Shown here: positions 1-64,000 of the stretch, piece after piece
How the letters are laid out: every line of letters begins with the position of its first letter
Position numbering within the stretch: position 1 is the stretch's first letter
Sequence record: LR694611
From: Escherichia phage rV5_ev158
Length of the DNA: 64,000 bases
Reading direction: 5' to 3' (one strand)
The notes under the pieces: generated by a model
Databases searched by the model: none
Told to the model about the DNA's origin: nothing
Seen by the model: the letters and a program-made list of their open reading frames with translations, nothing else
Position numbers and translations under genes: made by a program

Positions 1-370
1 TATCACAAACACGACGAATAGCCTTGATGTCGAAAAAACCTGTGCGATACCACCCAAGAAAAAGGTTTCGTGCAGTGTCAACATCTACATTGATACCATC
101 AAGAACCTTATCTACAAGATAGCTGTCATCCTTTGGACCAGCGTCCTTAGTGCGAATGTAGTTGCCATCTTTTCCAGGCGACATCTCCTTCTCATCCCCA
201 ACCTGCAGGCCATCATTTGGCGGTGTTAGCCACTTATCCGGATGCTTACGATCACGAGCGTTAGAATGATTACGCTGGAAGCCTGGCTTCCACTTGAAAG
301 TTTTCTCCATCTGTTCTTCATTCTGATAACGTTTTGCAATCTTTTCACGGTCATCTTTGCGTGGACTCAT
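1..370 (-). CDS. hypothetical protein, 5' part only (gene runs off the window start)
   Basis: ATG at ~370 preceded by GGAGG; frame open for ~123 codons to position 1 (MSPRKDDREKIAKRY...); not in ORF track because no stop in window. Confidence 0.5.
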   Translation of the reverse strand, partial: MSPRKDDREKIAKRYQNEEQMEKTFKWKPGFQRNHSNARDRKHPDKWLTPPNDGLQVGDEKEMSPGKDGNYIRTKDAGPKDDSYLVDKVLDGINVDVDTARNLFLGWYRTGFFDIKAIRRVCD

Positions 371-874
371 AGCTGCCTCCTCTTCAAGTTATAGAAAAAC
401 TCACTGTATCACTTTGTAACGAGCTTTTCTATCAAACTGGTGCGATTGCCTTGCCTGGTATAGTTTATATAGCTGTGGAGCGATTTAGGGGCCTTCTTGT
501 ACGTTTCCACACATAAACTTCATCCAAGCTCGCGCGGGAGACTCTCAACCGACTCCTTACGGCGCTGGCAAGCTTTCGTCGGTGGTCCACATTAGTGCTC
601 GGCCTTTGGCCTGCGCTATCGCTTCGCTCCCACACATGATAACAGACCTGCATGTATGCACTTCTGTTATTGTGTGCACTGGGGAGGCCCGGCATCTCGC
701 CCCTCGTAGGCGAGTGCCAATGAAGGGCCGACACTACCAATAGTAAGTAATAAATTTAAAACATAGTACTTAGGATCTAGTATATTCTACATAAGTTAAG
801 TATATGTACTTAGTACCATAAGTACTAGATCTTTTATTTTTTATTATTTAGTTATTTTAGTTATATTCTTTATG

Positions 875-955
875 TGTCCGTATCACGGACAGTTAGTGTC
901 CGTATTACGGGCAGATGTGTCCGCGTGACGGACAGTAGTGTCCGTACCACGGACA
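875..955. promoter_or_regulatory. tandem array of four 17-bp palindromes TGTCCG-N5-CGGACA at 21-22 bp spacing; candidate operator or protein-binding array
   Basis: copies at ~875-891, 897-913 (one arm degenerate), 918-934, 939-955; read directly from sequence. Confidence 0.55.
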
Positions 956-1030
956 GTTAATAGTATCTGTTCCAGGGCGAACATAAAACATACGAATCCT
1001 TATAGTACAGATATTTAAGTTTTTGCTGGT

Positions 1031-1381
1031 CTAACCAGTTGTTGACATTCGAATAACTTCTTCTGGTGGCAAAACTTTGGAAAATGTGCATCTTTTACCT
1101 CTCCCTTGTGTGGATATTTCAACCACTCCTGCACATTCTAAAGTTTTAACGCACGCTGCTGCTTTTGTTTTCTTTATCCCAACATCTGCTGCAATTTTCC
1201 TTGTGCTGGGTGTGAAGCGTGAATTTCCTCCAAGCTTATACCAGTTGTGCAGGTAGCAGTATACGATCTTGTCATACAAGTCAAGAACAACAACCTCCCC
1301 AGTTGTGTCATTCAAAACTTTTGACATAGATAGTATTTCAAGGGGGACTTTAAGATATAGCAGCTTATCCCCATCTTTCAT
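1031..1381 (-). CDS. putative helix-turn-helix DNA-binding protein
   Basis: AGGAG-type RBS before ATG; segment STRKIAADVGIKKTKAAACVKTLECAGVV resembles an HTH/winged-helix motif. Confidence 0.5.
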   Translation of the reverse strand: MKDGDKLLYLKVPLEILSMSKVLNDTTGEVVVLDLYDKIVYCYLHNWYKLGGNSRFTPSTRKIAADVGIKKTKAAACVKTLECAGVVEISTQGRGKRCTFSKVLPPEEVIRMSTTG

Positions 1382-1428
1382 ATCTCCTGATTCTCCTTGT
1401 GTGGCAATTTTCTTTAAAATAGCAGGGA

Positions 1429-1983
1429 TTACTCCCCGCTGTCAATAGCAAGACTCATTGCAATACGGTATGCCTCTTCTAATGGTAAGAGTCTCCCCCA
1501 CACATCCCAACCGACATCAAACTGCCTGCCAAACAACTGCTGTGTGGTTCCGTGAGCATGACCGAACAGTTGGACCGATCCGTGAGGCTTTCTGTTCCAC
1601 TTTGCAAACTGGTAATGGCTCATACAGATCAAATTCTTGTTGTGGCGAAGCTCGTAATAATCTACAACCTCATGACCGAACTCTTTCATAATTCTGACAG
1701 TCGTCCTTGTGTCATGGTTACCACGAACAAGAATAATATGTCCGTTCAACATATTTAGAACATCTGGGAGCAATTTGTTAATATTCTTATCATTAGTGCA
1801 CGCAATATCTCCTAAGTGAAACACAGTGTCTGCAGGTGACACAACAGAGTTCCACTTGGTGATGATCCCCGCATTCATACTGTCAAGATTGTGATCATAC
1901 TGAGATCTGTGTTTTTGACATGAATCAAACTCCATGACCCGCTGGTGGAGAAAGTGTGTGTCGCTTGTTACAAAGTATTTCAT
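1429..1983 (-). CDS. calcineurin-like metallophosphoesterase (putative polynucleotide 3'-phosphatase)
   Basis: motifs SDTHF, HLGD, GNHD; start moved to internal ATG (MKYFVTSDTHF) with GAGGA RBS, in frame with ORF 1429..2088. Confidence 0.7.
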   Translation of the reverse strand: MKYFVTSDTHFLHQRVMEFDSCQKHRSQYDHNLDSMNAGIITKWNSVVSPADTVFHLGDIACTNDKNINKLLPDVLNMLNGHIILVRGNHDTRTTVRIMKEFGHEVVDYYELRHNKNLICMSHYQFAKWNRKPHGSVQLFGHAHGTTQQLFGRQFDVGWDVWGRLLPLEEAYRIAMSLAIDSGE

Positions 1984-1990
1984 ACATTCC

Positions 1991-2401
1991 TCATTTAAGT
2001 TTAATGCAGTTTTTAAGCTGGCGTTCCATACGATCCACAACCTTGTCTGGAACATCATGAATGCTTTTATTACCGTGGCGGTTTTCAACCACGATCACGG
2101 TATAACTATACCCATGACTGATTGCCATGTCAACATATTCCTGCACATGTTTTTCTTTTGTAAACGTATTACTTACCACGATACGGTCGTATCCCATACG
2201 CATCATATCTTCTACGTTATCTTTGCACCATTTTGCTGCGAGTGTTACTTTACTTGCATCCCAGTTGTAATTGCCGTCATCGTCATACCAGAACATGTCG
2301 TTCTCAAAATGTGGATACAGACCCTCTAAAGATAGCGCATTTGCCAGTGTTGATTTGCCAGACCCTGGTAGACCACGCACGATATATAGCATTTTAGACA
2401 T
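1991..2401 (-). CDS. P-loop polynucleotide kinase-like protein
   Basis: Walker A GLPGSGKST near N-terminus; start moved to ATG (MSKMLYIVRG) preceded by GGAGGG, in frame with ORF 1991..2557. Confidence 0.7.
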   Translation of the reverse strand: MSKMLYIVRGLPGSGKSTLANALSLEGLYPHFENDMFWYDDDGNYNWDASKVTLAAKWCKDNVEDMMRMGYDRIVVSNTFTKEKHVQEYVDMAISHGYSYTVIVVENRHGNKSIHDVPDKVVDRMERQLKNCIKLK

Positions 2402-2501
2402 AGTAACCCTCCGTTTTAATTTCAATGATAGTATACCTAACTGTTTTGTTAATTTCAAGTGTTGACACTGGGTTATTTGTGTGGCAGGATAAAGGGACAA
2501 A

Positions 2502-3437
2502 ATGACAAATGAGGAACGTATGATGAAGTATTTTAATGCAGACGACCTGGTTGACAAAGGTCTTGTAACCAGCAGATATTACCCAGATCTTGGGTTAAAG
2601 ATCTATAAATATGCCAGAAAAGTATTCTACAACAACTTATGGCATTTGTCTCCTCGATTACTGGAGTGCCGAGGCATTGTTGTCGGTAATGAAGGAAATG
2701 TTGTGGCATGGCCCTTCACAAAAGTGTTTAACTTGGGAGAAAACTCCACCAACCTGCCTGACAATAAGCTTGTGACGGCGGTAGAGAAAAAGAACGGATT
2801 CCTTGGTGTGGTGTCATCTCATAAAGGTGAACTATTGTTCTCAACAACCGGGTCTCTTGATTCCCCATATTGTAACCTTGCAAAGGAAACCATCCAGGAG
2901 CAATGCGGTAATTTAGATCTTATCAAGAAGGTTATGGGCAATGAAAACATGACATTCATGTTTGAAATTTGTCACCCTTCAGATCCGCATATTGTTCAGG
3001 AAGATCATGGCGCATATTTGATAGGTTGCAGATATAATGATTCTGGAATAATGCTACCAGAAGCCGCTTTAGATGGGATTGCCAAATACCTTGGTGCAAA
3101 ACGTCCTCACACTGTGCGTGAAATTCCGTTCAGCTATGCAAAAGAGTTAGCTGCAGAAACAAGAGGTGAAGGATATATGATTCGTAAGCCTTACTACCCT
3201 TATGATCTGCAGTTGAAGATCAAGTCTCCATACTATCTGGCACGAAAGGCCGTAATGAGGGGTAAAGCTTGGAAGATTTGGGATGATGATATCTTTAAAC
3301 GTGTTGACGAAGAGTTTTACGGCATGGTAAACTTCATTCGTAACAACTACACAGAGGATGTATGGAACTGCCTCCTGGAGCAGGAACGCCGTGAGATACT
3401 TGACTGCTATTTCCACAACGAGGACTATATGCAATGA
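2502..3437 (+). CDS. ATP-dependent RNA ligase-like nucleotidyltransferase
   Basis: ligase motifs I KKNGF (KxNG, no Arg), IV EGYMIRK, V LKIK; start may be the ATG ~18 nt downstream (MMKYF) with GAGGA RBS. Confidence 0.6.
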   Translation: MTNEERMMKYFNADDLVDKGLVTSRYYPDLGLKIYKYARKVFYNNLWHLSPRLLECRGIVVGNEGNVVAWPFTKVFNLGENSTNLPDNKLVTAVEKKNGFLGVVSSHKGELLFSTTGSLDSPYCNLAKETIQEQCGNLDLIKKVMGNENMTFMFEICHPSDPHIVQEDHGAYLIGCRYNDSGIMLPEAALDGIAKYLGAKRPHTVREIPFSYAKELAAETRGEGYMIRKPYYPYDLQLKIKSPYYLARKAVMRGKAWKIWDDDIFKRVDEEFYGMVNFIRNNYTEDVWNCLLEQERREILDCYFHNEDYMQ

Positions 3438-3784
3438 AGAAGTTGATTGTGTGGCTGGATGACTTGAGAGATCCGTCAAATTACGGGCTCCAAGACGCTG
3501 TTTGGCTAAAGAATTCCTCCGAGTTTATAGATTTTATTAACGATAATAGAAAGCTCTACAGACGCGTTTCTGAGTGGCACATGGACAACGACCTTGGAGA
3601 GTTGTTCGAAGGGTACGATTGCCTATCTATGTTGGAGGAAAAATTTGTATTTGGTAAGCCCCCTGTAGTTGACAACGTGAAGATTTTCGTGCATACTTCT
3701 AACCCATCAGCGGCTCGTAAATTCATGCTTGCAGCTGACTCGTTTAAAAAGTTTGGAATAGAGATTAAACAAAACATCTACTGA
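3434..3784 (+). CDS. hypothetical protein
   Basis: ATGA overlap with upstream gene; co-directional packed ORF. Confidence 0.5.
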   Translation: MKKLIVWLDDLRDPSNYGLQDAVWLKNSSEFIDFINDNRKLYRRVSEWHMDNDLGELFEGYDCLSMLEEKFVFGKPPVVDNVKIFVHTSNPSAARKFMLAADSFKKFGIEIKQNIY

Positions 3785-3792
3785 GGACACTT

Positions 3793-4554
3793 ATGCGACG
3801 ACTGATTATTATCTCCGGTGCTGGTTTGAGCGCTGAATCTGGTATTCCCACTTTCCGATCTGGTAGCACTGCAATGTGGGAGAATTTCAGCATCGATGAG
3901 GTGTGCAACATCCACACCTTTGCCAAGAACTACTACAAGGTGCATGACTTTTACAATGCACGTCGTGTAGCTCTAGGCGGTGTTGAGCCTAACCTTGCAC
4001 ATCTTCGGATCGCTGAGTGGTATTCCCGCTGGTCTGGTCGTGTGATCAACCTTACCACCAATGTAGATGATTTGCTGGAGCGTGCTGGTGTAAAACATGA
4101 AGATATTTTACATGTTCACGGGTATTTGCCAGAAATAGTCTATGAGGACGATGAAGGAAGTGACGTCATTAAGGACATTGGATACTCTGAGGTAGATGCA
4201 GGAAAGTATACCTGGGTTAAACCTAATGTGGTGTTCTTCGGAGAAGTAGCTCCGAAGTATACAGACATGTATGACCTGTTGACTTCTCTTACAAGCAATG
4301 ATATGGTTATCCTTGTAGGGTGTTCCAACACAGTTATCAATTTTAACTGGGAGCTATTCCCTGCCTGCAATAAGGGCACCAAACTGCTGATCGTTAACAA
4401 ATACGACTCACAGCATCTAGAGGAGAATGGCATTTCACGTAGTGATATTTACCAGTACGAGGATCGCGGCATCCCGGTTTGGTTTAACGGGGCGGTTGAC
4501 GCTTTCTCTGATAAAACATTCATTGAGACCGTAGAAAACTTTATGGAACTTTAA
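3793..4554 (+). CDS. Sir2-family (sirtuin-like) NAD-dependent enzyme
   Basis: GAGLSAESGIPTFR, TTNVDDLLERAG, HVHG and PNVVFFGE motifs typical of sirtuins; no zinc CxxC pair seen. Confidence 0.8.
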   Translation: MRRLIIISGAGLSAESGIPTFRSGSTAMWENFSIDEVCNIHTFAKNYYKVHDFYNARRVALGGVEPNLAHLRIAEWYSRWSGRVINLTTNVDDLLERAGVKHEDILHVHGYLPEIVYEDDEGSDVIKDIGYSEVDAGKYTWVKPNVVFFGEVAPKYTDMYDLLTSLTSNDMVILVGCSNTVINFNWELFPACNKGTKLLIVNKYDSQHLEENGISRSDIYQYEDRGIPVWFNGAVDAFSDKTFIETVENFMEL

Positions 4555-4567
4555 AAGGAGACCTTTA

Positions 4568-5281
4568 ATGCTGAATACTAAACTGATCGACAACCTGGAA
4601 AAACTGTCTCAGCCTGAAAACTACCTTTGGTCTGCCAACTGGGTGGAAAACTGGAACCGTGTGGCAGCTAAAGTGAAAAAATCATACACACCATTCGAAT
4701 TACAGCTTAGCTTCATTGAGGAAGAGTTCAATGAGGTTTTGGAAGAGCTGGAGAAAGGTGATGGTGGAGATCACCTGCTAAAAGAGGCCTGCGATCTTCA
4801 CGTTGTCACAAGTTATGCCGCTTATCTTGTTAATGATAATCACGAAAAGTGGTCAAACCTGTTTGATAATCCACGAGGTCTTAAGTTCAAGATCGGTGAG
4901 TTCTATGATACACTGATCGCTGCGAAAAACACATCCAAGCAAAGAGCGTCAGCTTACCGCTTAGCGGAGTTGTCAACAGCTTTGCTGTTCCAGCTTCGCG
5001 GCGATGTGTGTGGTATGATGCGGAAGGTTCTCAAATCTAATGACAGCAAGTTTGCACGGATCAACCATCTACGATATTCTCACGGTGCCAGTGCAGATAT
5101 GTCTACTGAATTGCTCATAGAGTTAGAGATTGAAGATCTTGAGCGTCGTTTTGGTGGTCGCTACGAAGGTTTCGTTGCTAAAGAGGAGTTCTACAACGGT
5201 AATAAAGTTATTATATTCCTTGACAGTAAAGGTAAGATTATGAAGCCTTCGAGCTTCAAGGATGTAACAGAGTATATTTAA
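4568..5281 (+). CDS. MazG-like nucleoside triphosphate pyrophosphohydrolase (putative)
   Basis: EEEFNEVLEELEKGD...LLKEACDLHVV fits the MazG/HisE EExxE...D acidic helix pattern; judged by eye. Confidence 0.45.
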   Translation: MLNTKLIDNLEKLSQPENYLWSANWVENWNRVAAKVKKSYTPFELQLSFIEEEFNEVLEELEKGDGGDHLLKEACDLHVVTSYAAYLVNDNHEKWSNLFDNPRGLKFKIGEFYDTLIAAKNTSKQRASAYRLAELSTALLFQLRGDVCGMMRKVLKSNDSKFARINHLRYSHGASADMSTELLIELEIEDLERRFGGRYEGFVAKEEFYNGNKVIIFLDSKGKIMKPSSFKDVTEYI

Positions 5282-5287
5282 CAACAT

Positions 5288-5311
5288 AGCCGGGATTACC
5301 CGGCTTTACTT
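5288..5311 (+). terminator. hairpin AGCCGGG-ATTA-CCCGGCT after the MazG-like gene (weak T-run)
   Basis: inverted repeat read from sequence. Confidence 0.35.
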
Positions 5312-5343
5312 ATTATGGAAAGTATGCAGTGAGGTAGTTAGTT

Positions 5344-5652
5344 ATGTACAAGCATTCCAGAGATCTTGAAAAAGATGCTGTGTTTGGCGACCAGATGAAG
5401 GAGCTGATCAAACTTATAGGTAGAATGGAAGATAAGTTTGACACTAAAATCTACATCGATAGCAAGATCTTCAACCACAAAATATGGACAAATGTGTGTG
5501 TTGGGCTACATGGTGATAAAGATATTGTAAATTTGGTTGTAATAAAGTTCATAGTGTGGCAGAATAGGACTATACGTTATTCCGATCCACACTTACTTGT
5601 TTATCCTATAAAAGACCTACTACAGAAGGAGGACTGCAATGCCGTTATTTAA
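5344..5652 (+). CDS. hypothetical protein
   Basis: ORF in plus-strand gene chain. Confidence 0.45.
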   Translation: MYKHSRDLEKDAVFGDQMKELIKLIGRMEDKFDTKIYIDSKIFNHKIWTNVCVGLHGDKDIVNLVVIKFIVWQNRTIRYSDPHLLVYPIKDLLQKEDCNAVI

Positions 5653-5908
5653 TCTTGCTAAACCTGTAGAAGCACACCAGTTTGATGGAAGCTCTTCATC
5701 AGTATCTGATCTGCAACGGTGGATTGATACAGGTGTGTTTACATCGTCACCTGTTCGGACCAGAGATATTCGTCGCATGTGTGAGCTTGTTGAGCCGTTT
5801 GGCAACTTGGTTTTGTACCAGGGAGATTGGTTAGTTGACTTTATGGGAGACTGGTTGGTAATGAGTAAAGAAGAGATGTTTAAAATTTTTAAGGAAGAGG
5901 CCGAGTAA
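5639..5908 (+). CDS. hypothetical protein
   Basis: ORF in plus-strand gene chain; ATGA-type coupling to the ligase gene. Confidence 0.45.
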   Translation: MPLFNLAKPVEAHQFDGSSSSVSDLQRWIDTGVFTSSPVRTRDIRRMCELVEPFGNLVLYQGDWLVDFMGDWLVMSKEEMFKIFKEEAE

Positions 5909-7191
5909 TGCATCAAATCAAAACAACACTGTACGCACTGAACAAAGATGGCAGCTACCAACAGTGGAAAGTATTCACTGATGGCGAAAAGGTTATCGTA
6001 GAGTTTGGCAAGCTTGACGGTAAATTGCAGTACAAAGAGACGGTATGTACACCTAAAAACGTAGGTCGTGCCAACGAGACTACAGCTGAGCAACAGGCCG
6101 AGCTTGAGGCTATCAGCAAGTGGGAAAAACAAGTCCGTCTGGGGTATGTTGAAAACATGGAAGATTGCGAGCAGGGTGTTGATCTTTTACCTATGCTGGT
6201 GCATGACTACCTGAAGCGTGGCAAGGCACTTAAATTACCTTGCTGGATCTTGCGTAAGTTAGATGGCCTTCGTCTGCTTGTTGTTTTCCAAAATGGTGAG
6301 CCTAAATTTATTTCCCGTGGTAATAAGTCCTACCCTATTCAAGGAAAGCTTTTAGAGCAACTTCGTTCTTTCCATTCTACCACTGGGATTAAACAACTTG
6401 ATGGGGAACTATACATTCATGGTCTTCCTTTGCAGAAAATAGTGTCTCTTGCTAAACGGTGGCGCACACAGGAAGAGATTCAGGCCGAGATCGATAAAGA
6501 CTATGAGGCAGATAAAAAACGCCGTCATGCAGCAATTAAGGCAGGCTTATCAACATACAAAAACTTCAACAAGGTAGATATTCCTGTCGATGTTGAGCCT
6601 GTTCGTGATGATTTGCGTTACGGTGGATACTGTAGCTACGATCTGGAGTATCACATTTTTGATATTCCTAGCGACAAGGTGTGGTGGGATCCAGAAACAG
6701 AGTCTGGACGCTGCAAGGATCTTATGGATGCAGAGGATACCGTTACCACTCTGCTGCTTGATCATATCAAGGTTGTTGACGCAGAGCTTGCGTACACAGT
6801 TGATCATTGCGAAGAATCTGTTGGTATATTCATGTCCGAAGGATATGAAGGTACTATCATGCGTAATTTCTGCGGTAAATATGAGTATGGTCAGCGAACA
6901 TCTGAAGCATTGAAATGGAAAAAGTTCAACGACGCAGAGGTGAAAGTTATTGACGTTGAGAAAGATAAGAATGATGAAGGTGTTCTTATCTGTGTTGACA
7001 AGGAAGGTGTTGTTGTTAAAATGAAGATGAAAGGCACGCACGAGGAGCGTAGCTATGACAGGATGCAGGAAATGATCGGCAAGTTTGTCACCTTCAAATA
7101 TCAAGCAAGGACAGAAGACAACAACTACCAATTCCCTGTCGGTATCTGCGTCCGAAATGTTAACCCAGATACTTGGGAGGTTCTGGAATGA
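5908..7191 (+). CDS. ATP-dependent DNA ligase
   Basis: motif I KLDGLR (KxDGxR), motif IV EGTIMR, motif V KWKKF. Confidence 0.8.
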   Translation: MHQIKTTLYALNKDGSYQQWKVFTDGEKVIVEFGKLDGKLQYKETVCTPKNVGRANETTAEQQAELEAISKWEKQVRLGYVENMEDCEQGVDLLPMLVHDYLKRGKALKLPCWILRKLDGLRLLVVFQNGEPKFISRGNKSYPIQGKLLEQLRSFHSTTGIKQLDGELYIHGLPLQKIVSLAKRWRTQEEIQAEIDKDYEADKKRRHAAIKAGLSTYKNFNKVDIPVDVEPVRDDLRYGGYCSYDLEYHIFDIPSDKVWWDPETESGRCKDLMDAEDTVTTLLLDHIKVVDAELAYTVDHCEESVGIFMSEGYEGTIMRNFCGKYEYGQRTSEALKWKKFNDAEVKVIDVEKDKNDEGVLICVDKEGVVVKMKMKGTHEERSYDRMQEMIGKFVTFKYQARTEDNNYQFPVGICVRNVNPDTWEVLE

Positions 7192-7315
7192 TGTAGGCTG
7201 GTTTAGTAGGTAACGGTAGCCAATTGAATGATGGTTTTTCAATTGGCACCTACATAACCACACTATGCAGTGTTGTTGATCGGGTTAGTTATGAGCAAAC
7301 TGGAGAGTATGAAAA

Positions 7316-7804
7316 ATGAAACTTGATAAAAATGTTCAACGAAAAGCTTTCTTGGATATGATCGCATATTCGGAAGGAACAGATAATGGTAGACAACCTA
7401 CCAAGGATCGGGGGTACGATGTCATAGTCGGCGGCAAGCTGTTCAGCGATTACAGCAAGCATCCAGGTGTTTACGTTAAGCTAAATGCTAAACTTACCTC
7501 CTCCGCTGCTGGTCGTTACCAGGTTTTGGAGAAGTTTGCTAAACACTACATGAAACAGTTAGGATTACCAGATTTTGGCCCTGCCAGTCAGGACAAGATT
7601 GCGTTGCAACTGATCCGTGAGTGCAAGGCTCTCGCCGACATTGATGAAGGGCGTATTCATCAGGCCATTTATAAATGCCGCAGCCGCTGGGCAAGCTTCC
7701 CACCACCGCCAGGGGCTGGAAAGCTGTACAATCAGCGAGCAGAAAGTATAGACAAGATGCTGGAGATCTTTAAGAAGGCAGGTGGAGTTGTTACAGATGA
7801 GTAA
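7316..7804 (+). CDS. endolysin, phage lambda R-type lytic transglycosylase
   Basis: QRKAFLDMIAYSEGTDNGRQ...GYDVIVGG...AGRYQ...AGG closely follows lambda R as recalled. Confidence 0.9.
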   Translation: MKLDKNVQRKAFLDMIAYSEGTDNGRQPTKDRGYDVIVGGKLFSDYSKHPGVYVKLNAKLTSSAAGRYQVLEKFAKHYMKQLGLPDFGPASQDKIALQLIRECKALADIDEGRIHQAIYKCRSRWASFPPPPGAGKLYNQRAESIDKMLEIFKKAGGVVTDE

Positions 7805-8480
7805 CGGGATTGACTGGTGGAGTGTCTTTAGATACGATACAGGCACTGGAAGGTTGTTTTGGAAGTCCCCGCCAAAAAACAAACCTCAACTGATGGGAAA
7901 GGAGGCTGGATGTACTAACATGGACGGGTACAGGGATATAATCTATCGCGGCGTGCATTACTACAGGCATAGATTGGTGTGGGAGATGCATTATGGACCA
8001 ATTCCAGAAGGGTACGAAGTTGATCACATAAAGCCACTTTTCTATTCCGATGGTGTTGCTGATGACAGGATAGAAAACCTACAACTGTTAACACCAGAAG
8101 AAAACGCAAAAAAGGCGGCAGATGACGGATGCCTGGCACGCAAGATACCTAAATCTAACACTGGACACTTGGGTGTATATTTTCATGCTAGAACTGGAAG
8201 GTATGCTGCTTTTGGTAAGGTAGGTCATTACTATAAGAAAGACCTAGGAGAATACGATACCTTAGAAGAGGCCCTTGCTGCTCAAAAGTCTTTTGAAAGT
8301 GGCACGTTTGTCAGGGAATATCGTGGACAGCCTTTAGGGAGGGATAAATCTAGAGGTGTCAGATTTGAAGCAGATAGGGGCAAATGGAAAGTAACTTTCA
8401 GAGGAAAAACGCTAGGCAGGTTTGACACCAAAGAGTCTGCTGAAGCGTGTTACGCAAAGGCTCTTGCTGAAAGATTGTAA
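7797..8480 (+). CDS. HNH homing endonuclease
   Basis: HRLVWEMHYGPIPEGYEVDHIKP...NLQLLTPEEN HNH motif; start set at ATG overlapping the endolysin stop. Confidence 0.8.
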   Translation: MSNGIDWWSVFRYDTGTGRLFWKSPPKNKPQLMGKEAGCTNMDGYRDIIYRGVHYYRHRLVWEMHYGPIPEGYEVDHIKPLFYSDGVADDRIENLQLLTPEENAKKAADDGCLARKIPKSNTGHLGVYFHARTGRYAAFGKVGHYYKKDLGEYDTLEEALAAQKSFESGTFVREYRGQPLGRDKSRGVRFEADRGKWKVTFRGKTLGRFDTKESAEACYAKALAERL

Positions 8481-8548
8481 CAGTATCATTGACATGACCA
8501 CACGGACGTGGTATTGTTACCTCATAAAATGTTAGGGAGGGTTTAACC

Positions 8549-8755
8549 ATGAAAGATTTTATGTTGGCAATTTTGTTCATGGTAGCATGTCTGTCCTGTG
8601 GTGTCGTGTTTGCAGGTGAAACAGCGTATCTTGTCGATGTATATCGGGACAATGGTAAACGTATTTGCCTTTATGAGACAAGTCAAGGTGAGCTCTACGA
8701 GCTTGTGAAACAAGGTGAGGCAGGTTCCTGCCCTCGCACCCATTTCTTTGAATGA
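8549..8755 (+). CDS. small protein with N-terminal hydrophobic signal-like segment
   Basis: MKDFMLAILFMVACLSCGVVFA hydrophobic N-terminus; promoter-like TTGACA upstream. Confidence 0.45.
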   Translation: MKDFMLAILFMVACLSCGVVFAGETAYLVDVYRDNGKRICLYETSQGELYELVKQGEAGSCPRTHFFE

Positions 8756-8783
8756 GGGAGAACACGTGGAAGACGGACGTTTA

Positions 8784-9230
8784 ATGAAGTCTGAACGCAG
8801 GCTTATTGTGCAACTGATCCCAGAAACAGCTTGGTATAATAACCTCCGAAACGCTGTGAAGAAGAGTGAGTGGGATAAGATACGTAAGAAGTGCTATAGA
8901 GAAGCCAACTACACTTGTGAGGTGTGCGGCGGTAAAGGCAGCAAACACCCAGTGGAGTGTCATGAACTTTACACTTTCGAAGAGGGAGTGATCCGGCTTG
9001 TCGGACTGATAGCACTGTGCCCGGATTGTCACACATCGGTGCATCCTGGGTTAGCAAATATCCGTGGAAAGTATGCTCAGGCAGTTAATCAGTTGGCTAA
9101 GGTGAATAAGATCACCAAGAGTATGGCAGAGGCGTATTACCGAGACTGCTTTGCAGAGTGGCGTGAGCTTAGTAAAGTTCCAGAATGGAAGACTGACTTT
9201 TCGTGGATAGAGGGTTACCTTGATGGCTAA
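8784..9230 (+). CDS. hypothetical Cys/His-rich protein (possible zinc-binding)
   Basis: CEVCGG...CHELY...CPDCH; start moved to ATG 8784 to avoid overlap with upstream gene. Confidence 0.45.
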   Translation: MKSERRLIVQLIPETAWYNNLRNAVKKSEWDKIRKKCYREANYTCEVCGGKGSKHPVECHELYTFEEGVIRLVGLIALCPDCHTSVHPGLANIRGKYAQAVNQLAKVNKITKSMAEAYYRDCFAEWRELSKVPEWKTDFSWIEGYLDG

Positions 9231-9513
9231 GAGACCTGTAAAAGAGAAATTCGATAAGACAGCTTTTGTATTCGATACACCTCTGGACGACATCATTAGA
9301 GGTATGCAATCATTGTATCGGAAGGCTGAATCTGAGCAGCTGTCGGAATCAGAACTTTACTGGCTCGGTTGGTGGGAGTTAAACCTGCCTAAAGCTGAAA
9401 GTTCTTCTCTGAGAACTGTTAAAACGTGCGCCCAAGAAAACGCTGCACTTGGAATCTACCACAAAAGGAAAAGATCAACAAAAAGCTCTCCAAGAAAGAC
9501 TAAAAAGTCTTGA
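9220..9513 (+). CDS. hypothetical protein
   Basis: ORF in gene chain. Confidence 0.4.
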   Translation: MMAKRPVKEKFDKTAFVFDTPLDDIIRGMQSLYRKAESEQLSESELYWLGWWELNLPKAESSSLRTVKTCAQENAALGIYHKRKRSTKSSPRKTKKS

Positions 9514-9539
9514 CAAAAATGTTATTAATCTGATATTAT
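9510..9539 (+). promoter_or_regulatory. sigma70-type promoter TTGACA-N17/18-TATTAT
   Basis: read from sequence upstream of 9573 gene. Confidence 0.55.
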
Positions 9540-9572
9540 CGGTCAGATATCTATAAACTAGGAGAACTAGAT

Positions 9573-9881
9573 ATGCTTAAAATTTTTATTGTTGAAGATA
9601 AAGATATTGTCCAGTTGTATGCAAACGAGAATCATAAAGGTATGATTCTGAAGAAGGCAAGCAACCTTCATGAAAACACAATTCAACCTGGCGATGTAAT
9701 TAAGATCTGTGGTTATATGATACCAGACTCCTTGATGAAAATAACCCACCACTGGGGGTCTAATCCGTTCCTTTTTGAAAAGTATTGGGATGTTGAGTCA
9801 CTTATTGCAGAGAGTGATGATGCATTCCATTACAGCATCCAACCATCTTGCAGAATAACTAACAGGAGGGTCTTTGAGTAG
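9573..9881 (+). CDS. hypothetical protein
   Basis: promoter plus AGGAG RBS upstream. Confidence 0.5.
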   Translation: MLKIFIVEDKDIVQLYANENHKGMILKKASNLHENTIQPGDVIKICGYMIPDSLMKITHHWGSNPFLFEKYWDVESLIAESDDAFHYSIQPSCRITNRRVFE

Positions 9882-11013
9882 AGAATATCCACTTATTGAG
9901 TCCATAGATTGTCTGGCTGATCTTCTTGAACCTGACGCTATAGTTTATTATGACTTCGATCAGGTTGCATATCAAGCTGCAGCAAGTTGTGAAAAAAGGA
10001 CAATTGAGGTAACACACAAAGCCTCCGGACGTAAGAAGATGTTTAAAACACGAACAGAGTTCTGGGGGCGGCAGAAGAACACCGTTGGTGGTTGGTTAAA
10101 AGCTGAGAATACCAACCGTGAAGCTGCATGTAAAAAGGCTGGCAAGGAGTTTATTCCGTGGACACGAGAAGATTTCGATGTCTTGGATATCCAAACCCCT
10201 GATCCTGTAGAGAACTGCTTGCACACAATTAAGTGTAAAGCTAATGCAGTCCTTAATTATCTCGGTATTCCGGAAGATCGGTGCGTGGGGGTACTTGGAG
10301 GCACAGGTAATTTCAGACTAGATCTTCCCATGCCGGAAAGATATAAAGCCAACCGTAACAATACTCTTCGACCACTGCTGCTTGGAGATGCAAGACAGTA
10401 TCTCCAAAAGCAGTATAATGCTCAAGTGATCAACGGTATCGAGGCTGACGACTGGTTAGCTATCCAGCAATTTGAAGGTTGGAACCACTACCAAAAAACA
10501 GGTAAGTTCAACAAGTTTATTATCTCTATTGATAAGGACCAAAGAACACTACCGGGGCTTGTGTTCGATCCCATGCGAAACGATAAGGGAGATTTTGTAA
10601 GGGAAACCCCTATGCTGATCGATAACGGTATGGGGAACATCTTCATGAAGCCTAATGGAGAGGTTGGCGGTTACGGGATGCTGTTCTTCGGATACCAAAT
10701 GCTGTGTGGTGACTCTGCTGACAACATCAAGCCGTATCAAGGACTTATCGGTAAGGGTAAGTTCGGGGATGCCTCAGCATTCTACCTACTGTCTCAGTGC
10801 AGCACTCCAAAGGAGATGTGGGTGGCTATTATTGATCAGTACAAGAAGTGGTTCCCGAAAGGTGTTGTTAAGTATACTGACTTCAATGGTATTGATCGTA
10901 GAATTTCCGTAGGTCAATGGATGAGTATAATTTTTGACTGTTTGTATATGAAGCGGACATTTAATGACCAGACAAAACTTGTTAACGTTCTTAGAAATGT
11001 TGGAGCAATCTGA
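9874..11013 (+). CDS. 5'-3' exonuclease / flap endonuclease (T4 RNase H-like)
   Basis: YYDFDQVAY and GIEADDWLA motifs of the FEN family; TTG start after AGGAGGG. Confidence 0.8.
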   Translation: MSREYPLIESIDCLADLLEPDAIVYYDFDQVAYQAAASCEKRTIEVTHKASGRKKMFKTRTEFWGRQKNTVGGWLKAENTNREAACKKAGKEFIPWTREDFDVLDIQTPDPVENCLHTIKCKANAVLNYLGIPEDRCVGVLGGTGNFRLDLPMPERYKANRNNTLRPLLLGDARQYLQKQYNAQVINGIEADDWLAIQQFEGWNHYQKTGKFNKFIISIDKDQRTLPGLVFDPMRNDKGDFVRETPMLIDNGMGNIFMKPNGEVGGYGMLFFGYQMLCGDSADNIKPYQGLIGKGKFGDASAFYLLSQCSTPKEMWVAIIDQYKKWFPKGVVKYTDFNGIDRRISVGQWMSIIFDCLYMKRTFNDQTKLVNVLRNVGAI

Positions 11014-11345
11014 TGACTAAAAATGCTGTAGATAACGCAATTATGGAAGCTGTTTTTGAGGATGATCACACAACAGGGACACTTAAAACAAAAAATACAT
11101 TCGTTGTTGCCACAGGTATGTGGCGGTTGTATGAAGATGACACCATTTCATACATCCTGTACACGGATGATTACGCAGATGACCGTGTATGGTCTGCTGT
11201 TTTAAAAGAGGATTGTGAGCTGATTGAGGGCGAGCGGTTATGCATGTTCACCAGTGTGGAAACAGATGTTAAGCTTTGCTCTCTCGTCTTGTTCAAAGAT
11301 AAGGCTTATGCTCCTGATGAAGGAGAGGAGGACGAGGAAGCATGA
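11013..11345 (+). CDS. hypothetical protein
   Basis: ORF in gene chain, acidic C-terminus. Confidence 0.5.
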   Translation: MTKNAVDNAIMEAVFEDDHTTGTLKTKNTFVVATGMWRLYEDDTISYILYTDDYADDRVWSAVLKEDCELIEGERLCMFTSVETDVKLCSLVLFKDKAYAPDEGEEDEEA

Positions 11346-11971
11346 GAGAGCGTCTATTATCCATAGACCAGTCGTTGACACACACAGCTTGCGTTGTATG
11401 GGACGATGGAAAGCCTGTTCATAAGGTTGTGTTACGAACTCAAAGCTCATCTGCAAAAGAGAAGAAACCAGGGACGGTTTCTTTTGCAACAGCTGCTGAG
11501 CGTATTGACTGGATCTGCAAACAGGTCAGATATTACATCCACACGCACGGCGTTGACACCGTGGTTATGGAAGGGCTTTCCTTTGGATCACGCGGGGATG
11601 CCACACGCGAACTGGCTGGGTTGTTTTACGGTCTTGAAGTTATGCTTTGGGATGCTTTAGCTGATTGTGAAAATGACGGCCTGTTTAAGGTTCACACAGT
11701 GACACCAACAACTGCCAAAAAGTTTGCTCGTAGTCATCTTCCTGAAGAACTTGCTTTTGAGGAGAAGAAAAAGCTTGACAAAAAGACAGGTAAAGAGCAT
11801 ACTGTGAAGAAACCTGTTACGATGGATAAAAAGTTGATGGTTAAGGCCTGCGAAGTATCTGAACCAGGGTTCCTAGATGGGATCAATTTGGTACAAGGTA
11901 AGGCCGATCTCGCAGATGCTTATTGGATAGGCAGGGCGCATCTGGAGGGGTTATCGCAAAGCGTAAAATAA
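11342..11971 (+). CDS. RuvC-like (RNase H-fold) nuclease, putative junction resolvase
   Basis: LSIDQSLTHTACVV and VVMEGLSFGSRGD acidic motifs; weak pattern match only. Confidence 0.4.
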   Translation: MRERLLSIDQSLTHTACVVWDDGKPVHKVVLRTQSSSAKEKKPGTVSFATAAERIDWICKQVRYYIHTHGVDTVVMEGLSFGSRGDATRELAGLFYGLEVMLWDALADCENDGLFKVHTVTPTTAKKFARSHLPEELAFEEKKKLDKKTGKEHTVKKPVTMDKKLMVKACEVSEPGFLDGINLVQGKADLADAYWIGRAHLEGLSQSVK

Positions 11972-12528
11972 GAAAGAAAGCTGTCAAAGCCCCCGTTCAT
12001 AGCGGGTGGCTAAAAGATTCTAAGGACATAGCCAACTTTCGAAAAGAATTGTCAGAGGAGCAGGATGGTCTTGATCCGATCTTGTGCGAGCCACTTCGTA
12101 AGCCTTGTTTAGATCATGATCATCTGACTGGTCGTTGCAGGGGTGTTTTGTCTCAGTGCACTAATACCTTTGAGGGGTATGTGCTTAAATACTGGATGAA
12201 ATACTGTAACGAGTATACAGATTGCAGTTTATCAGAGGCGTTGCGCCGGATGGCTGACTATCTGGAGAAAGACTACAGCGACTTCCCGCTCCACAAAAAC
12301 TACAGAGATGATATGACAAAGTTCTTGAGGAGATGCTCTAAAGCTACGATTATTGCACGAGCAGAATCAGATCTCAATCTTGTCATTAATCCAGAGTGCA
12401 CCAAGCATGAGGCTATTGAGTCCTACATGCAGGAGTTTATAAAGAAAACTGAGGAGAGAGATTTCTATGGGGATGAAAAAGGTATTCAATCCTTGCGACT
12501 CAGTCCTGATCAGGATGAAATACCGTAA
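11923..12528 (+). CDS. endonuclease VII-like (T4 gp49 family) protein
   Basis: CLDHDHLTGRCRGVLSQCTN matches endo VII LDHDHxxGxxRGLLCxxCN as recalled; start uncertain. Confidence 0.65.
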   Translation: MDRQGASGGVIAKRKIRKKAVKAPVHSGWLKDSKDIANFRKELSEEQDGLDPILCEPLRKPCLDHDHLTGRCRGVLSQCTNTFEGYVLKYWMKYCNEYTDCSLSEALRRMADYLEKDYSDFPLHKNYRDDMTKFLRRCSKATIIARAESDLNLVINPECTKHEAIESYMQEFIKKTEERDFYGDEKGIQSLRLSPDQDEIP

Positions 12529-12688
12529 CTGGAAAGGTGTTGTTGCAGATCGCTGCGTTACTGAGCCTAATTTATGGTTTGGCTCTACAGAGTATCATAA
12601 AGAAGAGCAGTGGTTGATGCATGCCTTTGATGTAGACAAGGGCGAATATCGTGACTTCGCTTTAAAAGACATTCTTCAGTTTTACTAA
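12467..12688 (+). CDS. hypothetical protein
   Basis: short ORF; start probably downstream of the track start. Confidence 0.35.
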   Translation: MGMKKVFNPCDSVLIRMKYRNWKGVVADRCVTEPNLWFGSTEYHKEEQWLMHAFDVDKGEYRDFALKDILQFY

Positions 12689-12694
12689 GGAATT

Positions 12695-13684
12695 TTGACG
12701 ATGATGACAAAGTTAACTCTTGAGCAAATTTTAACACTAAAGCAGCAGGGATACACTAATAGACAAATTGCTCGTGAATTTTTAGGCCGTGAGTCACGTG
12801 AGAGTTGGATCCGACTACAGCTTAAACGTGCACAAGAGAATATGTCAGAGATTGTAGGAGAAGCAACGGAGCGCTTCCTTGAAGAACACAAAGGAGCTAA
12901 AGTTTGGGTGTATGATACAGAAACATCACCAACAAACGGCTGGTTCTTTGGGCACTATAAGACCAACATTCAAACCTGCGGTATTGAAATTATGCCCTAT
13001 ATGCTAACTTTCGCAGGTAAGTGGTTAGACAGTCCTAGTGTGGTTGACTGCGCTCTTCCCGATTACAAAATGTGGGATGAGGATATTCACAATGACCTCG
13101 AATTGATTCAGGACTTGTGGTATTATCGGGATAAATGTGATGTCGCAGTAGCCCACAATTCAGGTTTTGACTGTGGGTGGGCAAACCAACGATTTGCATT
13201 TCACGGGTTGCCTCCAACAAGCCCATACAAAGAGGTTGACACCCTTAAAATGATCAAGAAGGCATTCCGTTTGAATGCAAACACTTTGGAGTATGCATGC
13301 AAATACTTCCAACTTGCCCGACAGAAACTGATTGACCACACATTTGAAATGTGGATCAAGTGTGTTCATGGTGATCTTGAGGCGTTTAAACAGATGCGGG
13401 AGTACAATGTTGGTGATATCCTATCTCTGGAAGGCCTGTATTTGCTGGCACGCCCGTTTGCTAAGCAGCACCCCAACATGTCATTGTACTACCAGGATGA
13501 GGAGCCAAAAGTTCGTTGCCCACGCTGCGGTGGAGAACACCTTCACGAGGAAGAAGCTTTGGCGTATACTCAACTGAGTGCATTTAAAACATATCGCTGC
13601 GAAGGTTGTGGATCTGTTGTTCGTGACCGTAACAACATCCGTACCAGAGAAGAAATGAAAAACACCCTGATTCAGATAATCTAA
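12695..13684 (+). CDS. DEDD-family 3'-5' exonuclease (DnaQ-like) with N-terminal HTH and C-terminal zinc ribbon
   Basis: VWVYDTETS and AHNSGFD exonuclease motifs; LTLEQILTLKQQGYTNRQIAREF HTH-like; CPRCGG...CEGCG. Confidence 0.7.
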   Translation: MTMMTKLTLEQILTLKQQGYTNRQIAREFLGRESRESWIRLQLKRAQENMSEIVGEATERFLEEHKGAKVWVYDTETSPTNGWFFGHYKTNIQTCGIEIMPYMLTFAGKWLDSPSVVDCALPDYKMWDEDIHNDLELIQDLWYYRDKCDVAVAHNSGFDCGWANQRFAFHGLPPTSPYKEVDTLKMIKKAFRLNANTLEYACKYFQLARQKLIDHTFEMWIKCVHGDLEAFKQMREYNVGDILSLEGLYLLARPFAKQHPNMSLYYQDEEPKVRCPRCGGEHLHEEEALAYTQLSAFKTYRCEGCGSVVRDRNNIRTREEMKNTLIQII

Positions 13685-13693
13685 TCAAGTATA

Positions 13694-13721
13694 GGGAGGC
13701 TTGCGCCTCCCTTTTCCTTTT
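13694..13721 (+). terminator. intrinsic terminator GGGAGGC-TTGC-GCCTCCC plus TTTTCCTTTT
   Basis: perfect 7-bp stem and T-run after the exonuclease gene. Confidence 0.6.
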
Positions 13722-13730
13722 GGAGGCACT

Positions 13731-14549
13731 TTGAGCAAGAAAGAGTCCAACGACAAATATTACACAAACCCTGAGTATGCAGAATATCTTGTTGGTAAAG
13801 TAAAAGATAAGTATGGAAATTGTGCATACGTTGAGCCTTCTGCTGGAAGGGGTTCTTTTTCAAAACTATTTTCAGAGATACTGTCTTACGATCTAGTACC
13901 AGATCCTGAATTTGAAGGACCAACACCGTGCATTCAGGCAAACTTCTTGGAGGTGCATCCCAAGGCAGATGTCTTCATAGGTAACCCACCATTTGGCAAG
14001 AATTCATCTTTAGCTTGCAAATTCTTTAACCATTGTGCATCATTGCTAGAGCTTGGAGGGGCTATAGCCTTCATCTTGCCACGGACATTTGAAAAAATAT
14101 TTTTTGCAAACAAACTGGACATGTCGATGCACCTTGTCTACAGTGAAAGGTGCCCTAAGAACTCGTTTCTACTTAATGGCAAACCTTATGACGTGCCGTG
14201 TGTTTTCCAAATTTGGGAGAAAAAGGCGTGCAACAGGGATCCTGTAGAGATTGGGGAGAATAAGTTATTTTCTTTTAGCACTCCAGATGACTACGACTTC
14301 TGTGTAAGACGTGTTGGGTATAATGCTGGAAAAGTATTGGGGGAGGATGACCCAAAATCTGAAGAATCAACATATTTCATAAAATCTTTAGTTGACGGTG
14401 TTGACAGAGTGTTTGCTGAATGCTATTCTTCTTTTCAAGAAGAAGCAGGTAAGACTGCCGGAATGAAGAGTATAGGTAAGAAAGAACTACAATACATTTT
14501 GGAGACTAGGTATGATCAAAAGCATAGACTTGACCAAAGAACTTACTGA
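13731..14549 (+). CDS. DNA N6-adenine methyltransferase
   Basis: YYTNPEY, VEPSAGRGSF (motif I-like), GNPPFG (motif IV); start moved to TTG after GGAGG, clear of the terminator. Confidence 0.7.
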   Translation: MSKKESNDKYYTNPEYAEYLVGKVKDKYGNCAYVEPSAGRGSFSKLFSEILSYDLVPDPEFEGPTPCIQANFLEVHPKADVFIGNPPFGKNSSLACKFFNHCASLLELGGAIAFILPRTFEKIFFANKLDMSMHLVYSERCPKNSFLLNGKPYDVPCVFQIWEKKACNRDPVEIGENKLFSFSTPDDYDFCVRRVGYNAGKVLGEDDPKSEESTYFIKSLVDGVDRVFAECYSSFQEEAGKTAGMKSIGKKELQYILETRYDQKHRLDQRTY

Positions 14550-14970
14550 TGCAAAAGCTTTTGGTGAGACAGCGGTACAAAGGGGGCAGGCGATGGGACT
14601 GGCACTACCTTTCGTATTAAAAGAGCACTTTACAGATTTTCAACTTATCAAGGGTGATAAGGGAATGCTTATCCTGGAGCATAAGTTGAGTAAGAAACGC
14701 TATAAAGTTGTTTTTAATTCTAAAGCTCCAACAAAACTGGGATTCAGAACTTACAATCTTAACCCATCCTACACTAAGGGTGTTGGAAGGGTAGAACAAC
14801 AGCATTTCAGTGCCAGAGCTTCTTTAGCCCCTTTGATGCTAAATTTCTCAGGGGTGGCTTTAGGATACCTTGATAAGAAAAGAGTTCTTCATGTCCGTTT
14901 CACAGACTTTGTAACGCTTCTAGCCAACAACGAGGTTGATGAAAAGGGACGTGTAAAAACAAACTTCTAA
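14512..14970 (+). CDS. hypothetical protein
   Basis: ORF in gene chain. Confidence 0.45.
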   Translation: MIKSIDLTKELTDAKAFGETAVQRGQAMGLALPFVLKEHFTDFQLIKGDKGMLILEHKLSKKRYKVVFNSKAPTKLGFRTYNLNPSYTKGVGRVEQQHFSARASLAPLMLNFSGVALGYLDKKRVLHVRFTDFVTLLANNEVDEKGRVKTNF

Positions 14971-14985
14971 TAACGCATAGTATGA

Positions 14986-15189
14986 TTGGAGAACGCAATG
15001 ACACTAAAGTTAACAATTCCAGACAGCTTTTCAGAAGACTTTATCCCAGAAATGATGGGTAAGATGCGATCATTGCTTGATCAGATCGAGGAAGCTGTTT
15101 GGGAAGACGATGCTGTAGTGGCTAACGAGCTGGTAGATAAGTGTAAAAGTATTATTGATGCAGTTGAAGAATACCACGGAGGTTTTTGA
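14986..15189 (+). CDS. hypothetical small acidic protein
   Basis: ORF in gene chain. Confidence 0.4.
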   Translation: MENAMTLKLTIPDSFSEDFIPEMMGKMRSLLDQIEEAVWEDDAVVANELVDKCKSIIDAVEEYHGGF

Positions 15190-15803
15190 TGGATATTATT
15201 GTTCTTAACGCCCCACCCAGCAGTGGTAAGGATCACATTGCAGATCTCTTGTTGGAAGCTATTCCTAACTCACACCACCGTGAGGTTAAGGAGATGCTCT
15301 TCAGTGTGGCAATTAAGGCAGCTGGTGTAACTCCTCAACTCTGGAATGCACTTTATGACCGCCACTACAAAGAAGAGCCTTGCCCTTTCTTAATGATAGA
15401 CGGTAAGCATGTTTCTCCGCGAGAATGGATGATCCATTGTAGTGAAAATCTGATTAAACCTATCTTTGGTGAAGATGCTTTCGGTAAAGCCGCAGTCGCA
15501 TCTTTGAAGAAAGATTTCCCTAAAGGTAAAGGGGTTGTTGTTTACTCCGATGGTGGATTCAAAGAGGAGCTGGCATGCCTTAGCGAGTACGCGTACAGCA
15601 CAGGTGGAGATCTGTTGTTGTTCCGTATTCACCGTGTCGGATATGACTGGGGAAATGATTCCAGAACCTATCTAAGTCTGGAAAAGAACGGAATAAAAGG
15701 AATTGAGTTCGATGTTGTAAACCCTGAAGGTGCACCTTGGGAATGTGCATCGGAGATTGTGTGCAAGTATATTGATGCTAAAGAGGCCCAAGAAGAATGT
15801 TAA
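15186..15803 (+). CDS. deoxynucleoside monophosphate kinase (putative)
   Basis: P-loop NAPPSSGKD near N-terminus, resembles T4 gp1 SGVKRSGKD. Confidence 0.55.
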   Translation: MMDIIVLNAPPSSGKDHIADLLLEAIPNSHHREVKEMLFSVAIKAAGVTPQLWNALYDRHYKEEPCPFLMIDGKHVSPREWMIHCSENLIKPIFGEDAFGKAAVASLKKDFPKGKGVVVYSDGGFKEELACLSEYAYSTGGDLLLFRIHRVGYDWGNDSRTYLSLEKNGIKGIEFDVVNPEGAPWECASEIVCKYIDAKEAQEEC

Positions 15804-16390
15804 TCGGTATTGATGTAGATTTGACACTGGTAGATTCAGGAACAGCATGGTGGGAGTGGTTGGAGCGTTTATATGGTCCAGCCAGTAAGACAGTCACTAA
15901 ACCTTCTAATGGGTTAATGTATTACGATCTGTCAAAGTATTGGCCTGATCGCCCCAAAGAAAACATCATAGGGCCTTTTGATTTCTGGAGTGACCCGTTC
16001 CTCTACGACTTTCTTAAGCCTGAAGATGGGGCTATTGAGGTTATGAAAGATTTGGTGGCTCGTGGTCACAAGCTTGCATTTATCTCGGTATGCAAGAAAG
16101 GTCACCTTGCATCTAAATCAAGGTTCTTAAAGCGTTGGACTAGTGATTTTATGGATCTGGACGATCACACCCAGGGTCACGGCTTCTACGCCACGCATTT
16201 CAAGGGAAATGTGGCTGTAGATGTTATAATTGACGACAGGCATGAATACCTGAACCAATTCGCTTCACGCCCTGAAGTTATTAAAATTCTAAAAGATACG
16301 CCTTATGAGCAATTTGAGGAGTTAAAGGTCAGTGTTGACTATACCGCTAATAGCTGGTATAAAATAGGAAAGTTTTTAGAAGGTATTTGA
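15797..16390 (+). CDS. HAD-superfamily hydrolase (putative 5'-nucleotidase)
   Basis: N-terminal IGIDVDLTLV DxDxT motif. Confidence 0.55.
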   Translation: MLIGIDVDLTLVDSGTAWWEWLERLYGPASKTVTKPSNGLMYYDLSKYWPDRPKENIIGPFDFWSDPFLYDFLKPEDGAIEVMKDLVARGHKLAFISVCKKGHLASKSRFLKRWTSDFMDLDDHTQGHGFYATHFKGNVAVDVIIDDRHEYLNQFASRPEVIKILKDTPYEQFEELKVSVDYTANSWYKIGKFLEGI

Positions 16391-16391
16391 A

Positions 16392-16592
16392 ATGGGCAGA
16401 TGTTCTAAAGGTGGCGATCCTGTAGTCAGATACGGTGACTGGCTAGAGGTGTATGATCTGGGAGGTAAGCTGGTGTATGCCTCCAGGATCACCCAAGACA
16501 TGTGCTCCGATATGTTCAACAGATACCTTGCATTTAAGGCCAACATAAACCCAGACGAAATTTCCAAAATTAAAACAAGGAGAGCTAAATAA
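16392..16592 (+). CDS. hypothetical protein
   Basis: ORF in gene chain. Confidence 0.4.
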   Translation: MGRCSKGGDPVVRYGDWLEVYDLGGKLVYASRITQDMCSDMFNRYLAFKANINPDEISKIKTRRAK

Positions 16593-17575
16593 TGCTAAAA
16601 CTGTGCACTGCAAAGATCATTGCTGACAGCATTTCCGAGAAAGGTAAGCGCATCACCACTTTTGAGCTAGAGTATCCTCGAATTATTCACTCAGAGCTTA
16701 TGACGCACCGAGTGTTCAGCCGAAACGCCATGTCTTCCCGTGCAGTGCCTGTCGGAAAGATGCTGCAACAGATTGTGGAGAATCCGGCAATGCCAGTTCG
16801 CTTCGGTGTAAATAAGCGAGGAATGGAAGATGGTGGGGAACACGATCAAAAGATCCGTGTAGAGTACACTGATATGGAGCTAACTCCGGAAGAGTTTTGG
16901 AAAGAAGCTGCAAAAAACGCCGCTTGGCATGCAGAGAAGTTTGCCCTTGCTGGTTACCATAAGCAAGTATGTAACCGCTTAGTGGAGCCTTTTCAGCGCA
17001 TGAAAACAGTTGTAACAAGCACCGAGTGGAATAATTTTTTCCACCTCCGTTGCTGGCACGATGCGGATCCTACGATTCAGATGTTAGCTAATTGTATGTG
17101 GGAGGCTCTTGTGAATAGCACTCCTGAAATCCTTAAACCGGGTCAATGGCACACTCCATATGTAGAGCACGTTTATTTGGACGGGGAGTTTAACTACGCT
17201 GTACGTGACACAGAAGGAAAGCTCTGCATTCTCGATACTAAAGAAGCTCTGGCTATCAGTGCTAGTTGCTGTGCACAAGTATCTTATCGAAATATTGACA
17301 GCACGTTTGAAAAGGCAGACAGTGTGGCTAAAAAATTGATTGGTGGGGATCGTATTCATGCAAGCCCTTACGAGCACCAGGCAACACCTATGGATCACGA
17401 TAACGCAATGGAACGTTTAAACTACTACCTGTCTTCATGTGAAATCACACAAGACATCAGTACTTGGCAGGAAGGTGTAACCCATCAAGACCGTGATGGT
17501 AAATTCTGGTCTGCCAACTTTTGTGGGTGGGTTCAGCACAGACAACTGCTTAATAACCACTTCGTGAAAGGTTAA
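16592..17575 (+). CDS. thyX: flavin-dependent thymidylate synthase ThyX
   Basis: ELMTHRVFSRNAMSSRAV matches ThyX RHRx7S signature, with Thr replacing the first Arg. Confidence 0.7.
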   Translation: MLKLCTAKIIADSISEKGKRITTFELEYPRIIHSELMTHRVFSRNAMSSRAVPVGKMLQQIVENPAMPVRFGVNKRGMEDGGEHDQKIRVEYTDMELTPEEFWKEAAKNAAWHAEKFALAGYHKQVCNRLVEPFQRMKTVVTSTEWNNFFHLRCWHDADPTIQMLANCMWEALVNSTPEILKPGQWHTPYVEHVYLDGEFNYAVRDTEGKLCILDTKEALAISASCCAQVSYRNIDSTFEKADSVAKKLIGGDRIHASPYEHQATPMDHDNAMERLNYYLSSCEITQDISTWQEGVTHQDRDGKFWSANFCGWVQHRQLLNNHFVKG

Positions 17576-17604
17576 TCCTATCACAGCGATAGGTAACTTT
17601 TGTG

Positions 17605-17633
17605 TTGACTAATAGTATTAGATAATCTATAAT
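17605..17633 (+). promoter_or_regulatory. sigma70-type promoter TTGACT-N17-TATAAT
   Basis: near-consensus boxes read from sequence. Confidence 0.6.
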
Positions 17634-17634
17634 A

Positions 17635-18135
17635 ATGGCTCACTTTGTTGGTGAGCCAGAAATGGAGACAGATATGAGTAATGTTATGATTCCTAAAAAG
17701 ACATTTATTTCAGTTACTTTGGATTTCCTATCTACCGTTCCCGGGTTTAACGTTCGCACACGAAACGGTCTCCGAGCTGCACTCTTTGCCGTAGGGTTTG
17801 ATTTAAAAAGTATTGATGTTCTTCGTGGAAAAAACGTTCGATGCAAAAATAAGCCAACACATTATCGAAAGGCAGATGTATTTGCTGGTGTCATGCGTGC
17901 AGACTTTAGATACCCGCAAATGTATAACGGTGTAGATATTTTAGATGTGGATAAAGCACCTGGTGAGGCAATGCTTGTTCAAGATCTTCCGTATGATATT
18001 CCTGTAGAGGATCGTGTTAATGTAAGAAAGTATACAAAACAATCTGAAAAGGCTGAAGATATTCATATTGTTGATGAACCTTTCAATTTTGAAGATCTGC
18101 ATCGCCTGGAAAAATTATTCGGTATTGAAAGCTAA
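17635..18135 (+). CDS. hypothetical protein
   Basis: ORF downstream of strong promoter; start may be internal ATG. Confidence 0.5.
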   Translation: MAHFVGEPEMETDMSNVMIPKKTFISVTLDFLSTVPGFNVRTRNGLRAALFAVGFDLKSIDVLRGKNVRCKNKPTHYRKADVFAGVMRADFRYPQMYNGVDILDVDKAPGEAMLVQDLPYDIPVEDRVNVRKYTKQSEKAEDIHIVDEPFNFEDLHRLEKLFGIES

Positions 18136-18145
18136 GGTGGTGAAG

Positions 18146-18376
18146 ATGAGTCATAACTCCAAGTGGAAGGATCTTGGTTTTGCAAGTCGGTCAGAGTATG
18201 TTGGTTGGCTTTGGTTCAACGGCCTGACAAACGATATTAAAATGTATGATGATGTTTATTATGACGAGTATACAGGCAAAATTATAAATATCTCTGTAGA
18301 AGAGGATACCTTTATCCAGCAAGATACTGATACCTGCCTTGATAAATACGTTGATGAAGTGGAGGAAGCAAATTGA
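18146..18376 (+). CDS. hypothetical protein
   Basis: start moved to ATG (MSHNSKW) with AAGGTGG RBS, in frame with ORF 18068..18376. Confidence 0.45.
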   Translation: MSHNSKWKDLGFASRSEYVGWLWFNGLTNDIKMYDDVYYDEYTGKIINISVEEDTFIQQDTDTCLDKYVDEVEEAN

Positions 18377-20688
18377 TCACCAAGGTAATTAAAAGCAACG
18401 GATGTGAAGTGGCATTCGATCCAGAACGTTTAAATAAGGCAGCTATTTTCGGTGACGACGGTAACGGCAATTGGTCACATATTGCACTGGATGCATACAA
18501 ACGACTGTATGATGGATGTACAACCAAAGAAGTTAACCAAGCTATCATAGACTCCTGTGTTAGCCGTAAAGACGAAGCACATTCCCGTATGGCTGGTCGT
18601 GTTCTTATTGGTCAGATTTATAAAGAGGCTTTTGGAGGGTTTACAAAGATCCCTTCCTTACCATCATTTTACAACGACATGGTTGAGAAAGGGTATTGGG
18701 AGGATATGGGATATAGCTTTACCGAGCTAAACACTTTAGACGCTGTTATTGACCACAGTAAAGATCTCGGTTATGGCTATGCAGTCCTTAAACAGTTTCG
18801 CGACAAATACGGGATCAAGGATACTCTTAAAGACACCTTGTTTGAATCTCCCCAGATGATGTTTATGGGGATAGCAATGGCTGTCATGAAGAATATGCCG
18901 AAAGAACGTCGTATCAACGATGTTGTAAAATTATACACTTATCTGTCCGACTTAAAGATCAATGCCCCGACACCGTACTTAAACGGGCTGCGCACAGGTA
19001 AGACAGGGTATGCATCTTGTTGTGTAATAAAAGCTGACGATACAGCAAAATCTATTGGTGTGGCACGTGAAGTTGCGTACACAATGACGGTTAACCAAGC
19101 AGGTATCGGCTACTATTTATCATCAAGATCTGCAGGTGATGGTGTTCGCGGTAACACTATTAAACACATGGGTAAGATTCCATATTATCGAGGTATTGAT
19201 GCTGGTGTTAAGGAGAACAGACAACAATCACGTGGCGGTTCTGCAACAGTATCATTCCTTGCACTGGACCCGCAGATTGATGAGCTAATCCGTTTGAGAA
19301 ACCCTATGACTGTTGCTTCAAAAAGAATCAACACCATGGACTACTCCATCGGTATTAATAGGTCGTTTATCAACCGTGTGGCTAAGAATTTAGATTGGAT
19401 GCTTGTTTCTTATAAGCACGCTCCTCAACTGCATGAGGGTATCTTCACCATGTCTATGGAGGAGTTCGATGCAGAGGTTGAGCGTATTGCTAAAGATGAC
19501 AGTATTCCTAAGACATGGATCCGGGCTAGAGATCTTGCTGTTGAGCTGATCACGCAGCGTACTGAGGTGGGAAGGCTGTACGTATACTGGACAGATGAGA
19601 TGAATAGACATACACCTTTTAAAGATGTGATCTATTCAAGCAACCTGTGTGCAGAAATAGCCCTCCCGACAAAAGGCTATTCAGATATGCGTAATATCTT
19701 CAAGTACGATGTTGATGATGGTGAGGTTGCATTGTGCTTCCTGTCATCTCTTGTAGCTGGGAGGGTTACTCCAGAGGAGTATGAGGATGTTGCATACTAT
19801 ACGGTGCTTATGATTGACAATGTTATGGAAATCATGACATATCCGTATGAAAATATGGAAAGCACAGTTAAAAAACGCAGATCCATCGGGGTTGGCCTTA
19901 CCAATGTTGCACATTTTATTGCCAGCCATAAGGTTACTTACGGGTCTCCTGAAAGTAAACAGCTTGTTCACGATCTTGCAGAACTTCACAGCTACAGCTT
20001 GCATAAGGCAAGTTTACGGTTGGCAAAAGAGCGTGGTGTCTGCGAGTGGATGCATAAAACAAAATATCCAGAAGGTTGGTTACCAATCGACACCTATAAC
20101 AAAGAGGTCGATAGCGTGGTGAAAGATCCTTCTCTTAAACAGGATTGGGAAGGGTTACGTAAAGAAATCATTGAGAATGGTGGGCTACGTAATAGCGTTC
20201 TTGAAGCATATATGCCTAATGAAAGCTCTTCGCTGGCAACAAACACCACTAACGGGGTTTATCCTGTCCGTGAGCACATTATCTTTAAAAAGTCGCCACA
20301 AGGGCAGGTGCTGTTTATCGTTCCTGACTATGATGGGTTGAAAGAGTATTACACCTCGGCTTGGGACGTTGATACTAACGACATGATCGATATGTACGCC
20401 GTGATTCAAAAATTCACAGGTCAGGCAATCAGCGCGGATTTATACATAGACTACACCAAGTTGAAAGATGGTAAAATTTCAATGAAGGAGCAGTTAGGGT
20501 ACCTTATCCGTGCCACTAAATTCGGGATGAAGACATGGTATTATTTAAACTCTAGGGTTGGTGCTGGTGACTCCTTGGCAGAGGAACTTCATGCCAAGAA
20601 ACAGGCTGAAGATGAAACCAGAAAGAACTATCCTTTGATTGCAGATAGTTCAGTTGAAGATCCGTATTGCGAAAGCTGTGCACTATAA
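18373..20688 (+). CDS. nrdA: ribonucleotide reductase class I large subunit
   Basis: N-terminal ATP-cone-like VIKSNGCEVAFDPERL; SNLCAEIALPT active-site region; 771 aa; TTG start after GGAGG. Confidence 0.9.
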   Translation: MITKVIKSNGCEVAFDPERLNKAAIFGDDGNGNWSHIALDAYKRLYDGCTTKEVNQAIIDSCVSRKDEAHSRMAGRVLIGQIYKEAFGGFTKIPSLPSFYNDMVEKGYWEDMGYSFTELNTLDAVIDHSKDLGYGYAVLKQFRDKYGIKDTLKDTLFESPQMMFMGIAMAVMKNMPKERRINDVVKLYTYLSDLKINAPTPYLNGLRTGKTGYASCCVIKADDTAKSIGVAREVAYTMTVNQAGIGYYLSSRSAGDGVRGNTIKHMGKIPYYRGIDAGVKENRQQSRGGSATVSFLALDPQIDELIRLRNPMTVASKRINTMDYSIGINRSFINRVAKNLDWMLVSYKHAPQLHEGIFTMSMEEFDAEVERIAKDDSIPKTWIRARDLAVELITQRTEVGRLYVYWTDEMNRHTPFKDVIYSSNLCAEIALPTKGYSDMRNIFKYDVDDGEVALCFLSSLVAGRVTPEEYEDVAYYTVLMIDNVMEIMTYPYENMESTVKKRRSIGVGLTNVAHFIASHKVTYGSPESKQLVHDLAELHSYSLHKASLRLAKERGVCEWMHKTKYPEGWLPIDTYNKEVDSVVKDPSLKQDWEGLRKEIIENGGLRNSVLEAYMPNESSSLATNTTNGVYPVREHIIFKKSPQGQVLFIVPDYDGLKEYYTSAWDVDTNDMIDMYAVIQKFTGQAISADLYIDYTKLKDGKISMKEQLGYLIRATKFGMKTWYYLNSRVGAGDSLAEELHAKKQAEDETRKNYPLIADSSVEDPYCESCAL

Positions 20689-20726
20689 TTTTAAAGGGGC
20701 TTCGGCCCCATTTTAGAGGTAGAATA

Positions 20727-21815
20727 ATGGCTGTATTTAATGCTGAGAACACCGCTCATAAAACTGGTGACTATCCGCTGTTTCTGGGACAGCAAATGGG
20801 TATGTACGACTCTATCAACAAAAAATATCCACAACTGTTTGAACTATACAAAAAACAAAAAGAGCAAGATTGGGCAGAGGATGAAGTGGATTTGTCGCAA
20901 TCTATTTCAGATTTTGTAACATGCTCAAAGTCAACTTATGACGTGATGGTGCAGACCTTGATGTGGCAATGGGAGGCTGATAGCGTTGCGGCAAGATCGA
21001 TCATCTGCCTCTTTTCACCATTCATCACTAATAGTGAGCTTTTCACTCTATTGATGAAACAGTCAGAGATTGAAGTTCTTCACGCACTAACTTACTCAGA
21101 GATTGTTAGACAATGCCTCCCCAATGCCCGTGAGATTATAGAAGAGATTCAGGAAAACCAAAACGTTCTGAGCAGATCCGTCGTTATTGTCAAATACATG
21201 CAAGAGCTTGAGGTTATTGGTGCAAAATACCGCCTGGATCCTTCTAGTGTTGAAGAAGATATTGTGCGGAAATGCATTCTTAGAGCGCTTTTTGCGCTTT
21301 TAGCTCTGGAAAGTATTGAGTTTATTGCAAGTTTTGCATGCACTTTCGCAGTAGCTGAACAGGGTATCTTTGTTCAGGTGGCGCAGCTTGTTCAAAAAAT
21401 CATGCTTGACGAAATGCTACATTCGAAAGGTGATTTTGCCATCATTGATATCTTGCTTAATGATCCCGCATGGGAGAAAAGCTTCCTTGAGATAAAGGGG
21501 GAGTTAAAAGAGATTCTTGATGAAGTACGAACCAAAGAGTACGGTTGGAGTGACTATATTTTCAGCGAAGGAAGAGCGATTATAGGTCTTAACTCACCGT
21601 TGCTTAAAGAGTGGGTTGACTATAACTGCTCACCGATTTATGATTACTACGACATCGACAAAGACTTTGTGCCGCCAACAAAGGACCCGCTACCGTTTAT
21701 GCAGGTGTGGATGAAACCTTCATTGCAACAGACGGCGAACCAAGAAATGTCGAACACTGACTACCGCGTCAACACAACTGTTAACGACGCTGAAGAAGAA
21801 ATTTGGGAGTTTTAA
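20727..21815 (+). CDS. nrdB: ribonucleotide reductase class I small subunit
   Basis: follows nrdA; R2-like length and helical E/H-rich core; start set at ATG after GAGGTAG. Confidence 0.8.
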   Translation: MAVFNAENTAHKTGDYPLFLGQQMGMYDSINKKYPQLFELYKKQKEQDWAEDEVDLSQSISDFVTCSKSTYDVMVQTLMWQWEADSVAARSIICLFSPFITNSELFTLLMKQSEIEVLHALTYSEIVRQCLPNAREIIEEIQENQNVLSRSVVIVKYMQELEVIGAKYRLDPSSVEEDIVRKCILRALFALLALESIEFIASFACTFAVAEQGIFVQVAQLVQKIMLDEMLHSKGDFAIIDILLNDPAWEKSFLEIKGELKEILDEVRTKEYGWSDYIFSEGRAIIGLNSPLLKEWVDYNCSPIYDYYDIDKDFVPPTKDPLPFMQVWMKPSLQQTANQEMSNTDYRVNTTVNDAEEEIWEF

Positions 21816-21818
21816 TAT

Positions 21819-22097
21819 ATGAGCTGCGAAAAATCTTTTTTCATCATCATTTACGGTAAGGATAACTGCCCACATTGTGTCAGAGCAAAAGAATTTGCAA
21901 TCAGCAAAGGTCTGCCTTTTGTATATAAGACACTTGGCGAGGGCTACACAAAAGAAGAGCTTATTGAGAAGTGTAGTCCAATCGTCCCCCGAACGTTGCC
22001 GCAGATCTTCTTAGAAAGCGATCTTGACAGTATCCATATAGGCGGTGCCGACGATTTCATCTCTTTTGTTAAGAATGGTTTTGGAGAGAAAAAGTGA
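21819..22097 (+). CDS. glutaredoxin/NrdH-like redoxin
   Basis: CPHC active-site motif in IIYGKDNCPHCVRAKEF. Confidence 0.75.
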   Translation: MSCEKSFFIIIYGKDNCPHCVRAKEFAISKGLPFVYKTLGEGYTKEELIEKCSPIVPRTLPQIFLESDLDSIHIGGADDFISFVKNGFGEKK

Positions 22098-24217
22098 AAG
22101 TTGTAAAACGGGACGGTAGAGAAGAGTTCTATAACGGAATTAAGGTGATCAAGGCGGCAGAGTCCGCCTTACTTGAGTCTGGACATACTGAAGAAGAAGC
22201 TTACCGGATCGCCTGCGCGGTTAATGAAGTTGTTGCTAACAATCTACCAACCGACCAGTGCACAATCTCTGTAAAAAATATCCATATCCTTGTTGAAGAT
22301 GCTCTTATGGATATGGGTTTAAAATGTGCAGCCAGAGAATACATCCAGTATAGACAGACAAGAGATAATAACAGAGAGGCAGGTGGAAAACTGCTTGCAG
22401 ATATTAGTGGCTTCTTGGATCGAACTTGTGATGAATTTACAAAAGAAAACGCAAATAAGCCTACTAATCATGTACACACTCATCGCGACCTGCTTGCAGG
22501 TATTCTTAGCAAACACCTTGCATCAACACAGATCCTGCCAGACCGTGTCTCCGAAGAGCACAATAAAGGCTTCATCCATGTGCATGATCTTGACTACTTG
22601 ATCAGTCCGTTAACAAACTGTTGTTTGGTAAATTATCCAGATATGTTGGAAAACGGATTCAACATTGGTAACGCCCATGTCAGTAAGCCGAAGTCAATAG
22701 GGGTTGCAACAACAATCCTTAGCCAAATTTCTAGTGCGGTAGCTAGTGCTCAATATGGTGGTCAGACTATGAGCCATATTGATCATTATCTGGCACAGTA
22801 TGCTGAAGCAACCTATGAGAAGAACCTTAAATTTTGCCAGGAACATTGGTTGCCAAATGCTGAGAGTGTTGCAATGCAAATGACAGATAAAGACGTATTT
22901 GACAGCATGCAGACTTTGCTCTATCAAATCAATACGTTAACTTCTGTCAACGGGCAAACTCCATTCATCACATTGAGTTTAGGACTGGATACCTCGGTCT
23001 TTGGTAGAATGATTACCAAAAACTACCTGAAAGTCCACAAAATGGGTCTTGGTGAAGAACGTATTACACCTGTGTTCCCTAAAGTGCTGTTCTTCCTAGA
23101 AGAGGGTGTCAACATGAACCCTGGGGATCCTAACTATGATTTGAAACGATTAGCTCTGGAATGCTGTGCAGAACGTATCTACCCTGACTTCGTATCTGTA
23201 CCACTAAATAGAAAAGTGACAGGCTCGACAGATGGCAAAGTAACTAGCATGGGTTGCAGGAGTTTTCTTAGCAAATACAATGACTTGGAAACAGGCGAGG
23301 AGAAATACCTTGGCAGATTTAACTTAGGCGTTGTTAGCCTTAACCTGCCAATGATTGCGGCAAAAGCCAAGACGGAAGGTGTTGATTTCTTTGCAGTTCT
23401 TGACGAATACTTGGATCTTGCATACGAGGCTCACCTTGTAAGGGTTAATCGTCTAAAAGGAACAAAGGCAGGGCAGAACCCCATCATGTGGTGTGAAGGC
23501 GCTCTTGCTCGCCTGGATCCTGAAGAGAGTATTGATAAACTCTTCTATGACGGGTACGCTTCCATCAGTATTGGGTATATCGGTGTGTATGAAACCTGTC
23601 AGATTTTGGGCAGAGAGGGTGACAAGGCTTTAGCTCTTGGAATCCTTCAGCACATGAGAGATGCTTGTGAGCGATACAAGAAGGAAAGTAGACTAGCATT
23701 TAGCTTGTACGGCACTCCTTCTGAGAGTCTATGCTATAAAGCTGCAACCTGTCTGGATCGTGAATATCCGGAAGTGTTGAAGCACGAGCATGAATATCTC
23801 ACCAACAGTTTCCATCAGCCAGTATGGATAAATAGCTCTCCTTTTGATAAGTGGGAGTATGAGGAAGGTTTTGCTATGATCTCCTCTGGTGGCAACATCG
23901 GATACGTAGAAACACCTAACCTGAAAAACAACCTGGATGCTTTAGAGGCTCTTGTTGACTTCGGGTATAAACACATTATGTATTTTGGTATTAACCAACC
24001 TGTGGATAAATGTCTCAAGTGTGGTTTCTCTGGTGAGTTCAGTGCAACAGCTAAAGGCTTTGTATGCCCAGAGTGTGGAAACCATGAAGAGGGAACGATC
24101 AGTGTAATTCGACGTGTGTCTGGATACCTTTCCAGTCCTAACTCCCGTCCTTACAATAAAGGTAAGCAAGCGGAAGTTATCGAGCGAGTTAAGCACTACG
24201 GAAGTTGTGGTTGCTGA
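22094..24217 (+). CDS. nrdD: anaerobic ribonucleotide reductase (class III)
   Basis: C-terminal glycyl-radical motif RRVSGYLS and zinc ribbon CLKCG...CPECG; 707 aa. Confidence 0.9.
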   Translation: MKVVKRDGREEFYNGIKVIKAAESALLESGHTEEEAYRIACAVNEVVANNLPTDQCTISVKNIHILVEDALMDMGLKCAAREYIQYRQTRDNNREAGGKLLADISGFLDRTCDEFTKENANKPTNHVHTHRDLLAGILSKHLASTQILPDRVSEEHNKGFIHVHDLDYLISPLTNCCLVNYPDMLENGFNIGNAHVSKPKSIGVATTILSQISSAVASAQYGGQTMSHIDHYLAQYAEATYEKNLKFCQEHWLPNAESVAMQMTDKDVFDSMQTLLYQINTLTSVNGQTPFITLSLGLDTSVFGRMITKNYLKVHKMGLGEERITPVFPKVLFFLEEGVNMNPGDPNYDLKRLALECCAERIYPDFVSVPLNRKVTGSTDGKVTSMGCRSFLSKYNDLETGEEKYLGRFNLGVVSLNLPMIAAKAKTEGVDFFAVLDEYLDLAYEAHLVRVNRLKGTKAGQNPIMWCEGALARLDPEESIDKLFYDGYASISIGYIGVYETCQILGREGDKALALGILQHMRDACERYKKESRLAFSLYGTPSESLCYKAATCLDREYPEVLKHEHEYLTNSFHQPVWINSSPFDKWEYEEGFAMISSGGNIGYVETPNLKNNLDALEALVDFGYKHIMYFGINQPVDKCLKCGFSGEFSATAKGFVCPECGNHEEGTISVIRRVSGYLSSPNSRPYNKGKQAEVIERVKHYGSCGC

Positions 24218-24280
24218 TTCTTGACAAAAGCCACAAGGATGTGGCATATTATTGACACACAGTGAGCTAGGAGGTGCAGT

Positions 24281-24397
24281 ATGTCATCAGGTATTTATAA
24301 AATTTGCAAGTGCGGCTGTAGTTGTAATCTTCGTTGGTGCAAGGCACTAGACGATTTTATTTGGCATTGCCCTAAATGTGATGCGGAGTATCTATGA
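24281..24397 (+). CDS. small Cys-rich protein (38 aa), possible zinc ribbon
   Basis: MSSGIYKICKCGCSCNLRWCKALDDFIWHCPKCDAEYL; strong RBS AGGAGGTG; stop overlaps nrdG ATG; below ORF-track size cutoff. Confidence 0.45.
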   Translation: MSSGIYKICKCGCSCNLRWCKALDDFIWHCPKCDAEYL

Positions 24398-24867
24398 ACA
24401 TTGCTGGATACACAGAAATATCTTACACCGAAGGACCAGGTATTAGAACTGCCTTGTGGGTATCTGGGTGCCCACACGCTTGCCATGGTTGCTTTAATCA
24501 GGCATTTTGGTCAAAAGATAAGGGGAGGAAGTTCACTGAAGAAGACTTGCAAAAAATCTTGTCAGATTTAGATAACCCGTCTGTGTGCGGTATCTCTCTA
24601 CTGGGTGGAGAACCCTTAGCATACTATAATGAGCCAGATATTATTAGCCTGATGGAGAAAATTAAGGAAAAATTTGGTGACAAGAAAACTATTCTTGTAT
24701 ATACTGGGTTCACATTTGACCATATCTCTAGTGATGTTCTTAAACTGGCTGATATCATCATTGACGGTAAGTATGTAAAAGATTTACCAACCAAGAAACC
24801 GTTCCGAGGCAGTGATAACCAAAGAATGTTTAAAAAAGTATCAGGCGGTTGGGTTCAGGTAGACTAG
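24394..24867 (+). CDS. nrdG: anaerobic ribonucleotide reductase activating protein (radical SAM)
   Basis: CPHACHGC CxxxCxxC cluster; follows nrdD. Confidence 0.85.
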   Translation: MNIAGYTEISYTEGPGIRTALWVSGCPHACHGCFNQAFWSKDKGRKFTEEDLQKILSDLDNPSVCGISLLGGEPLAYYNEPDIISLMEKIKEKFGDKKTILVYTGFTFDHISSDVLKLADIIIDGKYVKDLPTKKPFRGSDNQRMFKKVSGGWVQVD

Positions 24868-24870
24868 TTG

Positions 24871-24900
24871 TTGACAAAGCTTTGTTGAGTTGGTTATAAT
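24871..24900 (+). promoter_or_regulatory. sigma70-type promoter TTGACA-N17/18-TATAAT
   Basis: read from sequence just after the nrdG stop. Confidence 0.6.
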
Positions 24901-24929
24901 TGCCGTAATGAAAGCAGAGGAGGTGCCAA

Positions 24930-25043
24930 ATGGCTAAAAAAGCCTTGAAGAAGGCGTACAAGAAAGAGATTGCGCTTGAGCTTAAGAAAAAACACAAGCG
25001 TGAAAAGAAACATCATGAAGATGAAGAGGGGGTGCAACAGTGA
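24930..25043 (+). CDS. small highly basic peptide (37 aa)
   Basis: MAKKALKKAYKKEIALELKKKHKREKKHHEDEEGVQQ; RBS AGGAGGTG; stop overlaps GTG start of next gene. Confidence 0.45.
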   Translation: MAKKALKKAYKKEIALELKKKHKREKKHHEDEEGVQQ

Positions 25044-25390
25044 CACAAGAACGTATCGATTTGGCTAATAAGTTTGTAGATCTCATTTTGCCACGGTTAG
25101 TTACTCAACATGCAGATGCTATTTCTACTAATCTTGATGGCTTACGCCTAATGCTGAATCGCACAGATGACCCTCGTATTCGGGCTGATTTAGAAGCCTC
25201 TGCCAACAAACTGGAAAAGTTCTTGCAAGTAGACACGCAAGAAGCCTTGCACAAGATTATGGTGGAAGGTTTCTCTAAAGAATTTACCATTAAAGAGCTT
25301 AAGGAGCTGATCCACCAAGAAGAGATGAATATCCGAGTTCAGGCTGTTGCAAGCAGCATGGAAGCGGCTATTGAAAAACTGTTGCAGTAA
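25040..25390 (+). CDS. hypothetical protein
   Basis: GTG start coupled to upstream small ORF. Confidence 0.5.
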   Translation: MTQERIDLANKFVDLILPRLVTQHADAISTNLDGLRLMLNRTDDPRIRADLEASANKLEKFLQVDTQEALHKIMVEGFSKEFTIKELKELIHQEEMNIRVQAVASSMEAAIEKLLQ

Positions 25391-25428
25391 AAGTACTTGG
25401 CACATCTCAATCTGAAAGGAGTCCCAAC

Positions 25429-26217
25429 ATGGGTCGAGCTAAAGAAACAAAACGCATGCGTGATGAAGCTAGAGAGGCTCGCAAATCTGATCGCCTGCGT
25501 AAGGCTGCTGAGAAATTTGCTGACGAAAGAGAGCACACCGCTCCAGCTCTCCGACCAATGAATAAGAAGCAGCAAAAGTATCTTGATTATCTAGGGTCAC
25601 GTAAGATTATTATTGTAAACGGTGTGTTTGGATCCGGTAAGACATTTATGGCATCTGCATATGCAGGTGATCTTCTGCGTAAGAACGAGATTGATAAGAT
25701 CATTGTTGCACGTCCTTACGTCCAGACAGGAAAGACTTCAGGATTTAAACCCGGAAATGCAATGCAGAAACTGTGGCCCTATCTTCGAAGCATGATGGAC
25801 ACGATTTGTCGTCGTGTTGGCAAAGGTGCTTTTGCCGCAATGCTGGGAGACGGTCAGAACAGTCGTATCGAGATTTGTGAAGTTGAAAGCATTCGTGGTC
25901 GTAGTTTCGATGAGCGATGCTTTGTCCTGATTGACGAGGCACAGCAAACTAACCCTGAAGAAATGTTGTCAATTATCACAAGGATCTCTGATCAAGCCAC
26001 CCTTGTAATTATGGGTGATAATAGCCAACGTGACATCCCTGGTAAATCTGGCCTTGCATGGGTGACGGATTTCTTTACTCGTCATCCAGATCCTGAGGTT
26101 GGAATGATCAGCTTTGATAGTCCAGACGATGTCGTTCGTTCCGGGTTGGGTCGTCAAATCGCACTCAATCTTATTGAGGATCGTGCAAATCATATTTGGA
26201 CCCCTGTTTCCGAGTAA
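25429..26217 (+). CDS. phoH: PhoH-like ATPase
   Basis: Walker A GVFGSGKTFMA and PhoH-like length. Confidence 0.85.
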   Translation: MGRAKETKRMRDEAREARKSDRLRKAAEKFADEREHTAPALRPMNKKQQKYLDYLGSRKIIIVNGVFGSGKTFMASAYAGDLLRKNEIDKIIVARPYVQTGKTSGFKPGNAMQKLWPYLRSMMDTICRRVGKGAFAAMLGDGQNSRIEICEVESIRGRSFDERCFVLIDEAQQTNPEEMLSIITRISDQATLVIMGDNSQRDIPGKSGLAWVTDFFTRHPDPEVGMISFDSPDDVVRSGLGRQIALNLIEDRANHIWTPVSE

Positions 26218-26261
26218 TACAGAAGGGTGGTTATTCCACCCTTAAATATCTAAAACAGTTG

Positions 26262-26290
26262 TTGACAAATAGGCAAGCTTTAGATATTAT
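26262..26290 (+). promoter_or_regulatory. sigma70-type promoter TTGACA-N17-TATTAT
   Basis: read from sequence after the PhoH stop. Confidence 0.6.
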
Positions 26291-26318
26291 TATCGGACAA
26301 AACAAAGAGAAGGACAGT

Positions 26319-26630
26319 ATGGCTACAATACAAGAGAAACTGAATAAAATATACTGCCTATTTGTCTATAACGGTGAGACAATTTTGGCAAATAAAGGAT
26401 CCAAGAATGTGTGGACCAAGGACAGCGGTGGTAATATAATCAACTTAGCGTTGCTACGTGAGCGCCGACACAGATTCTTTATCGAGTCTCGAATTATTGA
26501 AAGCAGCACTTGCTACAGAACAGGCGATAAAGTAATTGTTGACAATGATACGTGGTATGTGGTAGATTGGCAATCATTGAGTTGTGATGCTTCTGACAAT
26601 CGTAAGTACTCCATAGTGATTGCTAAATAA
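26319..26630 (+). CDS. hypothetical protein
   Basis: start moved to ATG after AGAAGGA RBS, downstream of promoter; in frame with ORF 26196..26630. Confidence 0.5.
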   Translation: MATIQEKLNKIYCLFVYNGETILANKGSKNVWTKDSGGNIINLALLRERRHRFFIESRIIESSTCYRTGDKVIVDNDTWYVVDWQSLSCDASDNRKYSIVIAK

Positions 26631-26690
26631 AGGTAAATGTGAATCAGGTTTAAATAAATAGCTTTCAACTTCCAATATTAAGGATTTCTC

Positions 26691-27740
26691 ATGAATTTAA
26701 CACCTCGCAGCACCATGGTACACGGCATGAAAGAGAAACAGAACGGTTTCGAACCTATGAGTAATAAAATGTTTGGTATGCCGGGCGGTATCATGGAAAC
26801 ATACAGCTACCCAACACCTGTTGTTGACCACGTTCTTTATATCGACGATTTGGAAGACCTGCAGGATCATATGTCTCGCCTGCAGACGATCCGTATGGCT
26901 CAGCCTGAAGAAAGCATTCGAGTGATCATTAACAGCCCTGGTGGTTGCGTGCACATTGCGATGGCTTATCTGCAGGCATTCCGCGAGTCTCAGGCAAGCG
27001 TTGTTGCACATGCGGAAGGGATGTGCTGCTCTGCGGGAACAATCTTATGGCTGGGTTGCAAAGAACGTACTGTGGCTCCGGACACAGAGTTTATGTTCCA
27101 CTACTATCAAGGTGGCACTTATGGTAACGGTGTGAACATGAATACTCAGGTCAGCTACTGGAAAAAACGTTTTGAACGCCTGATCGAAAAATACTACGGT
27201 GGGGTGCTGACAGAAGATGAGATCGCATCCATCACAGCTGGTGGCGAAGTGTGGTTGGACGGAGAAGAGCTGGCAGCACGCACTGGAGCTATTATTCTGG
27301 ATGAAGGCAACATACAACGCATCCAGAACGGACAAAAACCGAAAAAGCTTCTGGCAAAAGGTGATGAAGAAGGCGTGTTAGGTGAAGCAGGTCTTCCGGA
27401 GATTCACCAGTGCACATCTTTAGATGAGTTAGTTCATGCTGTTGAATCTGCAAAAGCGGGTGGTTCGAAAGGTGATGTTCACACTGTGTTCCTGAATCTG
27501 CAGATGGAAAGTGGCGAGACCGTCAGAATTGCCCTGAGTGAGATTACTTCAGAAGATCTGCAGCGATTCTCTGTCGTTGAACTTCAAGACATTCTGTCCC
27601 AATTGAAGACAACCCTGAACGGCGGTGAAGAGGTTAAGGTAAAAGATAAGACTCGCAAGCGTCTGGTGGACAATATTATTAAAACAGCAAAAGAGCTCAA
27701 TGAAAAAATCCTGGGTGCAGGAATTGTCGAAGAAGCTTAA
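26691..27740 (+). CDS. ClpP-like serine protease with C-terminal extension
   Basis: INSPGG and GMCCSAGTILWLG...MFH motifs resemble the ClpP/S14 fold; ~150 extra C-terminal residues. Confidence 0.7.
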   Translation: MNLTPRSTMVHGMKEKQNGFEPMSNKMFGMPGGIMETYSYPTPVVDHVLYIDDLEDLQDHMSRLQTIRMAQPEESIRVIINSPGGCVHIAMAYLQAFRESQASVVAHAEGMCCSAGTILWLGCKERTVAPDTEFMFHYYQGGTYGNGVNMNTQVSYWKKRFERLIEKYYGGVLTEDEIASITAGGEVWLDGEELAARTGAIILDEGNIQRIQNGQKPKKLLAKGDEEGVLGEAGLPEIHQCTSLDELVHAVESAKAGGSKGDVHTVFLNLQMESGETVRIALSEITSEDLQRFSVVELQDILSQLKTTLNGGEEVKVKDKTRKRLVDNIIKTAKELNEKILGAGIVEEA

Positions 27741-27752
27741 ACATTAATTCTA

Positions 27753-27776
27753 AAGCCCTCTTCGGAGGGCTTTTAT
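27753..27776 (+). terminator. intrinsic terminator AGCCCTC-TTCG-GAGGGCT plus TTTAT
   Basis: 7-bp stem after the ClpP-like gene. Confidence 0.55.
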
Positions 27777-27791
27777 GATCTGGAGATTTGC

Positions 27792-28325
27792 ATGACTTGT
27801 GCTAGAAAACCTGATGAACAACGTAACGCCTACGATGAGTATGTGACACCGGAGTGGTGTGCAGAAGGGCTGTATGACCTTATTCCGTTCCCAGAAGACT
27901 GGACCTACTTAGAGCCTTGCAGGAATAGTGCCTCAGGTGTGTTCTACTCACGTATGCCGTTAGGATCTGCATGGGGAGAAATCCAAGAAGGTGTTGACTA
28001 TCTGAATACAGAATACAACCATGTTGACTGTATTATCACCAACCCACCATACAGCCTGGCTCGTGAGTTTGTAGACAAGGCGTTGAAAGATGCTGACGTA
28101 GTTATTATGCTTTTGCGTCTTAATTTTCTGGAAAGCAAAGCCAGATTTGAATGGTGGCTTGATAATGCACCTACTACTGTGATCACAATATCTAAGCGTC
28201 CATCATTTCAATCAAATGGCAGAACTGACGGGCAAGCATATGCATATTTTGTGTGGGATAAGAAAAACCGTTTAGACTTGCCGCCGTTTATGTGGTTGGC
28301 ACCCCCAGAGGTAGACCTGAAATGA
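27792..28325 (+). CDS. phage Dam-like DNA N6-adenine methyltransferase (small)
   Basis: DEYVTPEW, LEPCRNSASG and ITNPPYS motifs. Confidence 0.65.
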   Translation: MTCARKPDEQRNAYDEYVTPEWCAEGLYDLIPFPEDWTYLEPCRNSASGVFYSRMPLGSAWGEIQEGVDYLNTEYNHVDCIITNPPYSLAREFVDKALKDADVVIMLLRLNFLESKARFEWWLDNAPTTVITISKRPSFQSNGRTDGQAYAYFVWDKKNRLDLPPFMWLAPPEVDLK

Positions 28326-28606
28326 AAATGAGTGCTAAGGACAAATTACACCAGTTAGCGCTAAAACGTCCTGTAACGCTTCCTGACGAGCTTAACTCCA
28401 TTTATGATGCGATTGTAGGGGAGATACAAAATAAAGCGTTAGCAGGCTTTCTGGGGTGCGGATTTTCGATAAATCTACCCTCGCATCTCTCAGATTACTT
28501 CCCGCACATTGTTGGAGATTTAAGGGCAGGAGGTCTGCAGGTAGATGTTGTTGGCATCTCCCCAGAGAAAAATAATACGGTTGCCTACTTGACAGTAACC
28601 TGGTAG
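28322..28606 (+). CDS. hypothetical protein
   Basis: start set at ATG overlapping methyltransferase stop, in frame with ORF 28292..28606. Confidence 0.4.
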   Translation: MKMSAKDKLHQLALKRPVTLPDELNSIYDAIVGEIQNKALAGFLGCGFSINLPSHLSDYFPHIVGDLRAGGLQVDVVGISPEKNNTVAYLTVTW

Positions 28607-28882
28607 TTGTGTATTGTTGTTTTCAACAAGAGGGGGTCATTTATGTACAAGTCATTTTCAATCTACTCAAGACAGGCGAAACACTACACAGAGATCCTGA
28701 TCACTCAGAAAAAATCTGTGGAAGGTGAGTGGGAATATCACCATAAAATGTTGCGTCCAGACTGGGTTTTTGATAGACTTATTGCTATGATCCCTCTCGG
28801 AGAAGTATACCCTCTGACAGCCCATCGCGATGCTTGGGATTTAATTGATTACATAGATTCATTTAAGGAGCCTAGATTATGA
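28607..28882 (+). CDS. hypothetical protein
   Basis: ORF in gene chain. Confidence 0.45.
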   Translation: MCIVVFNKRGSFMYKSFSIYSRQAKHYTEILITQKKSVEGEWEYHHKMLRPDWVFDRLIAMIPLGEVYPLTAHRDAWDLIDYIDSFKEPRL

Positions 28883-29277
28883 AGATTGAGATTACTAAAG
28901 AAGGTAAGAAAGTGTCCGGCAACTATGCAACAGTAATTCGGGATTTAATGTTTGAAGCCACCAAGATCGGTACATCTAAAGTTGGTCAAACTGTTAGTGT
29001 GAAAAGTAATATCGCCACAGGAGAGAAGGTATTCATTGTGGTCAAAGGGCAGGATCCCGTGGAAGGAACAGTGGGCCGAGGTGGCTACCTATGCATTTCT
29101 GAAGAGCCGCGTATGTTAGTGGCTGACGCTACTATGGGTGGGAAACGTGTGTGCGAGGCGGATGAGGTAATGATTATCCAACCTGTTGATCCAGATGACC
29201 CAGCAACTTGGGTGGTAGGAAATGAAATCTTCTCTTTAGAAGAGTTATCCTTCCCAGCACCGCGCTCTGTTCAGTAA
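28879..29277 (+). CDS. hypothetical protein, possible small-paralogue family member (MKIEIT N-terminus)
   Basis: N-terminus resembles 34243, 36392 and 39837 ORFs. Confidence 0.5.
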   Translation: MKIEITKEGKKVSGNYATVIRDLMFEATKIGTSKVGQTVSVKSNIATGEKVFIVVKGQDPVEGTVGRGGYLCISEEPRMLVADATMGGKRVCEADEVMIIQPVDPDDPATWVVGNEIFSLEELSFPAPRSVQ

Positions 29278-29314
29278 TAATTTATCTTACCGGGGACGGT
29301 AGGTAGGAGGTAGC

Positions 29315-29548
29315 ATGAAAGTTAAATTTCTTACAGATTTAGGGTACCCTTCCTTGGTTGACTGTGTTGGTAAAATTGTGGAAGCAAAACGGCTATCTGC
29401 AAACGAGAATGTTGTCCTGGTTAAAGGGAAGGATTTACTAGCTGCAGGTGCAGAGTCTGGCAGGATCTCTCCTGATTATATGTATTACCTATCTTTAAGT
29501 AATCTGCCAGAGCGAGGCGGTAAAGGCCTTGAAGTTGTGGAGGAGTGA
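29315..29548 (+). CDS. small acidic paralogue-family protein
   Basis: MKVKFL...VLVKGKDLLAAGA...LEVVEE shared with 32970 and 33187 ORFs. Confidence 0.5.
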   Translation: MKVKFLTDLGYPSLVDCVGKIVEAKRLSANENVVLVKGKDLLAAGAESGRISPDYMYYLSLSNLPERGGKGLEVVEE

Positions 29549-30078
29549 CAGGTATGCTTCTGATTAACTGGGAAGACCTCTATGGGGACAAAGACCCTGT
29601 TGCGTTTGTTGATCGTAGGTGGAGATACACTGAAGAACAACTGGCGGCAAAAAATTTAACTGCAAAACGCAGAAAGATCATCCAGTGCAAGTACAAATAC
29701 GCACAGTTTGCTGCAAAAGTGTCTCCACAAATCGAGAGCTTTGTGCTTAAATTGTATGACGAGTACCTCAAATTCAAATTGGATTTTGTGCAGGTGTACC
29801 GTGCACAGGTACGACCAGATACCAACATATGTAGATGGAAGGTTGTTTGTGAAGGTAAAGATTTGCCGCTCAGCTTGACAATTGAGTGGCGTTATGGGTA
29901 TCATGAGTGTGGTCTGTATGATATTTGGGATGTCATTGTAGATCCTGCTAAGCATCTGAACACAGAGGAGCTGGAATATATCAATAAGGTTATTCTCGAT
30001 ATGTTTTTCAGCTACACACATGAAAACTCTGAGAAAGAACGGGATAATTTTCTTGACACCCTCAGCGACCATTTGTAG
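29545..30078 (+). CDS. hypothetical protein
   Basis: ORF in gene chain. Confidence 0.5.
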   Translation: MTGMLLINWEDLYGDKDPVAFVDRRWRYTEEQLAAKNLTAKRRKIIQCKYKYAQFAAKVSPQIESFVLKLYDEYLKFKLDFVQVYRAQVRPDTNICRWKVVCEGKDLPLSLTIEWRYGYHECGLYDIWDVIVDPAKHLNTEELEYINKVILDMFFSYTHENSEKERDNFLDTLSDHL

Positions 30079-30108
30079 TATACAATTTAACCTACAAAGG
30101 GAGGACCA

Positions 30109-30336
30109 ATGAGTATAAATGTTGTGCTAATAGGTTACCTGGTAATGTCCGTTATAACAGCGGTATTCTTGACAGGTGTATGCATCGTGTCCAGACGAAG
30201 GGTGAAGTTTGATGATTTTATCACCATCATCACTGCTGCACCTTTTTGGCCTGTTGTTATCTTCATCGTAATAATGTGCCTAGTTGATTACTACAAGAAT
30301 ATCAGGAAGGAGAGTAGGGATGGAGACCGCACCTAA
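30109..30336 (+). CDS. small membrane protein (two hydrophobic helices)
   Basis: VVLIGYLVMSVITAVFLTGVCIV and AAPFWPVVIFIVIMCLV segments. Confidence 0.5.
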   Translation: MSINVVLIGYLVMSVITAVFLTGVCIVSRRRVKFDDFITIITAAPFWPVVIFIVIMCLVDYYKNIRKESRDGDRT

Positions 30337-30472
30337 AACTATCTATACTGTTCTTAAAGATATTGCGTTCTACGCAGATCTTAGCCAGGCACCTTTATGG
30401 GAAAAGAGCATGTATTTAAAATGGTGCGTTAATTTAGGGAGACCTTCCAGTGTTTCAAGCCATGTTTATTGA
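30320..30472 (+). CDS. hypothetical small protein
   Basis: ATG after AGGAAGGAG RBS, in frame with ORF 30284..30472. Confidence 0.35.
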   Translation: METAPKTIYTVLKDIAFYADLSQAPLWEKSMYLKWCVNLGRPSSVSSHVY

Positions 30473-30555
30473 GATGCTATCTGGGATATTGTTACTGGTA
30501 GCCATCTTAGGTGGTGCAGTTCTGATGTATAACTATCTTGAAAAAGGAGACAGCA

Positions 30556-30741
30556 ATGGTAAAAAATAAATCTTTAGAGCAGGCTGAAAACCTTCTCCAC
30601 GAGCTGGTAAAGGAGTGGAAAGTTGAATACTCAGATTTTAATGCACGAGAGGGTGAAGATTATTGGCCTACGGAGCGCTCAGAGGGAGAATGGTATCAAG
30701 ATTTTATAGAGTGGTTATATCAGACGTGCGATGAGGGGTGA
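30556..30741 (+). CDS. hypothetical small protein
   Basis: ATG after AAGGAGA RBS, in frame with ORF 30538..30741. Confidence 0.4.
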   Translation: MVKNKSLEQAENLLHELVKEWKVEYSDFNAREGEDYWPTERSEGEWYQDFIEWLYQTCDEG

Positions 30742-31208
30742 CGATGTTTGTTAAATATGTAAAAACGTGCCTCAACAGTCTTGGCAGAGAGCATTGGTAC
30801 ACCTTGCTTGAAAAAGGGGAAATTTTAACAAAATCTGGAAAGATAACTTTGATACCTCTTGATAGTAAAGGTAAAGACCCGTCACGACTTGTTATAGATG
30901 ATTACGTTACAGGTGTGACGTTCGAGGTCTCTGTGGAGAGGTTAATACGCAGAGCTGGCGGCCCTTATGACCGAAGAGAGTATGTTTTCGATTCCGTTAC
31001 AGAGATGGGGGAGCATCCGTCTTTAATGTTCAGGATGGTAATCAGAGATATGAGGTCATCTATAGATAGGATCGTAAAGGACATTAAGGAACCTTTTAGA
31101 GTAAAAGTTAAGAAGTTTTTCGATTCTAAGATTAACATACTCGCCGTTGCACTAGGTGTAGTTCAACTTCTGTTAATTTTGCACTATTTTGAACTACTAT
31201 TTAAGTAG
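30738..31208 (+). CDS. hypothetical protein with C-terminal hydrophobic segment
   Basis: C-terminal ILAVALGVVQLLLILHYF. Confidence 0.5.
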   Translation: MTMFVKYVKTCLNSLGREHWYTLLEKGEILTKSGKITLIPLDSKGKDPSRLVIDDYVTGVTFEVSVERLIRRAGGPYDRREYVFDSVTEMGEHPSLMFRMVIRDMRSSIDRIVKDIKEPFRVKVKKFFDSKINILAVALGVVQLLLILHYFELLFK

Positions 31209-31270
31209 TAGTTGAGATATGGCACAAAGGATGTGCCATAGTGAAATAAACTAAGAAAGAGGTAGAGAGA

Positions 31271-31618
31271 ATGCCAAAGATTAAAACGTTATTACTGTGG
31301 GTGGCTGTTTTAGCTTTTATAGGGTACTGGACTTGGGAAACTGAATTAAAAGATATCGGATATACCAGTCTTGAGAGCAAGGCGTGCATTGGCATAACCG
31401 ATGCGTTCAGGCAAAATGCTATGGATCACGAATGTGTTGATGCAGATATAGATGAGAAACTGTCTAAGGACAAAGATTTTTACCATGGGCATGCTTTACT
31501 TGATAGTGGTGACACTGTAGAGTTCTGGTCGTGGTTTCGTGAAGATGGAACAATAAAAACAGCAGTAAAGATCTCTAACAAAGAGTTAATGCTGTTGCAG
31601 CAAAAGGAGGCTCAATGA
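31271..31618 (+). CDS. hypothetical protein with N-terminal signal/anchor
   Basis: N-terminal KTLLLWVAVLAFIGYW hydrophobic segment. Confidence 0.5.
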   Translation: MPKIKTLLLWVAVLAFIGYWTWETELKDIGYTSLESKACIGITDAFRQNAMDHECVDADIDEKLSKDKDFYHGHALLDSGDTVEFWSWFREDGTIKTAVKISNKELMLLQQKEAQ

Positions 31619-31902
31619 TCTGGATATCCTATGCTGATGGCACCATGCTGTATACTGCAGGTACCAGATATGAAGTTCAGGAGAACGATAAAAAATTTAT
31701 CGTAAAAACATTTGACAAGGACGACAACCTTTTGCTAGAATTGACTTACAAGGTTGGAGAGGTATCCAATATCCAATTGGATTGTGGTTATAAAGATAAT
31801 CCACTCAAAAAACCTGGAATAGGCAAGGCTTCAGAAGAACGTTTGTCTCGTATTGCAGAAAGCGTTTCTACACAAAAATCTAAGAAGGGGACTAGAAAAT
31901 GA
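31615..31902 (+). CDS. hypothetical protein
   Basis: ORF in gene chain. Confidence 0.45.
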   Translation: MIWISYADGTMLYTAGTRYEVQENDKKFIVKTFDKDDNLLLELTYKVGEVSNIQLDCGYKDNPLKKPGIGKASEERLSRIAESVSTQKSKKGTRK

Positions 31903-32093
31903 AAAACTTACGTTTTAACACTTATTACTACAACACATTGAATGATTTGTACTATATTGTTCGAAGTAAAAGTCCTGAAACAGTCCTATTCTGCCGTGAA
32001 CCTTTCAAAGGGGAGGAAGTAGAGTCTGAGATGAATGTTAGCCAAATCACCTCTTTGTTGCTCTCAGGCGCAATGGAAGAAGCAATATTCTAA
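31899..32093 (+). CDS. hypothetical protein
   Basis: ORF in gene chain. Confidence 0.4.
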   Translation: MKNLRFNTYYYNTLNDLYYIVRSKSPETVLFCREPFKGEEVESEMNVSQITSLLLSGAMEEAIF

Positions 32094-32111
32094 ACCAGGC
32101 GGGAGGGTTTT

Positions 32112-32297
32112 ATGAAGCACTATTGCCTGTCTGGTAGAATGGGTGCAGATTGTGATTGGGTTTTCTTAAAACTTGTCAGCATTCGAGAGTTCATCCCAGA
32201 GGAAGAGCAAGAAAGCGAGCTGATGTCATGGATCAACCATTACGGTAACACTTTTCGGCATGTTAAGGTAGAAGAGTTGCCAAGCGAGGCTGATTGA
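32112..32297 (+). CDS. hypothetical protein
   Basis: ORF in gene chain. Confidence 0.4.
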   Translation: MKHYCLSGRMGADCDWVFLKLVSIREFIPEEEQESELMSWINHYGNTFRHVKVEELPSEAD

Positions 32298-32392
32298 CTA
32301 TGATTGCATCAATATTAACGTTTATGGGTGGCGTGGCATTCGGATTCATTGTTTGCCTGTTTATAGTGATTATGTCTATGCGAGGCTGAATT

Positions 32393-32689
32393 ATGAAACT
32401 TTTTGAGTGGTTTAAAAAGTTTAAATATAAAGCTGTAGCCATCGTGCCGTGGTCCATTCAGTGGGTTGATGAAGGTGGTCTACCGATACCTGGTGACAAA
32501 GATACTGGGTACTGGATTATGATGGAGAACGGGTTTGGAAAGCGAAAGTATACGTGCACAAACTCTACTCGATCTGCACTTAATAGAGTTCCTGGTTACA
32601 AACTTATGGTTGTGTGGAAAATGTCAGGCGTGCCTCCAGCCAATGCTCAATTTCTTACTGACAATCCTACCACGGTAGAGGAAGATTGA
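32393..32689 (+). CDS. hypothetical protein
   Basis: ORF in gene chain. Confidence 0.45.
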   Translation: MKLFEWFKKFKYKAVAIVPWSIQWVDEGGLPIPGDKDTGYWIMMENGFGKRKYTCTNSTRSALNRVPGYKLMVVWKMSGVPPANAQFLTDNPTTVEED

Positions 32690-32973
32690 TAATGAAAAAG
32701 ATTAACAGTAGTGAAGTCGAGTTTAAACTTGTCGGAAAAGGCACTTACTGGGAAGTTCGTCAAAAGGTATATTTGTTCGGTCTTATTCCTTACTGGTCTA
32801 AATTCTACTGGGGAGCTAACGAGTGGGGAAGATACGCCACCAAATCAATGGCACTTATTGGTATAGCAGAGTACATTGCAGCCAGAGATAGGGTTGAAGA
32901 CACTTATTACTATACTGCGGACGATATTCGTAACAGTGTTTACGTCCCACAACCACCTGATGGAGACCGTTGA
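32686..32973 (+). CDS. hypothetical protein
   Basis: ORF in gene chain. Confidence 0.45.
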   Translation: MIMKKINSSEVEFKLVGKGTYWEVRQKVYLFGLIPYWSKFYWGANEWGRYATKSMALIGIAEYIAARDRVEDTYYYTADDIRNSVYVPQPPDGDR

Positions 32974-33197
32974 TGAAAGTTAAAGTTTTAGATTCAAGCT
33001 TCTATATTGGTCAGGAGCCCTTAGTGGGGAAAGTGTTTACTGCTGTCCCTAACGAAGATTACCCCGACCTTTTAAAAATAAAAGGGGCAGATCTTATTGC
33101 CGCTGGTGCATCTCAGGAATGCTTTGACAGTCAGTGGACCTACAACTTTGCCCTAGGTGAGGATGTAGAGATAGTGGAGGACAATCATGAAGGTTAA
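32970..33197 (+). CDS. small acidic paralogue-family protein
   Basis: MMKVKVLDS...KIKGADLIAAGA...VEIVED. Confidence 0.5.
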   Translation: MMKVKVLDSSFYIGQEPLVGKVFTAVPNEDYPDLLKIKGADLIAAGASQECFDSQWTYNFALGEDVEIVEDNHEG

Positions 33198-33441
33198 AAT
33201 TCTTGATTCTAACGTCTACTTGGGACAATCCTTCCTGAAGGGAAAGGTCGTTCCTGCGGTATACTTTGAAGGGTTGCCGTGGGATGATCCTGTTCGGCAA
33301 CATCACAGTTATGTAGGCCACAACGTAGTGTTTATCTTAGGAGCAGACCTGATCACCGCTGGTGCACCTGAATATTATTTCGGGGAAGAGTCCTATTATG
33401 CCTTTGGGGTAGGGTCAGATGCAGATATTGTAGAGCTGTGA
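33187..33441 (+). CDS. small acidic paralogue-family protein
   Basis: MKVKILDS...ILGADLITAGA...ADIVEL. Confidence 0.5.
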   Translation: MKVKILDSNVYLGQSFLKGKVVPAVYFEGLPWDDPVRQHHSYVGHNVVFILGADLITAGAPEYYFGEESYYAFGVGSDADIVEL

Positions 33442-33453
33442 TGGGCAACCGTT

Positions 33454-33852
33454 GTGAAAAATAAACTGTTCAAAGTTACAATGAAAATTCGCGGAGCTTG
33501 GAGCGTAAAGCAAGGGCGTATTCCAGAATTTGAGAAAGACTTCTACGTAGTCTCCACCTCGGAGGAGGCTGCATGCTGGCAAGCTGGCTATGCCTATGCA
33601 AGAACCTGGTACGAAGGATACCAGACTGGGGGCTATGACGGAGAAATTATCAGCAAGGGTGTAGAAGAAATTAATGTGTTGACAAGTGAAAAAGTTTTTG
33701 TTATAGTGCATCCAGATTCCAGAGTGAAGCATTACTGGAATGCCAGAACAAAAACTTGGACACCGTTTGCAGATTCTGCTACACCACTTTTAAACCAGAA
33801 AGCTCTTGACTCTGTCCCGAGCTATGGGGTTGTTGAAGAAAAGCTAAACTGA
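33454..33852 (+). CDS. hypothetical protein, paralogue of the 35659..36054 product
   Basis: shared HPxS..YW....WTP....TPxL segment with the 35659 ORF. Confidence 0.5.
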   Translation: MKNKLFKVTMKIRGAWSVKQGRIPEFEKDFYVVSTSEEAACWQAGYAYARTWYEGYQTGGYDGEIISKGVEEINVLTSEKVFVIVHPDSRVKHYWNARTKTWTPFADSATPLLNQKALDSVPSYGVVEEKLN

Positions 33853-33869
33853 AACAGTGGGGTACTAAC

Positions 33870-34160
33870 ATGATGGATTTAGTTCTGGACACTGATAACA
33901 CCGGAGCGTTTAAAAAGGGTGGTGTAACAAGCGTTGACCAATCCTTCCCTGCCAAGATTGACTCAAAATGGACCTACAAGTTTGATGGAGAGATCTTCGC
34001 AAATGATGAGAAGGTTGTAGATGCTGCAGCCATTTTGAACGCTCTAGGGTACGACCCTGTGAATTCTTTGATCAAGGATCCTGTTGAGTTTGCAGAGTAT
34101 GTTCGAAAAATGGCAGATCTTGCTGTGGATATTTTAAAAACTATCGACAACAATCTGTAA
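33870..34160 (+). CDS. hypothetical protein
   Basis: ORF in gene chain. Confidence 0.45.
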   Translation: MMDLVLDTDNTGAFKKGGVTSVDQSFPAKIDSKWTYKFDGEIFANDEKVVDAAAILNALGYDPVNSLIKDPVEFAEYVRKMADLAVDILKTIDNNL

Positions 34161-34166
34161 AAACTG

Positions 34167-34195
34167 TTGACACAACGCTTCAGATTTAGTATCAT
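34167..34195 (+). promoter_or_regulatory. sigma70-type promoter TTGACA-N17-TATCAT, followed by a short GC hairpin
   Basis: read from sequence. Confidence 0.5.
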
Positions 34196-34242
34196 TGTTT
34201 TCAAAGAGGGTTTGGTTCCCTCTTCTTTAAAAGGAACACGTT

Positions 34243-34560
34243 ATGCAAATTGAAATCACTGGCAACGTAGAAATCACTGAAGGTATGGTGTCTTTCATTT
34301 CCAACAAAATGTCTAAACTGGAGCGTTTGCACCCCTCTGCCAACTATGCACGTGTGAGTGTAAAAGTTGAAAATGATCACCAGGAAGTTATGGCGTTCAT
34401 TTTTGACAATTCTGGAAAAGAAGTTATTGCCAAGGCTAAAGGTAGTGATGCTTACGAGGCAACTGACCGTATGGTAGATGTTGCAGCACGTCAGCTGGCT
34501 AAATGCGGTGGAAAGAAAGGTAAGGGGAAAGGCAAAGTAAAGATTGACTTTGGAGAATGA
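34243..34560 (+). CDS. hypothetical protein (MQIEITG N-terminus, Lys/Gly-rich tail)
   Basis: ORF downstream of promoter. Confidence 0.5.
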   Translation: MQIEITGNVEITEGMVSFISNKMSKLERLHPSANYARVSVKVENDHQEVMAFIFDNSGKEVIAKAKGSDAYEATDRMVDVAARQLAKCGGKKGKGKGKVKIDFGE

Positions 34561-34697
34561 GGTGCTACAACGGGTGTGATTAAGAAATTAGTCCCAAATG
34601 TAGAGATTGCATGCTTTGAAATTATGTTTGCAATCGCAGTTGTAGTTAATGTGTTAGGTTACGGCTATTAATATCAAATAATTGAGGAGACCTCTAA

Positions 34698-34967
34698 ATG
34701 AAAATTAAATTATTCAAAACTGAGCTGGCAGACAAAAACTGTGGACTGGTTGAAGGCATGATTGTTGAAGCACAACCAGTGGACTATATGAAGGTGGTTC
34801 GTGATGCCCTGGGTGAAGGTTTTGATCTGATGGAGCCAGCTCTGCGAGAAGATGTTATCGAGATGGCTAAAAAGCACACACCTGAAGGTTTGGTGGTGTT
34901 TGTTGCACCGGGTAACGGAGAAGAATTGATTGTAACTCCTGATGTGTATGAGATTGTAGAGGAATAA
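34698..34967 (+). CDS. small acidic paralogue-family protein
   Basis: MKIKLF...LVVFVAPGNGEELI...YEIVEE. Confidence 0.5.
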   Translation: MKIKLFKTELADKNCGLVEGMIVEAQPVDYMKVVRDALGEGFDLMEPALREDVIEMAKKHTPEGLVVFVAPGNGEELIVTPDVYEIVEE

Positions 34968-35058
34968 TCCTGCTTGGATTAGCATACTTCCTCGATAAGG
35001 AAGATTTGTAATTATTTGTGGGAAAGGAATCCCAATCTCTTACCAGAGGTGATACTAT

Positions 35059-35322
35059 ATGATTGTTTATTTTAAAACTTCAGGTGGATACCCTGATTCT
35101 CAAAGCTTGATCGGAAAAACGTGCACAGCATACTCACCTCTTGATGAGGAGGTAAGCGATATTCTACGAAATATGTATCGGATTGACCCCCAAGAAGCCT
35201 TTGATCAAAACCTTGTATTTGTCAAGGGCTCAGATATGAAGTCTTTGGGAGCATTCCCTGAAGCAGATGATGATGCCGTTTATTCGTTCATGACTCCTTT
35301 TGAAGCTATGGTTGTTGGGTGA
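35059..35322 (+). CDS. small acidic paralogue-family protein (divergent)
   Basis: LVFVKGSDMKSLGA core. Confidence 0.45.
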   Translation: MIVYFKTSGGYPDSQSLIGKTCTAYSPLDEEVSDILRNMYRIDPQEAFDQNLVFVKGSDMKSLGAFPEADDDAVYSFMTPFEAMVVG

Positions 35323-35326
35323 TAAT

Positions 35327-35659
35327 ATGAAAGTACGCTTTATTGGTGAAACAATTCCTGTGCATCTCCGGTCTCCTGAGGATTCTGCAGATCTTGCATC
35401 TCAAAAGGCGAGAGGTTATGATAAGAAAGTAACCTCAACCGATGTAGTGCTTGAGGCTACCAGTCTACCTGACCCTGCTGCATTCTTTAATCATTATGGG
35501 TACTATTTCAGCAATCTGATGAATATCGGTGAGCTTGTGTTTATTAGTGGTGGAGAGATTGTTAGCAAGCTTGGCGGCGATCCAGATGTCTTTCATGAAA
35601 CCTGTCCTTTTGCATTTGTGGTAGGTTCAGATGTGGAAGTTATTGAGGAGGTGCGGTAA
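35327..35659 (+). CDS. small acidic paralogue-family protein
   Basis: MKVRFIGE...VEVIEEVR; start set at internal ATG, in frame with ORF 35300..35659. Confidence 0.45.
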   Translation: MKVRFIGETIPVHLRSPEDSADLASQKARGYDKKVTSTDVVLEATSLPDPAAFFNHYGYYFSNLMNIGELVFISGGEIVSKLGGDPDVFHETCPFAFVVGSDVEVIEEVR

Positions 35660-36054
35660 TGGTAAGCCTATACCGTGTTGAGTATAGCTCAGATACTGTA
35701 TACAACGTAAGAAGCAAAGATCGCAGCGACAGAGTGCAAGAAATGTATGTTCTTGCCGACAGTCCGTTATCTGCAGCGTTCAAGGCAGGGGCTCTTGCAT
35801 CTCGTTGGAAATTTGAAGGGGGATCTTTCTATGAAGAAACCCTTGAAGATTCTGTTGTTATTTCTTCTGTAGAGGTTTCAGACGACTACGAAGGGAAAAA
35901 GTTCGTAATGCGGCACCCACACAGCAACATTGCGTACTACTGGGATGTTCTGAACAACGAGTGGACCCCAGATCTTCAGAAGGCTACTGTGCTAACACCG
36001 TTTTTGGCAGATAAGTTCCCACCAGAAGGTAATTTATCCGCACTGTTTCAGTAA
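35659..36054 (+). CDS. hypothetical protein, paralogue of the 33454..33852 product
   Basis: RHPHSNIAYYWDVLNNEWTP matches HPDSRVKHYWNARTKTWTP. Confidence 0.5.
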   Translation: MVSLYRVEYSSDTVYNVRSKDRSDRVQEMYVLADSPLSAAFKAGALASRWKFEGGSFYEETLEDSVVISSVEVSDDYEGKKFVMRHPHSNIAYYWDVLNNEWTPDLQKATVLTPFLADKFPPEGNLSALFQ

Positions 36055-36072
36055 TTTTCTTGCACACAGGTG

Positions 36073-36101
36073 TTGACAACGCCAACCCTGTGTGAAATAA
36101 T
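36073..36101 (+). promoter_or_regulatory. sigma70-type promoter with -35 TTGACA embedded in an 8-bp inverted repeat CACACAGG/CCTGTGTG
   Basis: read from sequence. Confidence 0.5.
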
Positions 36102-36130
36102 ACCTTCATCTTAACAAGACAGGAGACCGA

Positions 36131-36391
36131 TTGATGAAGATTAAATTGAAAAACCTTGAAACGGCAGAGATTCAGGACGGTGTTGATTTCCGTTCTAAAG
36201 ATGGTGACATCTTAGATGTAAATATTCCAACCTACGAGCTGATTAAAGGTTTTGGCAACGTTCCGGAAGAGGATATTACAGAAATTCTTATGATGTTGAT
36301 TCTTGACGGAACTGTGTTTGCAGGTGAAGGTGAGAACGCTATTGCAATCCCAGGCCATTTTTATGAAGTAGTTGACGAAGAGGTGCTGTAA
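36131..36391 (+). CDS. small acidic paralogue-family protein
   Basis: MMKIKLK...YEVVDEEVL. Confidence 0.5.
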   Translation: MMKIKLKNLETAEIQDGVDFRSKDGDILDVNIPTYELIKGFGNVPEEDITEILMMLILDGTVFAGEGENAIAIPGHFYEVVDEEVL

Positions 36392-36742
36392 ATGAAAGTA
36401 GAAATTACCGGTTTTGATGTGAATGTGGTTCCGGAAGATATTTTAGCTAAACTTCCAGAAGGTTTTGGTAACGGCGTTGTGGTGGATGCTGTTCCTCCTA
36501 CCAAAGACATTCTGCTGCAGTATGGTGTAGCAGAGGAAGATGTCGATAAAGTTCTTACAATGATGGCAATCGATCGTGTTGTCGTTGTTAAAGGTCTCGA
36601 TAATTTTGAGAGTGATCCCCTGATTATTCGTGGAGATGACTACAAAATCATCGATAATGAAGGCCAAGAGTTCTATGAGCCTTGTGCAGAAGATATTCTT
36701 AACTTATTACTGGAAGCAGGCACCGAAGAGGAGGACGAATAA
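36392..36742 (+). CDS. small acidic protein (MKVEITGF N-terminus)
   Basis: ORF in gene chain, acidic tail. Confidence 0.5.
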   Translation: MKVEITGFDVNVVPEDILAKLPEGFGNGVVVDAVPPTKDILLQYGVAEEDVDKVLTMMAIDRVVVVKGLDNFESDPLIIRGDDYKIIDNEGQEFYEPCAEDILNLLLEAGTEEEDE

Positions 36743-37071
36743 TGAAGATTGACCCGTTACTGAAGGCTCGTGCAGAAAAAGCGTACACCATTAAGTTGAC
36801 CAACCTGGTTCCTACTTGTCATCCGGATGTAGGTTGGCCCGAAGGTTTGGTGGAGGGAACTGTAACAGCTGCATACCTTCCTAACATCAAATACCTTATG
36901 GAAATCTTGGAGCTGGATGAGGAAACTGCAGAACAGTTCCAGTTGGATATGAAACAAAGTGGGACTCTGGTTATTCACGGGTGGTACAATACTAAAGATG
37001 CAGAAGACCCTCTGGTAACTTCTAATCTGGCATATGAAATCTTAGGACCTTTGAACCTGGAGAAAGACTAA
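36742..37071 (+). CDS. small acidic protein
   Basis: ORF in gene chain. Confidence 0.5.
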   Translation: MKIDPLLKARAEKAYTIKLTNLVPTCHPDVGWPEGLVEGTVTAAYLPNIKYLMEILELDEETAEQFQLDMKQSGTLVIHGWYNTKDAEDPLVTSNLAYEILGPLNLEKD

Positions 37072-37358
37072 TGAAAGATCTGGTTAAGATTAAGATTAAA
37101 GATACCAATGGAGAACTCAGTCATTTTGGAATTAATGATGGTGACGAGCTGATCGCACACCTGCCTACCAAGGAAGTTGTAAGCAAAGCAGTTGCCGGAG
37201 AAGAAGATGCAATGCAGGCTGCAGGTGTGGATGAAAACTATGTAGCCATGTGCATGTGCCGAGATCAGGTTGTTCTGTATAAAGCGTATCGACCAAACGG
37301 AGCCACGGAGTGGCTTGTATTCCGACCCGAAGGATATGAAATCTTAGAGGCACTATGA
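37071..37358 (+). CDS. small acidic paralogue-family protein
   Basis: MKDLVKIKIK...YEILEAL. Confidence 0.5.
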   Translation: MKDLVKIKIKDTNGELSHFGINDGDELIAHLPTKEVVSKAVAGEEDAMQAAGVDENYVAMCMCRDQVVLYKAYRPNGATEWLVFRPEGYEILEAL

Positions 37359-37438
37359 TAAATCTTGCCAAGGTTGCAACGGCACTGTTAATTATTTGCT
37401 GGTCAGTAACCTTAACACTGTGTCTTGTATTTCAGTAA
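37355..37438 (+). CDS. small hydrophobic peptide (27 aa)
   Basis: MINLAKVATALLIICWSVTLTLCLVFQ; ATGA overlap with upstream stop; below ORF-track cutoff. Confidence 0.3.
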   Translation: MINLAKVATALLIICWSVTLTLCLVFQ

Positions 37439-37447
37439 GGTGCTTAT

Positions 37448-37711
37448 ATGAACATCCTGATGTGGGTTGTAGCAGTGGCGTTTGTTGCATGTTTTTGCTG
37501 CTGGGTTGCGGTGAGGATTTCTGTAGCTACCCTTCGGAAGTTGGGGTTCTCAGAGTGGGATATTAATATCCTTTCTTTTCGCAATGAAACAATCTCAGCC
37601 GCCCTGCTCTGTAAGAAATTCAAGTGGGAACCTTGCGAGGTCATGAACTATCTAAGAACGGGAGATATCCCTGAAAGATTTAAAAAAGTTCTTGACGACA
37701 AGGATAAATGA
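37448..37711 (+). CDS. hypothetical protein with N-terminal transmembrane segment
   Basis: MNILMWVVAVAFVACFCCWVAV; AAGGTG RBS. Confidence 0.45.
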   Translation: MNILMWVVAVAFVACFCCWVAVRISVATLRKLGFSEWDINILSFRNETISAALLCKKFKWEPCEVMNYLRTGDIPERFKKVLDDKDK

Positions 37712-37739
37712 TAGTATAGTGACTAACAAGAGGTGAGGA

Positions 37740-37880
37740 ATGACTAATTTTACTGAAGCTTTAATGATGGCCTTGTCTGTTTTAGCGCTATCGGTGTGTT
37801 TTGGGGCGTTATTCACATCTCTGGTTAAAGTTTTACATACAGTATTATTACCCAAGGAGCGCAGTAATGACGAAGATTGA
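37740..37880 (+). CDS. small membrane peptide (46 aa)
   Basis: MTNFTEALMMALSVLALSVCFGALFTSLVKVL...; RBS AAGAGGTGAGGA; below ORF-track cutoff. Confidence 0.35.
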   Translation: MTNFTEALMMALSVLALSVCFGALFTSLVKVLHTVLLPKERSNDED

Positions 37881-38118
37881 CTTAAATGCTGGAGACCATG
37901 TTGTTGTCAAATGCATCGGAGATTATCTTGGATTCACAATCGGCAATACTTACGAGGCGGTAGTGGCGAAGGTTTACCATGATAAAGTCCTCAGTCTTGT
38001 ATTTGACTGCGATGATGATGGGGATGACCGATACGTCTGTGAGGTGCTGGCACGAGACGATAGTGAAGACCAGAAATTCCTGGTTATTGAACTGAACGGT
38101 ATTTTTGTAGAACGTTAA
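37867..38118 (+). CDS. hypothetical protein
   Basis: ATG (MTKIDLNAG) after AAGGAG RBS, in frame with ORF 37801..38118. Confidence 0.45.
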   Translation: MTKIDLNAGDHVVVKCIGDYLGFTIGNTYEAVVAKVYHDKVLSLVFDCDDDGDDRYVCEVLARDDSEDQKFLVIELNGIFVER

Positions 38119-38146
38119 TTTAAAACAACATAAGGAGACTCTTACT

Positions 38147-38452
38147 ATGGCTAAATCTAAAGTTGAACTGTTCACCTCTCTTCCTTCTGACACTGCAGAG
38201 CGTGATCGCCTTCGCAAAACAATCGAAGAACTGGTAGAACTCCAACTTCAGATTAAAGATCTGAAAGATGCCATTAAGGATATCATTCTCGTTGAGAAGC
38301 AGGATCACCTGTATTCTCCTAAATTCATCAAATCTCTGGTGGCTACCGAGTTCGATATTCGCTATGAGGCTGAAAAACGTCGCGCTAAAATCGAAGAAGA
38401 GGTTGAGCACATGTCTGAGGCAGACATTCTGTTCAAACGCTCTGTAGAATAA
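38147..38452 (+). CDS. hypothetical protein (predicted helical, charged)
   Basis: AGGAG RBS before ATG. Confidence 0.5.
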   Translation: MAKSKVELFTSLPSDTAERDRLRKTIEELVELQLQIKDLKDAIKDIILVEKQDHLYSPKFIKSLVATEFDIRYEAEKRRAKIEEEVEHMSEADILFKRSVE

Positions 38453-38458
38453 TGACAA

Positions 38459-38486
38459 AGAGGGGGGCTTGGGCCCCTCTTTTTAC
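38459..38486 (+). terminator. intrinsic terminator, GC-rich hairpin AGAGGGG...CCCCTCT plus TTTTT
   Basis: read from sequence after 38452 stop. Confidence 0.6.
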
Positions 38487-38507
38487 TATCTATGAAGGAG
38501 ATTTGAG

Positions 38508-38834
38508 ATGGGTATACCGATTACTGTAAAAGAGCTAAATGAACGTGATGCAGGTGGTCTATGGCCTGCACGAAAAATCCGCTGCGTCTATATGAAAGAG
38601 AATCTTGAACATCTTGATCAACAGATAAAGGTCGGCGATATTTTCGAGGTCTTCTATTCCAATCGGCGCAACTGGGAAACCATTCAGCCTTCTGGTTTTG
38701 TTCTTGCCAAACTTGACACTGGAGAAGTGATTATCCCTGGGTTGGATATTGTCTTCGAAATTATCCAAGAGTGGGATCCGGATAAGATTAGATACGAAGA
38801 ATTATTCGGTAAAGGTATTATCAAACCTGTGTGA
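38508..38834 (+). CDS. hypothetical protein
   Basis: AGGAG RBS before ATG. Confidence 0.5.
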   Translation: MGIPITVKELNERDAGGLWPARKIRCVYMKENLEHLDQQIKVGDIFEVFYSNRRNWETIQPSGFVLAKLDTGEVIIPGLDIVFEIIQEWDPDKIRYEELFGKGIIKPV

Positions 38835-39142
38835 GGTGGATTATGTCTACAAAGGCGGCTAAATACTCCTATATGCCATCAACCTCTGCAGAGGTAGACT
38901 TTAGTTTCGATGTGTTTCCACTGTTTGAGGTGATTCTGGCATACCCAACAATACTATCTACTCCTGAATCACTTGTACCTGTTAAGTTGCAGAACGCTAT
39001 GCATTCTATGCACTACAACAACAAATGTAGGCACAGATGGTGTCAGGACGAGGAAAAAGATTTGGATAGTTTGAGGGATTTTGACAGTCACCTTTTGACA
39101 CCTTTCAGCTACTCCAACCTTGATAAGCCCTCATGGGTATAG
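38831..39142 (+). CDS. hypothetical protein
   Basis: ATGA coupling with upstream gene. Confidence 0.45.
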   Translation: MRWIMSTKAAKYSYMPSTSAEVDFSFDVFPLFEVILAYPTILSTPESLVPVKLQNAMHSMHYNNKCRHRWCQDEEKDLDSLRDFDSHLLTPFSYSNLDKPSWV

Positions 39143-39166
39143 CAAAATATCAAATTTAAGACACCT

Positions 39167-39193
39167 AGGACGCTCTGTGGCGTCCTTTTCTTT
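39167..39193 (+). terminator. intrinsic terminator AGGACGC-TCTGTG-GCGTCCT plus TTTCTTT
   Basis: read from sequence. Confidence 0.6.
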
Positions 39194-39355
39194 ATCTGGT
39201 GCACGATTGCATACCTTGGACAGATAATCTCGTTACAGAGCGTTTAAGAGCTTTCTACAAACAAGTCTCTCTTTCGAGCGTAGCGAGAACGCACGTCCGT
39301 TTTGACCCAAATCACCATACGCTCGGATTTTAACCAAACCCTCGCGGCGTTGCTG

Positions 39356-39384
39356 TTGACACATTACCGCTCCCGTGATAGTAT
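39356..39384 (+). promoter_or_regulatory. sigma70-type promoter TTGACA-N17-TAGTAT
   Basis: read from sequence. Confidence 0.55.
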
Positions 39385-39404
39385 CCACACACAGTTTGGA
39401 GAAT

Positions 39405-39506
39405 ATGGAATACACAATGAGAACATTGTCTGAAGTTTTAGTGGTGATCCTGATGATCATTACTTCCATAGCGGCTGTTGCCGGAATACTCACGGGTGGA
39501 ACATGA
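39405..39506 (+). CDS. small hydrophobic peptide (33 aa)
   Basis: MEYTMRTLSEVLVVILMIITSIAAVAGILTGGT; stop overlaps ATG of next ORF; below ORF-track cutoff. Confidence 0.35.
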   Translation: MEYTMRTLSEVLVVILMIITSIAAVAGILTGGT

Positions 39507-39715
39507 TCAACACACATGCATCTGAAGAGACATCCGAAGGAGTGACCATATGTCCCTTGGATGAGCCAGTTAAAGAGGAAAACTTAGATTCTGAGGACTC
39601 TTCATCTTCGTCCCAGACAGATCCTGAGGCTGATGACCTGACGTGGGAGGACATCGTAGATATCTGGTTCTCTATTATGCCTGAGCACGAAGAGTTCAGA
39701 GGTGGTAGACTATGA
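39503..39715 (+). CDS. small very acidic protein
   Basis: Asp/Glu/Ser-rich ORF coupled to upstream peptide. Confidence 0.4.
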   Translation: MINTHASEETSEGVTICPLDEPVKEENLDSEDSSSSSQTDPEADDLTWEDIVDIWFSIMPEHEEFRGGRL

Positions 39716-39836
39716 AGCACCGAGCCCACACAGGTTCCTCATGCTAAAGCATGGCCTGAAGAGGCAAACGTGTATAATTCTTGTGCATTGGAACGTATAA
39801 AACCCTGTTCACACTCTCATTCCCAGAGGAGATTTT

Positions 39837-40052
39837 ATGAAGATAGAGATATTTGGTGGAGCTGACAACACTCGTGGCCTGATTTACCTTGAATTCGATG
39901 AATCATACCTGCCAGAGGTGTTAAATATAGACTCTGTTGCTGAGGCTTTGGGAGTAAACCCTAAAGAACTCCACTCTTGTGCTGAGATCGATGGTTGGGA
40001 AGAGACCATGAACATTGATTTCAGTGAAGTAGAGGATGAACCGCTAGACTGA
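39837..40052 (+). CDS. small acidic protein (MKIEIFGG N-terminus); last plus-strand gene
   Basis: GAGGAG RBS; acidic tail EVEDEPLD. Confidence 0.45.
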   Translation: MKIEIFGGADNTRGLIYLEFDESYLPEVLNIDSVAEALGVNPKELHSCAEIDGWEETMNIDFSEVEDEPLD

Positions 40053-40748
40053 CACACAATCAGCTGCCCGGCTAAAGTGCTGGAAGCGCACCTATAACAC
40101 ATCTTTCAACTAAATTTCCTACCACCACAATCACTTACCTACCACACATGACTGTTTGCTTGTTTAGTGAGCAGTCATGCCTTGACATTCTTGCCTATCC
40201 TGATAAAATTAAGTTCTTCTCTTTTCTTTTACCGAGTAATTCGGGTTTTCTGTTCTCTTCGGTTTGAAGGGGTATGGAGATACACCTGAGTGAACAGGGT
40301 GAACAACCGAACCATTGGCTATGGCATTAGCATGGCGAAGCGGACGGGTGACGAAAGAGGGGCCGGAGGACACCAGTCACTGCCATATGATATATGGGTG
40401 ATAACCTGAAGAGTCTGAATAAGTGTTTAAGTACCAGTCAGAGGAAAAGGTGAATGGTAGCCGAAGGGGGATGGGGGGTTTCTTGTATCTTTAATTTGTA
40501 TATTATGTATACACTTGTAAACCAATCTCATCTGAATCTGTTTACCACACAAAGCGGATAGAGACAAATATCACCTATTAAACTTGAATTATTTATAGAA
40601 AATACCACAACACCACTTAAGTCTTTGATTTTACACACAAATCCTACAGATATTCAACCTCCATATTTAACATACTTGTAACATATTCCATACTCTACCT
40701 GTCTGATCAATTTCCCCAACTACATTCTCATATTTTCCCTGTCTGTAC

Positions 40749-40946
40749 TACCCCTGCCCCGCCGGGAGTCCCGTCATATCTGGCTTTCCAGCAAATATCA
40801 CACCCACAAATATCATTGCCTGAAGAGGGTTTCATCCCATAATACCTGCCTTACCTGAAGAGCGCTTCATACACCACGTAAATTTTTTAATTGACCTCCC
40901 CCTGCCCCGCCGGAGAGGTTGGCTTTTCCCACACAGACCTGAAGAG
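40749..40946. repeat. imperfect direct repeats, each starting CCCCTGCCCCGCCGG and ending CCTGAAGAG
   Basis: 9-mer CCTGAAGAG occurs five times between ~39755 and ~40946. Confidence 0.6.
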
Positions 40947-41522
40947 TCAGCCAGAAATATCTGAACAGGCCCAATTCTACCACGATTTTGACCTGACCTA
41001 CAGGGAGGCCCGAAGGGTCTAGCTTTCAGCTAGAGTCCTTGCAGGACCTACAGGAGCGCTGCCAGGCGGACGGAATGGGAATACTTCTCATTCTTATAAC
41101 AATTCTCAAATATCGAGACAGTGAGAGAAATTAATAGGCCAGGCCGTTCACACAGTGGCACAACATTTGCAACCTATTTTGGGTGGATGAATGAGAATAC
41201 CTATCATTGTGAGAACTGTTATCATTACGGGCAATTTAACATAATACCCATTATGCGCACCACCGGCGATACATACAGGGATTGATAACATGGGTTACTG
41301 TTTACGCACATAACAATTATATTTCTTACTATTTGTGTGGGATATAGTTAGCAGCCGATAGATTAGATATTAACCTGCAGACTTCTGACCGTCCAGACGT
41401 CTAAACGCCCACACACCAAGGATTATACATACACTCCTGAATGTAAACAGGGCCGCAAAAATGCTACCATACAAGCTTGTAAATTTTTCATGCAGCACTT
41501 GACAAAGAGGAGAAAAACTTGT

Positions 41523-41648
41523 CTGACATAATGTGACCTAACTGACACAACATGACACTTTTACACACCTATTAGTTTACACACTGGATTGTTTACATTC
41601 CTGATTGTTCACATGCTAACCATTTACATGATTGACTGTTTACACACC
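41523..41648. repeat. iteron-like short repeats: four TGACA-type at ~10 bp spacing, then five TGTTTACA-type at ~16 bp spacing
   Basis: read directly from sequence in ORF-free region. Confidence 0.5.
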
Positions 41649-41656
41649 GATAATCA

Positions 41657-41950
41657 GCCATGCCATTCGTTTGCATGAAAACAATTAACAAGATAACAAT
41701 CGACAAGTTAATAATCTTTCGCTGGCTATGCCAGGTGACTAGGTCACCCCTTCGGGCGTTCCTATGACATAATATAAAAGCAGGGCAACTATTAGCAGAT
41801 CTATAGTTGCCTTGCTTGTTATGTCATGATTAACTAAATACAAGGCAACTATGATCTGATTAATAGTTTGCAGACAAACTATCACGGGGGTGATGGTTAC
41901 TGCTTTTATATTATGTCGCGACTCCGTCGCGCCATGCCATTCGTTTGCAT
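41657..41950. repeat. composite dyad-symmetry element: 20-bp direct repeats flanking an 18-bp perfect inverted repeat and internal palindromes
   Basis: GCCATGCCATTCGTTTGCAT at ~41657 and ~41931; GACATAATATAAAAGCAG (41766-41783) inverted at 41901-41918; internal hairpins GGCAACTAT/ATAGTTGCC, GGTGAC-TAG-GTCACC, CGCGAC-TCC-GTCGCG. Confidence 0.6.
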
Positions 41951-42558
41951 AGTTGCCTTATTGTTACGAATAAAACAATTGCATTGTTAATGATTTCTTA
42001 TCTTTCTCTTAGTCATCTAATGATTCCAGTCAGTATAGTAATGTACAGTAAACATTAGACGACTAAAGATTTCTCTGTTTATGATAACTCATCTTGATAA
42101 TTTCGGACTGTTTACGAAAAATGTTGACACCTGAGCTGATTTATGTTATGCAGTTTACACGAATAATTATTTTATGCAGGTATTGACTATTCCGTTATTC
42201 TGTGGTTGGAATAAATACTTTGCAGGCTATAGAATGGCGTGCGTACGTGAATTCTGAGATCTGGCGGCTATAGTTATACTCGATTTTTCGCGTAGAACAC
42301 GCTTTCGATGCTGTGTAAGTGTATGACTTATAAAGATTTTTAGTTGTTGACAAGATATTGGAGATGTGCATCAGGTTAAAATTTGTGCAATAGCGGCATT
42401 ACGTGCACTTTTGGGAGAGAAAACGGGTAAAAATGGACTTGCTACCACACAATGAAAAATTATGCAATAGTTATTTTCCATGTATATTTGTACAGTATGT
42501 GGGATTGATGGCTAGTCAATTATTCCACTTGCCAGGTAGGGCCGTTTATGGTAGGAGA

Positions 42559-42590
42559 AGAGCAGACAAAAAGAAAGGGGCCTAAGCCCC
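42559..42590 (-). terminator. intrinsic terminator for the minus-strand block (GGGGC-TTAG-GCCCC then T-run on minus strand)
   Basis: hairpin ~20 nt beyond the stop of gene 42611..43030. Confidence 0.55.
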
Positions 42591-42610
42591 TTGATAATTC
42601 AGTTAAAAAA

Positions 42611-43030
42611 TTATAATGATTCGTATATTTCAAAAATCCGATTTGCCAGGTCGTTACGGTAGCGGAATTTTTCCTCACGTTTGATCATAAGATCTTTATA
42701 GCCGTACTCTTTAAGCACTTCATTAACTTTATGGCGGCATACTTTCATATTATCCTGCGCGTCACCAATAAATCTGTTGCTATGGTGCATGGCTTTAATT
42801 TCTTCTTCCAGGACCAGGGCAACTATGCGGACCGGATCAAGCTGATAGGCGGTAACATCCATGCGGCATTGTAAACGGCTTTTTACGTCTGCCACCGGAT
42901 ATACTGCAACCTCTTCCCCGTCAACATTGATAATAATTAGTTTACCATCGATTTCGAATCCTTTCGCCGCCGGACCGTGACAAAAAGCGTTATCAAAGCT
43001 ATATGCCGGATTATTAGATTTAATGTTCAT
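42611..43030 (-). CDS. hypothetical protein
   Basis: minus-strand ORF; TTGACA-N17-TATATT promoter-like sequence upstream on minus strand. Confidence 0.5.
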   Translation of the reverse strand: MNIKSNNPAYSFDNAFCHGPAAKGFEIDGKLIIINVDGEEVAVYPVADVKSRLQCRMDVTAYQLDPVRIVALVLEEEIKAMHHSNRFIGDAQDNMKVCRHKVNEVLKEYGYKDLMIKREEKFRYRNDLANRIFEIYESL

Positions 43031-43174
43031 GGTGTTTTTACCTCTTAGTTAATTTTCTTACAACTTCCCTTCAAAAAAGAATATAGCAAAACTGCCGATC
43101 CCTGTCAACCAGGGATAGCATAATTTTTATGTGATCAAGGGGCTTTATTGCCCCTGACCATGTAACTTGTTGTA

Positions 43175-43438
43175 TTATTTGTTGCTCATCCAGTTTTCCC
43201 AAGCTGCCTGATAATCTGCCTCACTACGGCGGATCTCTTCTTGCTCTTCAAGGCGGATCTCTTCTTCCAGGTACCCCAAGATGTCAGCCTTTTTAGTCTG
43301 GCGTAGCATCCAGTCATCTTTTTTGCGAGTGAAGATCTTATAAGCTTTCTCGCAAACCTCTTTTTTGCTACCTTTCTGGACTTCAAGAACACGATAAGCC
43401 ATATATTGAACTAATTTGAGCTGATCAAGACGTTTCAT
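43175..43438 (-). CDS. hypothetical protein
   Basis: minus-strand ORF with upstream GC hairpin. Confidence 0.45.
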   Translation of the reverse strand: MKRLDQLKLVQYMAYRVLEVQKGSKKEVCEKAYKIFTRKKDDWMLRQTKKADILGYLEEEIRLEEQEEIRRSEADYQAAWENWMSNK

Positions 43439-43498
43439 GATGTTTACCTCTTTGTGCGGTTCTGATTAGTGGGCCTTTTGGCCCGTGTCATTATCTTA

Positions 43499-43771
43499 TT
43501 ACTTATGGCGGCAGAATTCAAGCGTTTTTAATTGATAATCTTCCTCAGCCTGGAGTACAACCGCCTCGATCATTTCGTTGGCATTGTTGAAGCCATACCC
43601 TTTAGCGAACTCGTCCGCACCACCTTCGTGATCATGTTCTGCGTTCATCGCTTCCACAAAATGGAATTCCAAATTGTTGAGGTAGGGGCTTGATGTGCCG
43701 TCTTCTTTTTCGATGAGATCCCAAATAGCATTAAAACGTGATTCGACTTCTTGATTAATCCAGCTTGACAT
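43499..43771 (-). CDS. hypothetical acidic protein
   Basis: minus-strand ORF. Confidence 0.45.
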   Translation of the reverse strand: MSSWINQEVESRFNAIWDLIEKEDGTSSPYLNNLEFHFVEAMNAEHDHEGGADEFAKGYGFNNANEMIEAVVLQAEEDYQLKTLEFCRHK

Positions 43772-43989
43772 AGTGTTTTCCTCTCTTCTGGTTGTTGTGT
43801 GGGCACCTTTGCCCCTTCAAGATAAATGTTACCCCACCCCCTGGCAGATGTCAACGGTTTTTATAGTTCTTATATGACAGGCAGGCCTGGTGATTGTCTC
43901 CCCCTGTTCCCAAGTGCCGCCCGTTTAATAAGAATAGCAAAAGGGGCCGAACAAGTCAACCCCAAAATCAGTACCAAAACACTTTTTAT

Positions 43990-44301
43990 TTATACGGTCC
44001 GGTCATTGGCCTTTGTCCAGGACCTGGCGATCCGTTTCCCAGTCACCTGGAACGGAGACTGCATTGTGTGTAATGAATCCAGCGTAAGGGAGGACCGTTT
44101 ACGGCGTATCTTCAGGATCGCCAATGTATTGTCCATCTCACGGCCAGGTCCTGGGCGGTATGGTGTGCCTCCAGCGTTAAGGTTGATGATCTCATGTATT
44201 GAGATCCGGCGTTGTTTTGCTTCCGCATCTTTGAAGATAGCCAGTGGAGGCGCTATGCGTTGCCGATACCAATCTAAAACGGTTGGCGTAATAGCGATCA
44301 T
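43990..44301 (-). CDS. hypothetical protein
   Basis: minus-strand ORF. Confidence 0.45.
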   Translation of the reverse strand: MIAITPTVLDWYRQRIAPPLAIFKDAEAKQRRISIHEIINLNAGGTPYRPGPGREMDNTLAILKIRRKRSSLTLDSLHTMQSPFQVTGKRIARSWTKANDRTV

Positions 44302-44489
44302 ATTTTACCCCCTATGTAGTCCGGTCGGTTTTTCTCTGTCATGCGTTTTAGCAATTCTTGAATAATCCCTATTGCGGTTAATGTCTCATCTTCACGCTTT
44401 GAGTCAACATACCCGGGATCGTTTATAACTTTTGTCTGATTATGATATCTCAATACCGCCAACACTTTTACAGCTTCATCAGTGGTCAT
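44298..44489 (-). CDS. hypothetical protein
   Basis: ATGA-type coupling to 43990..44301. Confidence 0.4.
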   Translation of the reverse strand: MTTDEAVKVLAVLRYHNQTKVINDPGYVDSKREDETLTAIGIIQELLKRMTEKNRPDYIGGKI

Positions 44490-44497
44490 TATCGCAC

Positions 44498-44632
44498 CTA
44501 AAACAATGAGTTAATATATAACACCAGATCGCTGACCACTAGAACAACACTGATCAGCACATACCTAACCATAAGGGTAAAGAGCGCCAATATTGACACC
44601 ACAATCCCCAAGGTGGTGATTATCTTTTTCAT
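44498..44632 (-). CDS. small hydrophobic membrane peptide (44 aa)
   Basis: MKKIITTLGIVVSILALFTLMVRYVLISVVLVV...; fills the gap between flanking genes; below ORF-track cutoff. Confidence 0.35.
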   Translation of the reverse strand: MKKIITTLGIVVSILALFTLMVRYVLISVVLVVSDLVLYINSLF

Positions 44633-44634
44633 GG

Positions 44635-44919
44635 TTAACGGTTCACGTAAGCTTTACCGTTTACCGTCATCGGCAAATCTTCCAGGTCTGGATCTTCCTT
44701 AAGGTCACGAGCAAGCTCACCGCACCGGATACCCTCGAATCCGTAGTACTCTGTTGTACCGTCATTAAAAGTTTTAGTGGCAAGGCATAAGCGATAAGTA
44801 ACCCCGATTCGATTGACGGCATGAATATCCGTTAGATTAACCTCTTTTGCCAGCTCATTAGCCATTGCAGGCGCATTAAGTCCAACAACCAGGGTAACCG
44901 CTGCGATCATCTTTTTCAT
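44635..44919 (-). CDS. secreted/periplasmic small protein (signal peptide)
   Basis: MKKMIAAVTLVVGLNAPAMA then ANE: signal-peptide-like N-terminus. Confidence 0.5.
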   Translation of the reverse strand: MKKMIAAVTLVVGLNAPAMANELAKEVNLTDIHAVNRIGVTYRLCLATKTFNDGTTEYYGFEGIRCGELARDLKEDPDLEDLPMTVNGKAYVNR

Positions 44920-45010
44920 TGTGTCTATCCTCTTTCTGCTACGTTTAAGGCGGCGGTAACCGCCTGTTTATGCTTTGTTGGTTAATTTTCAGGTATCTGT
45001 ATAAATTAAA

Positions 45011-45226
45011 CTATGCTGTACGCTCAACTATAACAACGGTTTGGGGGATCTCCCCTTCCACCACTAGTAAGGCCTTTTTCTGCGTGATAGATATCTTTAC
45101 CCGTTGCAGCGTGGCGGTGAAGTCTTTCATTTCGTCACGCGGTGTTTTAGTGCAGTACCAGATCTCAGGCTTGCCGATCTGTAAGTTGCGTAAAAATTCT
45201 GTTTTGCCTGTTTTGTTAGTGATCAT
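45011..45226 (-). CDS. hypothetical protein
   Basis: GGTGAGG RBS upstream on minus strand. Confidence 0.4.
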   Translation of the reverse strand: MITNKTGKTEFLRNLQIGKPEIWYCTKTPRDEMKDFTATLQRVKISITQKKALLVVEGEIPQTVVIVERTA

Positions 45227-45410
45227 TTGTCAACCTCACCCGATACCGTTGGAAGACAAGATCACATTAGCCATGGTTGCAATCAGGCCAATACCCAGGG
45301 CAATAACCGGGATCACAGCATCAATTAATTTTTGTTTCATGGTGTTTATTCTCTTCTGTTAGTAACCTTATTCATAGGGCCGCTGCCACGGCCCCAGGGT
45401 AAGGCGGCTA

Positions 45411-45656
45411 TTAGTGTTTCATTCCAACCATAGCGGCGCGGATCGCCGTAGTGCTGTACTTGAAGCCGTCCGGGGTCTTATCTTGTCCGGTTAGCTCCAG
45501 AAAAAGCATCATATCCCGCGCCGCATCATTACGATTAGCATTAGCGTTAATAAAGCCTTGGGCCAACCGGTACAATGACTCATCGTTATTAATCCAAAGG
45601 CTTACATTCCAATGAGTTTTGTTTTTGTAACCGTTATAACCTTTATTGCTTTTCAT
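45411..45656 (-). CDS. hypothetical protein
   Basis: minus-strand ORF. Confidence 0.45.
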   Translation of the reverse strand: MKSNKGYNGYKNKTHWNVSLWINNDESLYRLAQGFINANANRNDAARDMMLFLELTGQDKTPDGFKYSTTAIRAAMVGMKH

Positions 45657-45747
45657 GGTGTTTACCTCTTCTTTGTTCCGGGTGGCGGATCATTCTACCA
45701 CCTTATGTATTATGCTTTGTTAGATGGTTGTTTGTTGTCAAACTATT

Positions 45748-45927
45748 TTAACGATAATCATCGTACGCTTTATTAACCTGGCGAATATAACATTCAAAAG
45801 CTAGATCAATAGATTCATATTCACGGATATACTCACCATAGGAAACCACATACATTTCTATAGCTTCCTCATATGCGAGGAGAATAGAATCTAAGCCTAC
45901 GATCTCGGTCTTTGCAATAATAGCCAT
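45748..45927 (-). CDS. hypothetical protein
   Basis: start set at internal ATG (MAIIAK) with AAGAGGA RBS; in frame with ORF 45748..45969. Confidence 0.4.
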   Translation of the reverse strand: MAIIAKTEIVGLDSILLAYEEAIEMYVVSYGEYIREYESIDLAFECYIRQVNKAYDDYR

Positions 45928-46002
45928 GATTTTTATCCTCTTTGTGGTTGGTGGGGCTTGTTGCTCCATTTTATTTATATATTACAGTTTTATATGGTCA
46001 TG

Positions 46003-46236
46003 TCAACTATTTTCAAAAAATTTTTCTGCTGTGATATTCTTTCCGGTAGGGTTCGCTACTTTCAAAATTCTATCATGCACCGGACGCCCGAAAGAATAAG
46101 ATCCGTATACAGTAAACCAATAATCACCGTCAGGCTGTACTATTACCGCCGCATAGGGTACGCCTTTTTCGTTTTTGCTGACAAAATAGATCACATTGCC
46201 ATTAATAGCCTCAGTGCGTTTAATTTGTTCCATCAT
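46003..46236 (-). CDS. hypothetical protein
   Basis: minus-strand ORF with 5' GC hairpin upstream. Confidence 0.45.
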   Translation of the reverse strand: MMEQIKRTEAINGNVIYFVSKNEKGVPYAAVIVQPDGDYWFTVYGSYSFGRPVHDRILKVANPTGKNITAEKFFENS

Positions 46237-46291
46237 GATGATTTACCTCTCTTTATTTTCATAATTGGGGGCCTTTTCGGCCCCGCCAGGT

Positions 46292-46576
46292 TTATTTATT
46301 GATAGCGTGCAGCGGGAAAGCTACGCCAGGTTGATAAATAACCTTTACAACCTCATCAGGACAAAAGAAGTTGCAGAACTCACCGCAATAGGCCTCATCC
46401 TCTTTCAACTCTTCATCAACATACTCAAAAAAGTAGTCGATGCTTGGATAATCCTGGCCGGGATTATAGTCAACCATCGTTAATAATAACTCTTGATCAT
46501 TCCGTAGGATGTGCATACCCGCTTTTAAGTATTTTGCTTCCATTTCTACTACATCGCCAGCGGTAACAATAGCCAT
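46292..46576 (-). CDS. hypothetical acidic protein
   Basis: minus-strand ORF; TTGCAT-N17-ATAATA promoter-like sequence upstream. Confidence 0.45.
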   Translation of the reverse strand: MAIVTAGDVVEMEAKYLKAGMHILRNDQELLLTMVDYNPGQDYPSIDYFFEYVDEELKEDEAYCGEFCNFFCPDEVVKVIYQPGVAFPLHAINK

Positions 46577-46778
46577 GATTTTAACTCCTATCTATCTGGT
46601 CAACGATTGGGGGCCTCCCCCTCGACAACTCTTATTATCCATATTGTCGGGAATGATGCAAGTACTTCTTTAAAAATTTTTTAAGCGCCCCGTATGCCGT
46701 TGTAACGCCAAAATAATAAAGGCCATGCAACCGCATGGCCTTTATGTGATTATATTGCTGCAGGCCCTGCTAGGGGCC

Positions 46779-47129
46779 TTATTTTGCATTCTTGCCTGTA
46801 TTGCCGCCACGGTACCAGCGTTTGCGGTGAAAATGGTAATAATCACCCTCGGCATTAAACATCAGATGATTTTCAATAACCAGCTTACGAAGGTGGGCCG
46901 GATCTTGTTCCATTCTTGCCAGATTCCGGCGGCTGTTACGTAAGCGTATAAATTCCATATTCAGGCCGTTGATTGCAGCATGGATGTTAAAGTAACCACC
47001 TTTGAGACGTTCACGCATGGCGTTAAGCTCAACACAATATACAGATTTCTCACAAATCAAGGTATTAGCTAGGGCGCGGACCTGGGCAAGGGGGTTAAGC
47101 TCATTAAAGTAATATAGTTTGACTTTCAT
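46779..47129 (-). CDS. hypothetical protein
   Basis: minus-strand ORF followed by hairpin terminator (~46721-46742). Confidence 0.5.
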   Translation of the reverse strand: MKVKLYYFNELNPLAQVRALANTLICEKSVYCVELNAMRERLKGGYFNIHAAINGLNMEFIRLRNSRRNLARMEQDPAHLRKLVIENHLMFNAEGDYYHFHRKRWYRGGNTGKNAK

Positions 47130-47146
47130 AAAATCGCCTGCTGAAA

Positions 47147-47446
47147 TTAGTTTGAGAAAACATCGTTCACAATAGCGATCACAATGCCGCCCACCTTGTC
47201 ACGGTCAACAATGCACAAATCACCATAGATCATGTGGTAGTCTGGATGATCTTTCACAGAATAGTCAATAAGTGTTTTCTTGTCATCCAGCTTCGTAACT
47301 TCCATTCTCATAACGATATGAGAATCATCAAAGGCATTATTCCGAAAAGTCATAGCCTGACCGCCAGGGCACCCGGTGATCTCCACTTCCACACCATCTA
47401 CGATCTGACCATCAAAGAAATAAAGATTATTAGCCTGGATAAACAT
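47147..47446 (-). CDS. hypothetical protein
   Basis: start set at internal ATG (MFIQANN) with AGGAG 8 nt upstream; track GTG start sits directly on the RBS. Confidence 0.45.
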   Translation of the reverse strand: MFIQANNLYFFDGQIVDGVEVEITGCPGGQAMTFRNNAFDDSHIVMRMEVTKLDDKKTLIDYSVKDHPDYHMIYGDLCIVDRDKVGGIVIAIVNDVFSN

Positions 47447-47493
47447 GTCTATCACTCCTTGTTAACTGCGTGGTATTTTAACAGGGTTTAAAT

Positions 47494-47536
47494 TTACTTT
47501 ATTGATGGCCCTGGAGTCAAGGCCATCTAAAAATAA
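47494..47536 (-). promoter_or_regulatory. conserved 43-bp intergenic element, copy 1: hairpin GATGGCC...GGCCATC with TTGACT in the loop
   Basis: near-identical copies at 51231-51273 and 51852-51896. Confidence 0.5.
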
Positions 47537-47539
47537 ATT

Positions 47540-47740
47540 TTACAGGCCTACAATCTCTTTGATTCGTTTAACCGCTGCCTCAGCGCCTTGGGGGTAAAAA
47601 TTATGGTAACCAATCACGCGAGTGATACTAATCGCCGTTTGATGATCTTCATAGTCGCCCTTGAAGATTTCTTGACCGTCAATCAGCACGGCAATTTTTT
47701 CTTCTTTTTTGAAGTTAATAACGCGGATATTGTTGCTCAT
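47540..47740 (-). CDS. hypothetical protein
   Basis: minus-strand ORF. Confidence 0.45.
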   Translation of the reverse strand: MSNNIRVINFKKEEKIAVLIDGQEIFKGDYEDHQTAISITRVIGYHNFYPQGAEAAVKRIKEIVGL

Positions 47741-47879
47741 TTTGTTTCTCCTTTCTGGTTTTTGTGGTGGTGGGGATTAGCTCCCCGTTGATTGTTATTA
47801 TCCACATTCCGGACCGGATTGCAACACCACGGAAGAAAAATTTTTTAAAAAGATAGGCCCCCATGATCGGGGGCCGTTC

Positions 47880-47999
47880 CTAGTTACTTACAGCGATAAA
47901 GTACATCCCTACGCCTAGCAATATTTCAAGGGCGATAATCTCAAGCCATACCATAACGCGGCGCACCTTATCGGTGCATGGCTTATCCTTGGTTGTCAT
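47880..47999 (-). CDS. small hydrophobic membrane peptide (39 aa)
   Basis: MTTKDKPCTDKVRRVMVWLEIIALEILLGVGMYFIAVSN; GGAGGAAA RBS; followed by hairpin plus T-run; competes with overlapping track ORFs. Confidence 0.3.
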   Translation of the reverse strand: MTTKDKPCTDKVRRVMVWLEIIALEILLGVGMYFIAVSN

Positions 48000-48218
48000 C
48001 GTCTCCCCCTTTCCTCCGGGTAGTAGTGACGCGATCTACAATGGCCCCCAGGAGTCCTATCACGACACACACCACAAGAAAAATTATCTCCGCTGTTGTT
48101 CGATCCATTGTTATAAAATTCCTCAAGATCAGGCCTGAAAATAAAGCGTTCGTTATTGAATCCGTCACGCCAGGCGGCTGGCTTCAAATCTTCACTAAAG
48201 GGATTAATTAACGTGGCA

Positions 48219-48590
48219 TTATTTAAACGGTTGGCCCACATATTTTCTATTCCTCTCAAATAGGCGATCCGCCTCAGTTAAACATATCTCATGGGCTTGA
48301 TCTCTGGTTTTAGCCTCATCAAAAACCTGTTGTGCCAGGCTGCAGCGTAGGGAGACTGGAAGATCACTATAATAGGCGTTGACAAACGTTTGAGCGTCGT
48401 ACAGGTCTGAAAATACTTTACCCTTTCTATTATTCCCCTTGTCAACAATTGCAAGGATAACCAATACAATAGTTGCAACCACCCCCAGGAAAATAGATAT
48501 AATAAACCATAAAAAGGCGGATCTGCCCATCTTGCCAGCGATCCAGGCGTTAAACAAGGAAACCAATACAGCCAAAATAATAAATTCCAT
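48219..48590 (-). CDS. membrane protein (two hydrophobic helices)
   Basis: start set at ATG (MEFIILAVLVSLF) with AAGAGG RBS; in frame with ORF 48219..48623. Confidence 0.5.
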   Translation of the reverse strand: MEFIILAVLVSLFNAWIAGKMGRSAFLWFIISIFLGVVATIVLVILAIVDKGNNRKGKVFSDLYDAQTFVNAYYSDLPVSLRCSLAQQVFDEAKTRDQAHEICLTEADRLFERNRKYVGQPFK

Positions 48591-48654
48591 TCTATGTACC
48601 TCTTTTGCAGTTCTGTTTAACAATAAGGCGGCAAATATGCCGCCTGTTACCTGA

Positions 48655-49035
48655 TTAAAAATTATCGCCGTAAATCTTTCCGCTTTCTGCCCATACCACC
48701 ACGCGGGGCATACTATCCCACACGTCTTGTTTTAGATTGAGCGCGTGCAATTCTTCGGTGGTGCCCATACCAGGCACGGGCTGATTGTATACTGCAAAAC
48801 GACCACCTGCATAATCGTAGGCCAGAGTTAAATCACACTGGATCATCTTTTTGATCATGGCGTTGAGCATAGCGTTAGCCGCATACTGGTCACGTTTTAA
48901 AGGCAACTCTTTGATTAGTTTGCGATAGTTTTCAATGTGATCGCACACTGTTTCACGTGGAAGATCTTTCATGTCCTCGCGAAAGGTAACCAGGTTAAAC
49001 ATAACGGTGTCAATAGCTTTAGTAGTGTTTTTCAT
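48655..49035 (-). CDS. hypothetical protein
   Basis: minus-strand ORF. Confidence 0.5.
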   Translation of the reverse strand: MKNTTKAIDTVMFNLVTFREDMKDLPRETVCDHIENYRKLIKELPLKRDQYAANAMLNAMIKKMIQCDLTLAYDYAGGRFAVYNQPVPGMGTTEELHALNLKQDVWDSMPRVVVWAESGKIYGDNF

Positions 49036-49124
49036 AATGTTTACCTCTTTGTTTTGTGTGGGGGCAAACGTCTTGCCCCTTGAGTTTTAATATAGCAGGT
49101 TTTTAGGTTATTGCAACACTTTAT

Positions 49125-49748
49125 TTATGAAAAAGTCATCTCGCCATATTCATCCACATCAAACCGCCAATCATTGGCCTCGATAAGGCCGATCAGGTTT
49201 TCGGTGGTGAATTGTTCAAGATAGGCTTGCTCCAGGTCTACGTAAACCTTGCGGGATAACTCCCGTACCGTCTCGGTGATCAGCTCTTCCAGCTCTTCAA
49301 CTTTATCCTCTTGCTTGGTGGTCAGGTCTAGCCAATTGGTATCGATGCACCCGCCTATTGTGTTTTCGTGATGATAATGGCTAAACGGGATACGTTCAAC
49401 GCTGGCTGACAGTTCGCCATCATGCATTGTGCCGAACAAGTGTCTAATTAAGCGGAATTTTGTAAGCGCTTTAACCTTACGCAAGAATTTTTCTAAGTTT
49501 ACATTTTCAGCACTAATTGATGCGCCGTCGCCTTGACACCAAAAGCCGGACCAATGTACTTCGGTATCTTCAAGGCCGTACTCTGGAAAAACATATTCTT
49601 TATAGTATTCAATTACACTTTCTGCGAAAAAATCCTCTCCGCTGTGTTCTTCTCTTTCGCGGACCATTTCAATAGCCTTTTCTTTTTGTTCGTCGGTCAG
49701 CACGTCGAAAGATAAATTGCAACCTGTGGTAATGTTAACGGTGGTCAT
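49125..49748 (-). CDS. hypothetical acidic protein
   Basis: consensus promoter and 5' hairpin upstream; conserved-looking WSGFWCQGDGASI segment, family not recognised. Confidence 0.55.
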   Translation of the reverse strand: MTTVNITTGCNLSFDVLTDEQKEKAIEMVREREEHSGEDFFAESVIEYYKEYVFPEYGLEDTEVHWSGFWCQGDGASISAENVNLEKFLRKVKALTKFRLIRHLFGTMHDGELSASVERIPFSHYHHENTIGGCIDTNWLDLTTKQEDKVEELEELITETVRELSRKVYVDLEQAYLEQFTTENLIGLIEANDWRFDVDEYGEMTFS

Positions 49749-49805
49749 GATATTTTCTCCTGTTTTCTTTGTTAGTGGCGGGAAGTTTTCCCGCCTGTGT
49801 TTTTA

Positions 49806-49833
49806 ATTATACTTATTGAGATTTACTTGTCAA
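49806..49833 (-). promoter_or_regulatory. sigma70-type promoter TTGACA-N16-TATAAT on minus strand
   Basis: read as reverse complement upstream of gene 49125..49748. Confidence 0.6.
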
Positions 49834-50083
49834 CACTATTTTTTAAATTATTGTGGCGCAAAATGTTTAAAATCTCCTCAACGTCATCAACACGGCGGCA
49901 ATTTTTAAACGCTACCAATTGCCCCATGATTTTAATCACTGGGCGGCCTTGCCAGTGCCCCTGGAGAAAGCGCGCCTTGACTTTATCGGTGGAACTATCA
50001 CGCCACCAAATGGCCTTGTTGTTGCAGTAGTAAAAATTATTCAGGACAACATCAACTTTATCAAAATTTTTTAATTTACGCAT
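49823..50083 (-). CDS. hypothetical protein
   Basis: minus-strand ORF. Confidence 0.45.
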   Translation of the reverse strand: MRKLKNFDKVDVVLNNFYYCNNKAIWWRDSSTDKVKARFLQGHWQGRPVIKIMGQLVAFKNCRRVDDVEEILNILRHNNLKNSVDK

Positions 50084-50324
50084 GGCGTTTACTCCTTTCT
50101 CTCTTTGATGTGGTTAGTATAGCTAACCTGTTTAAGATGTCAAGCTTTAAATAAAATCACTGTCAATGATATTTTTAACGCCATAAAACGGCCCTAAGCG
50201 ATGTTTTCAGGTTAAAGGGGGGCGATTGCATAGGTGGGGCCTTTTTGGCGCTTACAGGGCCAACCAGGGGCGCTATTCGTAGGATAGAAATAAAAAGCCC
50301 CGCACAATGGCGGGGCGTTGGTTG

Positions 50325-50522
50325 TTATTTGTCTTTATGGCGGTATCGTTCTGCCTGTCGTTCACGTTCCAAAAGTAGGCCAGGCAATTTACGATCATAA
50401 TGATTTCGCCAGATCTTTCCAAATCTTTTTGGCTTATTCAGTTTATTGTTACGCTGGCGTCGTTCCGGCAGCTCTTCGGAATCATGAGATCGCTTTACAA
50501 TCTTCTCAAAATTAATCTTCAT
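50325..50522 (-). CDS. small basic protein
   Basis: start set at ATG (MKINFEK) with AGGGGGG RBS; in frame with ORF 50325..50546; hairpin terminator after stop. Confidence 0.4.
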   Translation of the reverse strand: MKINFEKIVKRSHDSEELPERRQRNNKLNKPKRFGKIWRNHYDRKLPGLLLERERQAERYRHKDK

Positions 50523-50883
50523 ATATTCCCCCCTTGCTAACTTCAATATTGGCCTGAATAGCCCGGATACGCCGTTTTATAACCTCCTGATCCTTGCAAT
50601 CATATCCCCAAAAGTCTACGATTTTTGCGCCTCCAGCCTTTAGGCGGTATAGTGTTTCTTGCATCTTGTAGGCCGGGATCGGTCGCGGTGTTACCTGGTC
50701 GCCCTTCTCATTCTTGTACTTGATAATGTAGTCTTCATTGTCGTTGAATATCCAAAATGGGTATTCTGTGAGCGCGTTGCTCTCTTTTTCGTTTTTAGAT
50801 TGGATCTTGTTTACAATTAAAGCCGTAGCAATAGCGCCAATAATAAAACTTGCCCCACTGATCATGTTACTTTCTCCTTTCAT
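50512..50883 (-). CDS. hypothetical protein with N-terminal membrane anchor
   Basis: ISGASFIIGAIATALIV hydrophobic segment. Confidence 0.45.
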   Translation of the reverse strand: MKGESNMISGASFIIGAIATALIVNKIQSKNEKESNALTEYPFWIFNDNEDYIIKYKNEKGDQVTPRPIPAYKMQETLYRLKAGGAKIVDFWGYDCKDQEVIKRRIRAIQANIEVSKGGIYED

Positions 50884-50941
50884 TGTATTGATAAACTATC
50901 TTTATAGATGGCCCTGCTACCAGGACCACCGAAAAAACAGT

Positions 50942-51187
50942 TTATTTGACGATACCGACAAAACAGATCCCGCCTTCCCCTATATAGGCAATATCGGTAA
51001 TTTTATAATTTGTCAAGATCCGCGTGTTCAGCTCATTAATAAAATCTGTCATCGCGTTGGTGTAGTTGTCTTCCGTGTCTAAGGCATAATCCCAGGTGTA
51101 AACCTTTTTACGTCCGAAGCCTTTTACCATGATACGGGCGCTTTTGGTGTTGGTAGGGGCATAATATTTGGTGATTAGTGCTGCCAT
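50942..51187 (-). CDS. hypothetical protein
   Basis: ~44 nt downstream of conserved element copy 2. Confidence 0.45.
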   Translation of the reverse strand: MAALITKYYAPTNTKSARIMVKGFGRKKVYTWDYALDTEDNYTNAMTDFINELNTRILTNYKITDIAYIGEGGICFVGIVK

Positions 51188-51230
51188 GGTTTTAACTCCT
51201 ATGCATTAGTTCAGTGTTAACAGTATAAAG

Positions 51231-51273
51231 TTTACTTTATTGATGGCCCTGGAGTCAAGGCCATCTAAAAATA
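51231..51273 (-). promoter_or_regulatory. conserved 43-bp intergenic element, copy 2
   Basis: TTTACTTTATTGATGGCCCTGGAGTCAAGGCCATCTAAAAATAA on plus strand. Confidence 0.5.
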
Positions 51274-51276
51274 ATC

Positions 51277-51618
51277 TTACTCGTTTTCTTCCAGCTCCGC
51301 AAGCTCTTCTTTTGCTTCTTCTAACTCTGTCTGTAATTCCTGGTATTCTTCATCGTCCTCAATATCCAGGCTGTCGATGTAGTCGCTAAATCCGCAGCGG
51401 TAAGCGATAGGATCTAGCTCCTTGAGGATACGCGACGGAAGAAAAGAAATGTTTCCGATCATGATTTCGCCGTAGATCTCGTCTAACCATTCATCATAGT
51501 TTTCGTCGTACTTGTCCTCGTCGATTTCAAAGGTATCGATCTTGTTCTCAAGGTCTGCGATCTGTTTTTTCAGTGCGGCAACCTGAATAGCTTTTTCTGC
51601 GGCGGTCATAGTAGTCAT
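51277..51618 (-). CDS. hypothetical acidic coiled-coil-like protein
   Basis: minus-strand ORF with 5' GC hairpin upstream. Confidence 0.5.
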   Translation of the reverse strand: MTTMTAAEKAIQVAALKKQIADLENKIDTFEIDEDKYDENYDEWLDEIYGEIMIGNISFLPSRILKELDPIAYRCGFSDYIDSLDIEDDEEYQELQTELEEAKEELAELEENE

Positions 51619-51851
51619 GGTGTTTTCTCCTTTTGTGTGTTCTGGGAAGTTTTCCCGTTTACGGGTTTAAGTATACCGATCTAAGTTAGCTTGTCAATTA
51701 AAAATTTAAGAAAAATTTTGCAAAACTGTTAGCGCTACTCATTAACATTTGCGCCAGGATGTAACCGACAACGCAGACGATAATAGTTACCTTTGTGTAT
51801 TGGCGTGTAGTGCCCATCTTAAAGCCCCCTTTTTCGCTTAACTGAGATTAG

Positions 51852-51896
51852 TTTACTTTATCGATGGCCCTGGAGTCAAGGCCATCTAAAAATAAA
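51852..51896 (-). promoter_or_regulatory. conserved 43-bp intergenic element, copy 3
   Basis: differs from copies 1 and 2 at a few positions only. Confidence 0.5.
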
Positions 51897-51897
51897 C

Positions 51898-52302
51898 TCA
51901 ATAAGTTTTTAGTACTTTCCCGTCCAACCTGTCTAGCTGGATCTCAATGGCTGCAGAAAACCTATTATAAACCACGTCGCCCATGGAATCCAACCAGTCT
52001 ATGACGTTATACACTTGCTCTTTGTTCTTGCAGGTCCGGATCCGTTTCATGATGTAAGCCGGATCAATATTGGTACTCTCGTTGGTGTTCCCCTGTACCT
52101 GGTTTGCCGTATTAGCCACATCTTTAATGGCCTTTACCACCACCTGGAAGGGCTTTAAGGTGCCTTTTGCGTTCATCTCACGCGCTTTTGCGGCGCGGTT
52201 GTTATAGGTTACACAACGGCGGCAAATGTTCACTAAGTGCATGTCAATAATTTTTTCATCGTTTGCCAGTTCGTTCATGATGCGGCGTACGTTCTTATTC
52301 AT
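51898..52302 (-). CDS. hypothetical protein
   Basis: TTGACA-N16/17-TAAACT promoter-like sequence and GGCGGGA...TCCCGCC hairpin upstream. Confidence 0.5.
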   Translation of the reverse strand: MNKNVRRIMNELANDEKIIDMHLVNICRRCVTYNNRAAKAREMNAKGTLKPFQVVVKAIKDVANTANQVQGNTNESTNIDPAYIMKRIRTCKNKEQVYNVIDWLDSMGDVVYNRFSAAIEIQLDRLDGKVLKTY

Positions 52303-52384
52303 GATCTTTTTCCTTTGTGCTGGCGGGAAACATTCCCGCCTTTTGTGTCTAGTTTACTTAAATTTTGCAGCGTGTCAATGATTT

Positions 52385-52783
52385 TTATTCGTGGGCGCAT
52401 GTCACAATGTGCTTTTTATAGCCCAGGTGGTCAGCAAGTGCCGACAAAAACTCTTCTTCGTAGATCCAGCCGTCGGCAGTGATCCCCATAGCATTTAATG
52501 CACTCTCAAGTGCTGCGTTAGCTTTATCGTAACCGTGACCGCTCGCCTTGCCGCCAGTATAACCGTACTTATTGTTCTTGTTGTCGTGAATCCAAAACAC
52601 GCAGTAGTGAGTGTTACCACTGGCGGCGGCATAATACCGGATCTCAGCTACTTCGTGCAAATTATTGTCATCATCCAGGCCCACCAGATTATAAGCCTTG
52701 TAAAATCCACGATCACGGCGGCAGTTCTTGACATCAGAAAAAGAAAAGTCCGCATTATCAAAATTAAAGGTAGTGGTTTTCAT
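52385..52783 (-). CDS. hypothetical protein
   Basis: minus-strand ORF. Confidence 0.5.
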   Translation of the reverse strand: MKTTTFNFDNADFSFSDVKNCRRDRGFYKAYNLVGLDDDNNLHEVAEIRYYAAASGNTHYCVFWIHDNKNNKYGYTGGKASGHGYDKANAALESALNAMGITADGWIYEEEFLSALADHLGYKKHIVTCAHE

Positions 52784-52846
52784 GATTTTATCCTCTTAGT
52801 GTCTTTTGCGATTTCAGTGTATTTTGTGTCAGACCATATGTCAACA

Positions 52847-53044
52847 TTATTTTTTATTAAACCAGTGGTTGATCTGACCTTTTGTCAGGGCGCAACGGTT
52901 AAGCTGTTGCAGGGTATAGCTATGACCGCGACGAAATTTATAAAGGCCTTGCCCGTTGTTGATGGTTACATCCACCCGGCAAATCACTTGATTGGTGACC
53001 ACCTGGCGAGTGTTGCGACGTACTTTAATTCCGTAGGCGTTCAT
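52847..53044 (-). CDS. hypothetical protein
   Basis: minus-strand ORF. Confidence 0.4.
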   Translation of the reverse strand: MNAYGIKVRRNTRQVVTNQVICRVDVTINNGQGLYKFRRGHSYTLQQLNRCALTKGQINHWFNKK

Positions 53045-53139
53045 GATTTTTTATCCTCTCTGTTAATTGGTGTGGTGTTGTTCACCTTGCGAGGATAAGA
53101 ATAACAAGAACTGTCCGAGCTGTCAACCATTAGTTAAAA

Positions 53140-53307
53140 TTATTTTTTTGGGTAGAATTCTCCAGCCGCCGCCCCTGCCAGGTTAACCATCATTTTTTCG
53201 TACTCTTCTTTATGTTCCAACGCTCCCGCCATAGCCTTTTCAACCAGGGCGATAGCCTCAGCGTCATTAATAGCTACATTTTCCAGGGGGATCATATTAC
53301 CTTCCAT
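53140..53307 (-). CDS. small protein (55 aa)
   Basis: MEGNMIPLENVAINDAEAIALVEKAMAGALEHKEEYEKMMVNLAGAAAGEFYPKK; RBS GAAGAGGAGG; below ORF-track cutoff. Confidence 0.4.
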   Translation of the reverse strand: MEGNMIPLENVAINDAEAIALVEKAMAGALEHKEEYEKMMVNLAGAAAGEFYPKK

Positions 53308-53519
53308 TTTTGTACCTCCTCTTCAATTGTTACCTATCCTATAGCATAGGCCCACCAGGTTTGCAAGCCTTCATTCTCTCCTACCTGGTCAGTTAGGCCC
53401 TGCCAGGCTGGCCCCGCCAGGTTGCAGCGGTCAGCGCATCAGGTTAGAATTTTTTTTTTTGAAAAGTGTTGACAGCGGCCCCGCCAGGTGGCAAAATATA
53501 CCTATCGAAAGGACGGCAG

Positions 53520-53700
53520 GCACCGGTGACGGGGGAGACAACCACCGGGGATGGGCGCTGCATGAAATGAGAACGATTATCATTATCGTCTAAAAATTTA
53601 TGCAAAAACTTCTTGCTTTCTTTGTCCTGTGTGTTACTATAATAACAAGCCGGGGCAGTAGGGGCCGGGAGACAATCACCGGGCCTGCCCGTTATTCTGC
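53520..53700. repeat. two ~60-bp direct repeat units, each with GC-rich core GGGAGACAAYCACCGGG and GAGAAYGATTATCATT
   Basis: read from ORF-free region. Confidence 0.5.
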
Positions 53701-53844
53701 AAACGAGAATGATTATCATTCAAAATTCTAAATGAGAACTCCTCGCATTTAATAAATTTAATTAGCACGCTAATTACCCTACGTAACAATTTCCTATAAA
53801 ATAGTATCCACTAAAATATTCCCATATAGAAATTTTAAAAATCC

Positions 53845-54020
53845 ATTTCTGAAAACGAAAAATCGATTTCGTCCCCAAAAATTTCAGGTCGAGAGCCGGA
53901 ACGATTTCCGGAAAATCCGATTCAGAAAACGAAAAACAGATCGAGTACTGAGAAATTTATCGAGAAAAATTTTCAGAAAATTCAATCTTTGAAACGAAAA
54001 ACAGATCGAGTACTTGGAAA
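53845..54020. repeat. three tandem AT-rich ~65-75 bp repeats; core GAAAACGAAAAACAGATCGAGTACT exact twice, degenerate once
   Basis: read from ORF-free region. Confidence 0.55.
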
Positions 54021-54324
54021 GCTGCGCCACAACTTCAAGGTAGTGGTTGGATTATTACTATAAAAGGTCAAGGGTAAGTGGGGGAAGTTCTAGTAGAAGG
54101 GTGTGAGCATGTGCGGGAAATCTGTAATGGTGGTCTGGAATATGGTGCAGACGATAGGATGAGTGGTTCATCTCGTCGTGCCTGCTCTGAAAAATCCATT
54201 TTAGTTTTCGATCCATTTTCTGATTTTCTAAGGATTTTAAAATATCCTGGTAGGTAAAATATCAAAAGGAGGAAATCCATTTTAGAAATCCTCCTGATCT
54301 CTGGCAACCTGATAACTTAAAATA

Positions 54325-54657
54325 TCAGGCTCCCAGTGTGTTCTTTCCTTTATACAACCGTAAGGGTATAGTTTTTGTAACAGTCCATCTCCCCAGCCCT
54401 TCCCAGTTCCAGTTGTAGGCATGGTACCCGGTTACGCATGCACTGCTGGAGTGATCATAGGCATAAGAGAACGCTATACGCACCAAATGAAACCAGTCTT
54501 TCCACGGTTGTGGTCCGTAAGCTTTTCTCCAACACCGACACAAGCTAAATGTCTCAAGAATAGGCAGGATAACAAATCCATACACCGCCACCAGAATAGC
54601 CAACGCAATGATTGTCAGGAATACATACCCTGCAGTTGAAACGATGATCTCTGTCAT
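54325..54657 (-). CDS. membrane protein
   Basis: VFLTIIALAILVAVYGFVILPIL hydrophobic segment. Confidence 0.5.
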   Translation of the reverse strand: MTEIIVSTAGYVFLTIIALAILVAVYGFVILPILETFSLCRCWRKAYGPQPWKDWFHLVRIAFSYAYDHSSSACVTGYHAYNWNWEGLGRWTVTKTIPLRLYKGKNTLGA

Positions 54658-54857
54658 TTGTCGTCCCCTTTCTTATGGATATAGATGTGAGAGCCTGCCT
54701 GTATATAAATTTCTCGACCATCTTCTGCAAAGATATGAAATACACGATCACCTTCATACTCGATACGTGATATCTTCATAATGGTCTTTCCACCTGGGAT
54801 GCGGATCTCGTCCCCCACAGCGATGTTCCATGCAGATTTAAGCTTAAACATCTGCAC
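54654..54857 (-). CDS. hypothetical protein
   Basis: coupled minus-strand ORF. Confidence 0.45.
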   Translation of the reverse strand: MQMFKLKSAWNIAVGDEIRIPGGKTIMKISRIEYEGDRVFHIFAEDGREIYIQAGSHIYIHKKGDDK

Positions 54858-55089
54858 CCTCCTTTGGGAGCTCTAACTCTGGCATAGCCATATACGCCAC
54901 AACAGGGTTGTAATCAAAGTAGAAATGACCGTTAATTATCCCAGTTTTGTGCACATGGTCACCAGATCCTGCAAGAACAATCTCGCAAGCTCCGAAATCA
55001 ACCTTGCCATTCTCATCTGCCATGGCTACAATATACTTTCCTAGAGGCATGTTTTCAACGCCGTCTACAAATGTCCACCCTTTGTTCAT
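54844..55089 (-). CDS. hypothetical protein
   Basis: coupled minus-strand ORF. Confidence 0.45.
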   Translation of the reverse strand: MNKGWTFVDGVENMPLGKYIVAMADENGKVDFGACEIVLAGSGDHVHKTGIINGHFYFDYNPVVAYMAMPELELPKEGADV

Positions 55090-55109
55090 ACTTTATCTCC
55101 TGCACTTTC

Positions 55110-55445
55110 TTAAGGTAACCAGTAAACAATCTCGCCTTTCAGCTTCATGTCATTTCCAACATAAATTTGCCAGCCATCCATCGTTTTGGCAACTGCAGGC
55201 CCAAAGTCATCCGCACCCCTTACCTCTTTCCAGGTCCCGTAGTCAGGTTGCCAGATATAAAATCCACCTTCTTTGTCCCATGCTCCATACACCACGTTTG
55301 ACAGGTTTCCCATTGCAACAATAGTGGGCCGTGGGAATAATGCATCTACAGATGCGCCACAATATCGGGTATCTTTTAAATTGCACTCCCAAAAGATGTC
55401 TGCCAGTGTGGCGGCGATAGCTTTACGTCTTTCTAATGTTACCAT
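55110..55445 (-). CDS. hypothetical protein
   Basis: minus-strand ORF. Confidence 0.45.
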   Translation of the reverse strand: MVTLERRKAIAATLADIFWECNLKDTRYCGASVDALFPRPTIVAMGNLSNVVYGAWDKEGGFYIWQPDYGTWKEVRGADDFGPAVAKTMDGWQIYVGNDMKLKGEIVYWLP

Positions 55446-55452
55446 ATCATAC

Positions 55453-55644
55453 TCACTTGTTGTTAATAAGTTCTAAAACTTTCTGTCTTACTTTGTCAAG
55501 ATCTGTTGATTCAAAAACTGTACGATATCCCCAACTTTGCCCATATGAGTGATTGCAATCCCCGTAGCACCATTGCTCAATTTGATAGTATTCAAGGAAC
55601 GGGTGCTGTCTAACTATGATACCATCCCGGTTAAAAATTACCAT
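55453..55644 (-). CDS. hypothetical protein
   Basis: minus-strand ORF. Confidence 0.4.
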   Translation of the reverse strand: MVIFNRDGIIVRQHPFLEYYQIEQWCYGDCNHSYGQSWGYRTVFESTDLDKVRQKVLELINNK

Positions 55645-55707
55645 AATACATCGCTCTCTGTTAGTTTATGCGTATATTATACACTGCAGTTTTCAGATGT
55701 CAACCTC

Positions 55708-55959
55708 TTACAGATTGCTCCAGTACAATCGGCATTTACATTTTGGGCAATGAGGTTCTTTTATGTAATAACCATCAGTCTTTGGAACACTTTTTGGTGC
55801 AGTTTTAAGATTGTACCTGGTAAAACATCTGAAGCAGGTTACCTCTCCCACCTGTTGATCGTTGATCCACTCACCAGAGTAAAGCTCTTTCTTGTTTCTC
55901 ATAATTCTCTCCCAAATCCTCTGCAATCTTATACCAAAATCTCCAGCCAGAAAGCACAC
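55708..55959 (-). CDS. small zinc-ribbon-like protein
   Basis: CFRCF...CPKCKC Cys pairs; start may be internal. Confidence 0.45.
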   Translation of the reverse strand: MCFLAGDFGIRLQRIWERIMRNKKELYSGEWINDQQVGEVTCFRCFTRYNLKTAPKSVPKTDGYYIKEPHCPKCKCRLYWSNL

Positions 55960-56153
55960 GGGAACACTTTGAGGATTGAATCTTTACTTGGCTCGGAAGT
56001 TCTTTTTCCGTATGGTAGGTAGAAATACCCTCCTGCAGATTCGAATATAGCTCCTTCGGTTGTATCTACCACAGCAAGAATTAAGATTTTAGTCTCCACA
56101 GTGCTCTCCTCTCTTAGTTGTCGTGGAAACTATATCACCTCAGAAGATGGTCG

Positions 56154-56693
56154 TCAACACTTTTTGTACTCCACCACGACAATATCTATGTCGAAAGTGG
56201 CAAGTTTAATAACGTCCTCTACGTGTTCCCACTTCAAACCGCCTATGCCGCACCCGATCTTAGGGATGTAGAATGGTAAAGTCGATCCGCTAAATACTTC
56301 ATTGACTAGCTCAAAGCCTTTCAGGATTGAGAAATACTCAGCATTAGGTCCTGGGTAGAACTGGGTATATAGATTGATTCCGTAGACAATACCTATCGGA
56401 GATAAGTGCTCCCATCGGGAGAACGCACCCAGTTTACTTAGGCAACCGTATCTAGTCTCTTTGTCGGCTGACAGTGCTTGAGGAAACTCACGGGCAATCT
56501 GTTTTGCTATACCCTTGCCCATTGTGTGGAAGCAGTTACAACCGTGGATCAGGTGACCAGCACCGCTCTTAAAAAGGGAGATTAAATCTCCCTCTACAGT
56601 ATCAATAATCACGGTAGGCCAGCTCCTCTTCCGCAATTTCAAAAAACTCAGTCCAGCACTGTGGCATATTGGAGTTACCGAAGTGGCTTTCAT
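56154..56693 (-). CDS. macro domain protein, TARG1/DarG-like ADP-ribosyl hydrolase (putative)
   Basis: GDLISLFKSGAGHLIHGCNCFHTMGKGIA and IPKIGCGIGGLKWEHV align with human TARG1 ([43 protein letters not shown]) as recalled; start may be the GTG at ~56612. Confidence 0.75.
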   Translation of the reverse strand: MKATSVTPICHSAGLSFLKLRKRSWPTVIIDTVEGDLISLFKSGAGHLIHGCNCFHTMGKGIAKQIAREFPQALSADKETRYGCLSKLGAFSRWEHLSPIGIVYGINLYTQFYPGPNAEYFSILKGFELVNEVFSGSTLPFYIPKIGCGIGGLKWEHVEDVIKLATFDIDIVVVEYKKC

Positions 56694-57027
56694 AGTAAAG
56701 GTTCTTACCGCTAGGAAGGTAGAAATCTGTTACCTCATAAAATCCACAATCGTCGCACTCACCTTCTTCAAACTTGGCCTTAACCTTAATACCGAGGAAG
56801 GTGAAAAGTTTATGGACATCTTCAGTTTCGAACTCCCAGGGAATGTTGTTTTCCGCATCGGTGTAGAACTGGATCAGCAGACCATTGTCCAGTTTACCAA
56901 AATACTCTGTGAAGTAACTTCCTTCCCAGAAATCTTTATGACAAATAATATCCATGCGTTTGCCCATAATAATGGTGTGAGCGTTTTGGGCATCGTCACG
57001 AATCAGTTTTGGCATTTCATAGATCAT
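56602..57027 (-). CDS. hypothetical protein
   Basis: stop overlaps the macro-domain gene. Confidence 0.5.
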   Translation of the reverse strand: MIYEMPKLIRDDAQNAHTIIMGKRMDIICHKDFWEGSYFTEYFGKLDNGLLIQFYTDAENNIPWEFETEDVHKLFTFLGIKVKAKFEEGECDDCGFYEVTDFYLPSGKNLYYESHFGNSNMPQCWTEFFEIAEEELAYRDY

Positions 57028-57095
57028 CTTAGTTCTCCGGGTTCAACAGGTGGTGGTGCTACAGGAAGATCATAAAACATGGCTATCACAGTCTC

Positions 57096-57293
57096 TTACA
57101 CAGGAATTGCTTCAAACAGGCCGTTATCTATACCGTCCTTCAGATAGAGATTATATTCTATGTCGGTATCTGTATAAAGGGCAGCATCCAGCATTCTATC
57201 TGTGAGTCCATCCATTGGGTGGAGAAACCACCACCCACGCCAGTCAAAGTAACAGCCTGGTGCATCTTCTCTTACACGGATTCGATAAATCAT
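57096..57293 (-). CDS. hypothetical protein
   Basis: minus-strand ORF. Confidence 0.4.
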   Translation of the reverse strand: MIYRIRVREDAPGCYFDWRGWWFLHPMDGLTDRMLDAALYTDTDIEYNLYLKDGIDNGLFEAIPV

Positions 57294-57389
57294 GGGCAGT
57301 GGCCTCCTGTTAGTTATACATCCCAGTTTTCTTCGTTCATCACGTCCTCCCGTTCTATGAAGTTATAATTGCACACCTTTCCACCTGTG

Positions 57390-57806
57390 TCAACAGAAAA
57401 CTTCAACAAACTCTTCCACAGTTTTAATGTCGTGGGAAAAAGGTTTACGGCTATAACGGGCAATAGCACTATCAACCACCACCCGGTACTCCAAATCTTC
57501 AGAATATTTCATGAAGCATTGCAGCGTCTCTGGGCAGATAGCTAAATAGCTCCACCACCCTTCTTCAGATTGGTAGTCGAATCCCATACTCTCCAACCAT
57601 GAAGCATATACGCCTGCACCCTCAAGCCAGTGAGTATTTTCATCCAGAAACTTGTTAATAGACATGTGAGCTTCTAAGCATTTATCCAGCTCTTTTCCGT
57701 TAACCAGCCACGCACTGACCGTGGCGCATCCAAAGTCTACAGATTGAGTTGACAGGTTGTATTGGTCATAGTTCTCAGGTTTAACAATGATATCTTCTAA
57801 TGTCAT
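57390..57806 (-). CDS. hypothetical protein
   Basis: minus-strand ORF. Confidence 0.5.
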   Translation of the reverse strand: MTLEDIIVKPENYDQYNLSTQSVDFGCATVSAWLVNGKELDKCLEAHMSINKFLDENTHWLEGAGVYASWLESMGFDYQSEEGWWSYLAICPETLQCFMKYSEDLEYRVVVDSAIARYSRKPFSHDIKTVEEFVEVFC

Positions 57807-57867
57807 TTTCAGATCTCCTTATACAAAAATGCCCCACCCTTTCGGGCAGGGCTATGTTAACTAGGTG

Positions 57868-58491
57868 CTAAAAGTATTCGTAGAGGTATCCATCGGGGGC
57901 TGGAATTTTTTCATGAATGTAGTAATCAACACATATTCCGGTTTCTCTTCTACAAGAATTGTGGGATACCCATTCTTTAAGAACGTTTCCATTCATGTCC
58001 AGCCTTCTTACATTTTTACACCGTCTACCGCTGGTGCTTCTATGCAACAGAATATCCTCCGTCTGCTTGTCTTTATTTTCTCCCCAGGTAGTTAAACGGA
58101 TATTATCAAAAGAGTACCCTTTGAAATCATCTATCCTGTCACAAGAAGGCTTTTTCCTTTTGTCGTATCCGCTGGCTACCCACTGATCATACAACTCTTT
58201 GTAACCGTTCAGGTATAGCCACTCCTTAAACTCTTTTTTGGTGTAAGTCGGAGGAGGGTGGCCTCTTTGCTTGCTGTTGCACTTTTGAGCCTTGTACAGC
58301 ACGCGTATTACACCTTTTTCTGAAGAGTCGTGGGAAAATTGGTCAGCCTCCTTGCTGGCCTTCTTGCAACACTCTTTGCACTTATTAAGATGACCGTCAG
58401 ACATCTTTGGGTGTTTGTAGAACTCGGAGAGGTTTTTCACCTCTCCGCACTTTATGCACCTCTTACAATGCGTGGATTCTGCTTTTGCCAT
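57868..58491 (-). CDS. putative homing endonuclease-like protein (N-terminal zinc ribbon)
   Basis: CKRCIKCGEVKNLSEFYKH...CKEC N-terminus typical of phage mobile endonuclease-associated zinc ribbons; catalytic motif not securely identified. Confidence 0.4.
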   Translation of the reverse strand: MAKAESTHCKRCIKCGEVKNLSEFYKHPKMSDGHLNKCKECCKKASKEADQFSHDSSEKGVIRVLYKAQKCNSKQRGHPPPTYTKKEFKEWLYLNGYKELYDQWVASGYDKRKKPSCDRIDDFKGYSFDNIRLTTWGENKDKQTEDILLHRSTSGRRCKNVRRLDMNGNVLKEWVSHNSCRRETGICVDYYIHEKIPAPDGYLYEYF

Positions 58492-59734
58492 ATTGCAAAC
58501 CTACCGGAGCGAAAGGTATGTCATCACAGAAGTCATACTGCGCCGGATTCTGACCCATCGGGTCATCTTCCTCATCATTTACAGGAGGAGCGTCTACAGT
58601 GTTTTGCTGTGGAGCTGCTTCCTGTTTGGCAGCCTGAGGTTCTTGATGGTCAGTTGACCCAGCACCGTTCTTGATCCAATCGTACAACGGCTCAGCCAGA
58701 TTAGTCAAGACATCTTTTGCTTCTGCAGTAATTGCCGCTGCAAAATCATCAACTTTCGTTTTCTTGTCAATACGGCGACAAGCGTTCAACACCGCATTAC
58801 CGACACTGGCACCTACTTCATCTTCAGTTCGGTTGGTGGCTTGAGCATACTCTTTCTTAAGCTCAATGGTGACTACGTGCAGTGTTTTAGCCACACCTAG
58901 TGGGTCGTCTACCTTAAACCCGCGATCCAGGATGATTTGCAACGCATTGATGCTATGTCCCGTCTCCACACCAATAGGGTCGTAAGAGGATTTACGCTTG
59001 CCACCAGAGCCTTGAGTGCCGTTCTCTGCCTTAGGTGGATAGGCTTTGAAACCGCTGATAATGTTTCCGGTGTCTTTGTCAACAATGGCTGCAACACGAC
59101 CACCTACCACCAGGTCTTTAAGCTGCTCATCAGTAACAACCATGGCACCTTCGCCAATCTTGTGGTCATTAACAGTAACCACGTTGCCAACAATCTGAGT
59201 CACATCGCCATAGATGCGTAAAACGTCCTGATTGGCATTCTGCTGAGGTTTCTGCTTCTGGCCTTGTGATTGTGCACCTTGTTGCTGTTTTTGCTGCTGA
59301 GTCGCTGCTGGAGCCTCTCCTGCACCCAGCTTGACCATCTTAGCCAGTGAGCCTTTGTAATAGGTCTTACCGTTATGCTCGTTTGCCTTCAAAGGGATAT
59401 TTACGATCCATCCCGGCGTTACGGTTTCCCACTTGTCATCAATTTTAACAGAGACAGAGTCTTGATGACCAGGTTTAAGCAGCTTATCACCCATACTGAT
59501 CCAAACTTCTTCACCACCTTGAAGCAGGTTATCAGAGGAATCCAGTTCAGAAATCAGTAAAGAGATGGTGTGGCTGGATTCAATTTTCTTACCTTGCCAC
59601 ACAGTGGTTTTAATACCTGTTGTAGGATCAGCACCTTTGATAGGTTTGATGCTGACACGTTTAATCATGCCGTGAGCCAGTAAAACAGTTTCACGCGGAT
59701 TCATCGGGTTAGCGAATTGTTGAATAACGCTCAT
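58463..59734 (-). CDS. putative ssDNA-binding protein-like
   Basis: Gln-rich linker and acidic DFCDDIPF near the C-terminus resembling the SSB DDDIPF tip, but followed by 15 more residues. Confidence 0.4.
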   Translation of the reverse strand: MSVIQQFANPMNPRETVLLAHGMIKRVSIKPIKGADPTTGIKTTVWQGKKIESSHTISLLISELDSSDNLLQGGEEVWISMGDKLLKPGHQDSVSVKIDDKWETVTPGWIVNIPLKANEHNGKTYYKGSLAKMVKLGAGEAPAATQQQKQQQGAQSQGQKQKPQQNANQDVLRIYGDVTQIVGNVVTVNDHKIGEGAMVVTDEQLKDLVVGGRVAAIVDKDTGNIISGFKAYPPKAENGTQGSGGKRKSSYDPIGVETGHSINALQIILDRGFKVDDPLGVAKTLHVVTIELKKEYAQATNRTEDEVGASVGNAVLNACRRIDKKTKVDDFAAAITAEAKDVLTNLAEPLYDWIKNGAGSTDHQEPQAAKQEAAPQQNTVDAPPVNDEEDDPMGQNPAQYDFCDDIPFAPVGLQYGKSRIHAL

Positions 59735-60099
59735 TATTTGTCTCCTTGTTCTTCGTTAGTGTTCGCCGTGTGTGCAAACCCTGCCTGAATTAATTTGTCC
59801 TGAACTTGAGCCAACAGGCCCATTGCAAAACTTGTGGTCCCAGAGAGAGCCATCAGCATATCTCGTTGTTGAGCTACCCAACCTAAGGCATAGTCCAAAC
59901 GACGATATTTTTCTTCTTCGCGCAGAGCCTGAAATAATTGTTCAGCCTCCGGTTGTTGTGTGAGCTCCTGAAGTCTTCCCATGAAAGAAGAAAGCACTAG
60001 CAAAAGAGACACTTGATCTTTACTTAACCCTAAGAAAAATTCTTGAGGTTGTTCTTGCTCGTTCATCGCAACCGACGCTTGATCGTTCATTTGTTCCAT
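59734..60099 (-). CDS. hypothetical protein
   Basis: ATGA-type coupling to downstream gene. Confidence 0.5.
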   Translation of the reverse strand: MEQMNDQASVAMNEQEQPQEFFLGLSKDQVSLLLVLSSFMGRLQELTQQPEAEQLFQALREEEKYRRLDYALGWVAQQRDMLMALSGTTSFAMGLLAQVQDKLIQAGFAHTANTNEEQGDK

Positions 60100-60182
60100 T
60101 ATGGAATCTCCGATTTTATTTGAACAACATAGAAGGAGACACTATTTTAGCATCCCCTTCTGTAAATTACAATAGGTATTTG

Positions 60183-60428
60183 TTAGCCAATCACTTCAAA
60201 AGTTCCCCAATTCCCGTCCAGCAGGCAGGTGATCGGATCCCCATCGTCGTCAAAGATTTCAAAGTTTTCAGCATCCAGGATGTGGCCCTCGAACACAATA
60301 CTTTCGTCGCCACCACCAGAAATAACAGCGTATTCCTTACCTTGAGTCAAGTTTTGACACCCTTTGCCACCAAAACCTACTTCCACACAACGTACTTTCT
60401 GTCCTGCGCGAGCAACTACTTCAGCCAT
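60183..60428 (-). CDS. hypothetical protein
   Basis: minus-strand ORF. Confidence 0.45.
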   Translation of the reverse strand: MAEVVARAGQKVRCVEVGFGGKGCQNLTQGKEYAVISGGGDESIVFEGHILDAENFEIFDDDGDPITCLLDGNWGTFEVIG

Positions 60429-60445
60429 CTTAAGGTCTCCTGATA

Positions 60446-60766
60446 TTAATCGTCAAGTTCAAAATAGATTTTAACAGCTTCATCAAAGATTGGGATCCCG
60501 ATGTTGTTGATAAGCTGCCAAACTACCATATCTTTACCTGGGTCTGGGAGAATGTCAACCTTCCTCCATGCGCTGTATATCCAGTTTGGACCACCTTCTG
60601 CACTAACTGGCAGATTTTCACCAGCCTCCTGCAGATACTTATACAGCAAAAGATATTCTGGATACTCTAGAACACTGTCCTCTGTAGTATATAGCAGTTC
60701 ACGGTATACTTTTAAGAACCCTGCTGGGGTAATGTTTTCAGTCTTCATTTGCCGCTTCTCCTGCAT
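60446..60766 (-). CDS. hypothetical protein
   Basis: minus-strand ORF. Confidence 0.45.
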   Translation of the reverse strand: MQEKRQMKTENITPAGFLKVYRELLYTTEDSVLEYPEYLLLYKYLQEAGENLPVSAEGGPNWIYSAWRKVDILPDPGKDMVVWQLINNIGIPIFDEAVKIYFELDD

Positions 60767-61127
60767 TCATCAGGTCTGCCATGGCGTCACCCACGAAGAG
60801 AACAACCACATCGTTGACAGCGTCAGCATCATCTTTGTTGACGTTGCTGAATTTAGGACACACAGCGATGATCATATAGACACCGTTACCAACCTGGACT
60901 GTCCGTGTGGTGCACATCATGGCGGTATTTGTGCCTTCTTTGAAGGCGAAGCCTTGAAGACGCTCCTCTAAAGTGTTACCGGTAGATTTCAGAAGCGCCA
61001 GCTCGTCCAAGGCATAGATGATATCTCCGGAAGTTAGTGTTGCCTTGCCATCAGACACCATAATCACTCCATCAGCACCGTCAAGCTTAGAGGCTTCAAA
61101 GATATCAATATCCCAAATATTTTTCAT
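60738..61127 (-). CDS. hypothetical protein
   Basis: minus-strand ORF. Confidence 0.45.
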   Translation of the reverse strand: MKNIWDIDIFEASKLDGADGVIMVSDGKATLTSGDIIYALDELALLKSTGNTLEERLQGFAFKEGTNTAMMCTTRTVQVGNGVYMIIAVCPKFSNVNKDDADAVNDVVVLFVGDAMADLMNAGEAANED

Positions 61128-61459
61128 TACGCTTCCTCGTCGTCTAAGTAATCATCAAGAGAGGTGAAGATTTCACCGAAGTATTCTAAGATTTCTAGCT
61201 CACGTGTGGTGCAGCAAACATAATCGCCTTGGTCGTCCTTAATAGTGGCCTCTTTACCCAGAACATCTACTTCAAATTCATCGTTCAGCAGGACGGCCCC
61301 TGTGTAAACTTTGTCAGCTGTGCAGTCCCGAAAAGCAGAGTCCTTTTCCAGATAGTCTGGCTTAACCTTGGCTTTAATTCGTTGATATTGTTTGGTCATT
61401 GCTGTGGTCCCCTTTCGTTTTGATAGGGCCATTATATTAGGCCCCATCACTGTTGTCAA
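61127..61459 (-). CDS. hypothetical protein, paralogue of the 61463..61717 product
   Basis: shared AFRDCT/AFKDCT and DDQGDYVCCTTRE/DDEGDSVWCTVNE segments. Confidence 0.45.
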   Translation of the reverse strand: MTTVMGPNIMALSKRKGTTAMTKQYQRIKAKVKPDYLEKDSAFRDCTADKVYTGAVLLNDEFEVDVLGKEATIKDDQGDYVCCTTRELEILEYFGEIFTSLDDYLDDEEA

Positions 61460-61462
61460 GTA

Positions 61463-61717
61463 TTAATGTTCAGGTTTTACAAAAACTACTTCATTAACAG
61501 TGCACCAGACAGAGTCTCCTTCGTCATCTTTAAAGGTAAGGCACTGTGCTGAGTTTTCCAGCTCATCAATCTCTTCTTGTGATAAAGGGGCCCCTTCTTC
61601 CAGAAGGGCTTTTACCAGAGGGTTCTCACAAAACTCTGCTTCATAAATTGCACCGACTGTGCAGTCTTTAAAAGCTCGGTCATTTGCAACGCATTCTGGC
61701 TTCAAAGTAATTTTCAT
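61463..61717 (-). CDS. hypothetical protein, paralogue of the 61127..61459 product
   Basis: see paired ORF. Confidence 0.45.
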   Translation of the reverse strand: MKITLKPECVANDRAFKDCTVGAIYEAEFCENPLVKALLEEGAPLSQEEIDELENSAQCLTFKDDEGDSVWCTVNEVVFVKPEH

Positions 61718-61794
61718 CTTGGCAGTCTCCTTAGTTATTTAAAAAATCAACGCTTTGTTTGTGTGAAGCATCTTATATCTAATCTGACTTCTTG

Positions 61795-62166
61795 TCAATG
61801 GCTATTTTCAATCAGCCACACAGGGTCTAGGTAGATTTGTTGACGTCTTGCCCAATGACAAACTTCATTATACATCTGAATCTCTTTGTCTGTCAATTCA
61901 CGAATAGGCTCATCTATACCCTCATTTTTGTGGTAATCCCATTCTGCGTCTATCTCCCACAGCCATGACTTGTTGTCACCACGCTTACGCACACAGAAGT
62001 CACCAGGGCGGCCTGCCAATGCATTTAAGAACTCGTTCTCCGCTCGCTCCTGGAGAATACTAAGGAGCAAAACGTTGGAACATGACCGTAAAATATGCTT
62101 CAGCTCGCAGTCATCGATCTCAACTTCGATACGTTGTTTGACTGTGTGAGTACCTTTTACTAACAT
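61795..62166 (-). CDS. hypothetical protein
   Basis: start set at ATG (MLVKGTHT) after GAGGAGG RBS; in frame with ORF 61795..62193. Confidence 0.45.
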   Translation of the reverse strand: MLVKGTHTVKQRIEVEIDDCELKHILRSCSNVLLLSILQERAENEFLNALAGRPGDFCVRKRGDNKSWLWEIDAEWDYHKNEGIDEPIRELTDKEIQMYNEVCHWARRQQIYLDPVWLIENSH

Positions 62167-62176
62167 TCTACCTCCT

Positions 62177-62371
62177 CTAAACAAACTCTGCAAGGGTTGT
62201 GTTGTTCACTGCACCACAGTAAATGGAGTATCCCAGCCCATTAGGGTGCAGAAACCACGGCGTGCCGAAATTATCTTTCACGTAGACATCGCCGTTGCTT
62301 GTAAAGGGCCAATATTCTTCACCAAGGGTGAAATACCTACTCATACCCTCAGCCAGATACTTTACTTTCAT
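62177..62371 (-). CDS. hypothetical protein
   Basis: minus-strand ORF. Confidence 0.4.
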   Translation of the reverse strand: MKVKYLAEGMSRYFTLGEEYWPFTSNGDVYVKDNFGTPWFLHPNGLGYSIYCGAVNNTTLAEFV

Positions 62372-62595
62372 AGGTCCTCTTCAACAGCTACAAACTTGGC
62401 AAGCAGGGTGGTTCCGTAGATATGATACTCACCGTTTGCCAGATGGGAGATAAACCAGGCAATCCCTTCCTCGTCTTTAATCATCTTGTTTGCACGAGCT
62501 TTATCGTAATAAACCTCGTAGGTCTTTCCTTCTTTAAAGAATGACAGGTCTGTCATCTTTTCTTCTACAAAGGTAGCTTTAACCAAAGTCGTCAT
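62368..62595 (-). CDS. hypothetical protein
   Basis: coupled minus-strand ORF. Confidence 0.4.
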   Translation of the reverse strand: MTTLVKATFVEEKMTDLSFFKEGKTYEVYYDKARANKMIKDEEGIAWFISHLANGEYHIYGTTLLAKFVAVEEDL

Positions 62596-62909
62596 TGATC
62601 AGTCTCCTTCTTGTTAAGTCTGAATACTGCAATAATAGCATTCCCAAGGTGCAGTGTCAAATCATTTCCAAGATACCACAGCATTCCACGGTCATCTTTG
62701 ATGAAAGGGTAGCAATTTGGTGCCTTCTCTTTAATGAAAGGGTGACAATCTGGTGCCTTCCAGACATTGTACACTTTCCCAACCTGAAAGAAATCAGGCC
62801 CTGTTGGGATTTTAGTGCCTGGCCACACTTGAGATACCTGAACACACTCCACCTGCATAATAACAGGGATAGTCATGGATGTAAATGTTTTTGTTGGTTC
62901 TACTACCAT
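62592..62909 (-). CDS. hypothetical protein
   Basis: start set at ATG (MVVEPTK) after AAGAGGAG RBS; in frame with ORF 62592..62999. Confidence 0.4.
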   Translation of the reverse strand: MVVEPTKTFTSMTIPVIMQVECVQVSQVWPGTKIPTGPDFFQVGKVYNVWKAPDCHPFIKEKAPNCYPFIKDDRGMLWYLGNDLTLHLGNAIIAVFRLNKKETDQ

Positions 62910-62958
62910 AAAAGTCTCCTCTTTGCTCAACAACACTTCCATGTGTTGATAGTTTACA

Positions 62959-64000
62959 TTAGTGACAATCACCCCAATTACGACCACACAGGTATTCACC
63001 TGTGATCTGGAACGGGACGCCCATCATTTTAGAAGCTTGCCAGAAGCAATGCACCACCATTTCACCCACAGGGCTCCAGATAAGTTCAAGCTTTCCGTCA
63101 TCGTTCAGGATAGGATCGTACACCGTGTTTCCGTCTCTGTCAACCACTTCGTTTCCGTCCTCATCCTTGCGTGCCTTTTTGTACTTATGACCGTCGAACA
63201 CATGAAGTTTGGCCTCCTGCTCTGCCTTAAATGCTTCCAGTTCTTCGATTGTGTCGAAGGTGTACACAGTCTTATACTTCGGTGTGTCAGGGACTTGAAG
63301 CTGATATTCGTCATGGTAATAGATAATACGACGAACACCTTCATCGTACCACCCACGCTTCACCATTTGATGGTGCATGAGTATCCCAACTAAGTCACAC
63401 AACGATGCGCCGCCATTTTGTTGGTATGCATTAAGTAAAGAGTGTTTAGATCGGGTCCAGATAGCATGACCATCAAAAGAGTAGATAAACTTCTTACCCG
63501 TTGCTTCCCAGAATTTCTCCAGATCTTCTTTACGCCCCTTAAGACCAGGGTTGGCATCCCAGAGTGCATCGATTACCCTTTGTCCCAACTCTGGAGAGAT
63601 GTCCAGCATATCTGCAACTTTATCTTTTTGTGCCCCATACATAACCCCATACGTGATAGGTTTACCGTCGTTACGAGACACCTCTCTACCTGCTACTTTT
63701 GTATATGCCTCAGCATTGTTTTGGTGTGCGTCCCCGTTACTTACAACATCGTAATACAGGCCGTTGTCGAACTCAAAGGCACCCCAAGCCCCGATAAGCT
63801 GCTCTAAGTTGGACCCGTCAATACCGATCTCAAAGTATCCTGGAGGAACACCCCACAGACTACGCATCTCTTTACCCATAACCACTTTAGGAGATGGTTT
63901 AGGCATGTTTGCACAAATACTGTGTTTCTGTCGGGAAGTGTTTGTTAATCCAGAACTTTTAGCAGGAAGCTTATGGTCAATCTTCAAACGTGGGTGATTA
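62959..64000 (-). CDS. family A DNA polymerase, C-terminal palm/fingers portion (gene runs off the window end)
   Basis: motif A IGIDGSNLEQL, motif B RNDGKPITYGVMYG, motif C YYHDEYQLQV; frame stays open to position 64000. Confidence 0.8.
   Translation of the reverse strand, partial: NHPRLKIDHKLPAKSSGLTNTSRQKHSICANMPKPSPKVVMGKEMRSLWGVPPGYFEIGIDGSNLEQLIGAWGAFEFDNGLYYDVVSNGDAHQNNAEAYTKVAGREVSRNDGKPITYGVMYGAQKDKVADMLDISPELGQRVIDALWDANPGLKGRKEDLEKFWEATGKKFIYSFDGHAIWTRSKHSLLNAYQQNGGASLCDLVGILMHHQMVKRGWYDEGVRRIIYYHDEYQLQVPDTPKYKTVYTFDTIEELEAFKAEQEAKLHVFDGHKYKKARKDEDGNEVVDRDGNTVYDPILNDDGKLELIWSPVGEMVVHCFWQASKMMGVPFQITGEYLCGRNWGDCH

Follow-up and report, generated by a model that had tools for sequence, protein, structure and literature searches.

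Iteron-type origins and the rV5-like phages

In the replication origin of bacteriophage lambda (NC_001416), four TCCCTC-N5-GAGGGA iterons lie within gene O at spacings of 20, 24 and 23 bp, with an AT-rich tract directly after them. Recruitment of the replisome is ascribed to the C-terminal domain both in lambda O and in RepA_N proteins. The iteron plasmids RK2 (oriV), P1 (oriR/incA) and pPS10 carry phased repeats of about 17–22 bp beside an AT-rich DNA-unwinding element, sometimes with a GC-rich segment beyond it. The Rep proteins of such plasmids have two domains and usually bind as monomers to iterons without symmetry, and DnaA boxes are usual. Staphylococcal RepA_N proteins (pSK41, pTZ2162) belong to Gram-positive plasmids, have host-specific C-terminal domains and bind as dimers to iterons with inverted sub-repeats. 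RepA of the Vibrio cholerae PLE, a satellite dependent on phage ICP1 for its replication machinery, is also of the RepA_N type; EMSA and genetics showed its binding to semi-palindromic iterons that are needed for replication (PMC7145576). These iterons are tandem repeats bound by the dimeric N-terminal domain of RepA (PMC7145576, PMC8263062), and the RepA_N domain and its iterons covary as a module (PMC8263062). RepA_N-like domains are also found in proteins that are not initiators, for example in the Odn anti-satellite nucleases.

The 2013 genome paper on phage rV5 searched for an origin by GC skew and located none, and no later report locating a Vequintavirus replication origin was found in the literature searched. 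We analysed a 64,000-nt stretch (the window) of Escherichia phage rV5_ev158 (LR694611), a virulent rV5-like myovirus of the genus Vequintavirus with a genome of 138,171 bp; position 1 of the window corresponds to position 63,950 of the genome record. A palindrome array at positions 875–955 is a candidate, and in our judgement probably, the iteron set of a lambda-type replication origin of this phage. An origin was absent from the roles offered by the initial annotation of this DNA.

A phased palindrome array beside a winged-helix gene

The initial annotation had described four tandem 17-bp palindromes at 875–955 with a periodicity of 21–22 bp. All four were found, one of them imperfect. Iteron 1 (875–891; TGTCCG-TATCA-CGGACA, TGTCCGTATCACGGACA) has perfect arms and adjoins an AT-rich tract, and iteron 2 (897–913; TGTCCG-TATTA-CGGGCA, TGTCCGTATTACGGGCA) carries a single arm mismatch, which is kept among relatives. 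Iteron 3 (918–934; TGTCCG-CGTGA-CGGACA, TGTCCGCGTGACGGACA) is followed by iteron 4 (939–955; TGTCCG-TACCA-CGGACA, TGTCCGTACCACGGACA), the copy nearest the winged-helix gene. The start-to-start spacing is 22, 21 and 21 bp, and Tandem Repeats Finder delimits the repeat to 874–957 (period 21, 4.0 copies, score 103). That the sites share one face of the helix, as had been proposed, agrees with simple arithmetic, 21–22 bp being about two turns. The conserved unit extends to 19 bp, GTGTCCG-N5-CGGACAG.

Allowing up to two mismatches, the palindrome matches eight times in the 64 kb compared to 1.02 ± 0.96 times in shuffled sequences, none of which reached eight. The search of the complete 138,171-bp genome that the initial annotation had suggested returned four palindromes with no or one mismatch, all within the array. 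Host regulator sites were considered as the identity of the array and rejected: CRP sites (TGTGA-N6-TCACA) and LexA sites (CTGT-N8-ACAG) have layouts that do not fit the 6-N5-6 spacing.

The array is intergenic and lies 3′ of the gene at 1031–1381, just beyond its end as first annotated; this gene is on the minus strand and its stop codon is 76 bp away. The 659-bp intergenic region (372–1030) separates it from the gene of a 192-aa protein without an assigned role (start at 370; 2–370 in the window). From high to low coordinates the minus strand carries the genes for a PNK-like ATPase (1991–2401), a metallophosphoesterase (1429–1983) and a 116-aa helix-turn-helix (HTH) protein (1031–1381), then the intergenic region and the minus-strand gene of the 192-aa protein, beyond which small genes, six tRNAs and finally the packaging and structural block follow. 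The divergent junction with a plus-strand early/middle block is located at about 2402–2501.

Four 6-N5-6 palindromes at roughly two-turn spacing with an AT-rich flank are common to the lambda origin and the rV5 array. In lambda, however, the iterons lie inside gene O, whereas those of rV5 lie outside the gene. The PLE origin has three iterons of about 30 bp that converge on a poly-A tract, while the rV5 sites measure 17–19 bp and have mixed centres (TATCA, TATTA, CGTGA, TACCA) that are not poly-A; semi-palindromic direct repeats are present here. Unlike typical plasmid iterons, the rV5 sites are dyad-symmetric, no DnaA box accompanies them, and the protein encoded beside them has a single domain.

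Conservation in Vequintavirus and other Vequintavirinae

Region 300–1500 is 100% identical in Escherichia phage rV5_ev168 (LR694610.1) and 90–98% identical in 117 further Vequintavirus records. The intergenic regions of nine diverse Vequintavirus sequences were aligned and variable columns were counted. These made up 33% of the spacer between array and gene, 18% of a GC-rich block at 465–740, 7.5% of the AT-rich tract and 6% of the array. Within the array none of the 48 half-site positions varied, compared to 5 of the 20 centre positions (Fisher p = 0.0015). In a metagenomic relative with a 71% identical protein, spacer and flanks have diverged, while CTGTCCG-TCACA-CGGACAG is kept and the next unit follows 21 bp on. 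Judged by these alignments, purifying selection has left the pattern that characterises dimer-binding sites. The array is genuine, exceeds chance expectation and is selectively constrained.

Most phages have four copies, nomo and A147 have three, and YN3 has two. These differences are exact deletions of 21 or 42 bp, which removed iterons 2–3 or 3–4. Changes in copy number by exact units (4, 3, 2) are the behaviour of an iteron array and speak for an origin; the existence of the two-copy phage YN3 shows that four copies are not required.

In further genera of the Vequintavirinae the arrangement recurs with other repeats. Mydovirus VLCpiM5b encodes a 105-aa distant homologue of the HTH protein (pairwise E 8e-6; phrog_8102, 'replication initiation protein'), whose gene is located at a divergent junction beside TGCTCA dyads and an AT-rich AGATCT tract. 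In Seunavirus SSE121 an unannotated 120-aa winged-helix ORF with a weak PHROG match ('DnaD-like helicase loader') adjoins ATTCCC-N4-GGGAAT dyads and an AT-rich tract. The SSE121 locus also holds a winged-helix–nuclease fusion beside its own dyad repeats. While the dyads differ, AAAACAT..GATCT and TATATTCTACA-type motifs are common to the AT-rich tracts of the three Vequintavirinae genera, as is a conserved −10-like motif, TGTAGAATATA. The pattern across genera would be that of a conserved unwinding or entry region combined with lineage-specific binding sites.

The 116-aa protein resembles the DNA-binding domain of RepA_N initiators

The gene at 1031–1381 encodes a winged-helix protein of 116 aa that would consist of a stand-alone RepA_N-like/HTH_36/DUF6945 domain. 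It belongs to phrog_12838, 'replication initiation protein' (E 2.5e-80), with weaker matches to other initiator PHROGs, and the label 'replication initiation protein' given by annotation pipelines is a transfer from PHROG. The Pfam models DUF6945 (27.1 bits, cut-off 28) and HTH_36 (24.5 bits, cut-off 25) scored just under their cut-offs, and the protein matched neither the Pfam RepA_N model nor Phage_rep_O. Structure 4RO3, the N-terminal DNA-binding domain of PLE RepA (PMC7145576), was the sole significant match in a sequence search of the PDB (phmmer E 1.4e-6; profile E 4.6e-12).

An alignment-based AlphaFold model reached a pLDDT of 80, whereas the single-sequence model (pLDDT 42) was unusable. 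Foldseek searches with the alignment-based model again placed 4RO3 first (E 1.7e-5, TM 0.67), so PLE RepA is the closest solved relative. The N-terminal domains of staphylococcal RepA_N proteins came next (4PQL, 4PT7 and 5KBJ, the last a Rep–DNA complex; 90–114 columns aligned, E 4e-4 to 2e-3). They share the fold, but TM is only about 0.5–0.56 and phmmer found no significant similarity (E about 1.2). Most generic winged helices of the MarR/LexA type aligned over about 57–91 columns with poorer scores. Profiles and model together indicate a RepA_N/DnaD-N winged-helix fold, and on these comparisons the DNA-binding domain of a validated initiator has a stand-alone homologue in the 116-aa protein. 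It presumably binds the iterons.

The protein stops after the winged helix. PLE RepA has a C-terminal domain and the rV5 protein corresponds to the N-terminal domain alone. Similarly, lambda O comprises 299 aa while the rV5 protein lacks a C-terminal domain of the P-binding type, and between the two no homology was detectable (hhalign probability 0.04), even though both loci would encode their cognate winged-helix protein at the origin, which for rV5 is presumed. The 192-aa protein encoded at 2–370 was considered as the missing C-terminal domain and dismissed; it matches no Pfam model and does not resemble the array-bearing ORFs described below.

The family is narrow, as an exhaustive HMMER search of 1.84 billion representatives gave only 10 matches at E ≤ 1e-3. 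The relatives found by a word-indexed protein search all have at least 86% identity, and a search of IMG/VR with the protein gave no match.

In most GenBank records the gene is labelled 'putative transcriptional regulator'. This label and the restriction to a DNA-binding domain would suit a regulatory array, in which the winged-helix protein controls transcription or replication from the four palindromes. The bare domain also counts against an origin, since the protein might be a regulator and not an initiator, as do the sub-cut-off Pfam scores and the presence of RepA_N-like domains in non-initiators. We regard a regulatory array as rather unlikely; the generic label is less supported than the specific homology to an initiator domain.

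The same palindromes in initiator-like genes of other phage and bacterial contigs

A scan of public collections for the palindrome in two adjacent copies found it on 8 viral contigs and on 13 contigs from bacterial genomes or MAGs, with about 0.5 chance matches expected in the bacterial set by our own estimate. The arrays have 2–7 copies, mostly 20–25 bp apart, in DNA of 40–73% GC. In eight loci (L028, L038–L042, L044 and L045) the array is located in the linker of an ORF of 284–420 aa, directly after an N-terminal winged helix, and L043 apparently contains the same kind of ORF as L042. The other loci of the scan carry two to four copies, and among those checked the containing ORFs looked spurious. 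The eight loci, distant carriers of the TGTCCG array, reproduce the entire lambda arrangement, in which the linker of the initiator gene accommodates the iterons.

Several features connect these ORFs to replication and to the rV5 family. L040 and L044 match O-like, DnaD-like and 'replication initiation' PHROGs, and L028 scores above the Pfam cut-off for HTH_36. RusA and Rad52 genes are adjacent on contigs of the L042/L044 type. A profile of the N-termini of the array-bearing ORFs aligned with the rV5-family profile (hhalign probability 94%, E 1e-7), and for L028 hmmsearch gave an E of 3.6e-8. The iteron centres CGTGG and TATTG of L038 also occur in variants of the rV5 group. Arrays identical to that of rV5, inside initiator-like genes of replication modules, argue against a regulatory array.

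A cyanophage homologue of the L044 protein is likewise built from an N-terminal domain, linker repeats, an A-rich tract and a C-terminal domain. Its repeats differ, as would be expected if iterons follow the specificity of the protein. L017 and L018 (182–217 aa) and the initiator of cyanophage MED4-184 were examined as further members and set aside, because they share the architecture but have different repeats and hence not the same specificity.

We tentatively suggest, as a possibility below even chance, that TGTCCG-N5-CGGACA arrays mark a widespread, undescribed specificity class of origins, of which rV5-like phages would carry a 'split' form. Such a class would comprise phage and plasmid origins, with hosts ranging from E. 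coli to Myxococcales, Treponema and Planctomycetota. The RepA_N/HTH_36-like domain that binds them would diverge fast while its DNA target is conserved. In the split form a stand-alone origin-binding domain of 116 aa would act without a recruiting domain, and the iterons would lie outside the gene.

The same comparison bears on a further explanation, namely that the locus is a piece of a degraded lambda-O-like gene, left over or put to new use, the ancestral gene of N-terminal domain, iterons and C-terminal domain having been split. The piece might, for instance, compete with or titrate the initiator of a satellite or co-infecting phage that shares the iterons, and the phage itself would start replication elsewhere or through recombination. 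In the relatives the array is inside a long ORF, while here it is intergenic and the protein has no C-terminal domain. RepA_N-like domains are known from phage–satellite conflicts, those of E. coli phages included, and the fusion protein of SSE121 beside its own repeats fits such a role; so do the viability of a phage with two copies and the presence of a second repeat-rich non-coding region. We nevertheless consider a remnant improbable. Half-sites and AT-rich tract are under strong purifying selection, and no DNA match to the array or the gene was found in 5,426 complete E. coli genomes, so that neither a candidate satellite target nor a prophage source was seen there. An active origin, moreover, needs pairing with AT-rich DNA, and the array adjoins the most AT-rich segment of the genome.

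The AT-rich tract and the GC-rich block

The AT-rich tract at 741–873 is a candidate DNA-unwinding element and contains GTACTTAG/AGTACT repeats, two GATC sites and GATCTTTTATTTT. The AT-rich neighbour full of AGTACT dyads reported in the initial annotation is therefore borne out, with 20% GC at 751–850 and with AGTACT and GTACTTAG dyads present. The 100-bp window with the lowest GC content of the whole genome (774–873; 19% compared to a mean of 43.7%) directly abuts the array. GATCTTTTATTTT at 828–840 is the only perfect match in the 64 kb to GATCTnTTnTTTT, which we take to be the 13-mer consensus of E. coli oriC; the match was noticed post hoc and on its own is weak support for an origin. DnaA boxes (TTATNCACA) occur four times in the 64 kb, which equals the chance expectation, and none is near the array. 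The lack of nearby DnaA boxes counts against an origin, as does the location of the iterons outside the gene, in contrast to the related arrays.

The AT-rich tract is conserved at the level of sequence and not just of composition, which could reflect a promoter or another binding site. In the annotation of one relative PhagePromoter indeed called a promoter at about 845–852. On the far side of the tract, a conserved ORF-poor block at 465–740 is GC-rich (55–58%). It folds unusually stably (z = −3.1 and −3.3 on the two strands), and its plus-strand GC skew is −0.09 to −0.20, which would make a transcript that crosses the array mildly G-rich there. Whether the block is part of the origin is uncertain; it might give a structured transcript, form an R-loop segment or correspond to a GC-rich flank as in RK2. 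A search of 1–3000 against Rfam found no known RNA family. The Listeria RNA rli43 appeared with 26.6 bits, the gathering score being 100, and was discarded as an AT-driven chance match.

Genome setting and transcription

A sigma-70-like promoter with a TG element (TTGACA-18 nt-TATTTT; 1445–1416, minus strand), identified by consensus match only and the sole one detected, lies just 5′ of the winged-helix gene, and its transcripts would cross the gene, the iterons and the AT-rich tract. No sigma-70-like promoter was found in 372–1030 by the consensus scan, which does not reach phage-specific promoters. No intrinsic terminator was detected in 300–1500, and the palindromes of the array are thus not T-tailed terminator hairpins.

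The initial annotation had proposed cooperative operators or centromere-like sites. The underlying notion of phased, dimer-type binding sites tied to an HTH gene stands, while neither of the two roles is favoured. An operator is contradicted by the position of the array 3′ of the gene, by the lack of an overlapping sigma-70-like promoter and by the lack of a second site in the genome. A regulatory array could take other forms. It could act as a roadblock or terminator between the early PNK–phosphoesterase–HTH operon and the downstream genes and tRNA cluster, as an upstream site through which a promoter in the AT-rich tract is activated or repressed, or as a copy-control locus 3′ of the rep gene. 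In plasmid P1, the iterons 3′ of rep act as such a locus (incA). The array indeed sits where an early-looking operon gives way to the genes towards the tRNAs and the structural module, and without an intrinsic terminator in 300–1500 another stop signal would be needed there. The promoter predicted at about 845–852 in a relative and the −10-like TGTAGAATATA in three genera would fit as well. However, the array sites themselves overlap no sigma-70-like promoter, the array is more than 100 bp upstream of the sole −10-like motif, and with no second target in the genome there is no regulon.

A role in partition or packaging, as a parS-like centromere of an episome or as a pac site recognised by the terminase, appears very improbable. 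Such sites typically combine phased repeats with bent AT-rich DNA, and in transcription order the array is upstream of the packaging and structural block. The only match in a plasmid collection is a complete Vequintavirus genome; its record, a circular 'plasmid' of 137.6 kb from an E. coli isolate, hints at a carrier state. The array of L028 adjoins a ParA gene. On the other hand, no gene of the ParA/ParB (or ParM/ParR) type is annotated among the 218 features of LR694610.1, as judged from the annotation only, and the same absence of annotated ParA/ParB-type genes speaks against the centromere proposed initially. The large terminase gene (terL) is about 4.3 kb from the array, with tRNAs and five small genes in between, and the relatives of the 116-aa protein are DNA-binding domains of initiators and not ParB or TerS. 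Vequintavirus records also begin at many different positions, which suggests that the genome is circularly permuted and lacks a fixed end at this locus.

The global minimum of the cumulative GC skew is at record position 66,390, which is 1.5 kb from the array at the divergent transcription junction. This gives weak support for an origin, because the minimum coincides with the switch in transcription direction and is confounded by it. Elsewhere in the window, an ORF-free, repeat-rich region of 2.5 kb extends over 40,053–42,610. It is a candidate for an alternative or second origin.

A proposed model for a candidate rV5 origin

An iteron set of a lambda-type origin is the reading that we favour for the array, based on the homology of the protein to PLE RepA, the occurrence of the array in O-like genes, the AT-rich tract and the lambda-like geometry of four 6-N5-6 sites. 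From these features we infer binding of the protein to its sites, unwinding, helicase loading and origin activity. The 116-aa protein would be made early from its own sigma-70-like promoter (1445–1416), and a dimer would bind each palindrome. Four dimers two helical turns apart on one face of the DNA could bend or wrap it, comparable to the lambda O-some or a RepA_N–iteron complex, and the resulting stress would open the adjoining AT-rich tract at 741–873.

The phage encodes its own gp4-like primase-helicase and a T7-like polymerase, and in contrast to lambda no P/DnaC-like loader is encoded next to the array locus. Primase-helicase and polymerase would load at the opened tract, possibly aided by transcription into the origin, and replication would proceed bidirectionally (theta). 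Since the protein has no recruiting domain, loading must go by another route. Speculatively, the primase-helicase may load itself, or a transcript or R-loop over the AT-rich and GC-rich blocks may serve as the entry point.

As a kind of element, such an array is already known. It is undescribed for this phage group in the literature searched, and its split arrangement is unusual. Among the papers searched, none connects TGTCCG/CGGACA half-sites with iterons of a relevant system. The repeats of the array are marked in a few GenBank records, without interpretation.

Implications for rV5-like phages

Phages of the rV5 type are widely isolated and are used in E. coli O157 typing, in biocontrol and in therapy work. 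If the proposal is true, a defined origin together with its binding protein would provide a handle for engineering, for instance through ori-plasmids that are amplified upon infection, and would aid the understanding of replication timing. It would also help to read defence and satellite systems that target origins, RepA_N-like domains being already known as weapons in phage–satellite conflicts. Beyond this group, an iteron that recurs across phyla in lambda-O-like genes would offer a natural series for the divergence of initiators with a fixed DNA target, and the rV5 case would, if true, illustrate how an initiator gene can separate from its iterons.

Repeat array and database records

Several short-read assemblies (loci L016, L023 and L024) stop inside the array of TGTCCG-N5-CGGACA palindromes or just beyond it, and the deposited genome MG065672.1 (matches H90 and H131) is linearised exactly at the array edge, at window position ~959/960. 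Assembly evidently fails at the 21-bp repeats, so that some of the array copy numbers taken from deposited genomes may be unreliable.

A total of 18 'Campylobacter phage' records (host C. jejuni) show 91-98% identity to Escherichia coli Vequintaviruses over the array locus. Host misattribution or contamination probably accounts for these labels; phage A147, the only record of this set that was opened, is marked UNVERIFIED. Furthermore, a complete Vequintavirus genome (CP057073.1, locus L047; 137,565 bp, circular) from an E. coli isolate of cattle faeces is filed as 'plasmid pRHB39-C03_2', which suggests either that the phage persists in a carrier state or by pseudolysogeny, or that its DNA was co-purified with the culture.

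Non-coding elements and other features of the genome

A GC-rich, conserved and ORF-poor block (window 465-740), known from Vequintavirus only, separates the AT-rich tract next to the array from the next gene. Its GC content is 55-58% compared to a genome mean of 44%, and its fold stability lies far above that of shuffled sequences on both strands (z -3.1 and -3.3). The block includes a long hairpin (633-676), from which 18 bp are deleted in phage A147. No Rfam family matched this block, and BASEL phage records have small 'hypothetical proteins' annotated within the corresponding sequence.

The gene with its start at position 370 has an inverted repeat with 12-nt arms and an 18-nt loop (window 391-432) in its 5′ leader. 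A second occurrence of its CTCGTTACA(A/G)AG motif was observed in the phi92-like phage EmilieFrey (L015 1416-1507). There the motif is likewise part of an inverted repeat, located directly upstream of bas61_0253, the first plus-strand gene. The two repeats may represent a common regulatory element.

A 2.5-kb region without any ORF of at least 60 aa (window 40053-42610) is located at the convergent junction between the two big gene blocks, where the rV5 paper places its 'non-coding' box. The region harbours TGTTTACA-type direct repeats with a 16-nt period (41560-41644), an exact 20-nt direct repeat (copies at 41657 and 41931) and inverted repeats of the GGCAACTAT/ATAGTTGCC type, among them a perfect pair of 18 nt (41766-41783/41900-41917). 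An Rfam match to this region was not obtained. Its possible roles are those of a second origin, a terminus or an ncRNA region.

The gene for the large terminase (L005 8095-10525, record 58095-60525), which lies outside the window, is annotated as a two-piece join and contains an endonuclease VII-like ORF. This suggests that an intron or intein encoding a homing endonuclease interrupts the gene. At window 62695-62760, a 33-bp unit is duplicated in tandem (2.0 copies, 87% matches, TRF score 104).

Other winged-helix genes and distant homologues of the 116-aa protein

In the Salmonella phage SSE121, a Seunavirus (locus L014, 1713-2860), an annotation gap of 710 bp between genes holds an unannotated winged-helix ORF of 120 aa (2282-2644, minus strand; phrog_8453), which has a weak DnaD-like match. 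The neighbouring gp228, a fusion of a winged-helix domain and an endonuclease (phrog_681), resembles Odn-type origin-directed nucleases. Dyads of the form ATTCCC-N4-GGGAAT lie next to both, as does an AT tract rich in AGATCT.

Distant homologues of the 116-aa protein with lengths of 182-217 aa (P0011, P0012, P0020 and P0021; loci L017 and L018) are encoded at divergent junctions with AT-rich DNA, together with 22-bp direct repeats that differ in sequence from the TGTCCG array. These proteins are extended at the C terminus, where they have an acidic end (P0011, ...DEDPDAPF; P0012, ...EAPF; P0020 and P0021, ...EPF). This end resembles the C-terminal tail of SSB (DDDIPF), a likeness that hints at replisome contacts.

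Follow-up and report, generated by a model that had tools for sequence, protein, structure and literature searches.

A kinase, a metallophosphoesterase and an Rnl1-like ligase form a likely RNA end-healing and sealing module in an rV5-type Escherichia phage

Do three adjacent genes in an rV5-type phage genome act together to repair broken RNA? Cleavage of tRNA by defenses (PrrC, RloC, PARIS, and effectors of retrons or CRISPR) is now seen as a common strategy of bacterial immunity, and to our knowledge the only phage repair system that experiments have resolved is Pnkp/Rnl1 of T4. An initial annotation of positions 1429–3437, made from the sequence, proposed that a metallophosphatase, a polynucleotide kinase and an RNA ligase are encoded here as a split healing and sealing set. 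From the evidence described below, we consider it likely that the three genes constitute a phage RNA end-healing and sealing module, consisting of a 5′ kinase, a 3′ phosphoesterase and an RNA ligase.

The window, a stretch of 64,000 nucleotides from Escherichia phage rV5_ev158 (LR694611), belongs to an rV5-type genome (Vequintavirus). On its minus strand, positions 1429..1983 encode a metallophosphoesterase of 184 aa (open reading frame 1429–2088, with the real start at MKYF), and positions 1991..2401 encode a stand-alone P-loop kinase of 136 aa (AAA_33; open reading frame 1991–2557, with the real start at MSKM). Only 7 nt separate the kinase stop from the phosphoesterase start, so co-transcription of the two genes is plausible. 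The ligase gene is divergent from this pair, as initially proposed. It occupies positions 2502..3437 of the plus strand, with alternative in-frame starts at 2520 and 2523, and encodes an Rnl1-like ATP-dependent RNA ligase of 311 aa that ends in a short C-terminal helical module. The sequence between the kinase and ligase operons spans 100 bp (2402..2501) and includes, on the minus strand, a sigma-70-like match (2458–2430). Because the promoter scan as a whole was not above chance (20 found versus 14.4 ± 4.3 expected), we claim no promoter.

All three proteins passed Pfam gathering thresholds, and each has a large family of homologues. An identical copy (100%) of the three-gene region is found in phage rV5_ev168, and 122 phage records contain it at 90% identity or more; there the genes carry the labels phosphoesterase, kinase/ATPase and RNA ligase. 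These results confirm that the phosphoesterase, kinase and ligase are genuine genes rather than chance open reading frames.

The ligase contains all three motifs read in the initial annotation: KKNG (motif I, K96–G99), EGYMIRK (motif IV, beginning at E223) and LKIK (motif V, with K239 and K241). The claim that it lacks the arginine of DNA ligases after motif I also held. Five residues past the motif I lysine, the protein has a leucine, as does T4 Rnl1 (KEDGSL), whereas the ATP-dependent DNA ligase encoded at 5908–7191, 2.5 kb from the RNA-ligase set and used here as an internal control, reads KLDGLR.

Single-sequence searches of the PDB with the ligase or the kinase returned nothing meaningful, and profiles were needed. 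Against Pfam PF09511 (RNA_lig_T4_1), the ligase scored 56.0 bits (gathering threshold, 28.3) and covered the full model (1–227); its match to phrog_562 had an E-value of 1e-66. A family profile built from 31 homologues matched T4 Rnl1 (2C5U) with E = 7e-13, and hhalign comparison of the ligase family with T4 Rnl1 gave a probability of 97.6%. The best Foldseek matches of the AF2 model (pLDDT 91.6) were Trl1-LIG, T4 Rnl1 and Rnl3, with E-values of about 1e-11 to 1e-12. Ranks 1–32 against the PDB were all members of the RNA-ligase family (Trl1, T4 Rnl1, Rnl3, NgrRnl and Rnl2), and the first characterized DNA ligase appeared at rank 33 (E = 1.4e-5). Collectively, these comparisons place the ligase among RNA ligases of the T4 Rnl1 and fungal Trl1 kind and apart from DNA ligases and capping enzymes.

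Wang, Ho and Shuman reportedly found in 2003 that T4 Rnl1 has eleven essential residues, R54, K75, F77, K99, G102, K119, E159, E227, G228, K240 and K242. Ten of these (all except K119) align, in the same order, with R57, K74, F76, K96, G99, E155, E223, G224, K239 and K241 of the rV5 ligase, each of which is invariant. The eleventh, T4 K119, aligns with T116, a residue that is itself invariant in the ligase family. An Aquifex protein deposited as a putative DNA ligase is also present among the first 32 Foldseek ranks.

The C-terminal domain of T4 Rnl1 confers tRNA specificity. The hhalign alignment of the ligase ends at T4 Rnl1 residue 248, and by alignment the all-helical C-terminal domain (about residues 255–374) is absent from the rV5 protein, which instead has ~65 residues past motif V with conserved positions of its own (E270, E271, W288 and R296). 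Because the T4 domain is missing, tRNA as the ligase substrate is not supported by homology. The score against NCBIfam TIGR02308, the T4 RnlA equivalog model, was likewise far below the cutoff (39.3 versus 242.25 bits). The ligase is a relative of T4 RnlA and not its equivalog.

In the kinase, the P-loop GLPGSGKST includes invariant G10, G13, G15, K16 and T18. D35 is also invariant and aligns with the catalytic D35 of T4 Pnk, which activates the 5′-OH. The lid segment ENRHG...VP matches KRNSKRGTKAVP, with R108 and H109 invariant; R108 aligns with T4 R122, and T4 R126, the lid arginine that contacts the NTP phosphates, aligns with a variable lysine. Arg38 and Asp85, which have roles in T4 Pnk, lack equivalents at the aligned positions of the kinase, where W38 (consensus Phe) and invariant N78, respectively, are found.

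A profile search with the kinase ranked RazKIN, Pnkp1, LcoKIN, PSTK, T4 Pnk and CthPnkp above adenylate kinases, with modest margins. Profile-profile comparison and structure also placed the protein in the polynucleotide-kinase clade, and nucleotide kinases fell below polynucleotide kinases in every comparison. The kinase thus groups, as initially proposed, with polynucleotide/RNA 5′-OH kinases and not with nucleotide kinases, an assignment that these comparisons support. It may also resemble N4BP2-type kinases, a likeness for which we found no paper and which we do not count as evidence. NCBIfam yielded nothing useful for the kinase or for the cREC protein encoded downstream of the ligase. 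Our grouping differs from that of Iyer, Burroughs, Anantharaman and Aravind (2022; Viruses 14:1977, PMC9503650), who refer to this protein as a 'nucleotide kinase'.

The phosphoesterase matched both Metallophos_2 and Metallophos in Pfam above the gathering thresholds, as well as phrog_547 (5e-51). The motifs DxH, GD, GNH[DE], H and GHxH are invariant in 21 diverse homologues with 28–48% identity, at positions D8-x-H10, G58-D59, G88-N89-H90, H123 and G141-H142-x-H144. The only match of the family profile was Aquifex aq_1665 (1XM7; 5e-25); up to E = 0.1, the profile recovered neither a lambda phosphatase nor a phosphatase chain of CthPnkp. The protein thus belongs to the aq_1665 family and lies outside the lambda-phosphatase/CthPnkp clade, the one with demonstrated RNA end healing. 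We know of no characterized member of this family. NCBIfam gave a weak match, far below the cutoff (E = 2e-4), to PdeM, a ligase-associated DNA-damage endonuclease.

We propose that the phosphoesterase acts on RNA ends as a 2′,3′-cyclic phosphodiesterase, a 3′-phosphatase or both. CthPnkp and lambda phosphatase provide examples of 2′,3′-cyclic and 3′-phosphate RNA ends being healed by members of the metallophosphoesterase superfamily (PMC2190708). The initial annotation further suggested that a metallophosphatase takes the place of the T4-type HAD enzyme. A tblastn search of the whole window with T4 PseT found no match to its HAD (DxDxT) phosphatase half. The replacement is not new, as bacterial Pnkp has a metallophosphatase, though from a different family.

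We then examined the gene neighborhoods of 80 distant viral loci seeded by the ligase, counting neighbors within 8 kb. The kinase was found near the ligase in 75 loci and the phosphoesterase in 62; many of the 80 loci come from related phages, so these counts overstate the number of independent events. When the survey was seeded by the phosphoesterase, this gene lay next to the ligase in 48 of 80 loci. Gene order varies, with at least five arrangements in the ligase-seeded loci: phosphoesterase-ligase-kinase (n = 36), kinase-ligase-phosphoesterase (n = 19), a kinase-ligase fusion (n = 13), ligase-phosphoesterase-kinase (n = 3) and the divergent rV5 type (n = 1). The fusion, found in 13 phage loci, combines AAA_33 and RNA_lig_T4_1 (Pfam) in one open reading frame, and the HMM for later kinase scans was built from a kinase alignment free of such proteins. 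A kinase-ligase fusion with an adjacent phosphoesterase is present in Cardiobacteriaceae. In the cyanobacterial Leptolyngbyaceae, the kinase, a metallophosphoesterase and an Rnl1-like ligase form a single protein of about 750–790 aa, with RtcB nearby; the phosphatase domain of these proteins matches CthPnkp (4J6O, 3e-24). This context, of neighborhoods that are conserved but rearranged and of fusions, is the strongest evidence for a functional link and supports it independently. What these analyses show directly is family membership, conservation of catalytic residues, and conservation of both linkage and fusion among the three activities.

The same data bear on two other readings. In the first, the three genes are unconnected neighbors: the ligase would be a tail-fiber attachment factor, comparable to the second role of T4 gp63, and the kinase and phosphoesterase would serve nucleotide metabolism or signaling. 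PHROG and many GenBank records indeed name the ligase 'RNA ligase and tail fiber protein attachment catalyst', nucleotide-metabolism genes surround the module, and the kinase carries the 'nucleotide kinase' label mentioned above (PMC9503650). However, the 'tail' label was just carried over from T4 gp63, and the ligase catalytic residues tested are all kept and invariant in homologues of 35–50% identity, a pattern that points to selection for catalysis. Unless the genes share a pathway, the kinase-ligase and kinase-phosphatase-ligase fusions are difficult to account for. The kinase comparisons consistently favor polynucleotide kinases. We therefore rejected this reading, which we regard as very improbable.

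In the second, the kinase and phosphoesterase would act like PNKP, cleaning 5′-OH/3′-phosphate DNA ends for the DNA ligase when nicked phage DNA is replicated, recombined or repaired. Consistent with this, a DNA ligase gene lies nearby in rV5, and in 42 of the 80 loci one is found no more than 8 kb from the RNA ligase. The phosphoesterase has its weak PdeM match, and the polynucleotide kinases nearest in sequence and fold, T4 Pnk and Mucorales KIN, also use DNA ends (PMC11571804). In contrast, the fusions and tight adjacency involve the Rnl1-like ligase and never the DNA ligase, whose position relative to the trio varies, with other genes intervening; in about half of the loci, the trio occurs with no DNA ligase nearby. 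Since fusions are found only with the Rnl1-like ligase and placement of the DNA ligase is variable, a DNA-repair role for the trio was also rejected, and we give it only a slim chance.

For the RNA healing and sealing module, we infer the substrates, the order of steps and the connection with anticodon nucleases of the host as follows. The targets would be RNAs, most plausibly tRNAs, cut by metal-independent ribonucleases to leave 2′,3′-cyclic-phosphate and 5′-OH ends. The small P-loop kinase would place a phosphate onto the 5′-OH end, and the binuclear metallophosphoesterase would open and remove the 2′,3′-cyclic or 3′-phosphate to yield a 3′-OH. The Rnl1-like ligase, adenylylated on Lys96, would pass AMP to the 5′-phosphate and seal the break. 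Our literature search on rV5, Vequintavirus and Pakpunavirus phages found no biochemical or genetic test of the module.

The set at this locus is larger than the three genes initially recognized. Immediately downstream of the ligase, the plus strand encodes a cREC (cyclic-phosphate-processing receiver-like) protein of 116 aa (3434..3784; Pfam PF20274, 3e-15; phrog_1479) with invariant D9, D10, D51 and D53, a Sir2-family sirtuin of 253 aa (3793..4554; Pfam SIR2, 5.5e-27; phrog_2162, 3e-109), and a MazG-like nucleotide pyrophosphohydrolase homologue of 237 aa (4568..5281; phrog_671, 5.7e-22; no Pfam match). The cREC gene overlaps the ligase stop codon (3434), and the next gaps, up to the MazG-like gene, are 8 and 13 nt. 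A GC-rich hairpin of 7 bp lies 3′ of the MazG-like gene (5288–5305), with a terminator score on both strands. The cREC, Sir2 and MazG-like genes are co-transcribed with the ligase, and the MazG-like gene is the last of the ligase operon.

This neighborhood is already known. Iyer et al. predicted, independently of the present reading, that it functions in RNA repair, and gave Escherichia phage V5 and Proteus phage Mydo as prototypes of a sirtuin-centered neighborhood (PMC9503650). Their 'type 2' sirtuin-linked neighborhood is this very locus, from the phage lineage examined here, and all six of its members (sirtuin, T4-like RNA ligase, cREC, kinase, MazG-like protein and an optional calcineurin-like phosphoesterase) are found within 1429–5281. 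GenBank already annotates the genes, and the published neighborhood has this phage as a named example, so our finding adds little in this respect. The two descriptions differ in emphasis. Iyer et al. center on the sirtuin and treat the phosphoesterase as occasional, whereas our ligase-seeded survey identifies the kinase and phosphoesterase as the widespread core and the sirtuin, cREC and MazG as a lineage-specific addition.

Iyer et al. read the locus as a eukaryote-like, NAD-dependent pathway (PMC9503650), in which the phosphoesterase would not be the main 3′ healing enzyme. In this pathway, cREC would open the cyclic phosphate to leave a 2′-phosphate, the kinase would phosphorylate the 5′ end, and the ligase would seal the 3′-OH,2′-PO4/5′-PO4 junction as Trl1 does. 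Sir2 would strip the 2′-phosphate with NAD+, a Tpt1/KptA-like removal that the authors proposed for the sirtuin, and the MazG-like protein, the phosphoesterase or both would clear the ADP-ribose cyclic-phosphate by-product. This explicit proposal is in keeping with the tight packing of the four plus-strand genes, a unit closed by the hairpin, and with the Trl1 ligase domain being among the top Foldseek matches of the ligase. However, Sir2, cREC and MazG are found with the ligase in just 11–13 of 80 loci, which represent one related phage group (about 145 kb) and two further contigs that have cREC, whereas at nearly all loci the ligase has the phosphoesterase and kinase nearby. Sir2 in particular occurs with the ligase in 11 loci, all from large rV5-related phages. 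The cREC gene adjoins the ligase, kinase and phosphoesterase genes in rV5- and phAPEC8-like phages and on two unrelated contigs (L035 and L070), and more distant cREC loci have no such set alongside. In addition, no sirtuin is known to have 2′-phosphotransferase activity, our literature search found no report of a sirtuin acting as Tpt1, cREC is termed experimentally uncharacterized by Iyer et al. themselves, and no sequence feature of the ligase was shown to need a 2′-phosphate. We therefore regard the NAD-dependent pathway as rather unlikely. The role of Sir2 in the module is uncertain; together, cREC, Sir2 and the MazG-like protein are probably an accessory branch of the healing and sealing module for cyclic or 2′-phosphate ends.

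The proposed module follows the same logic as T4 Pnkp (PseT) and Rnl1 (RnlA), in which a 5′ kinase and 3′ healing are combined with an Rnl1-type ligase, and homology to the T4 enzymes can be detected both for the nucleotidyltransferase domain of the ligase and for the kinase domain. Unlike T4 Pnkp, the 136-aa rV5 kinase stands alone without a HAD phosphatase domain, and 3′ healing would fall to a metallophosphoesterase encoded by its own gene. The bacterial Pnkp system (Clostridium thermocellum Pnkp and Pnkp1-Rnl-Hen1) has a homologous kinase and shares the three chemistries and the use of a binuclear metallophosphoesterase for 3′ healing (PMC2190708). In cyanobacteria, relatives of the rV5 ligase form fusions with a kinase and a phosphatase of the CthPnkp type, in the kinase-phosphatase-ligase order of bacterial Pnkp. 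In contrast, the rV5 activities reside on three polypeptides, the phosphoesterase is of the aq_1665 family, and the ligase is Rnl1-like by Pfam and profile searches.

A precedent for healing and sealing on separate polypeptides comes from tRNA splicing in Mucorales, where a stand-alone ligase works with a stand-alone RNA 5′-OH kinase (Ghosh et al. 2024, PMC11571804). The essential Asp36 of the Mucorales kinase described there lies in the same region as D35 of the rV5 kinase, although the sequence match between the two kinases is mostly confined to the P-loop region. This eukaryotic system differs in that its ligase needs a 2′-PO4 and its phosphate donor is GTP.

If this reading is right, the module would be a second repair architecture, built from different parts than that of T4 and far more widely spread among cultured phages, and it would include a phosphoesterase family without a known function. 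As the module is present in therapy phages and standard collections, its effect on host range against RNA-targeting defenses is directly testable. A broader claim would be that an aq_1665-type phosphoesterase, a mini polynucleotide kinase of ~130 aa and a short Rnl1-like ligase are a self-sufficient RNA-repair trio in hundreds of cultured phages, and that the rV5 lineage added to it an NAD-consuming 2′-phosphate branch (cREC, sirtuin and MazG-like protein). We hold this combined claim to be doubtful; if true, the NAD-consuming branch would give phages a counterpart of the eukaryotic Trl1-Tpt1 pathway in which the sirtuin plays the part of Tpt1.

Carriers of this trio would include Vequintavirinae, phAPEC8-like phages, Pakpunavirus-type Pseudomonas phages, and Vibrio and Acinetobacter phages. 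In rV5 itself, no tRNA genes are found within the window, and a phage tRNA gene cluster is located just outside its left end. The kinase and phosphoesterase genes are transcribed toward this cluster, which is ~3 kb away.

The three genes that the initial annotation placed at 1429-3437, a minus-strand kinase and phosphoesterase divergent from a plus-strand ligase, are genuine. The P-loop kinase (136 amino acids, starting MSKMLYIVRGLPGSGKST) is encoded at 1991-2401 on the minus strand and is followed after 7 nt by the phosphoesterase gene (1429-1983, minus strand; 184 amino acids, starting MKYFVTSDTHF). The ligase (311 amino acids) is encoded on the plus strand at 2502-3437, with in-frame alternative starts at 2520 and 2523, and a 100-bp intergenic region separates the divergent kinase and ligase genes. 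Over window 1000-7200, the sequence matches Escherichia phage rV5_ev168 (Vequintavirus) at 100% identity and 122 phage records at 90% identity or more; these records label the genes phosphoesterase, ATPase or "3'-phosphatase, 5'-polynucleotide kinase," and RNA ligase. Because of this public annotation, and because the neighborhood has been published with an rV5-type phage as its prototype (PMC9503650), the finding is already known. Our literature search turned up no biochemical or genetic study testing any of the components. The present analysis confirms the observation and supports its interpretation as RNA repair. It adds the aq_1665 type of the phosphoesterase, the affinity of the kinase to polynucleotide kinases, the truncated ligase architecture, the fusions, and our reading of the three-gene set, rather than the sirtuin, as the conserved core.

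The motifs initially noted in the ligase were all borne out (KKNG at residues 96-99, EGYMIRK at 223-229, and LKIK at 238-241). As claimed, no Arg follows motif I, which reads KKNGFL and resembles KEDGSL of T4 Rnl1, whereas the DNA ligase in the same window (5908-7191), our internal control, carries KLDGLR, whose Arg is typical of DNA ligases. The ligase scored 56 bits against Pfam RNA_lig_T4_1 (threshold 28.3) and matches PHROG 562, the T4 gp63 family. The lone sequence reached no match among solved structures; a family profile of 31 homologs (41-50% identity) retrieved T4 Rnl1 at E = 7e-13, and hhalign aligned the ligase with residues 33-248 of T4 RnlA at 97.6% probability. Of eleven residues essential in T4 Rnl1, ten align with invariant positions of the rV5 ligase family; the sole exception is Lys119, whose position is an invariant Thr. 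When the AlphaFold model (pLDDT 91.6) was searched against known structures, the top matches were fungal Trl1 ligase domains, T4 Rnl1, and Rnl3 enzymes (E ~1e-11 to 1e-12), and the highest-ranking DNA ligase among characterized enzymes came 33rd (E = 1.4e-5). This order of matches, together with the profile hit to T4 Rnl1, agrees with the earlier assignment as an RNA rather than a DNA ligase. The protein is not a T4 RnlA equivalog (NCBIfam 39 bits versus 242) and, unlike T4 Rnl1, has a short conserved helical tail of ~65 residues in place of the missing C-terminal domain. Given its profile and structural kinship to Rnl1, the lack of RnlA equivalogy, and the absence of the T4 C-terminal domain, we class the rV5 enzyme as an Rnl1-like RNA ligase from a subfamily of its own. 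This subfamily comprises 1681 protein-database clusters and occurs in 761 cultured phage genomes (Escherichia, Pseudomonas, Vibrio, Klebsiella, Acinetobacter, and Streptomyces).

The kinase belongs to a family of stand-alone AAA_33 proteins of ~130 amino acids with ~8000 or more clusters. When the family profile was searched against the PDB, RNA and polynucleotide kinases ranked on top, led by the Rhizopus stand-alone tRNA-splicing RNA kinase, Capnocytophaga Pnkp1, and a Lichtheimia kinase, with PSTK, T4 Pnk, and the Clostridium thermocellum Pnkp kinase also among the leading matches. Adenylate and shikimate kinases matched more weakly and over the P-loop only, so the protein sides with the polynucleotide kinases, as first proposed. 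Comparison with T4 PseT using hhalign gave 95.7% probability (E = 1e-8) across the kinase domain. The P-loop Lys and Ser align with T4 Lys15 and Ser16, and the invariant Asp35 aligns with T4 Asp35. In contrast, T4 Arg38 and Asp85 are not kept, being replaced by an aromatic residue and Asn, respectively. The profile margins are modest, and therefore homology by itself leaves the predicted polynucleotide kinase identity in some doubt, most of which is removed by gene context.

The phosphoesterase is a calcineurin-like metallophosphoesterase in which all metal-binding motifs are invariant (21 sequences, 28-48% identity). Among solved structures, the family profile found a single close relative, the uncharacterized Aquifex protein aq_1665 (E = 5e-25), and it detected neither lambda phosphatase nor the phosphatase domain of CthPnkp. 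RNA 2',3'-cyclic phosphodiesterase and 3'-phosphatase activities are demonstrated within this superfamily (PMC2190708), but the rV5 protein falls outside the clade assayed there. It is from gene context that we infer a role in 3' end healing.

Gene context was surveyed in 80 viral loci seeded on ligases 35-49% identical to that of rV5, plus one close relative, by scanning their ORFs with profiles of the window proteins. Within 8 kb of the ligase, 75 loci had the kinase and 62 had the phosphoesterase, raw counts that overstate independent events because many loci come from related phages. Gene order varied among phosphoesterase-ligase-kinase (36 loci), kinase-ligase-phosphoesterase (19), ligase-phosphoesterase-kinase (3), and the divergent rV5 layout (1). 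The kinase was fused in frame to the ligase N-terminus in 13 loci, and Pfam confirmed one 432-aa ORF as AAA_33 plus RNA_lig_T4_1. A phosphoesterase-seeded survey found the ligase nearby in 48 of 80 loci, often overlapping the phosphoesterase. Since linkage survives rearrangement and fusion recurs, these data are strong evidence that the three activities act on one substrate, and they back the joint healing-and-sealing set originally proposed. A role in DNA repair is unlikely, as is a set of unrelated neighbors, in view of the fusions to the RNA ligase.

The fused protein (~430 aa) occurs in metagenomic phage contigs L037, L041-L044, L046, L048, and L050-L055 (for example, L051 7527-8825), where neither an rV5-family phosphoesterase nor any other recognizable phosphatase was found within 4 kb. 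The window DNA ligase is ATP-dependent, with DNA_ligase_A_M and OB domains. In 42 of the 80 distant viral loci, a homolog of it is found no more than 8 kb from the RNA ligase, and thus the two ligases tend to travel together.

Among bacteria, Cardiobacteriaceae encode a kinase-ligase fusion with the phosphoesterase immediately downstream. These Cardiobacteriaceae loci (L193, L195, L196, and L221), in which the phosphoesterase that follows the fusion is of the rV5 type, are on bacterial (MAG) contigs, one of 284 kb, and may be cellular or prophage copies. In Leptolyngbyaceae cyanobacteria (L197-L220), a single protein of 750-790 aa carries AAA_33, Metallophos, and RNA_lig_T4_1 in that order, as in Leptolyngbya sp. 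PCC 7375 (L204 4546-6861). In these proteins, the kinase domain (4GP6 at 4e-11) and the phosphatase domain (4J6O at 3e-24) both belong to the CthPnkp type, and the ligase domain is Rnl1-like (PF09511). The trifunctional gene of L204 has an RtcB gene 1.6 kb downstream, and no Hen1 was seen among its scanned neighbors.

The rV5 ligase gene also heads a compact gene unit, which the initial annotation missed as such. It is followed by genes for a cREC protein (3434-3784; Pfam PF20274 at 3e-15), a Sir2 sirtuin (3793-4554), and a MazG-like protein (4568-5281), all predicted to be co-transcribed with the ligase. The MazG-like gene is immediately followed by a GC-rich hairpin with a perfect 7-bp stem (AGCCGGG-ATTA-CCCGGCT, 5288-5305), which scores as a terminator on both strands and probably marks the operon end. 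The sirtuin retains the GAGxS...GIPxFR and HG motifs; CxxC zinc-module cysteines were not seen in its translation. According to the published prediction (PMC9503650), this neighborhood would process RNA ending in 2',3'-cyclic phosphate so that it can be ligated, and the sirtuin would play a KptA/Tpt1-like part; the authors' group also defined the cREC domain (PMC7824862). This NAD-dependent, Trl1/Tpt1-like pathway is the main rival to the core pathway and could run alongside it in rV5. The sirtuin, cREC, and MazG genes occur with the ligase in only 11-13 of the 80 loci. Apart from two contigs with cREC, these loci all come from a single group of large phages of the rV5 or phAPEC8 kind, and the three-gene set is absent from more distant cREC loci. 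On this basis, we take the widespread core to consist of the kinase, phosphoesterase, and ligase, with the sirtuin, cREC, and MazG genes as lineage-specific extras.

The most likely mechanism for this core, by analogy with known systems, is a four-step healing and sealing of RNA. After a ribonuclease cut leaving 2',3'-cyclic phosphate and 5'-OH ends, the kinase would phosphorylate the 5' end, the phosphoesterase would turn the 3' end into a hydroxyl, and the ligase, adenylylated on Lys96, would seal the break. The chemistry of each step is known from the T4 Pnkp/Rnl1 and bacterial Pnkp pathways. As in T4, the substrate may be tRNA cut by host anticodon nucleases, although tRNA specificity is not inferable from homology because the T4 Rnl1 C-terminal domain is absent. 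Genome layout lends slight support to a tRNA substrate, as the kinase-phosphoesterase unit is transcribed toward a phage tRNA cluster ~3 kb away (LR694610.1 61629-62441; the window starts at about position 63950 of this record), located downstream of both genes on the same strand. Just left of the window, the cluster holds six tRNA genes (Pro, Met, Thr, one unassigned, Tyr, and Arg); its counterpart in phage Mangalyan has Ser and Lys genes too.

Elsewhere in the window, the gene immediately downstream of the phosphoesterase, also on the minus strand (1031-1381), encodes a small HTH/DUF6945 protein that matches PHROG 12838 "replication initiation protein" at 2.5e-80. This protein is annotated as a putative transcriptional regulator and has no homolog in any of the 80 ligase-seeded loci. 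A ribosome hibernation promotion factor (S30AE) homolog is annotated at ~34243-34560 (LR694610.1 98192-98509), with a PhoH-like protein and a ClpP subunit annotated within the preceding 10 kb. At ~38-40 kb (window ~38000-42000), the GC skew goes from positive to negative, which indicates that the coding strand or replication arm changes there.

Follow-up and report, generated by a model that had tools for sequence, protein, structure and literature searches.

A sirtuin, a cREC protein and a MazG-like protein share an operon with an RNA ligase in an rV5-like phage and may belong to an NAD-dependent RNA repair system

We observed that the genes for a cREC (cyclic-phosphate-processing receiver-like) protein, a sirtuin and a MazG-like protein occupy the 3′ portion of an operon, which opens with an Rnl1-type RNA ligase gene and closes at a hairpin at positions 5288–5305 of the window, a 64 000-nt stretch of Escherichia phage rV5_ev158 (LR694611). 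It is quite possible, although we hold this reading tentatively, that the three genes are part of a six-gene, NAD-dependent system of the rV5-like phage for the repair of breaks in RNA (tRNA). The identities of the genes, the intact active-site residues, the structure of the operon and the conserved neighborhoods were all observed. The locus is real and has already been described in silico (PMC9503650); added here are the operon boundaries, conservation at the level of single residues and a count of linkage breakdown.

RESULTS

Operon structure

The phage behind the window is of the rV5-like Vequintavirus type; in a search with a 3-kb query the stretch was 100% identical to rV5_ev168, and the genes considered here are annotated in >100 GenBank records of rV5-like Vequintavirus. 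All six genes of RNA-repair type are situated inside 1429–5281, and active-site motifs of the respective families are kept in all six proteins. Three closely packed plus-strand genes fill 3434–5281: the ORFs at 3434–3784 (116 aa), 3793–4554 (253 aa) and 4568–5281 (237 aa). An earlier note on this DNA, made from the letters alone, had placed these ORFs correctly and had seen in them, beside RNA-repair genes, a sirtuin gene, a MazG-like gene and one more small gene, which is confirmed. Its further suggestion of a separate three-gene module is not supported, since the three follow the RNA ligase gene (2502–3437, plus strand) in one operon. The ligase stop codon overlaps the cREC start codon (ATGA), and gaps of 8 nt and 13 nt separate cREC from the sirtuin gene and the sirtuin gene from the MazG-like gene.

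Seven nucleotides past the stop codon of the MazG-like gene there is a GC-rich hairpin (5288–5305, no strand assigned) with a 7-bp stem (6 GC pairs) and a 4-nt loop. It is the sole strong terminator-like site in 2400–6500, a ‘terminator’ feature is annotated in the corresponding stretch of phages EdH4 and HdK5, and the hairpin is probably the end of the ligase–cREC–sirtuin–MazG transcription unit. On the other side, the genes for a kinase-like protein and a calcineurin-like phosphoesterase diverge from the ligase operon at a common 103-bp spacer (2399–2501, no strand assigned) with leftward promoter-like sites: sigma-70-like sequences on the minus strand at 2458–2430 and 2452–2425, each a consensus match only, at 10 of 12 positions. 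A search for a plus-strand sigma-70 promoter of the ligase operon gave only a −35-like TTGACA at 2462–2467, without a convincing −10.

The sirtuin

The sirtuin (3793–4554, plus strand) is a class III (CobB/SIRT5-like) protein with intact catalytic residues and without zinc-binding cysteines. It matched Pfam SIR2 PF02146 (E 5.5e-27; 95.3 bits, cut-off 24) over profile positions 1–178 of 180, as well as PHROG 2162 ‘Sir2’ (E 3e-109). Residue conservation was determined from an alignment of a 32-sequence phage clade, where the motifs G9-A10-G11-x-S13..S16-G17..F21-R22, T89-N90-V91-D92, H109-G110 and F148-F149-G150-E151 are invariant or conserved in at least 90% of sequences; F21, R22, Y54, R57, N90, D92 and H109 are invariant. 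The NAD-binding signatures that the earlier note had called clear are thus confirmed by Pfam, PHROG and motif conservation. Absence of the catalytic His, named there as a refuting result, is not the case: in the alignment His109 stands opposite the His that serves catalysis in Escherichia coli CobB.

For the zinc ribbon (CxxC...CxxC) we found no Cys between H109 and K143 of the query and none conserved across the clade; the zinc cysteines of CobB have Y, E, G and K as their counterparts. In the AF2 model of the sirtuin (pLDDT 90.4) residues 110–146 form three confident strands. The substrate-strand motif GTSxxVxP is replaced by GCSNxVINF.

By sequence and by fold the nearest relatives are CobB and SIRT5. 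The best sequence matches included CobB (1s5p, E 4e-21) and SIRT5, the best Foldseek matches of the model were CobB (peptide complexes), Sir2Af1 and SIRT5, and the class III YxxR motif is present as the invariant Y54 and R57. NCBIfam CobB/deacylase models matched at E 1e-35; still, scores were 102.7 bits against a cut-off of 320 for the CobB equivalog NF040867 and 122.4 bits against 243 for the subfamily model NF001753, values so far under the cut-offs for CobB that the phage sirtuins stand out as a distinct clade. Common to the phage protein and CobB/SIRT5 are the GAGxS..SGIxxFR, YxxR, TxNxD, HG and FGE motifs; the phage protein differs in lacking the zinc cysteines, in the altered strand after GxS, in a score of about half the equivalog cut-off, in its restriction to phages and in its genomic context.

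Among sirtuin types the protein falls with CobB/SIRT5 (class III) and not with the NAD-depleting defense enzymes. The defense frame, which had been taken over from bacterial SIR2 effectors, was not borne out: besides the relationships given above, the sirtuin is a stand-alone protein of 253 aa, and PADLOC defense models gave no match at E≤0.01 to the sirtuin, cREC or MazG-like protein. The defense SIR2 NADases (ThsA, DSR1/2, SIR2-HerA, SIR2-pAgo) and Kongming KomB–KomC share with the phage sirtuin the SIR2 superfamily fold and the use of NAD+, whereas the latter has no sensor or partner domain and is encoded by a lytic phage; also, the Kongming pyrophosphatase is of HAM1 type and the one in the window of MazG type.

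The cREC protein

The 116-aa ORF (3434–3784, plus strand) had been listed as uncharacterized, which is wrong at the family level: it matched Pfam cREC_REC PF20274 (E 3e-15; 57.1 bits, cut-off 27) and PHROG 1479 (E 8e-35), and PF20274 was found in nearly all of its 55 stand-alone homologues. Residues D51, D53, H87, S89, N90, P91 and K96 are invariant in the family alignment, with D9 and D10 nearly so. The cyclic-phosphate phosphodiesterase activity of cREC is a prediction, the domain being called ‘experimentally uncharacterized’ (PMC9503650); the original proposal was that it processes both RNA cyclic phosphates and cyclic ADPr (PMC7824862).

Apart from the sirtuin, cREC has ties of its own to tRNA biology through its genomic contexts. 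In Providencia phage PR1 the gene sits among the arrayed tRNA genes, and in Phapecoctavirus anhysbys it comes directly past such an array, while in the rV5-like phage MaxBurger a tRNA array is located ∼3.5 kb from the repair cluster. A fusion of Rnl and cREC suspected from annotation in Phapecoctavirus proved to be a mislabeled stand-alone cREC gene, and Pfam and BLAST ruled out as cREC the small ORFs that precede the sirtuin gene in T5-like phages.

Ligase, kinase and phosphoesterase

The ATP-dependent RNA ligase is of Rnl1 type (T4 RnlA family). It matched Pfam RNA_lig_T4_1 PF09511 (E 6e-15) and PHROG 562 (E 1e-66), as well as NCBIfam TIGR02308 (E 4e-10, far under the equivalog cut-off); EKKNG is read in the translation as motif I. 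The P-loop polynucleotide-kinase-like protein (1991–2398, minus strand; ∼135 aa from the start MSKMLYIV) has the Walker A motif GLPGSGKST and matched Pfam AAA_33 (E 3e-10), PHROG 2071 (E 1e-58) and PHROG 505 ‘polynucleotide kinase’ (E 1e-9). It is annotated as ‘polynucleotide kinase’ in Bas54 MaxBurger and is a candidate RNA 5′-OH kinase. Sequence searches of the PDB with the ligase and with the kinase returned no match for either.

The calcineurin-like metallophosphoesterase (1429–1983, minus strand; 184 aa from an internal ATG, MKYFVTSDTHF) matched Pfam Metallophos and Metallophos_2 (E 4–5e-6) and PHROG 547 ‘phosphoesterase’ (E 5e-52); its best PDB sequence match was Aquifex aq_1665 (1xm7, E 7e-11). 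DxH, GD, GNHD and GHxH motifs are seen in the translation, and the protein is a candidate 2′,3′-cyclic phosphodiesterase or 3′-phosphatase for RNA ends. The ART-fold PTS_2-RNA domain of Tpt1/KptA had no Pfam or NCBIfam match in any of the six proteins; the proposed relation of the locus to Tpt1/KptA is one of functional analogy, not of membership.

The MazG-like protein

The 237-aa protein encoded at 4568–5281 (plus strand) belongs to the MazG/HisE/dimeric-dUTPase-like all-alpha NTP-pyrophosphohydrolase superfamily. The MazG-type acidic helix motif reported for it earlier is indeed there: a four-helix core carries metal-binding helices with EExxE and ExxD, as in dimeric dUTPases, MazG and HisE. 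It differs from these in a small C-terminal beta hairpin bearing an invariant GKxxKP motif, in an identity of 12–17% to solved superfamily members and in belonging to a small, phage-centered family (163 representatives at E≤1e-3 among 1.84 billion proteins). Among 63 family members E53, D76, N158, K161, K223 and K226 are invariant, and E52 and E56 nearly so. The protein most resembles dimeric dUTPases. Its score with Pfam PRA-PH was below the gathering threshold (13.7 against 21.3 bits, E 0.089); the PDB search gave nothing with the single sequence and only marginal HisE/MazG matches with a profile (E 0.01–0.8).

Conservation of the neighborhood

In 78 sampled sirtuin loci we counted the genes lying up to 5 kb from the sirtuin. 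Co-occurrence of the sirtuin, cREC and MazG genes, which the earlier note had expected of related phages, holds for Vequintavirinae and their kin, which keep the full set (8 of 78 loci, every one of Vequintavirinae type), and breaks down in T5-like phages and Phapecoctavirus. In the 30 T5-like loci the sirtuin, of the same clade, is found without cREC or MazG, its neighbor being a HAD_SAK_2 ‘Swiss-army-knife RNA repair’ phosphatase; in Phapecoctavirus a cluster of ligase, cREC, kinase, phosphoesterase and MazG genes occurs without the sirtuin, which is ∼30 kb off. A phosphoesterase gene was within range in 15 loci, and 32 had no recognizable RNA-end gene.

The order PE-RNL-cREC-KIN-SIR2-DNA ligase-..-MazG, or its rV5 variant, is conserved in about a dozen loci down to ∼45–55% sirtuin identity, including PVP-SE1 and phages of Klebsiella, Cronobacter and Erwinia. 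In relatives the MazG-like gene comes after the DNA ligase gene rather than after the sirtuin gene; wherever a genome possesses the MazG-like gene, it always accompanies the Rnl/cREC cluster. As the synteny is largely among related myoviruses, it may reflect descent rather than selection. Phage L062 has NAMPT directly upstream of the sirtuin gene, and PVP-SE1 has Nampt and PRPP synthetase ∼5 kb upstream; NAD-salvage genes near the sirtuins of some relatives fit an enzyme that releases nicotinamide.

A Pfam scan of sirtuin neighbors in Stephanstirmvirinae-like, Klebsiella T5-like and jumbo-phage loci gave uninformative or unrelated families (DUFs, methylase, gyrase B, SpoVR, resolvase, UvdE). 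The neighbors in the sampled jumbo-phage loci had no relation to RNA repair, and the published jumbo-phage configuration (2H, Nudix-cREC, PIN) was not recovered there.

DISCUSSION

Proposed pathway

A role of the locus that involves NAD, as suggested in the earlier note, we judge plausible. In the proposed pathway host metal-independent anticodon nucleases would leave 2′,3′-cyclic-phosphate and 5′-OH ends; the 5′-OH would be phosphorylated by the P-loop kinase, the cyclic phosphate would be opened by cREC and/or the calcineurin-like phosphoesterase, and the Rnl1-type ligase would seal the break. The sirtuin would then use NAD+ to remove the leftover 2′-phosphate (or a terminal 2′/3′-phosphate), with a phosphate oxygen attacking C1″ of NAD+ and nicotinamide being released, and would thus be a non-homologous analogue of Tpt1/KptA. 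The by-product, ADP-ribose>P, would be cleared by cREC and the MazG-like pyrophosphatase, a Nudix filling this role in other phages. The two-step logic of Tpt1 is that of sirtuin deacylation, with His as general base. Class-M sirtuins, according to Rack et al. in 2015, reportedly ADP-ribosylate and differ at the catalytic His, whereas His109 is invariant here. In the mechanism established for Tpt1, the 2′-phosphate attacks C1″ of NAD+, and transesterification by O2″ is the second step (PMC6097658, PMC6573784, PMC11417386).

The biochemical steps, above all the RNA 2′-phosphotransferase activity of the sirtuin, are predicted ones and follow Iyer et al. 2022 (PMC9503650), where V5 is the prototype phage of the neighborhood, the sirtuin is predicted to remove RNA 2′-phosphates as Tpt1/KptA does (section 3.7.3), and cREC, sirtuin and MazG are read as extra end-healing and clean-up steps of RNA repair. 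Their type 2 neighborhood (Viruses 14:1977; prototypes Escherichia phage V5 and Proteus phage Mydo) contains the same genes throughout, namely those for a T4-like RNA ligase and a nucleotide kinase, for cREC and a MazG-superfamily pyrophosphatase, for the sirtuin and, sometimes, for a calcineurin-like phosphoesterase. The window belongs to this type with no difference of substance, and the set is found in PVP-SE1-type loci as well. In the searchable literature on phage sirtuins, cREC and the Sir2 of rV5 we found no biochemical or genetic work, only comparative genomics of the Aravind group.

The same logical list of parts is known from fungi and plants, where Trl1 (Rnl1-family ligase, P-loop kinase and 2H cyclic phosphodiesterase) is followed by Tpt1/KptA. 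Both systems have a PF09511 ligase domain, a P-loop 5′-kinase, a metal-independent opener of the cyclic phosphate and an NAD+-consuming enzyme, and both would yield nicotinamide and ADP-ribose>P. In the phage the proteins are separate, the candidate opener is the receiver-like cREC and not 2H, and a Rossmann-fold sirtuin would take the place of the ART-fold enzyme. Phage T4 likewise encodes a kinase and an Rnl1-type ligase near a tRNA array, Pnkp and Rnl1, which counter the PrrC anticodon nuclease; the purpose is presumably shared. T4 Pnkp has its own HAD 3′-phosphatase and no need of NAD, whereas the kinase in the window is without a HAD phosphatase domain and is accompanied by four additional enzymes (phosphoesterase, cREC, sirtuin and MazG-like protein).

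Alternatives

Operon anatomy, family motifs, synteny, the second context in T5-like phages, the ties of cREC to tRNA and the published V5 prediction speak for the repair pathway. Against it speak the 32 loci without an RNA-end gene, the distant sirtuin of Phapecoctavirus, the unrelated neighbors in jumbo phages, the possible origin of much of the synteny by descent, and the MazG-like protein, which is most like dimeric dUTPases and whose gene comes after that of the DNA ligase in relatives. The calcineurin-like phosphoesterase of Clostridium thermocellum Pnkp can alone heal a 3′ end to 2′,3′-OH; a phosphoesterase acting so in the phage would leave no 2′-phosphate for the sirtuin. T4 Rnl1 does not require a 2′-phosphate. 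Also against the pathway, the nearest relatives of the sirtuin are bona fide protein deacylases and the class III Y54-x-x-R57 motif is invariant. The sirtuin could accordingly be, like CobB, an NAD-dependent deacylase of lysine (a deacetylase or a desuccinylase) remodeling host or phage proteins early in infection, e.g. enzymes of translation or RNA metabolism, or the repair enzymes encoded alongside it; its place in the operon would then mean co-regulation or a neighbor protein as substrate, not RNA chemistry. We consider this rather unlikely. The best matches in sequence and structure and the NCBIfam models point to deacylation, as do the FGE loop, the catalytic His and the Y54/R57 pair (which binds succinyl/malonyl carboxylates), all invariant in the clade, and the many sirtuin loci without an RNA-repair neighbor. 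However, the score is 122 bits where the cut-off is 243, the four zinc-ribbon cysteines are gone throughout the clade and GTSxxVxP is altered, the host already supplies CobB, and adjacency to an RNA-end phosphatase recurs in two unrelated phage families.

The MazG-like gene could be merely adjacent to the sirtuin gene and encode a house-cleaning dUTPase-type dNTP pyrophosphatase for phage DNA replication. This may be so, yet we lean against it: in the rV5-like phage the gene is inside the ligase–cREC–sirtuin unit, 13 nt past the sirtuin gene and with the terminator downstream, it does not occur apart from the Rnl/cREC cluster, and jumbo-phage versions fuse a Nudix pyrophosphatase to cREC (PMC9503650); the fold itself gives no reading of substrate specificity. 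Very improbable, in our view, is a counter-defense module in which sirtuin, cREC and MazG destroy or divert immune messengers (cADPR isomers, cyclic oligonucleotides, alarmones). Cyclic ADPr was among the substrates originally proposed for cREC (PMC7824862), MazG-family enzymes hydrolyze nucleotides, and Kongming pairs SIR2 with an NTP-pyrophosphatase on the defense side (PMC13454610). Nevertheless, PADLOC matches none of the three proteins, NAD+ use by the sirtuin would worsen rather than ease NAD-depletion defenses, phages are known to answer NAD depletion with the NARP1–3 synthesis pathways, made of unrelated proteins, the operon partners are RNA-end enzymes, and no finding points to Thoeris, DSR or CBASS signals. 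The T5-like genes of NARP3 are likewise unrelated.

Returning to repair, one may conjecture, with less assurance than for the system as a whole, that the sirtuin clade acts on RNA and not on protein, as a Rossmann-fold His-dependent RNA 2′-phosphotransferase that arose from a CobB-like deacylase and replaces Tpt1. In that case the rV5-like phages would have a split pathway of heal–seal–dephosphorylate type, like that of yeast and made up of kinase, cREC, Rnl1 and sirtuin; cREC and the MazG-like enzyme would be dedicated to disposing of ADP-ribose>P. Still more speculatively, the sirtuin and the MazG-like enzyme might strip NAD caps off RNA 5′ ends, producing ligatable 5′-phosphates.

Significance

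In a phage group that is well sampled, the locus has already been annotated and interpreted computationally; it is valuable as an experimental target, not as a discovery, and the BASEL phage Bas54 is an example of a ready target carrying it. If the prediction is true, sirtuins would have a new class of substrate, a nucleic-acid phosphate, and Tpt1 would be matched by an analogue that is not its homologue. Common coliphages (rV5-like, T5-like and kin, ∼1000 GenBank records) would then spend NAD+ on undoing the tRNA cleavage by host defense nucleases, with a bearing on phage host range and on NAD-centered immunity.

Organization of the gene cluster

An ORF scan of the window bore out the coordinates of three rightward ORFs at 3434-5281: cREC (3434-3784, 116 aa), a sirtuin (3793-4554, 253 aa) and a MazG-like protein (4568-5281, 237 aa). 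The earlier note had set these genes apart as a module of their own next to RNA-repair genes, a view that did not hold. The cREC start (3434) overlaps the stop of the Rnl1-type RNA ligase gene (3437), gaps of 8 nt and 13 nt separate cREC from the sirtuin and the sirtuin from the MazG-like gene, and the sole strong hairpin in the region (5288-5305) lies 3′ of the MazG-like stop. Given the tight spacing and a hairpin only after the last gene, the three genes are the distal part of the ligase operon within a six-gene cluster. The operon shares a 103-bp spacer as its origin with two leftward genes, coding for a polynucleotide-kinase-like P-loop protein (1991-2398) and a calcineurin-like phosphoesterase (1429-1983); leftward promoter-like sites are located within this spacer.

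The stretch separating the terminator from the DNA ligase gene holds two small conserved ORFs from families with no assigned function, 5344-5652 (PHROG 7684) and 5639-5908 (PHROG 14585); both are also present in Vequintavirinae-type loci, where their position is not constant.

cREC and tRNA genes

The 116-aa ORF, previously regarded as uncharacterised, matches Pfam family cREC_REC (PF20274, ‘cyclic-phosphate processing receiver domain’) with E-value 3e-15, well over threshold. The family was defined in a 2021 jumbo-phage paper (PMC7824862) by the authors of PMC9503650; its activity is a prediction, the authors themselves terming cREC experimentally uncharacterised.

No tRNA genes were found within the window. 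The rV5-like phage MaxBurger (Bas54), 99% identical to the window phage, has an array of six tRNA genes (Pro, Ile, Thr, Lys, Tyr and Arg; 422-1234 in its locus L081) ∼3.5 kb past the phosphoesterase gene, a place equivalent to that just left of window position 1. Several of these tRNAs are classic anticodon-nuclease targets. cREC and tRNA biology are linked independently by vB_PreS_PR1, a T5-like phage of Providencia: its cREC homologue (34% identity; 5989-6345 in locus L082) sits in the middle of an array of >20 tRNA genes with neither sirtuin nor ligase next to it. In Phapecoctavirus anhysbys the genes for cREC, phosphoesterase, ligase, kinase, DNA ligase and MazG-like protein are clustered directly after the tRNA array. 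Across these loci cREC is firmly tied to tRNA and to RNA ligase.

Sirtuin and MazG-like proteins

The product of ORF 3793-4554 matches Pfam SIR2 (E-value 5.5e-27) and PHROG 2162 (E-value 3e-109). The closest solved structures by sequence are Escherichia coli CobB (1s5p, E-value 4e-21) and SIRT5, while CobB, Sir2Af1 and SIRT5 are closest in fold to the AF2 model (pLDDT 90.4). In an alignment of 32 members of the phage clade F21, R22, N90, D92, H109-G110 and the FGE loop are invariant, as is the class III pair Y54-x-x-R57; the catalytic His, whose loss would have refuted the reading of the earlier note, is therefore present. Comparison of the same alignment with CobB showed that the four zinc-ribbon cysteines are missing clade-wide, with the former zinc-ribbon segment still modeled as three confident strands, and the protein scores at about half of the NCBIfam CobB cut-offs. 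The missing cysteines and the low CobB scores are two departures from canonical sirtuins. None of the PADLOC defence models matched the protein; for this reason we do not consider it a sirtuin of the ThsA, DSR or SIR2-HerA kind, the defence type that the earlier note had taken as its frame.

ORF 4568-5281 taken alone gave a weak Pfam match (PRA-PH, E-value 0.089) and a match to PHROG 671, ‘nucleotide pyrophosphohydrolase’ (E-value 6e-22). An exhaustive profile search of 1.84 billion proteins yielded 163 representative homologues only. Among 63 aligned homologues, PRA-PH was matched by 43 and MazG by 14; E53, D76, N158, K161, K223 and K226 are invariant, with E52 and E56 nearly so. Taken together, the PHROG match, the matches of the homologues and the conserved residues make the name ‘MazG-like’ correct at superfamily level.

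Gene neighbourhoods in other phages

In a tblastn search against 50 697 phage records we observed matches to the sirtuin clade in 1009 records, to cREC in 356 and to the MazG-like protein in 301. We assembled 78 sirtuin loci together with ∼10-kb flanks and ran iterated profiles, built from proteins of the window, over the ORFs in them. About 12 loci, from PVP-SE1 and from Klebsiella, Cronobacter, Erwinia and related myoviruses, with sirtuin identity down to ∼45–55%, had the order phosphoesterase, ligase, cREC, kinase, sirtuin, DNA ligase and, further on, MazG-like gene. In 30 T5-like loci the sirtuin gene adjoins a gene for HAD_SAK_2 phosphatase (the ‘Swiss-army-knife RNA repair’ HAD), and the profile search of the flanks found neither cREC nor the MazG-like gene nor the ligase; sirtuin plus SAK-HAD in the T5-like phage SP15 is the third of the published configurations (PMC9503650). 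In 32 of the 78 loci no gene for an RNA-end enzyme could be recognised less than 5 kb from the sirtuin. Linkage of the sirtuin with RNA-end enzymes is thus repeated in two unrelated phage families and is not universal. The MazG-like gene travels with the ligase/DNA-ligase block more than with the sirtuin; in Stephanstirmvirinae genomes related to Phapecoctavirus anhysbys it is ∼30 kb away from the sirtuin.

NAD-salvage genes are close to the sirtuin in some relatives: in PVP-SE1 genes for nicotinamide phosphoribosyltransferase (NAMPT) and PRPP synthetase precede the cluster by ∼5 kb (locus L003, 1-1476), and in a contig from IMG/VR a NAMPT gene immediately precedes the sirtuin gene (locus L062, 8057-9493).

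Annotation of relatives and other features of the window

Over a 3-kb stretch around the three genes rV5_ev168 is 100% identical to the window, and dozens of rV5-like Vequintavirus genomes have 96–99% identity. GenBank labels in these relatives include RNA ligase, Sir2-like/NAD-dependent deacylase and, in some records, nucleotide pyrophosphohydrolase. Some rV5-like records label the MazG-like gene ‘putative Sir2-like protein’, and the stand-alone cREC gene of Phapecoctavirus anhysbys (locus L080, 6992-7348) and several relatives is labeled ‘putative RNA ligase and tail attachment protein’; both look like annotation carry-over from adjoining genes. Between 18 and 25 GenBank records MG0656xx (e.g. 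A116, A140, A12a and D1) are titled ‘Campylobacter phage’ with Campylobacter jejuni as the stated host; their copies of these genes are 92–97% identical to those of rV5-like phages of E. coli, and the host labels look doubtful.

The ORF scan also revealed unannotated ORFs 7782-8480 and 8715-9230 between the endolysin and 5′-exonuclease genes. From the translations, inspected by eye, the former may be read as HNH/AP2-type homing-endonuclease-like, and the latter shows CxxC...CxxC, a pattern of zinc ribbons. In MaxBurger the equivalent place is taken by a shorter gene for a homing endonuclease, which makes this slot a variable mobile-element site. At ∼38000-41000 the genes change orientation and GC skew flips sign, from +0.18 to −0.09; the MaxBurger counterpart is a 2.5-kb stretch without an annotated gene, and the only repeats found were short and weak.

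Possible role in tRNA repair

It has been proposed that the sirtuin strips 2′-phosphates as KptA/Tpt1 does, with companion enzymes opening the cyclic phosphate or processing ADP-ribose>P (PMC9503650); our literature search found no experimental follow-up to the sirtuin and cREC predictions. In such a scheme, the likeliest of the mechanisms considered, a tRNA break would be healed and sealed by the kinase, cREC/phosphoesterase and Rnl1, the leftover 2′-phosphate would be removed by the sirtuin at the expense of NAD+, and the ADP-ribose>P by-product would be cleared by cREC and the MazG-like enzyme. Each enzymatic step is inferred; we hold the scheme as a whole only tentatively, at somewhat short of an even chance. 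In the Tpt1 reaction the phosphate attacks C1″ of NAD+ and transesterification by O2″ follows; sirtuin deacylation proceeds by two matching steps, and with the general-base His kept here such chemistry is plausible. As some Tpt1 enzymes, according to PMC6573784, also remove terminal 2′/3′-phosphates, a role in healing prior to ligation would be equally possible.

One could argue for true lysine deacylase activity of the CobB kind, the nearest relatives of the sirtuin being CobB and SIRT5 and its YxxR pair being invariant; however, loss of the zinc site throughout the clade, CobB scores under threshold and recurrence of RNA-end neighbours make this rather unlikely. That the genes form a counter-defence module directed against NAD or nucleotide signals, with nothing specific in its favour, is highly improbable. 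The earlier note was accordingly right in its observation and in part only in its interpretation. The cluster is real, ordinary for this phage group and interpreted in earlier literature, and the point of interest that remains is the predicted RNA-directed sirtuin.
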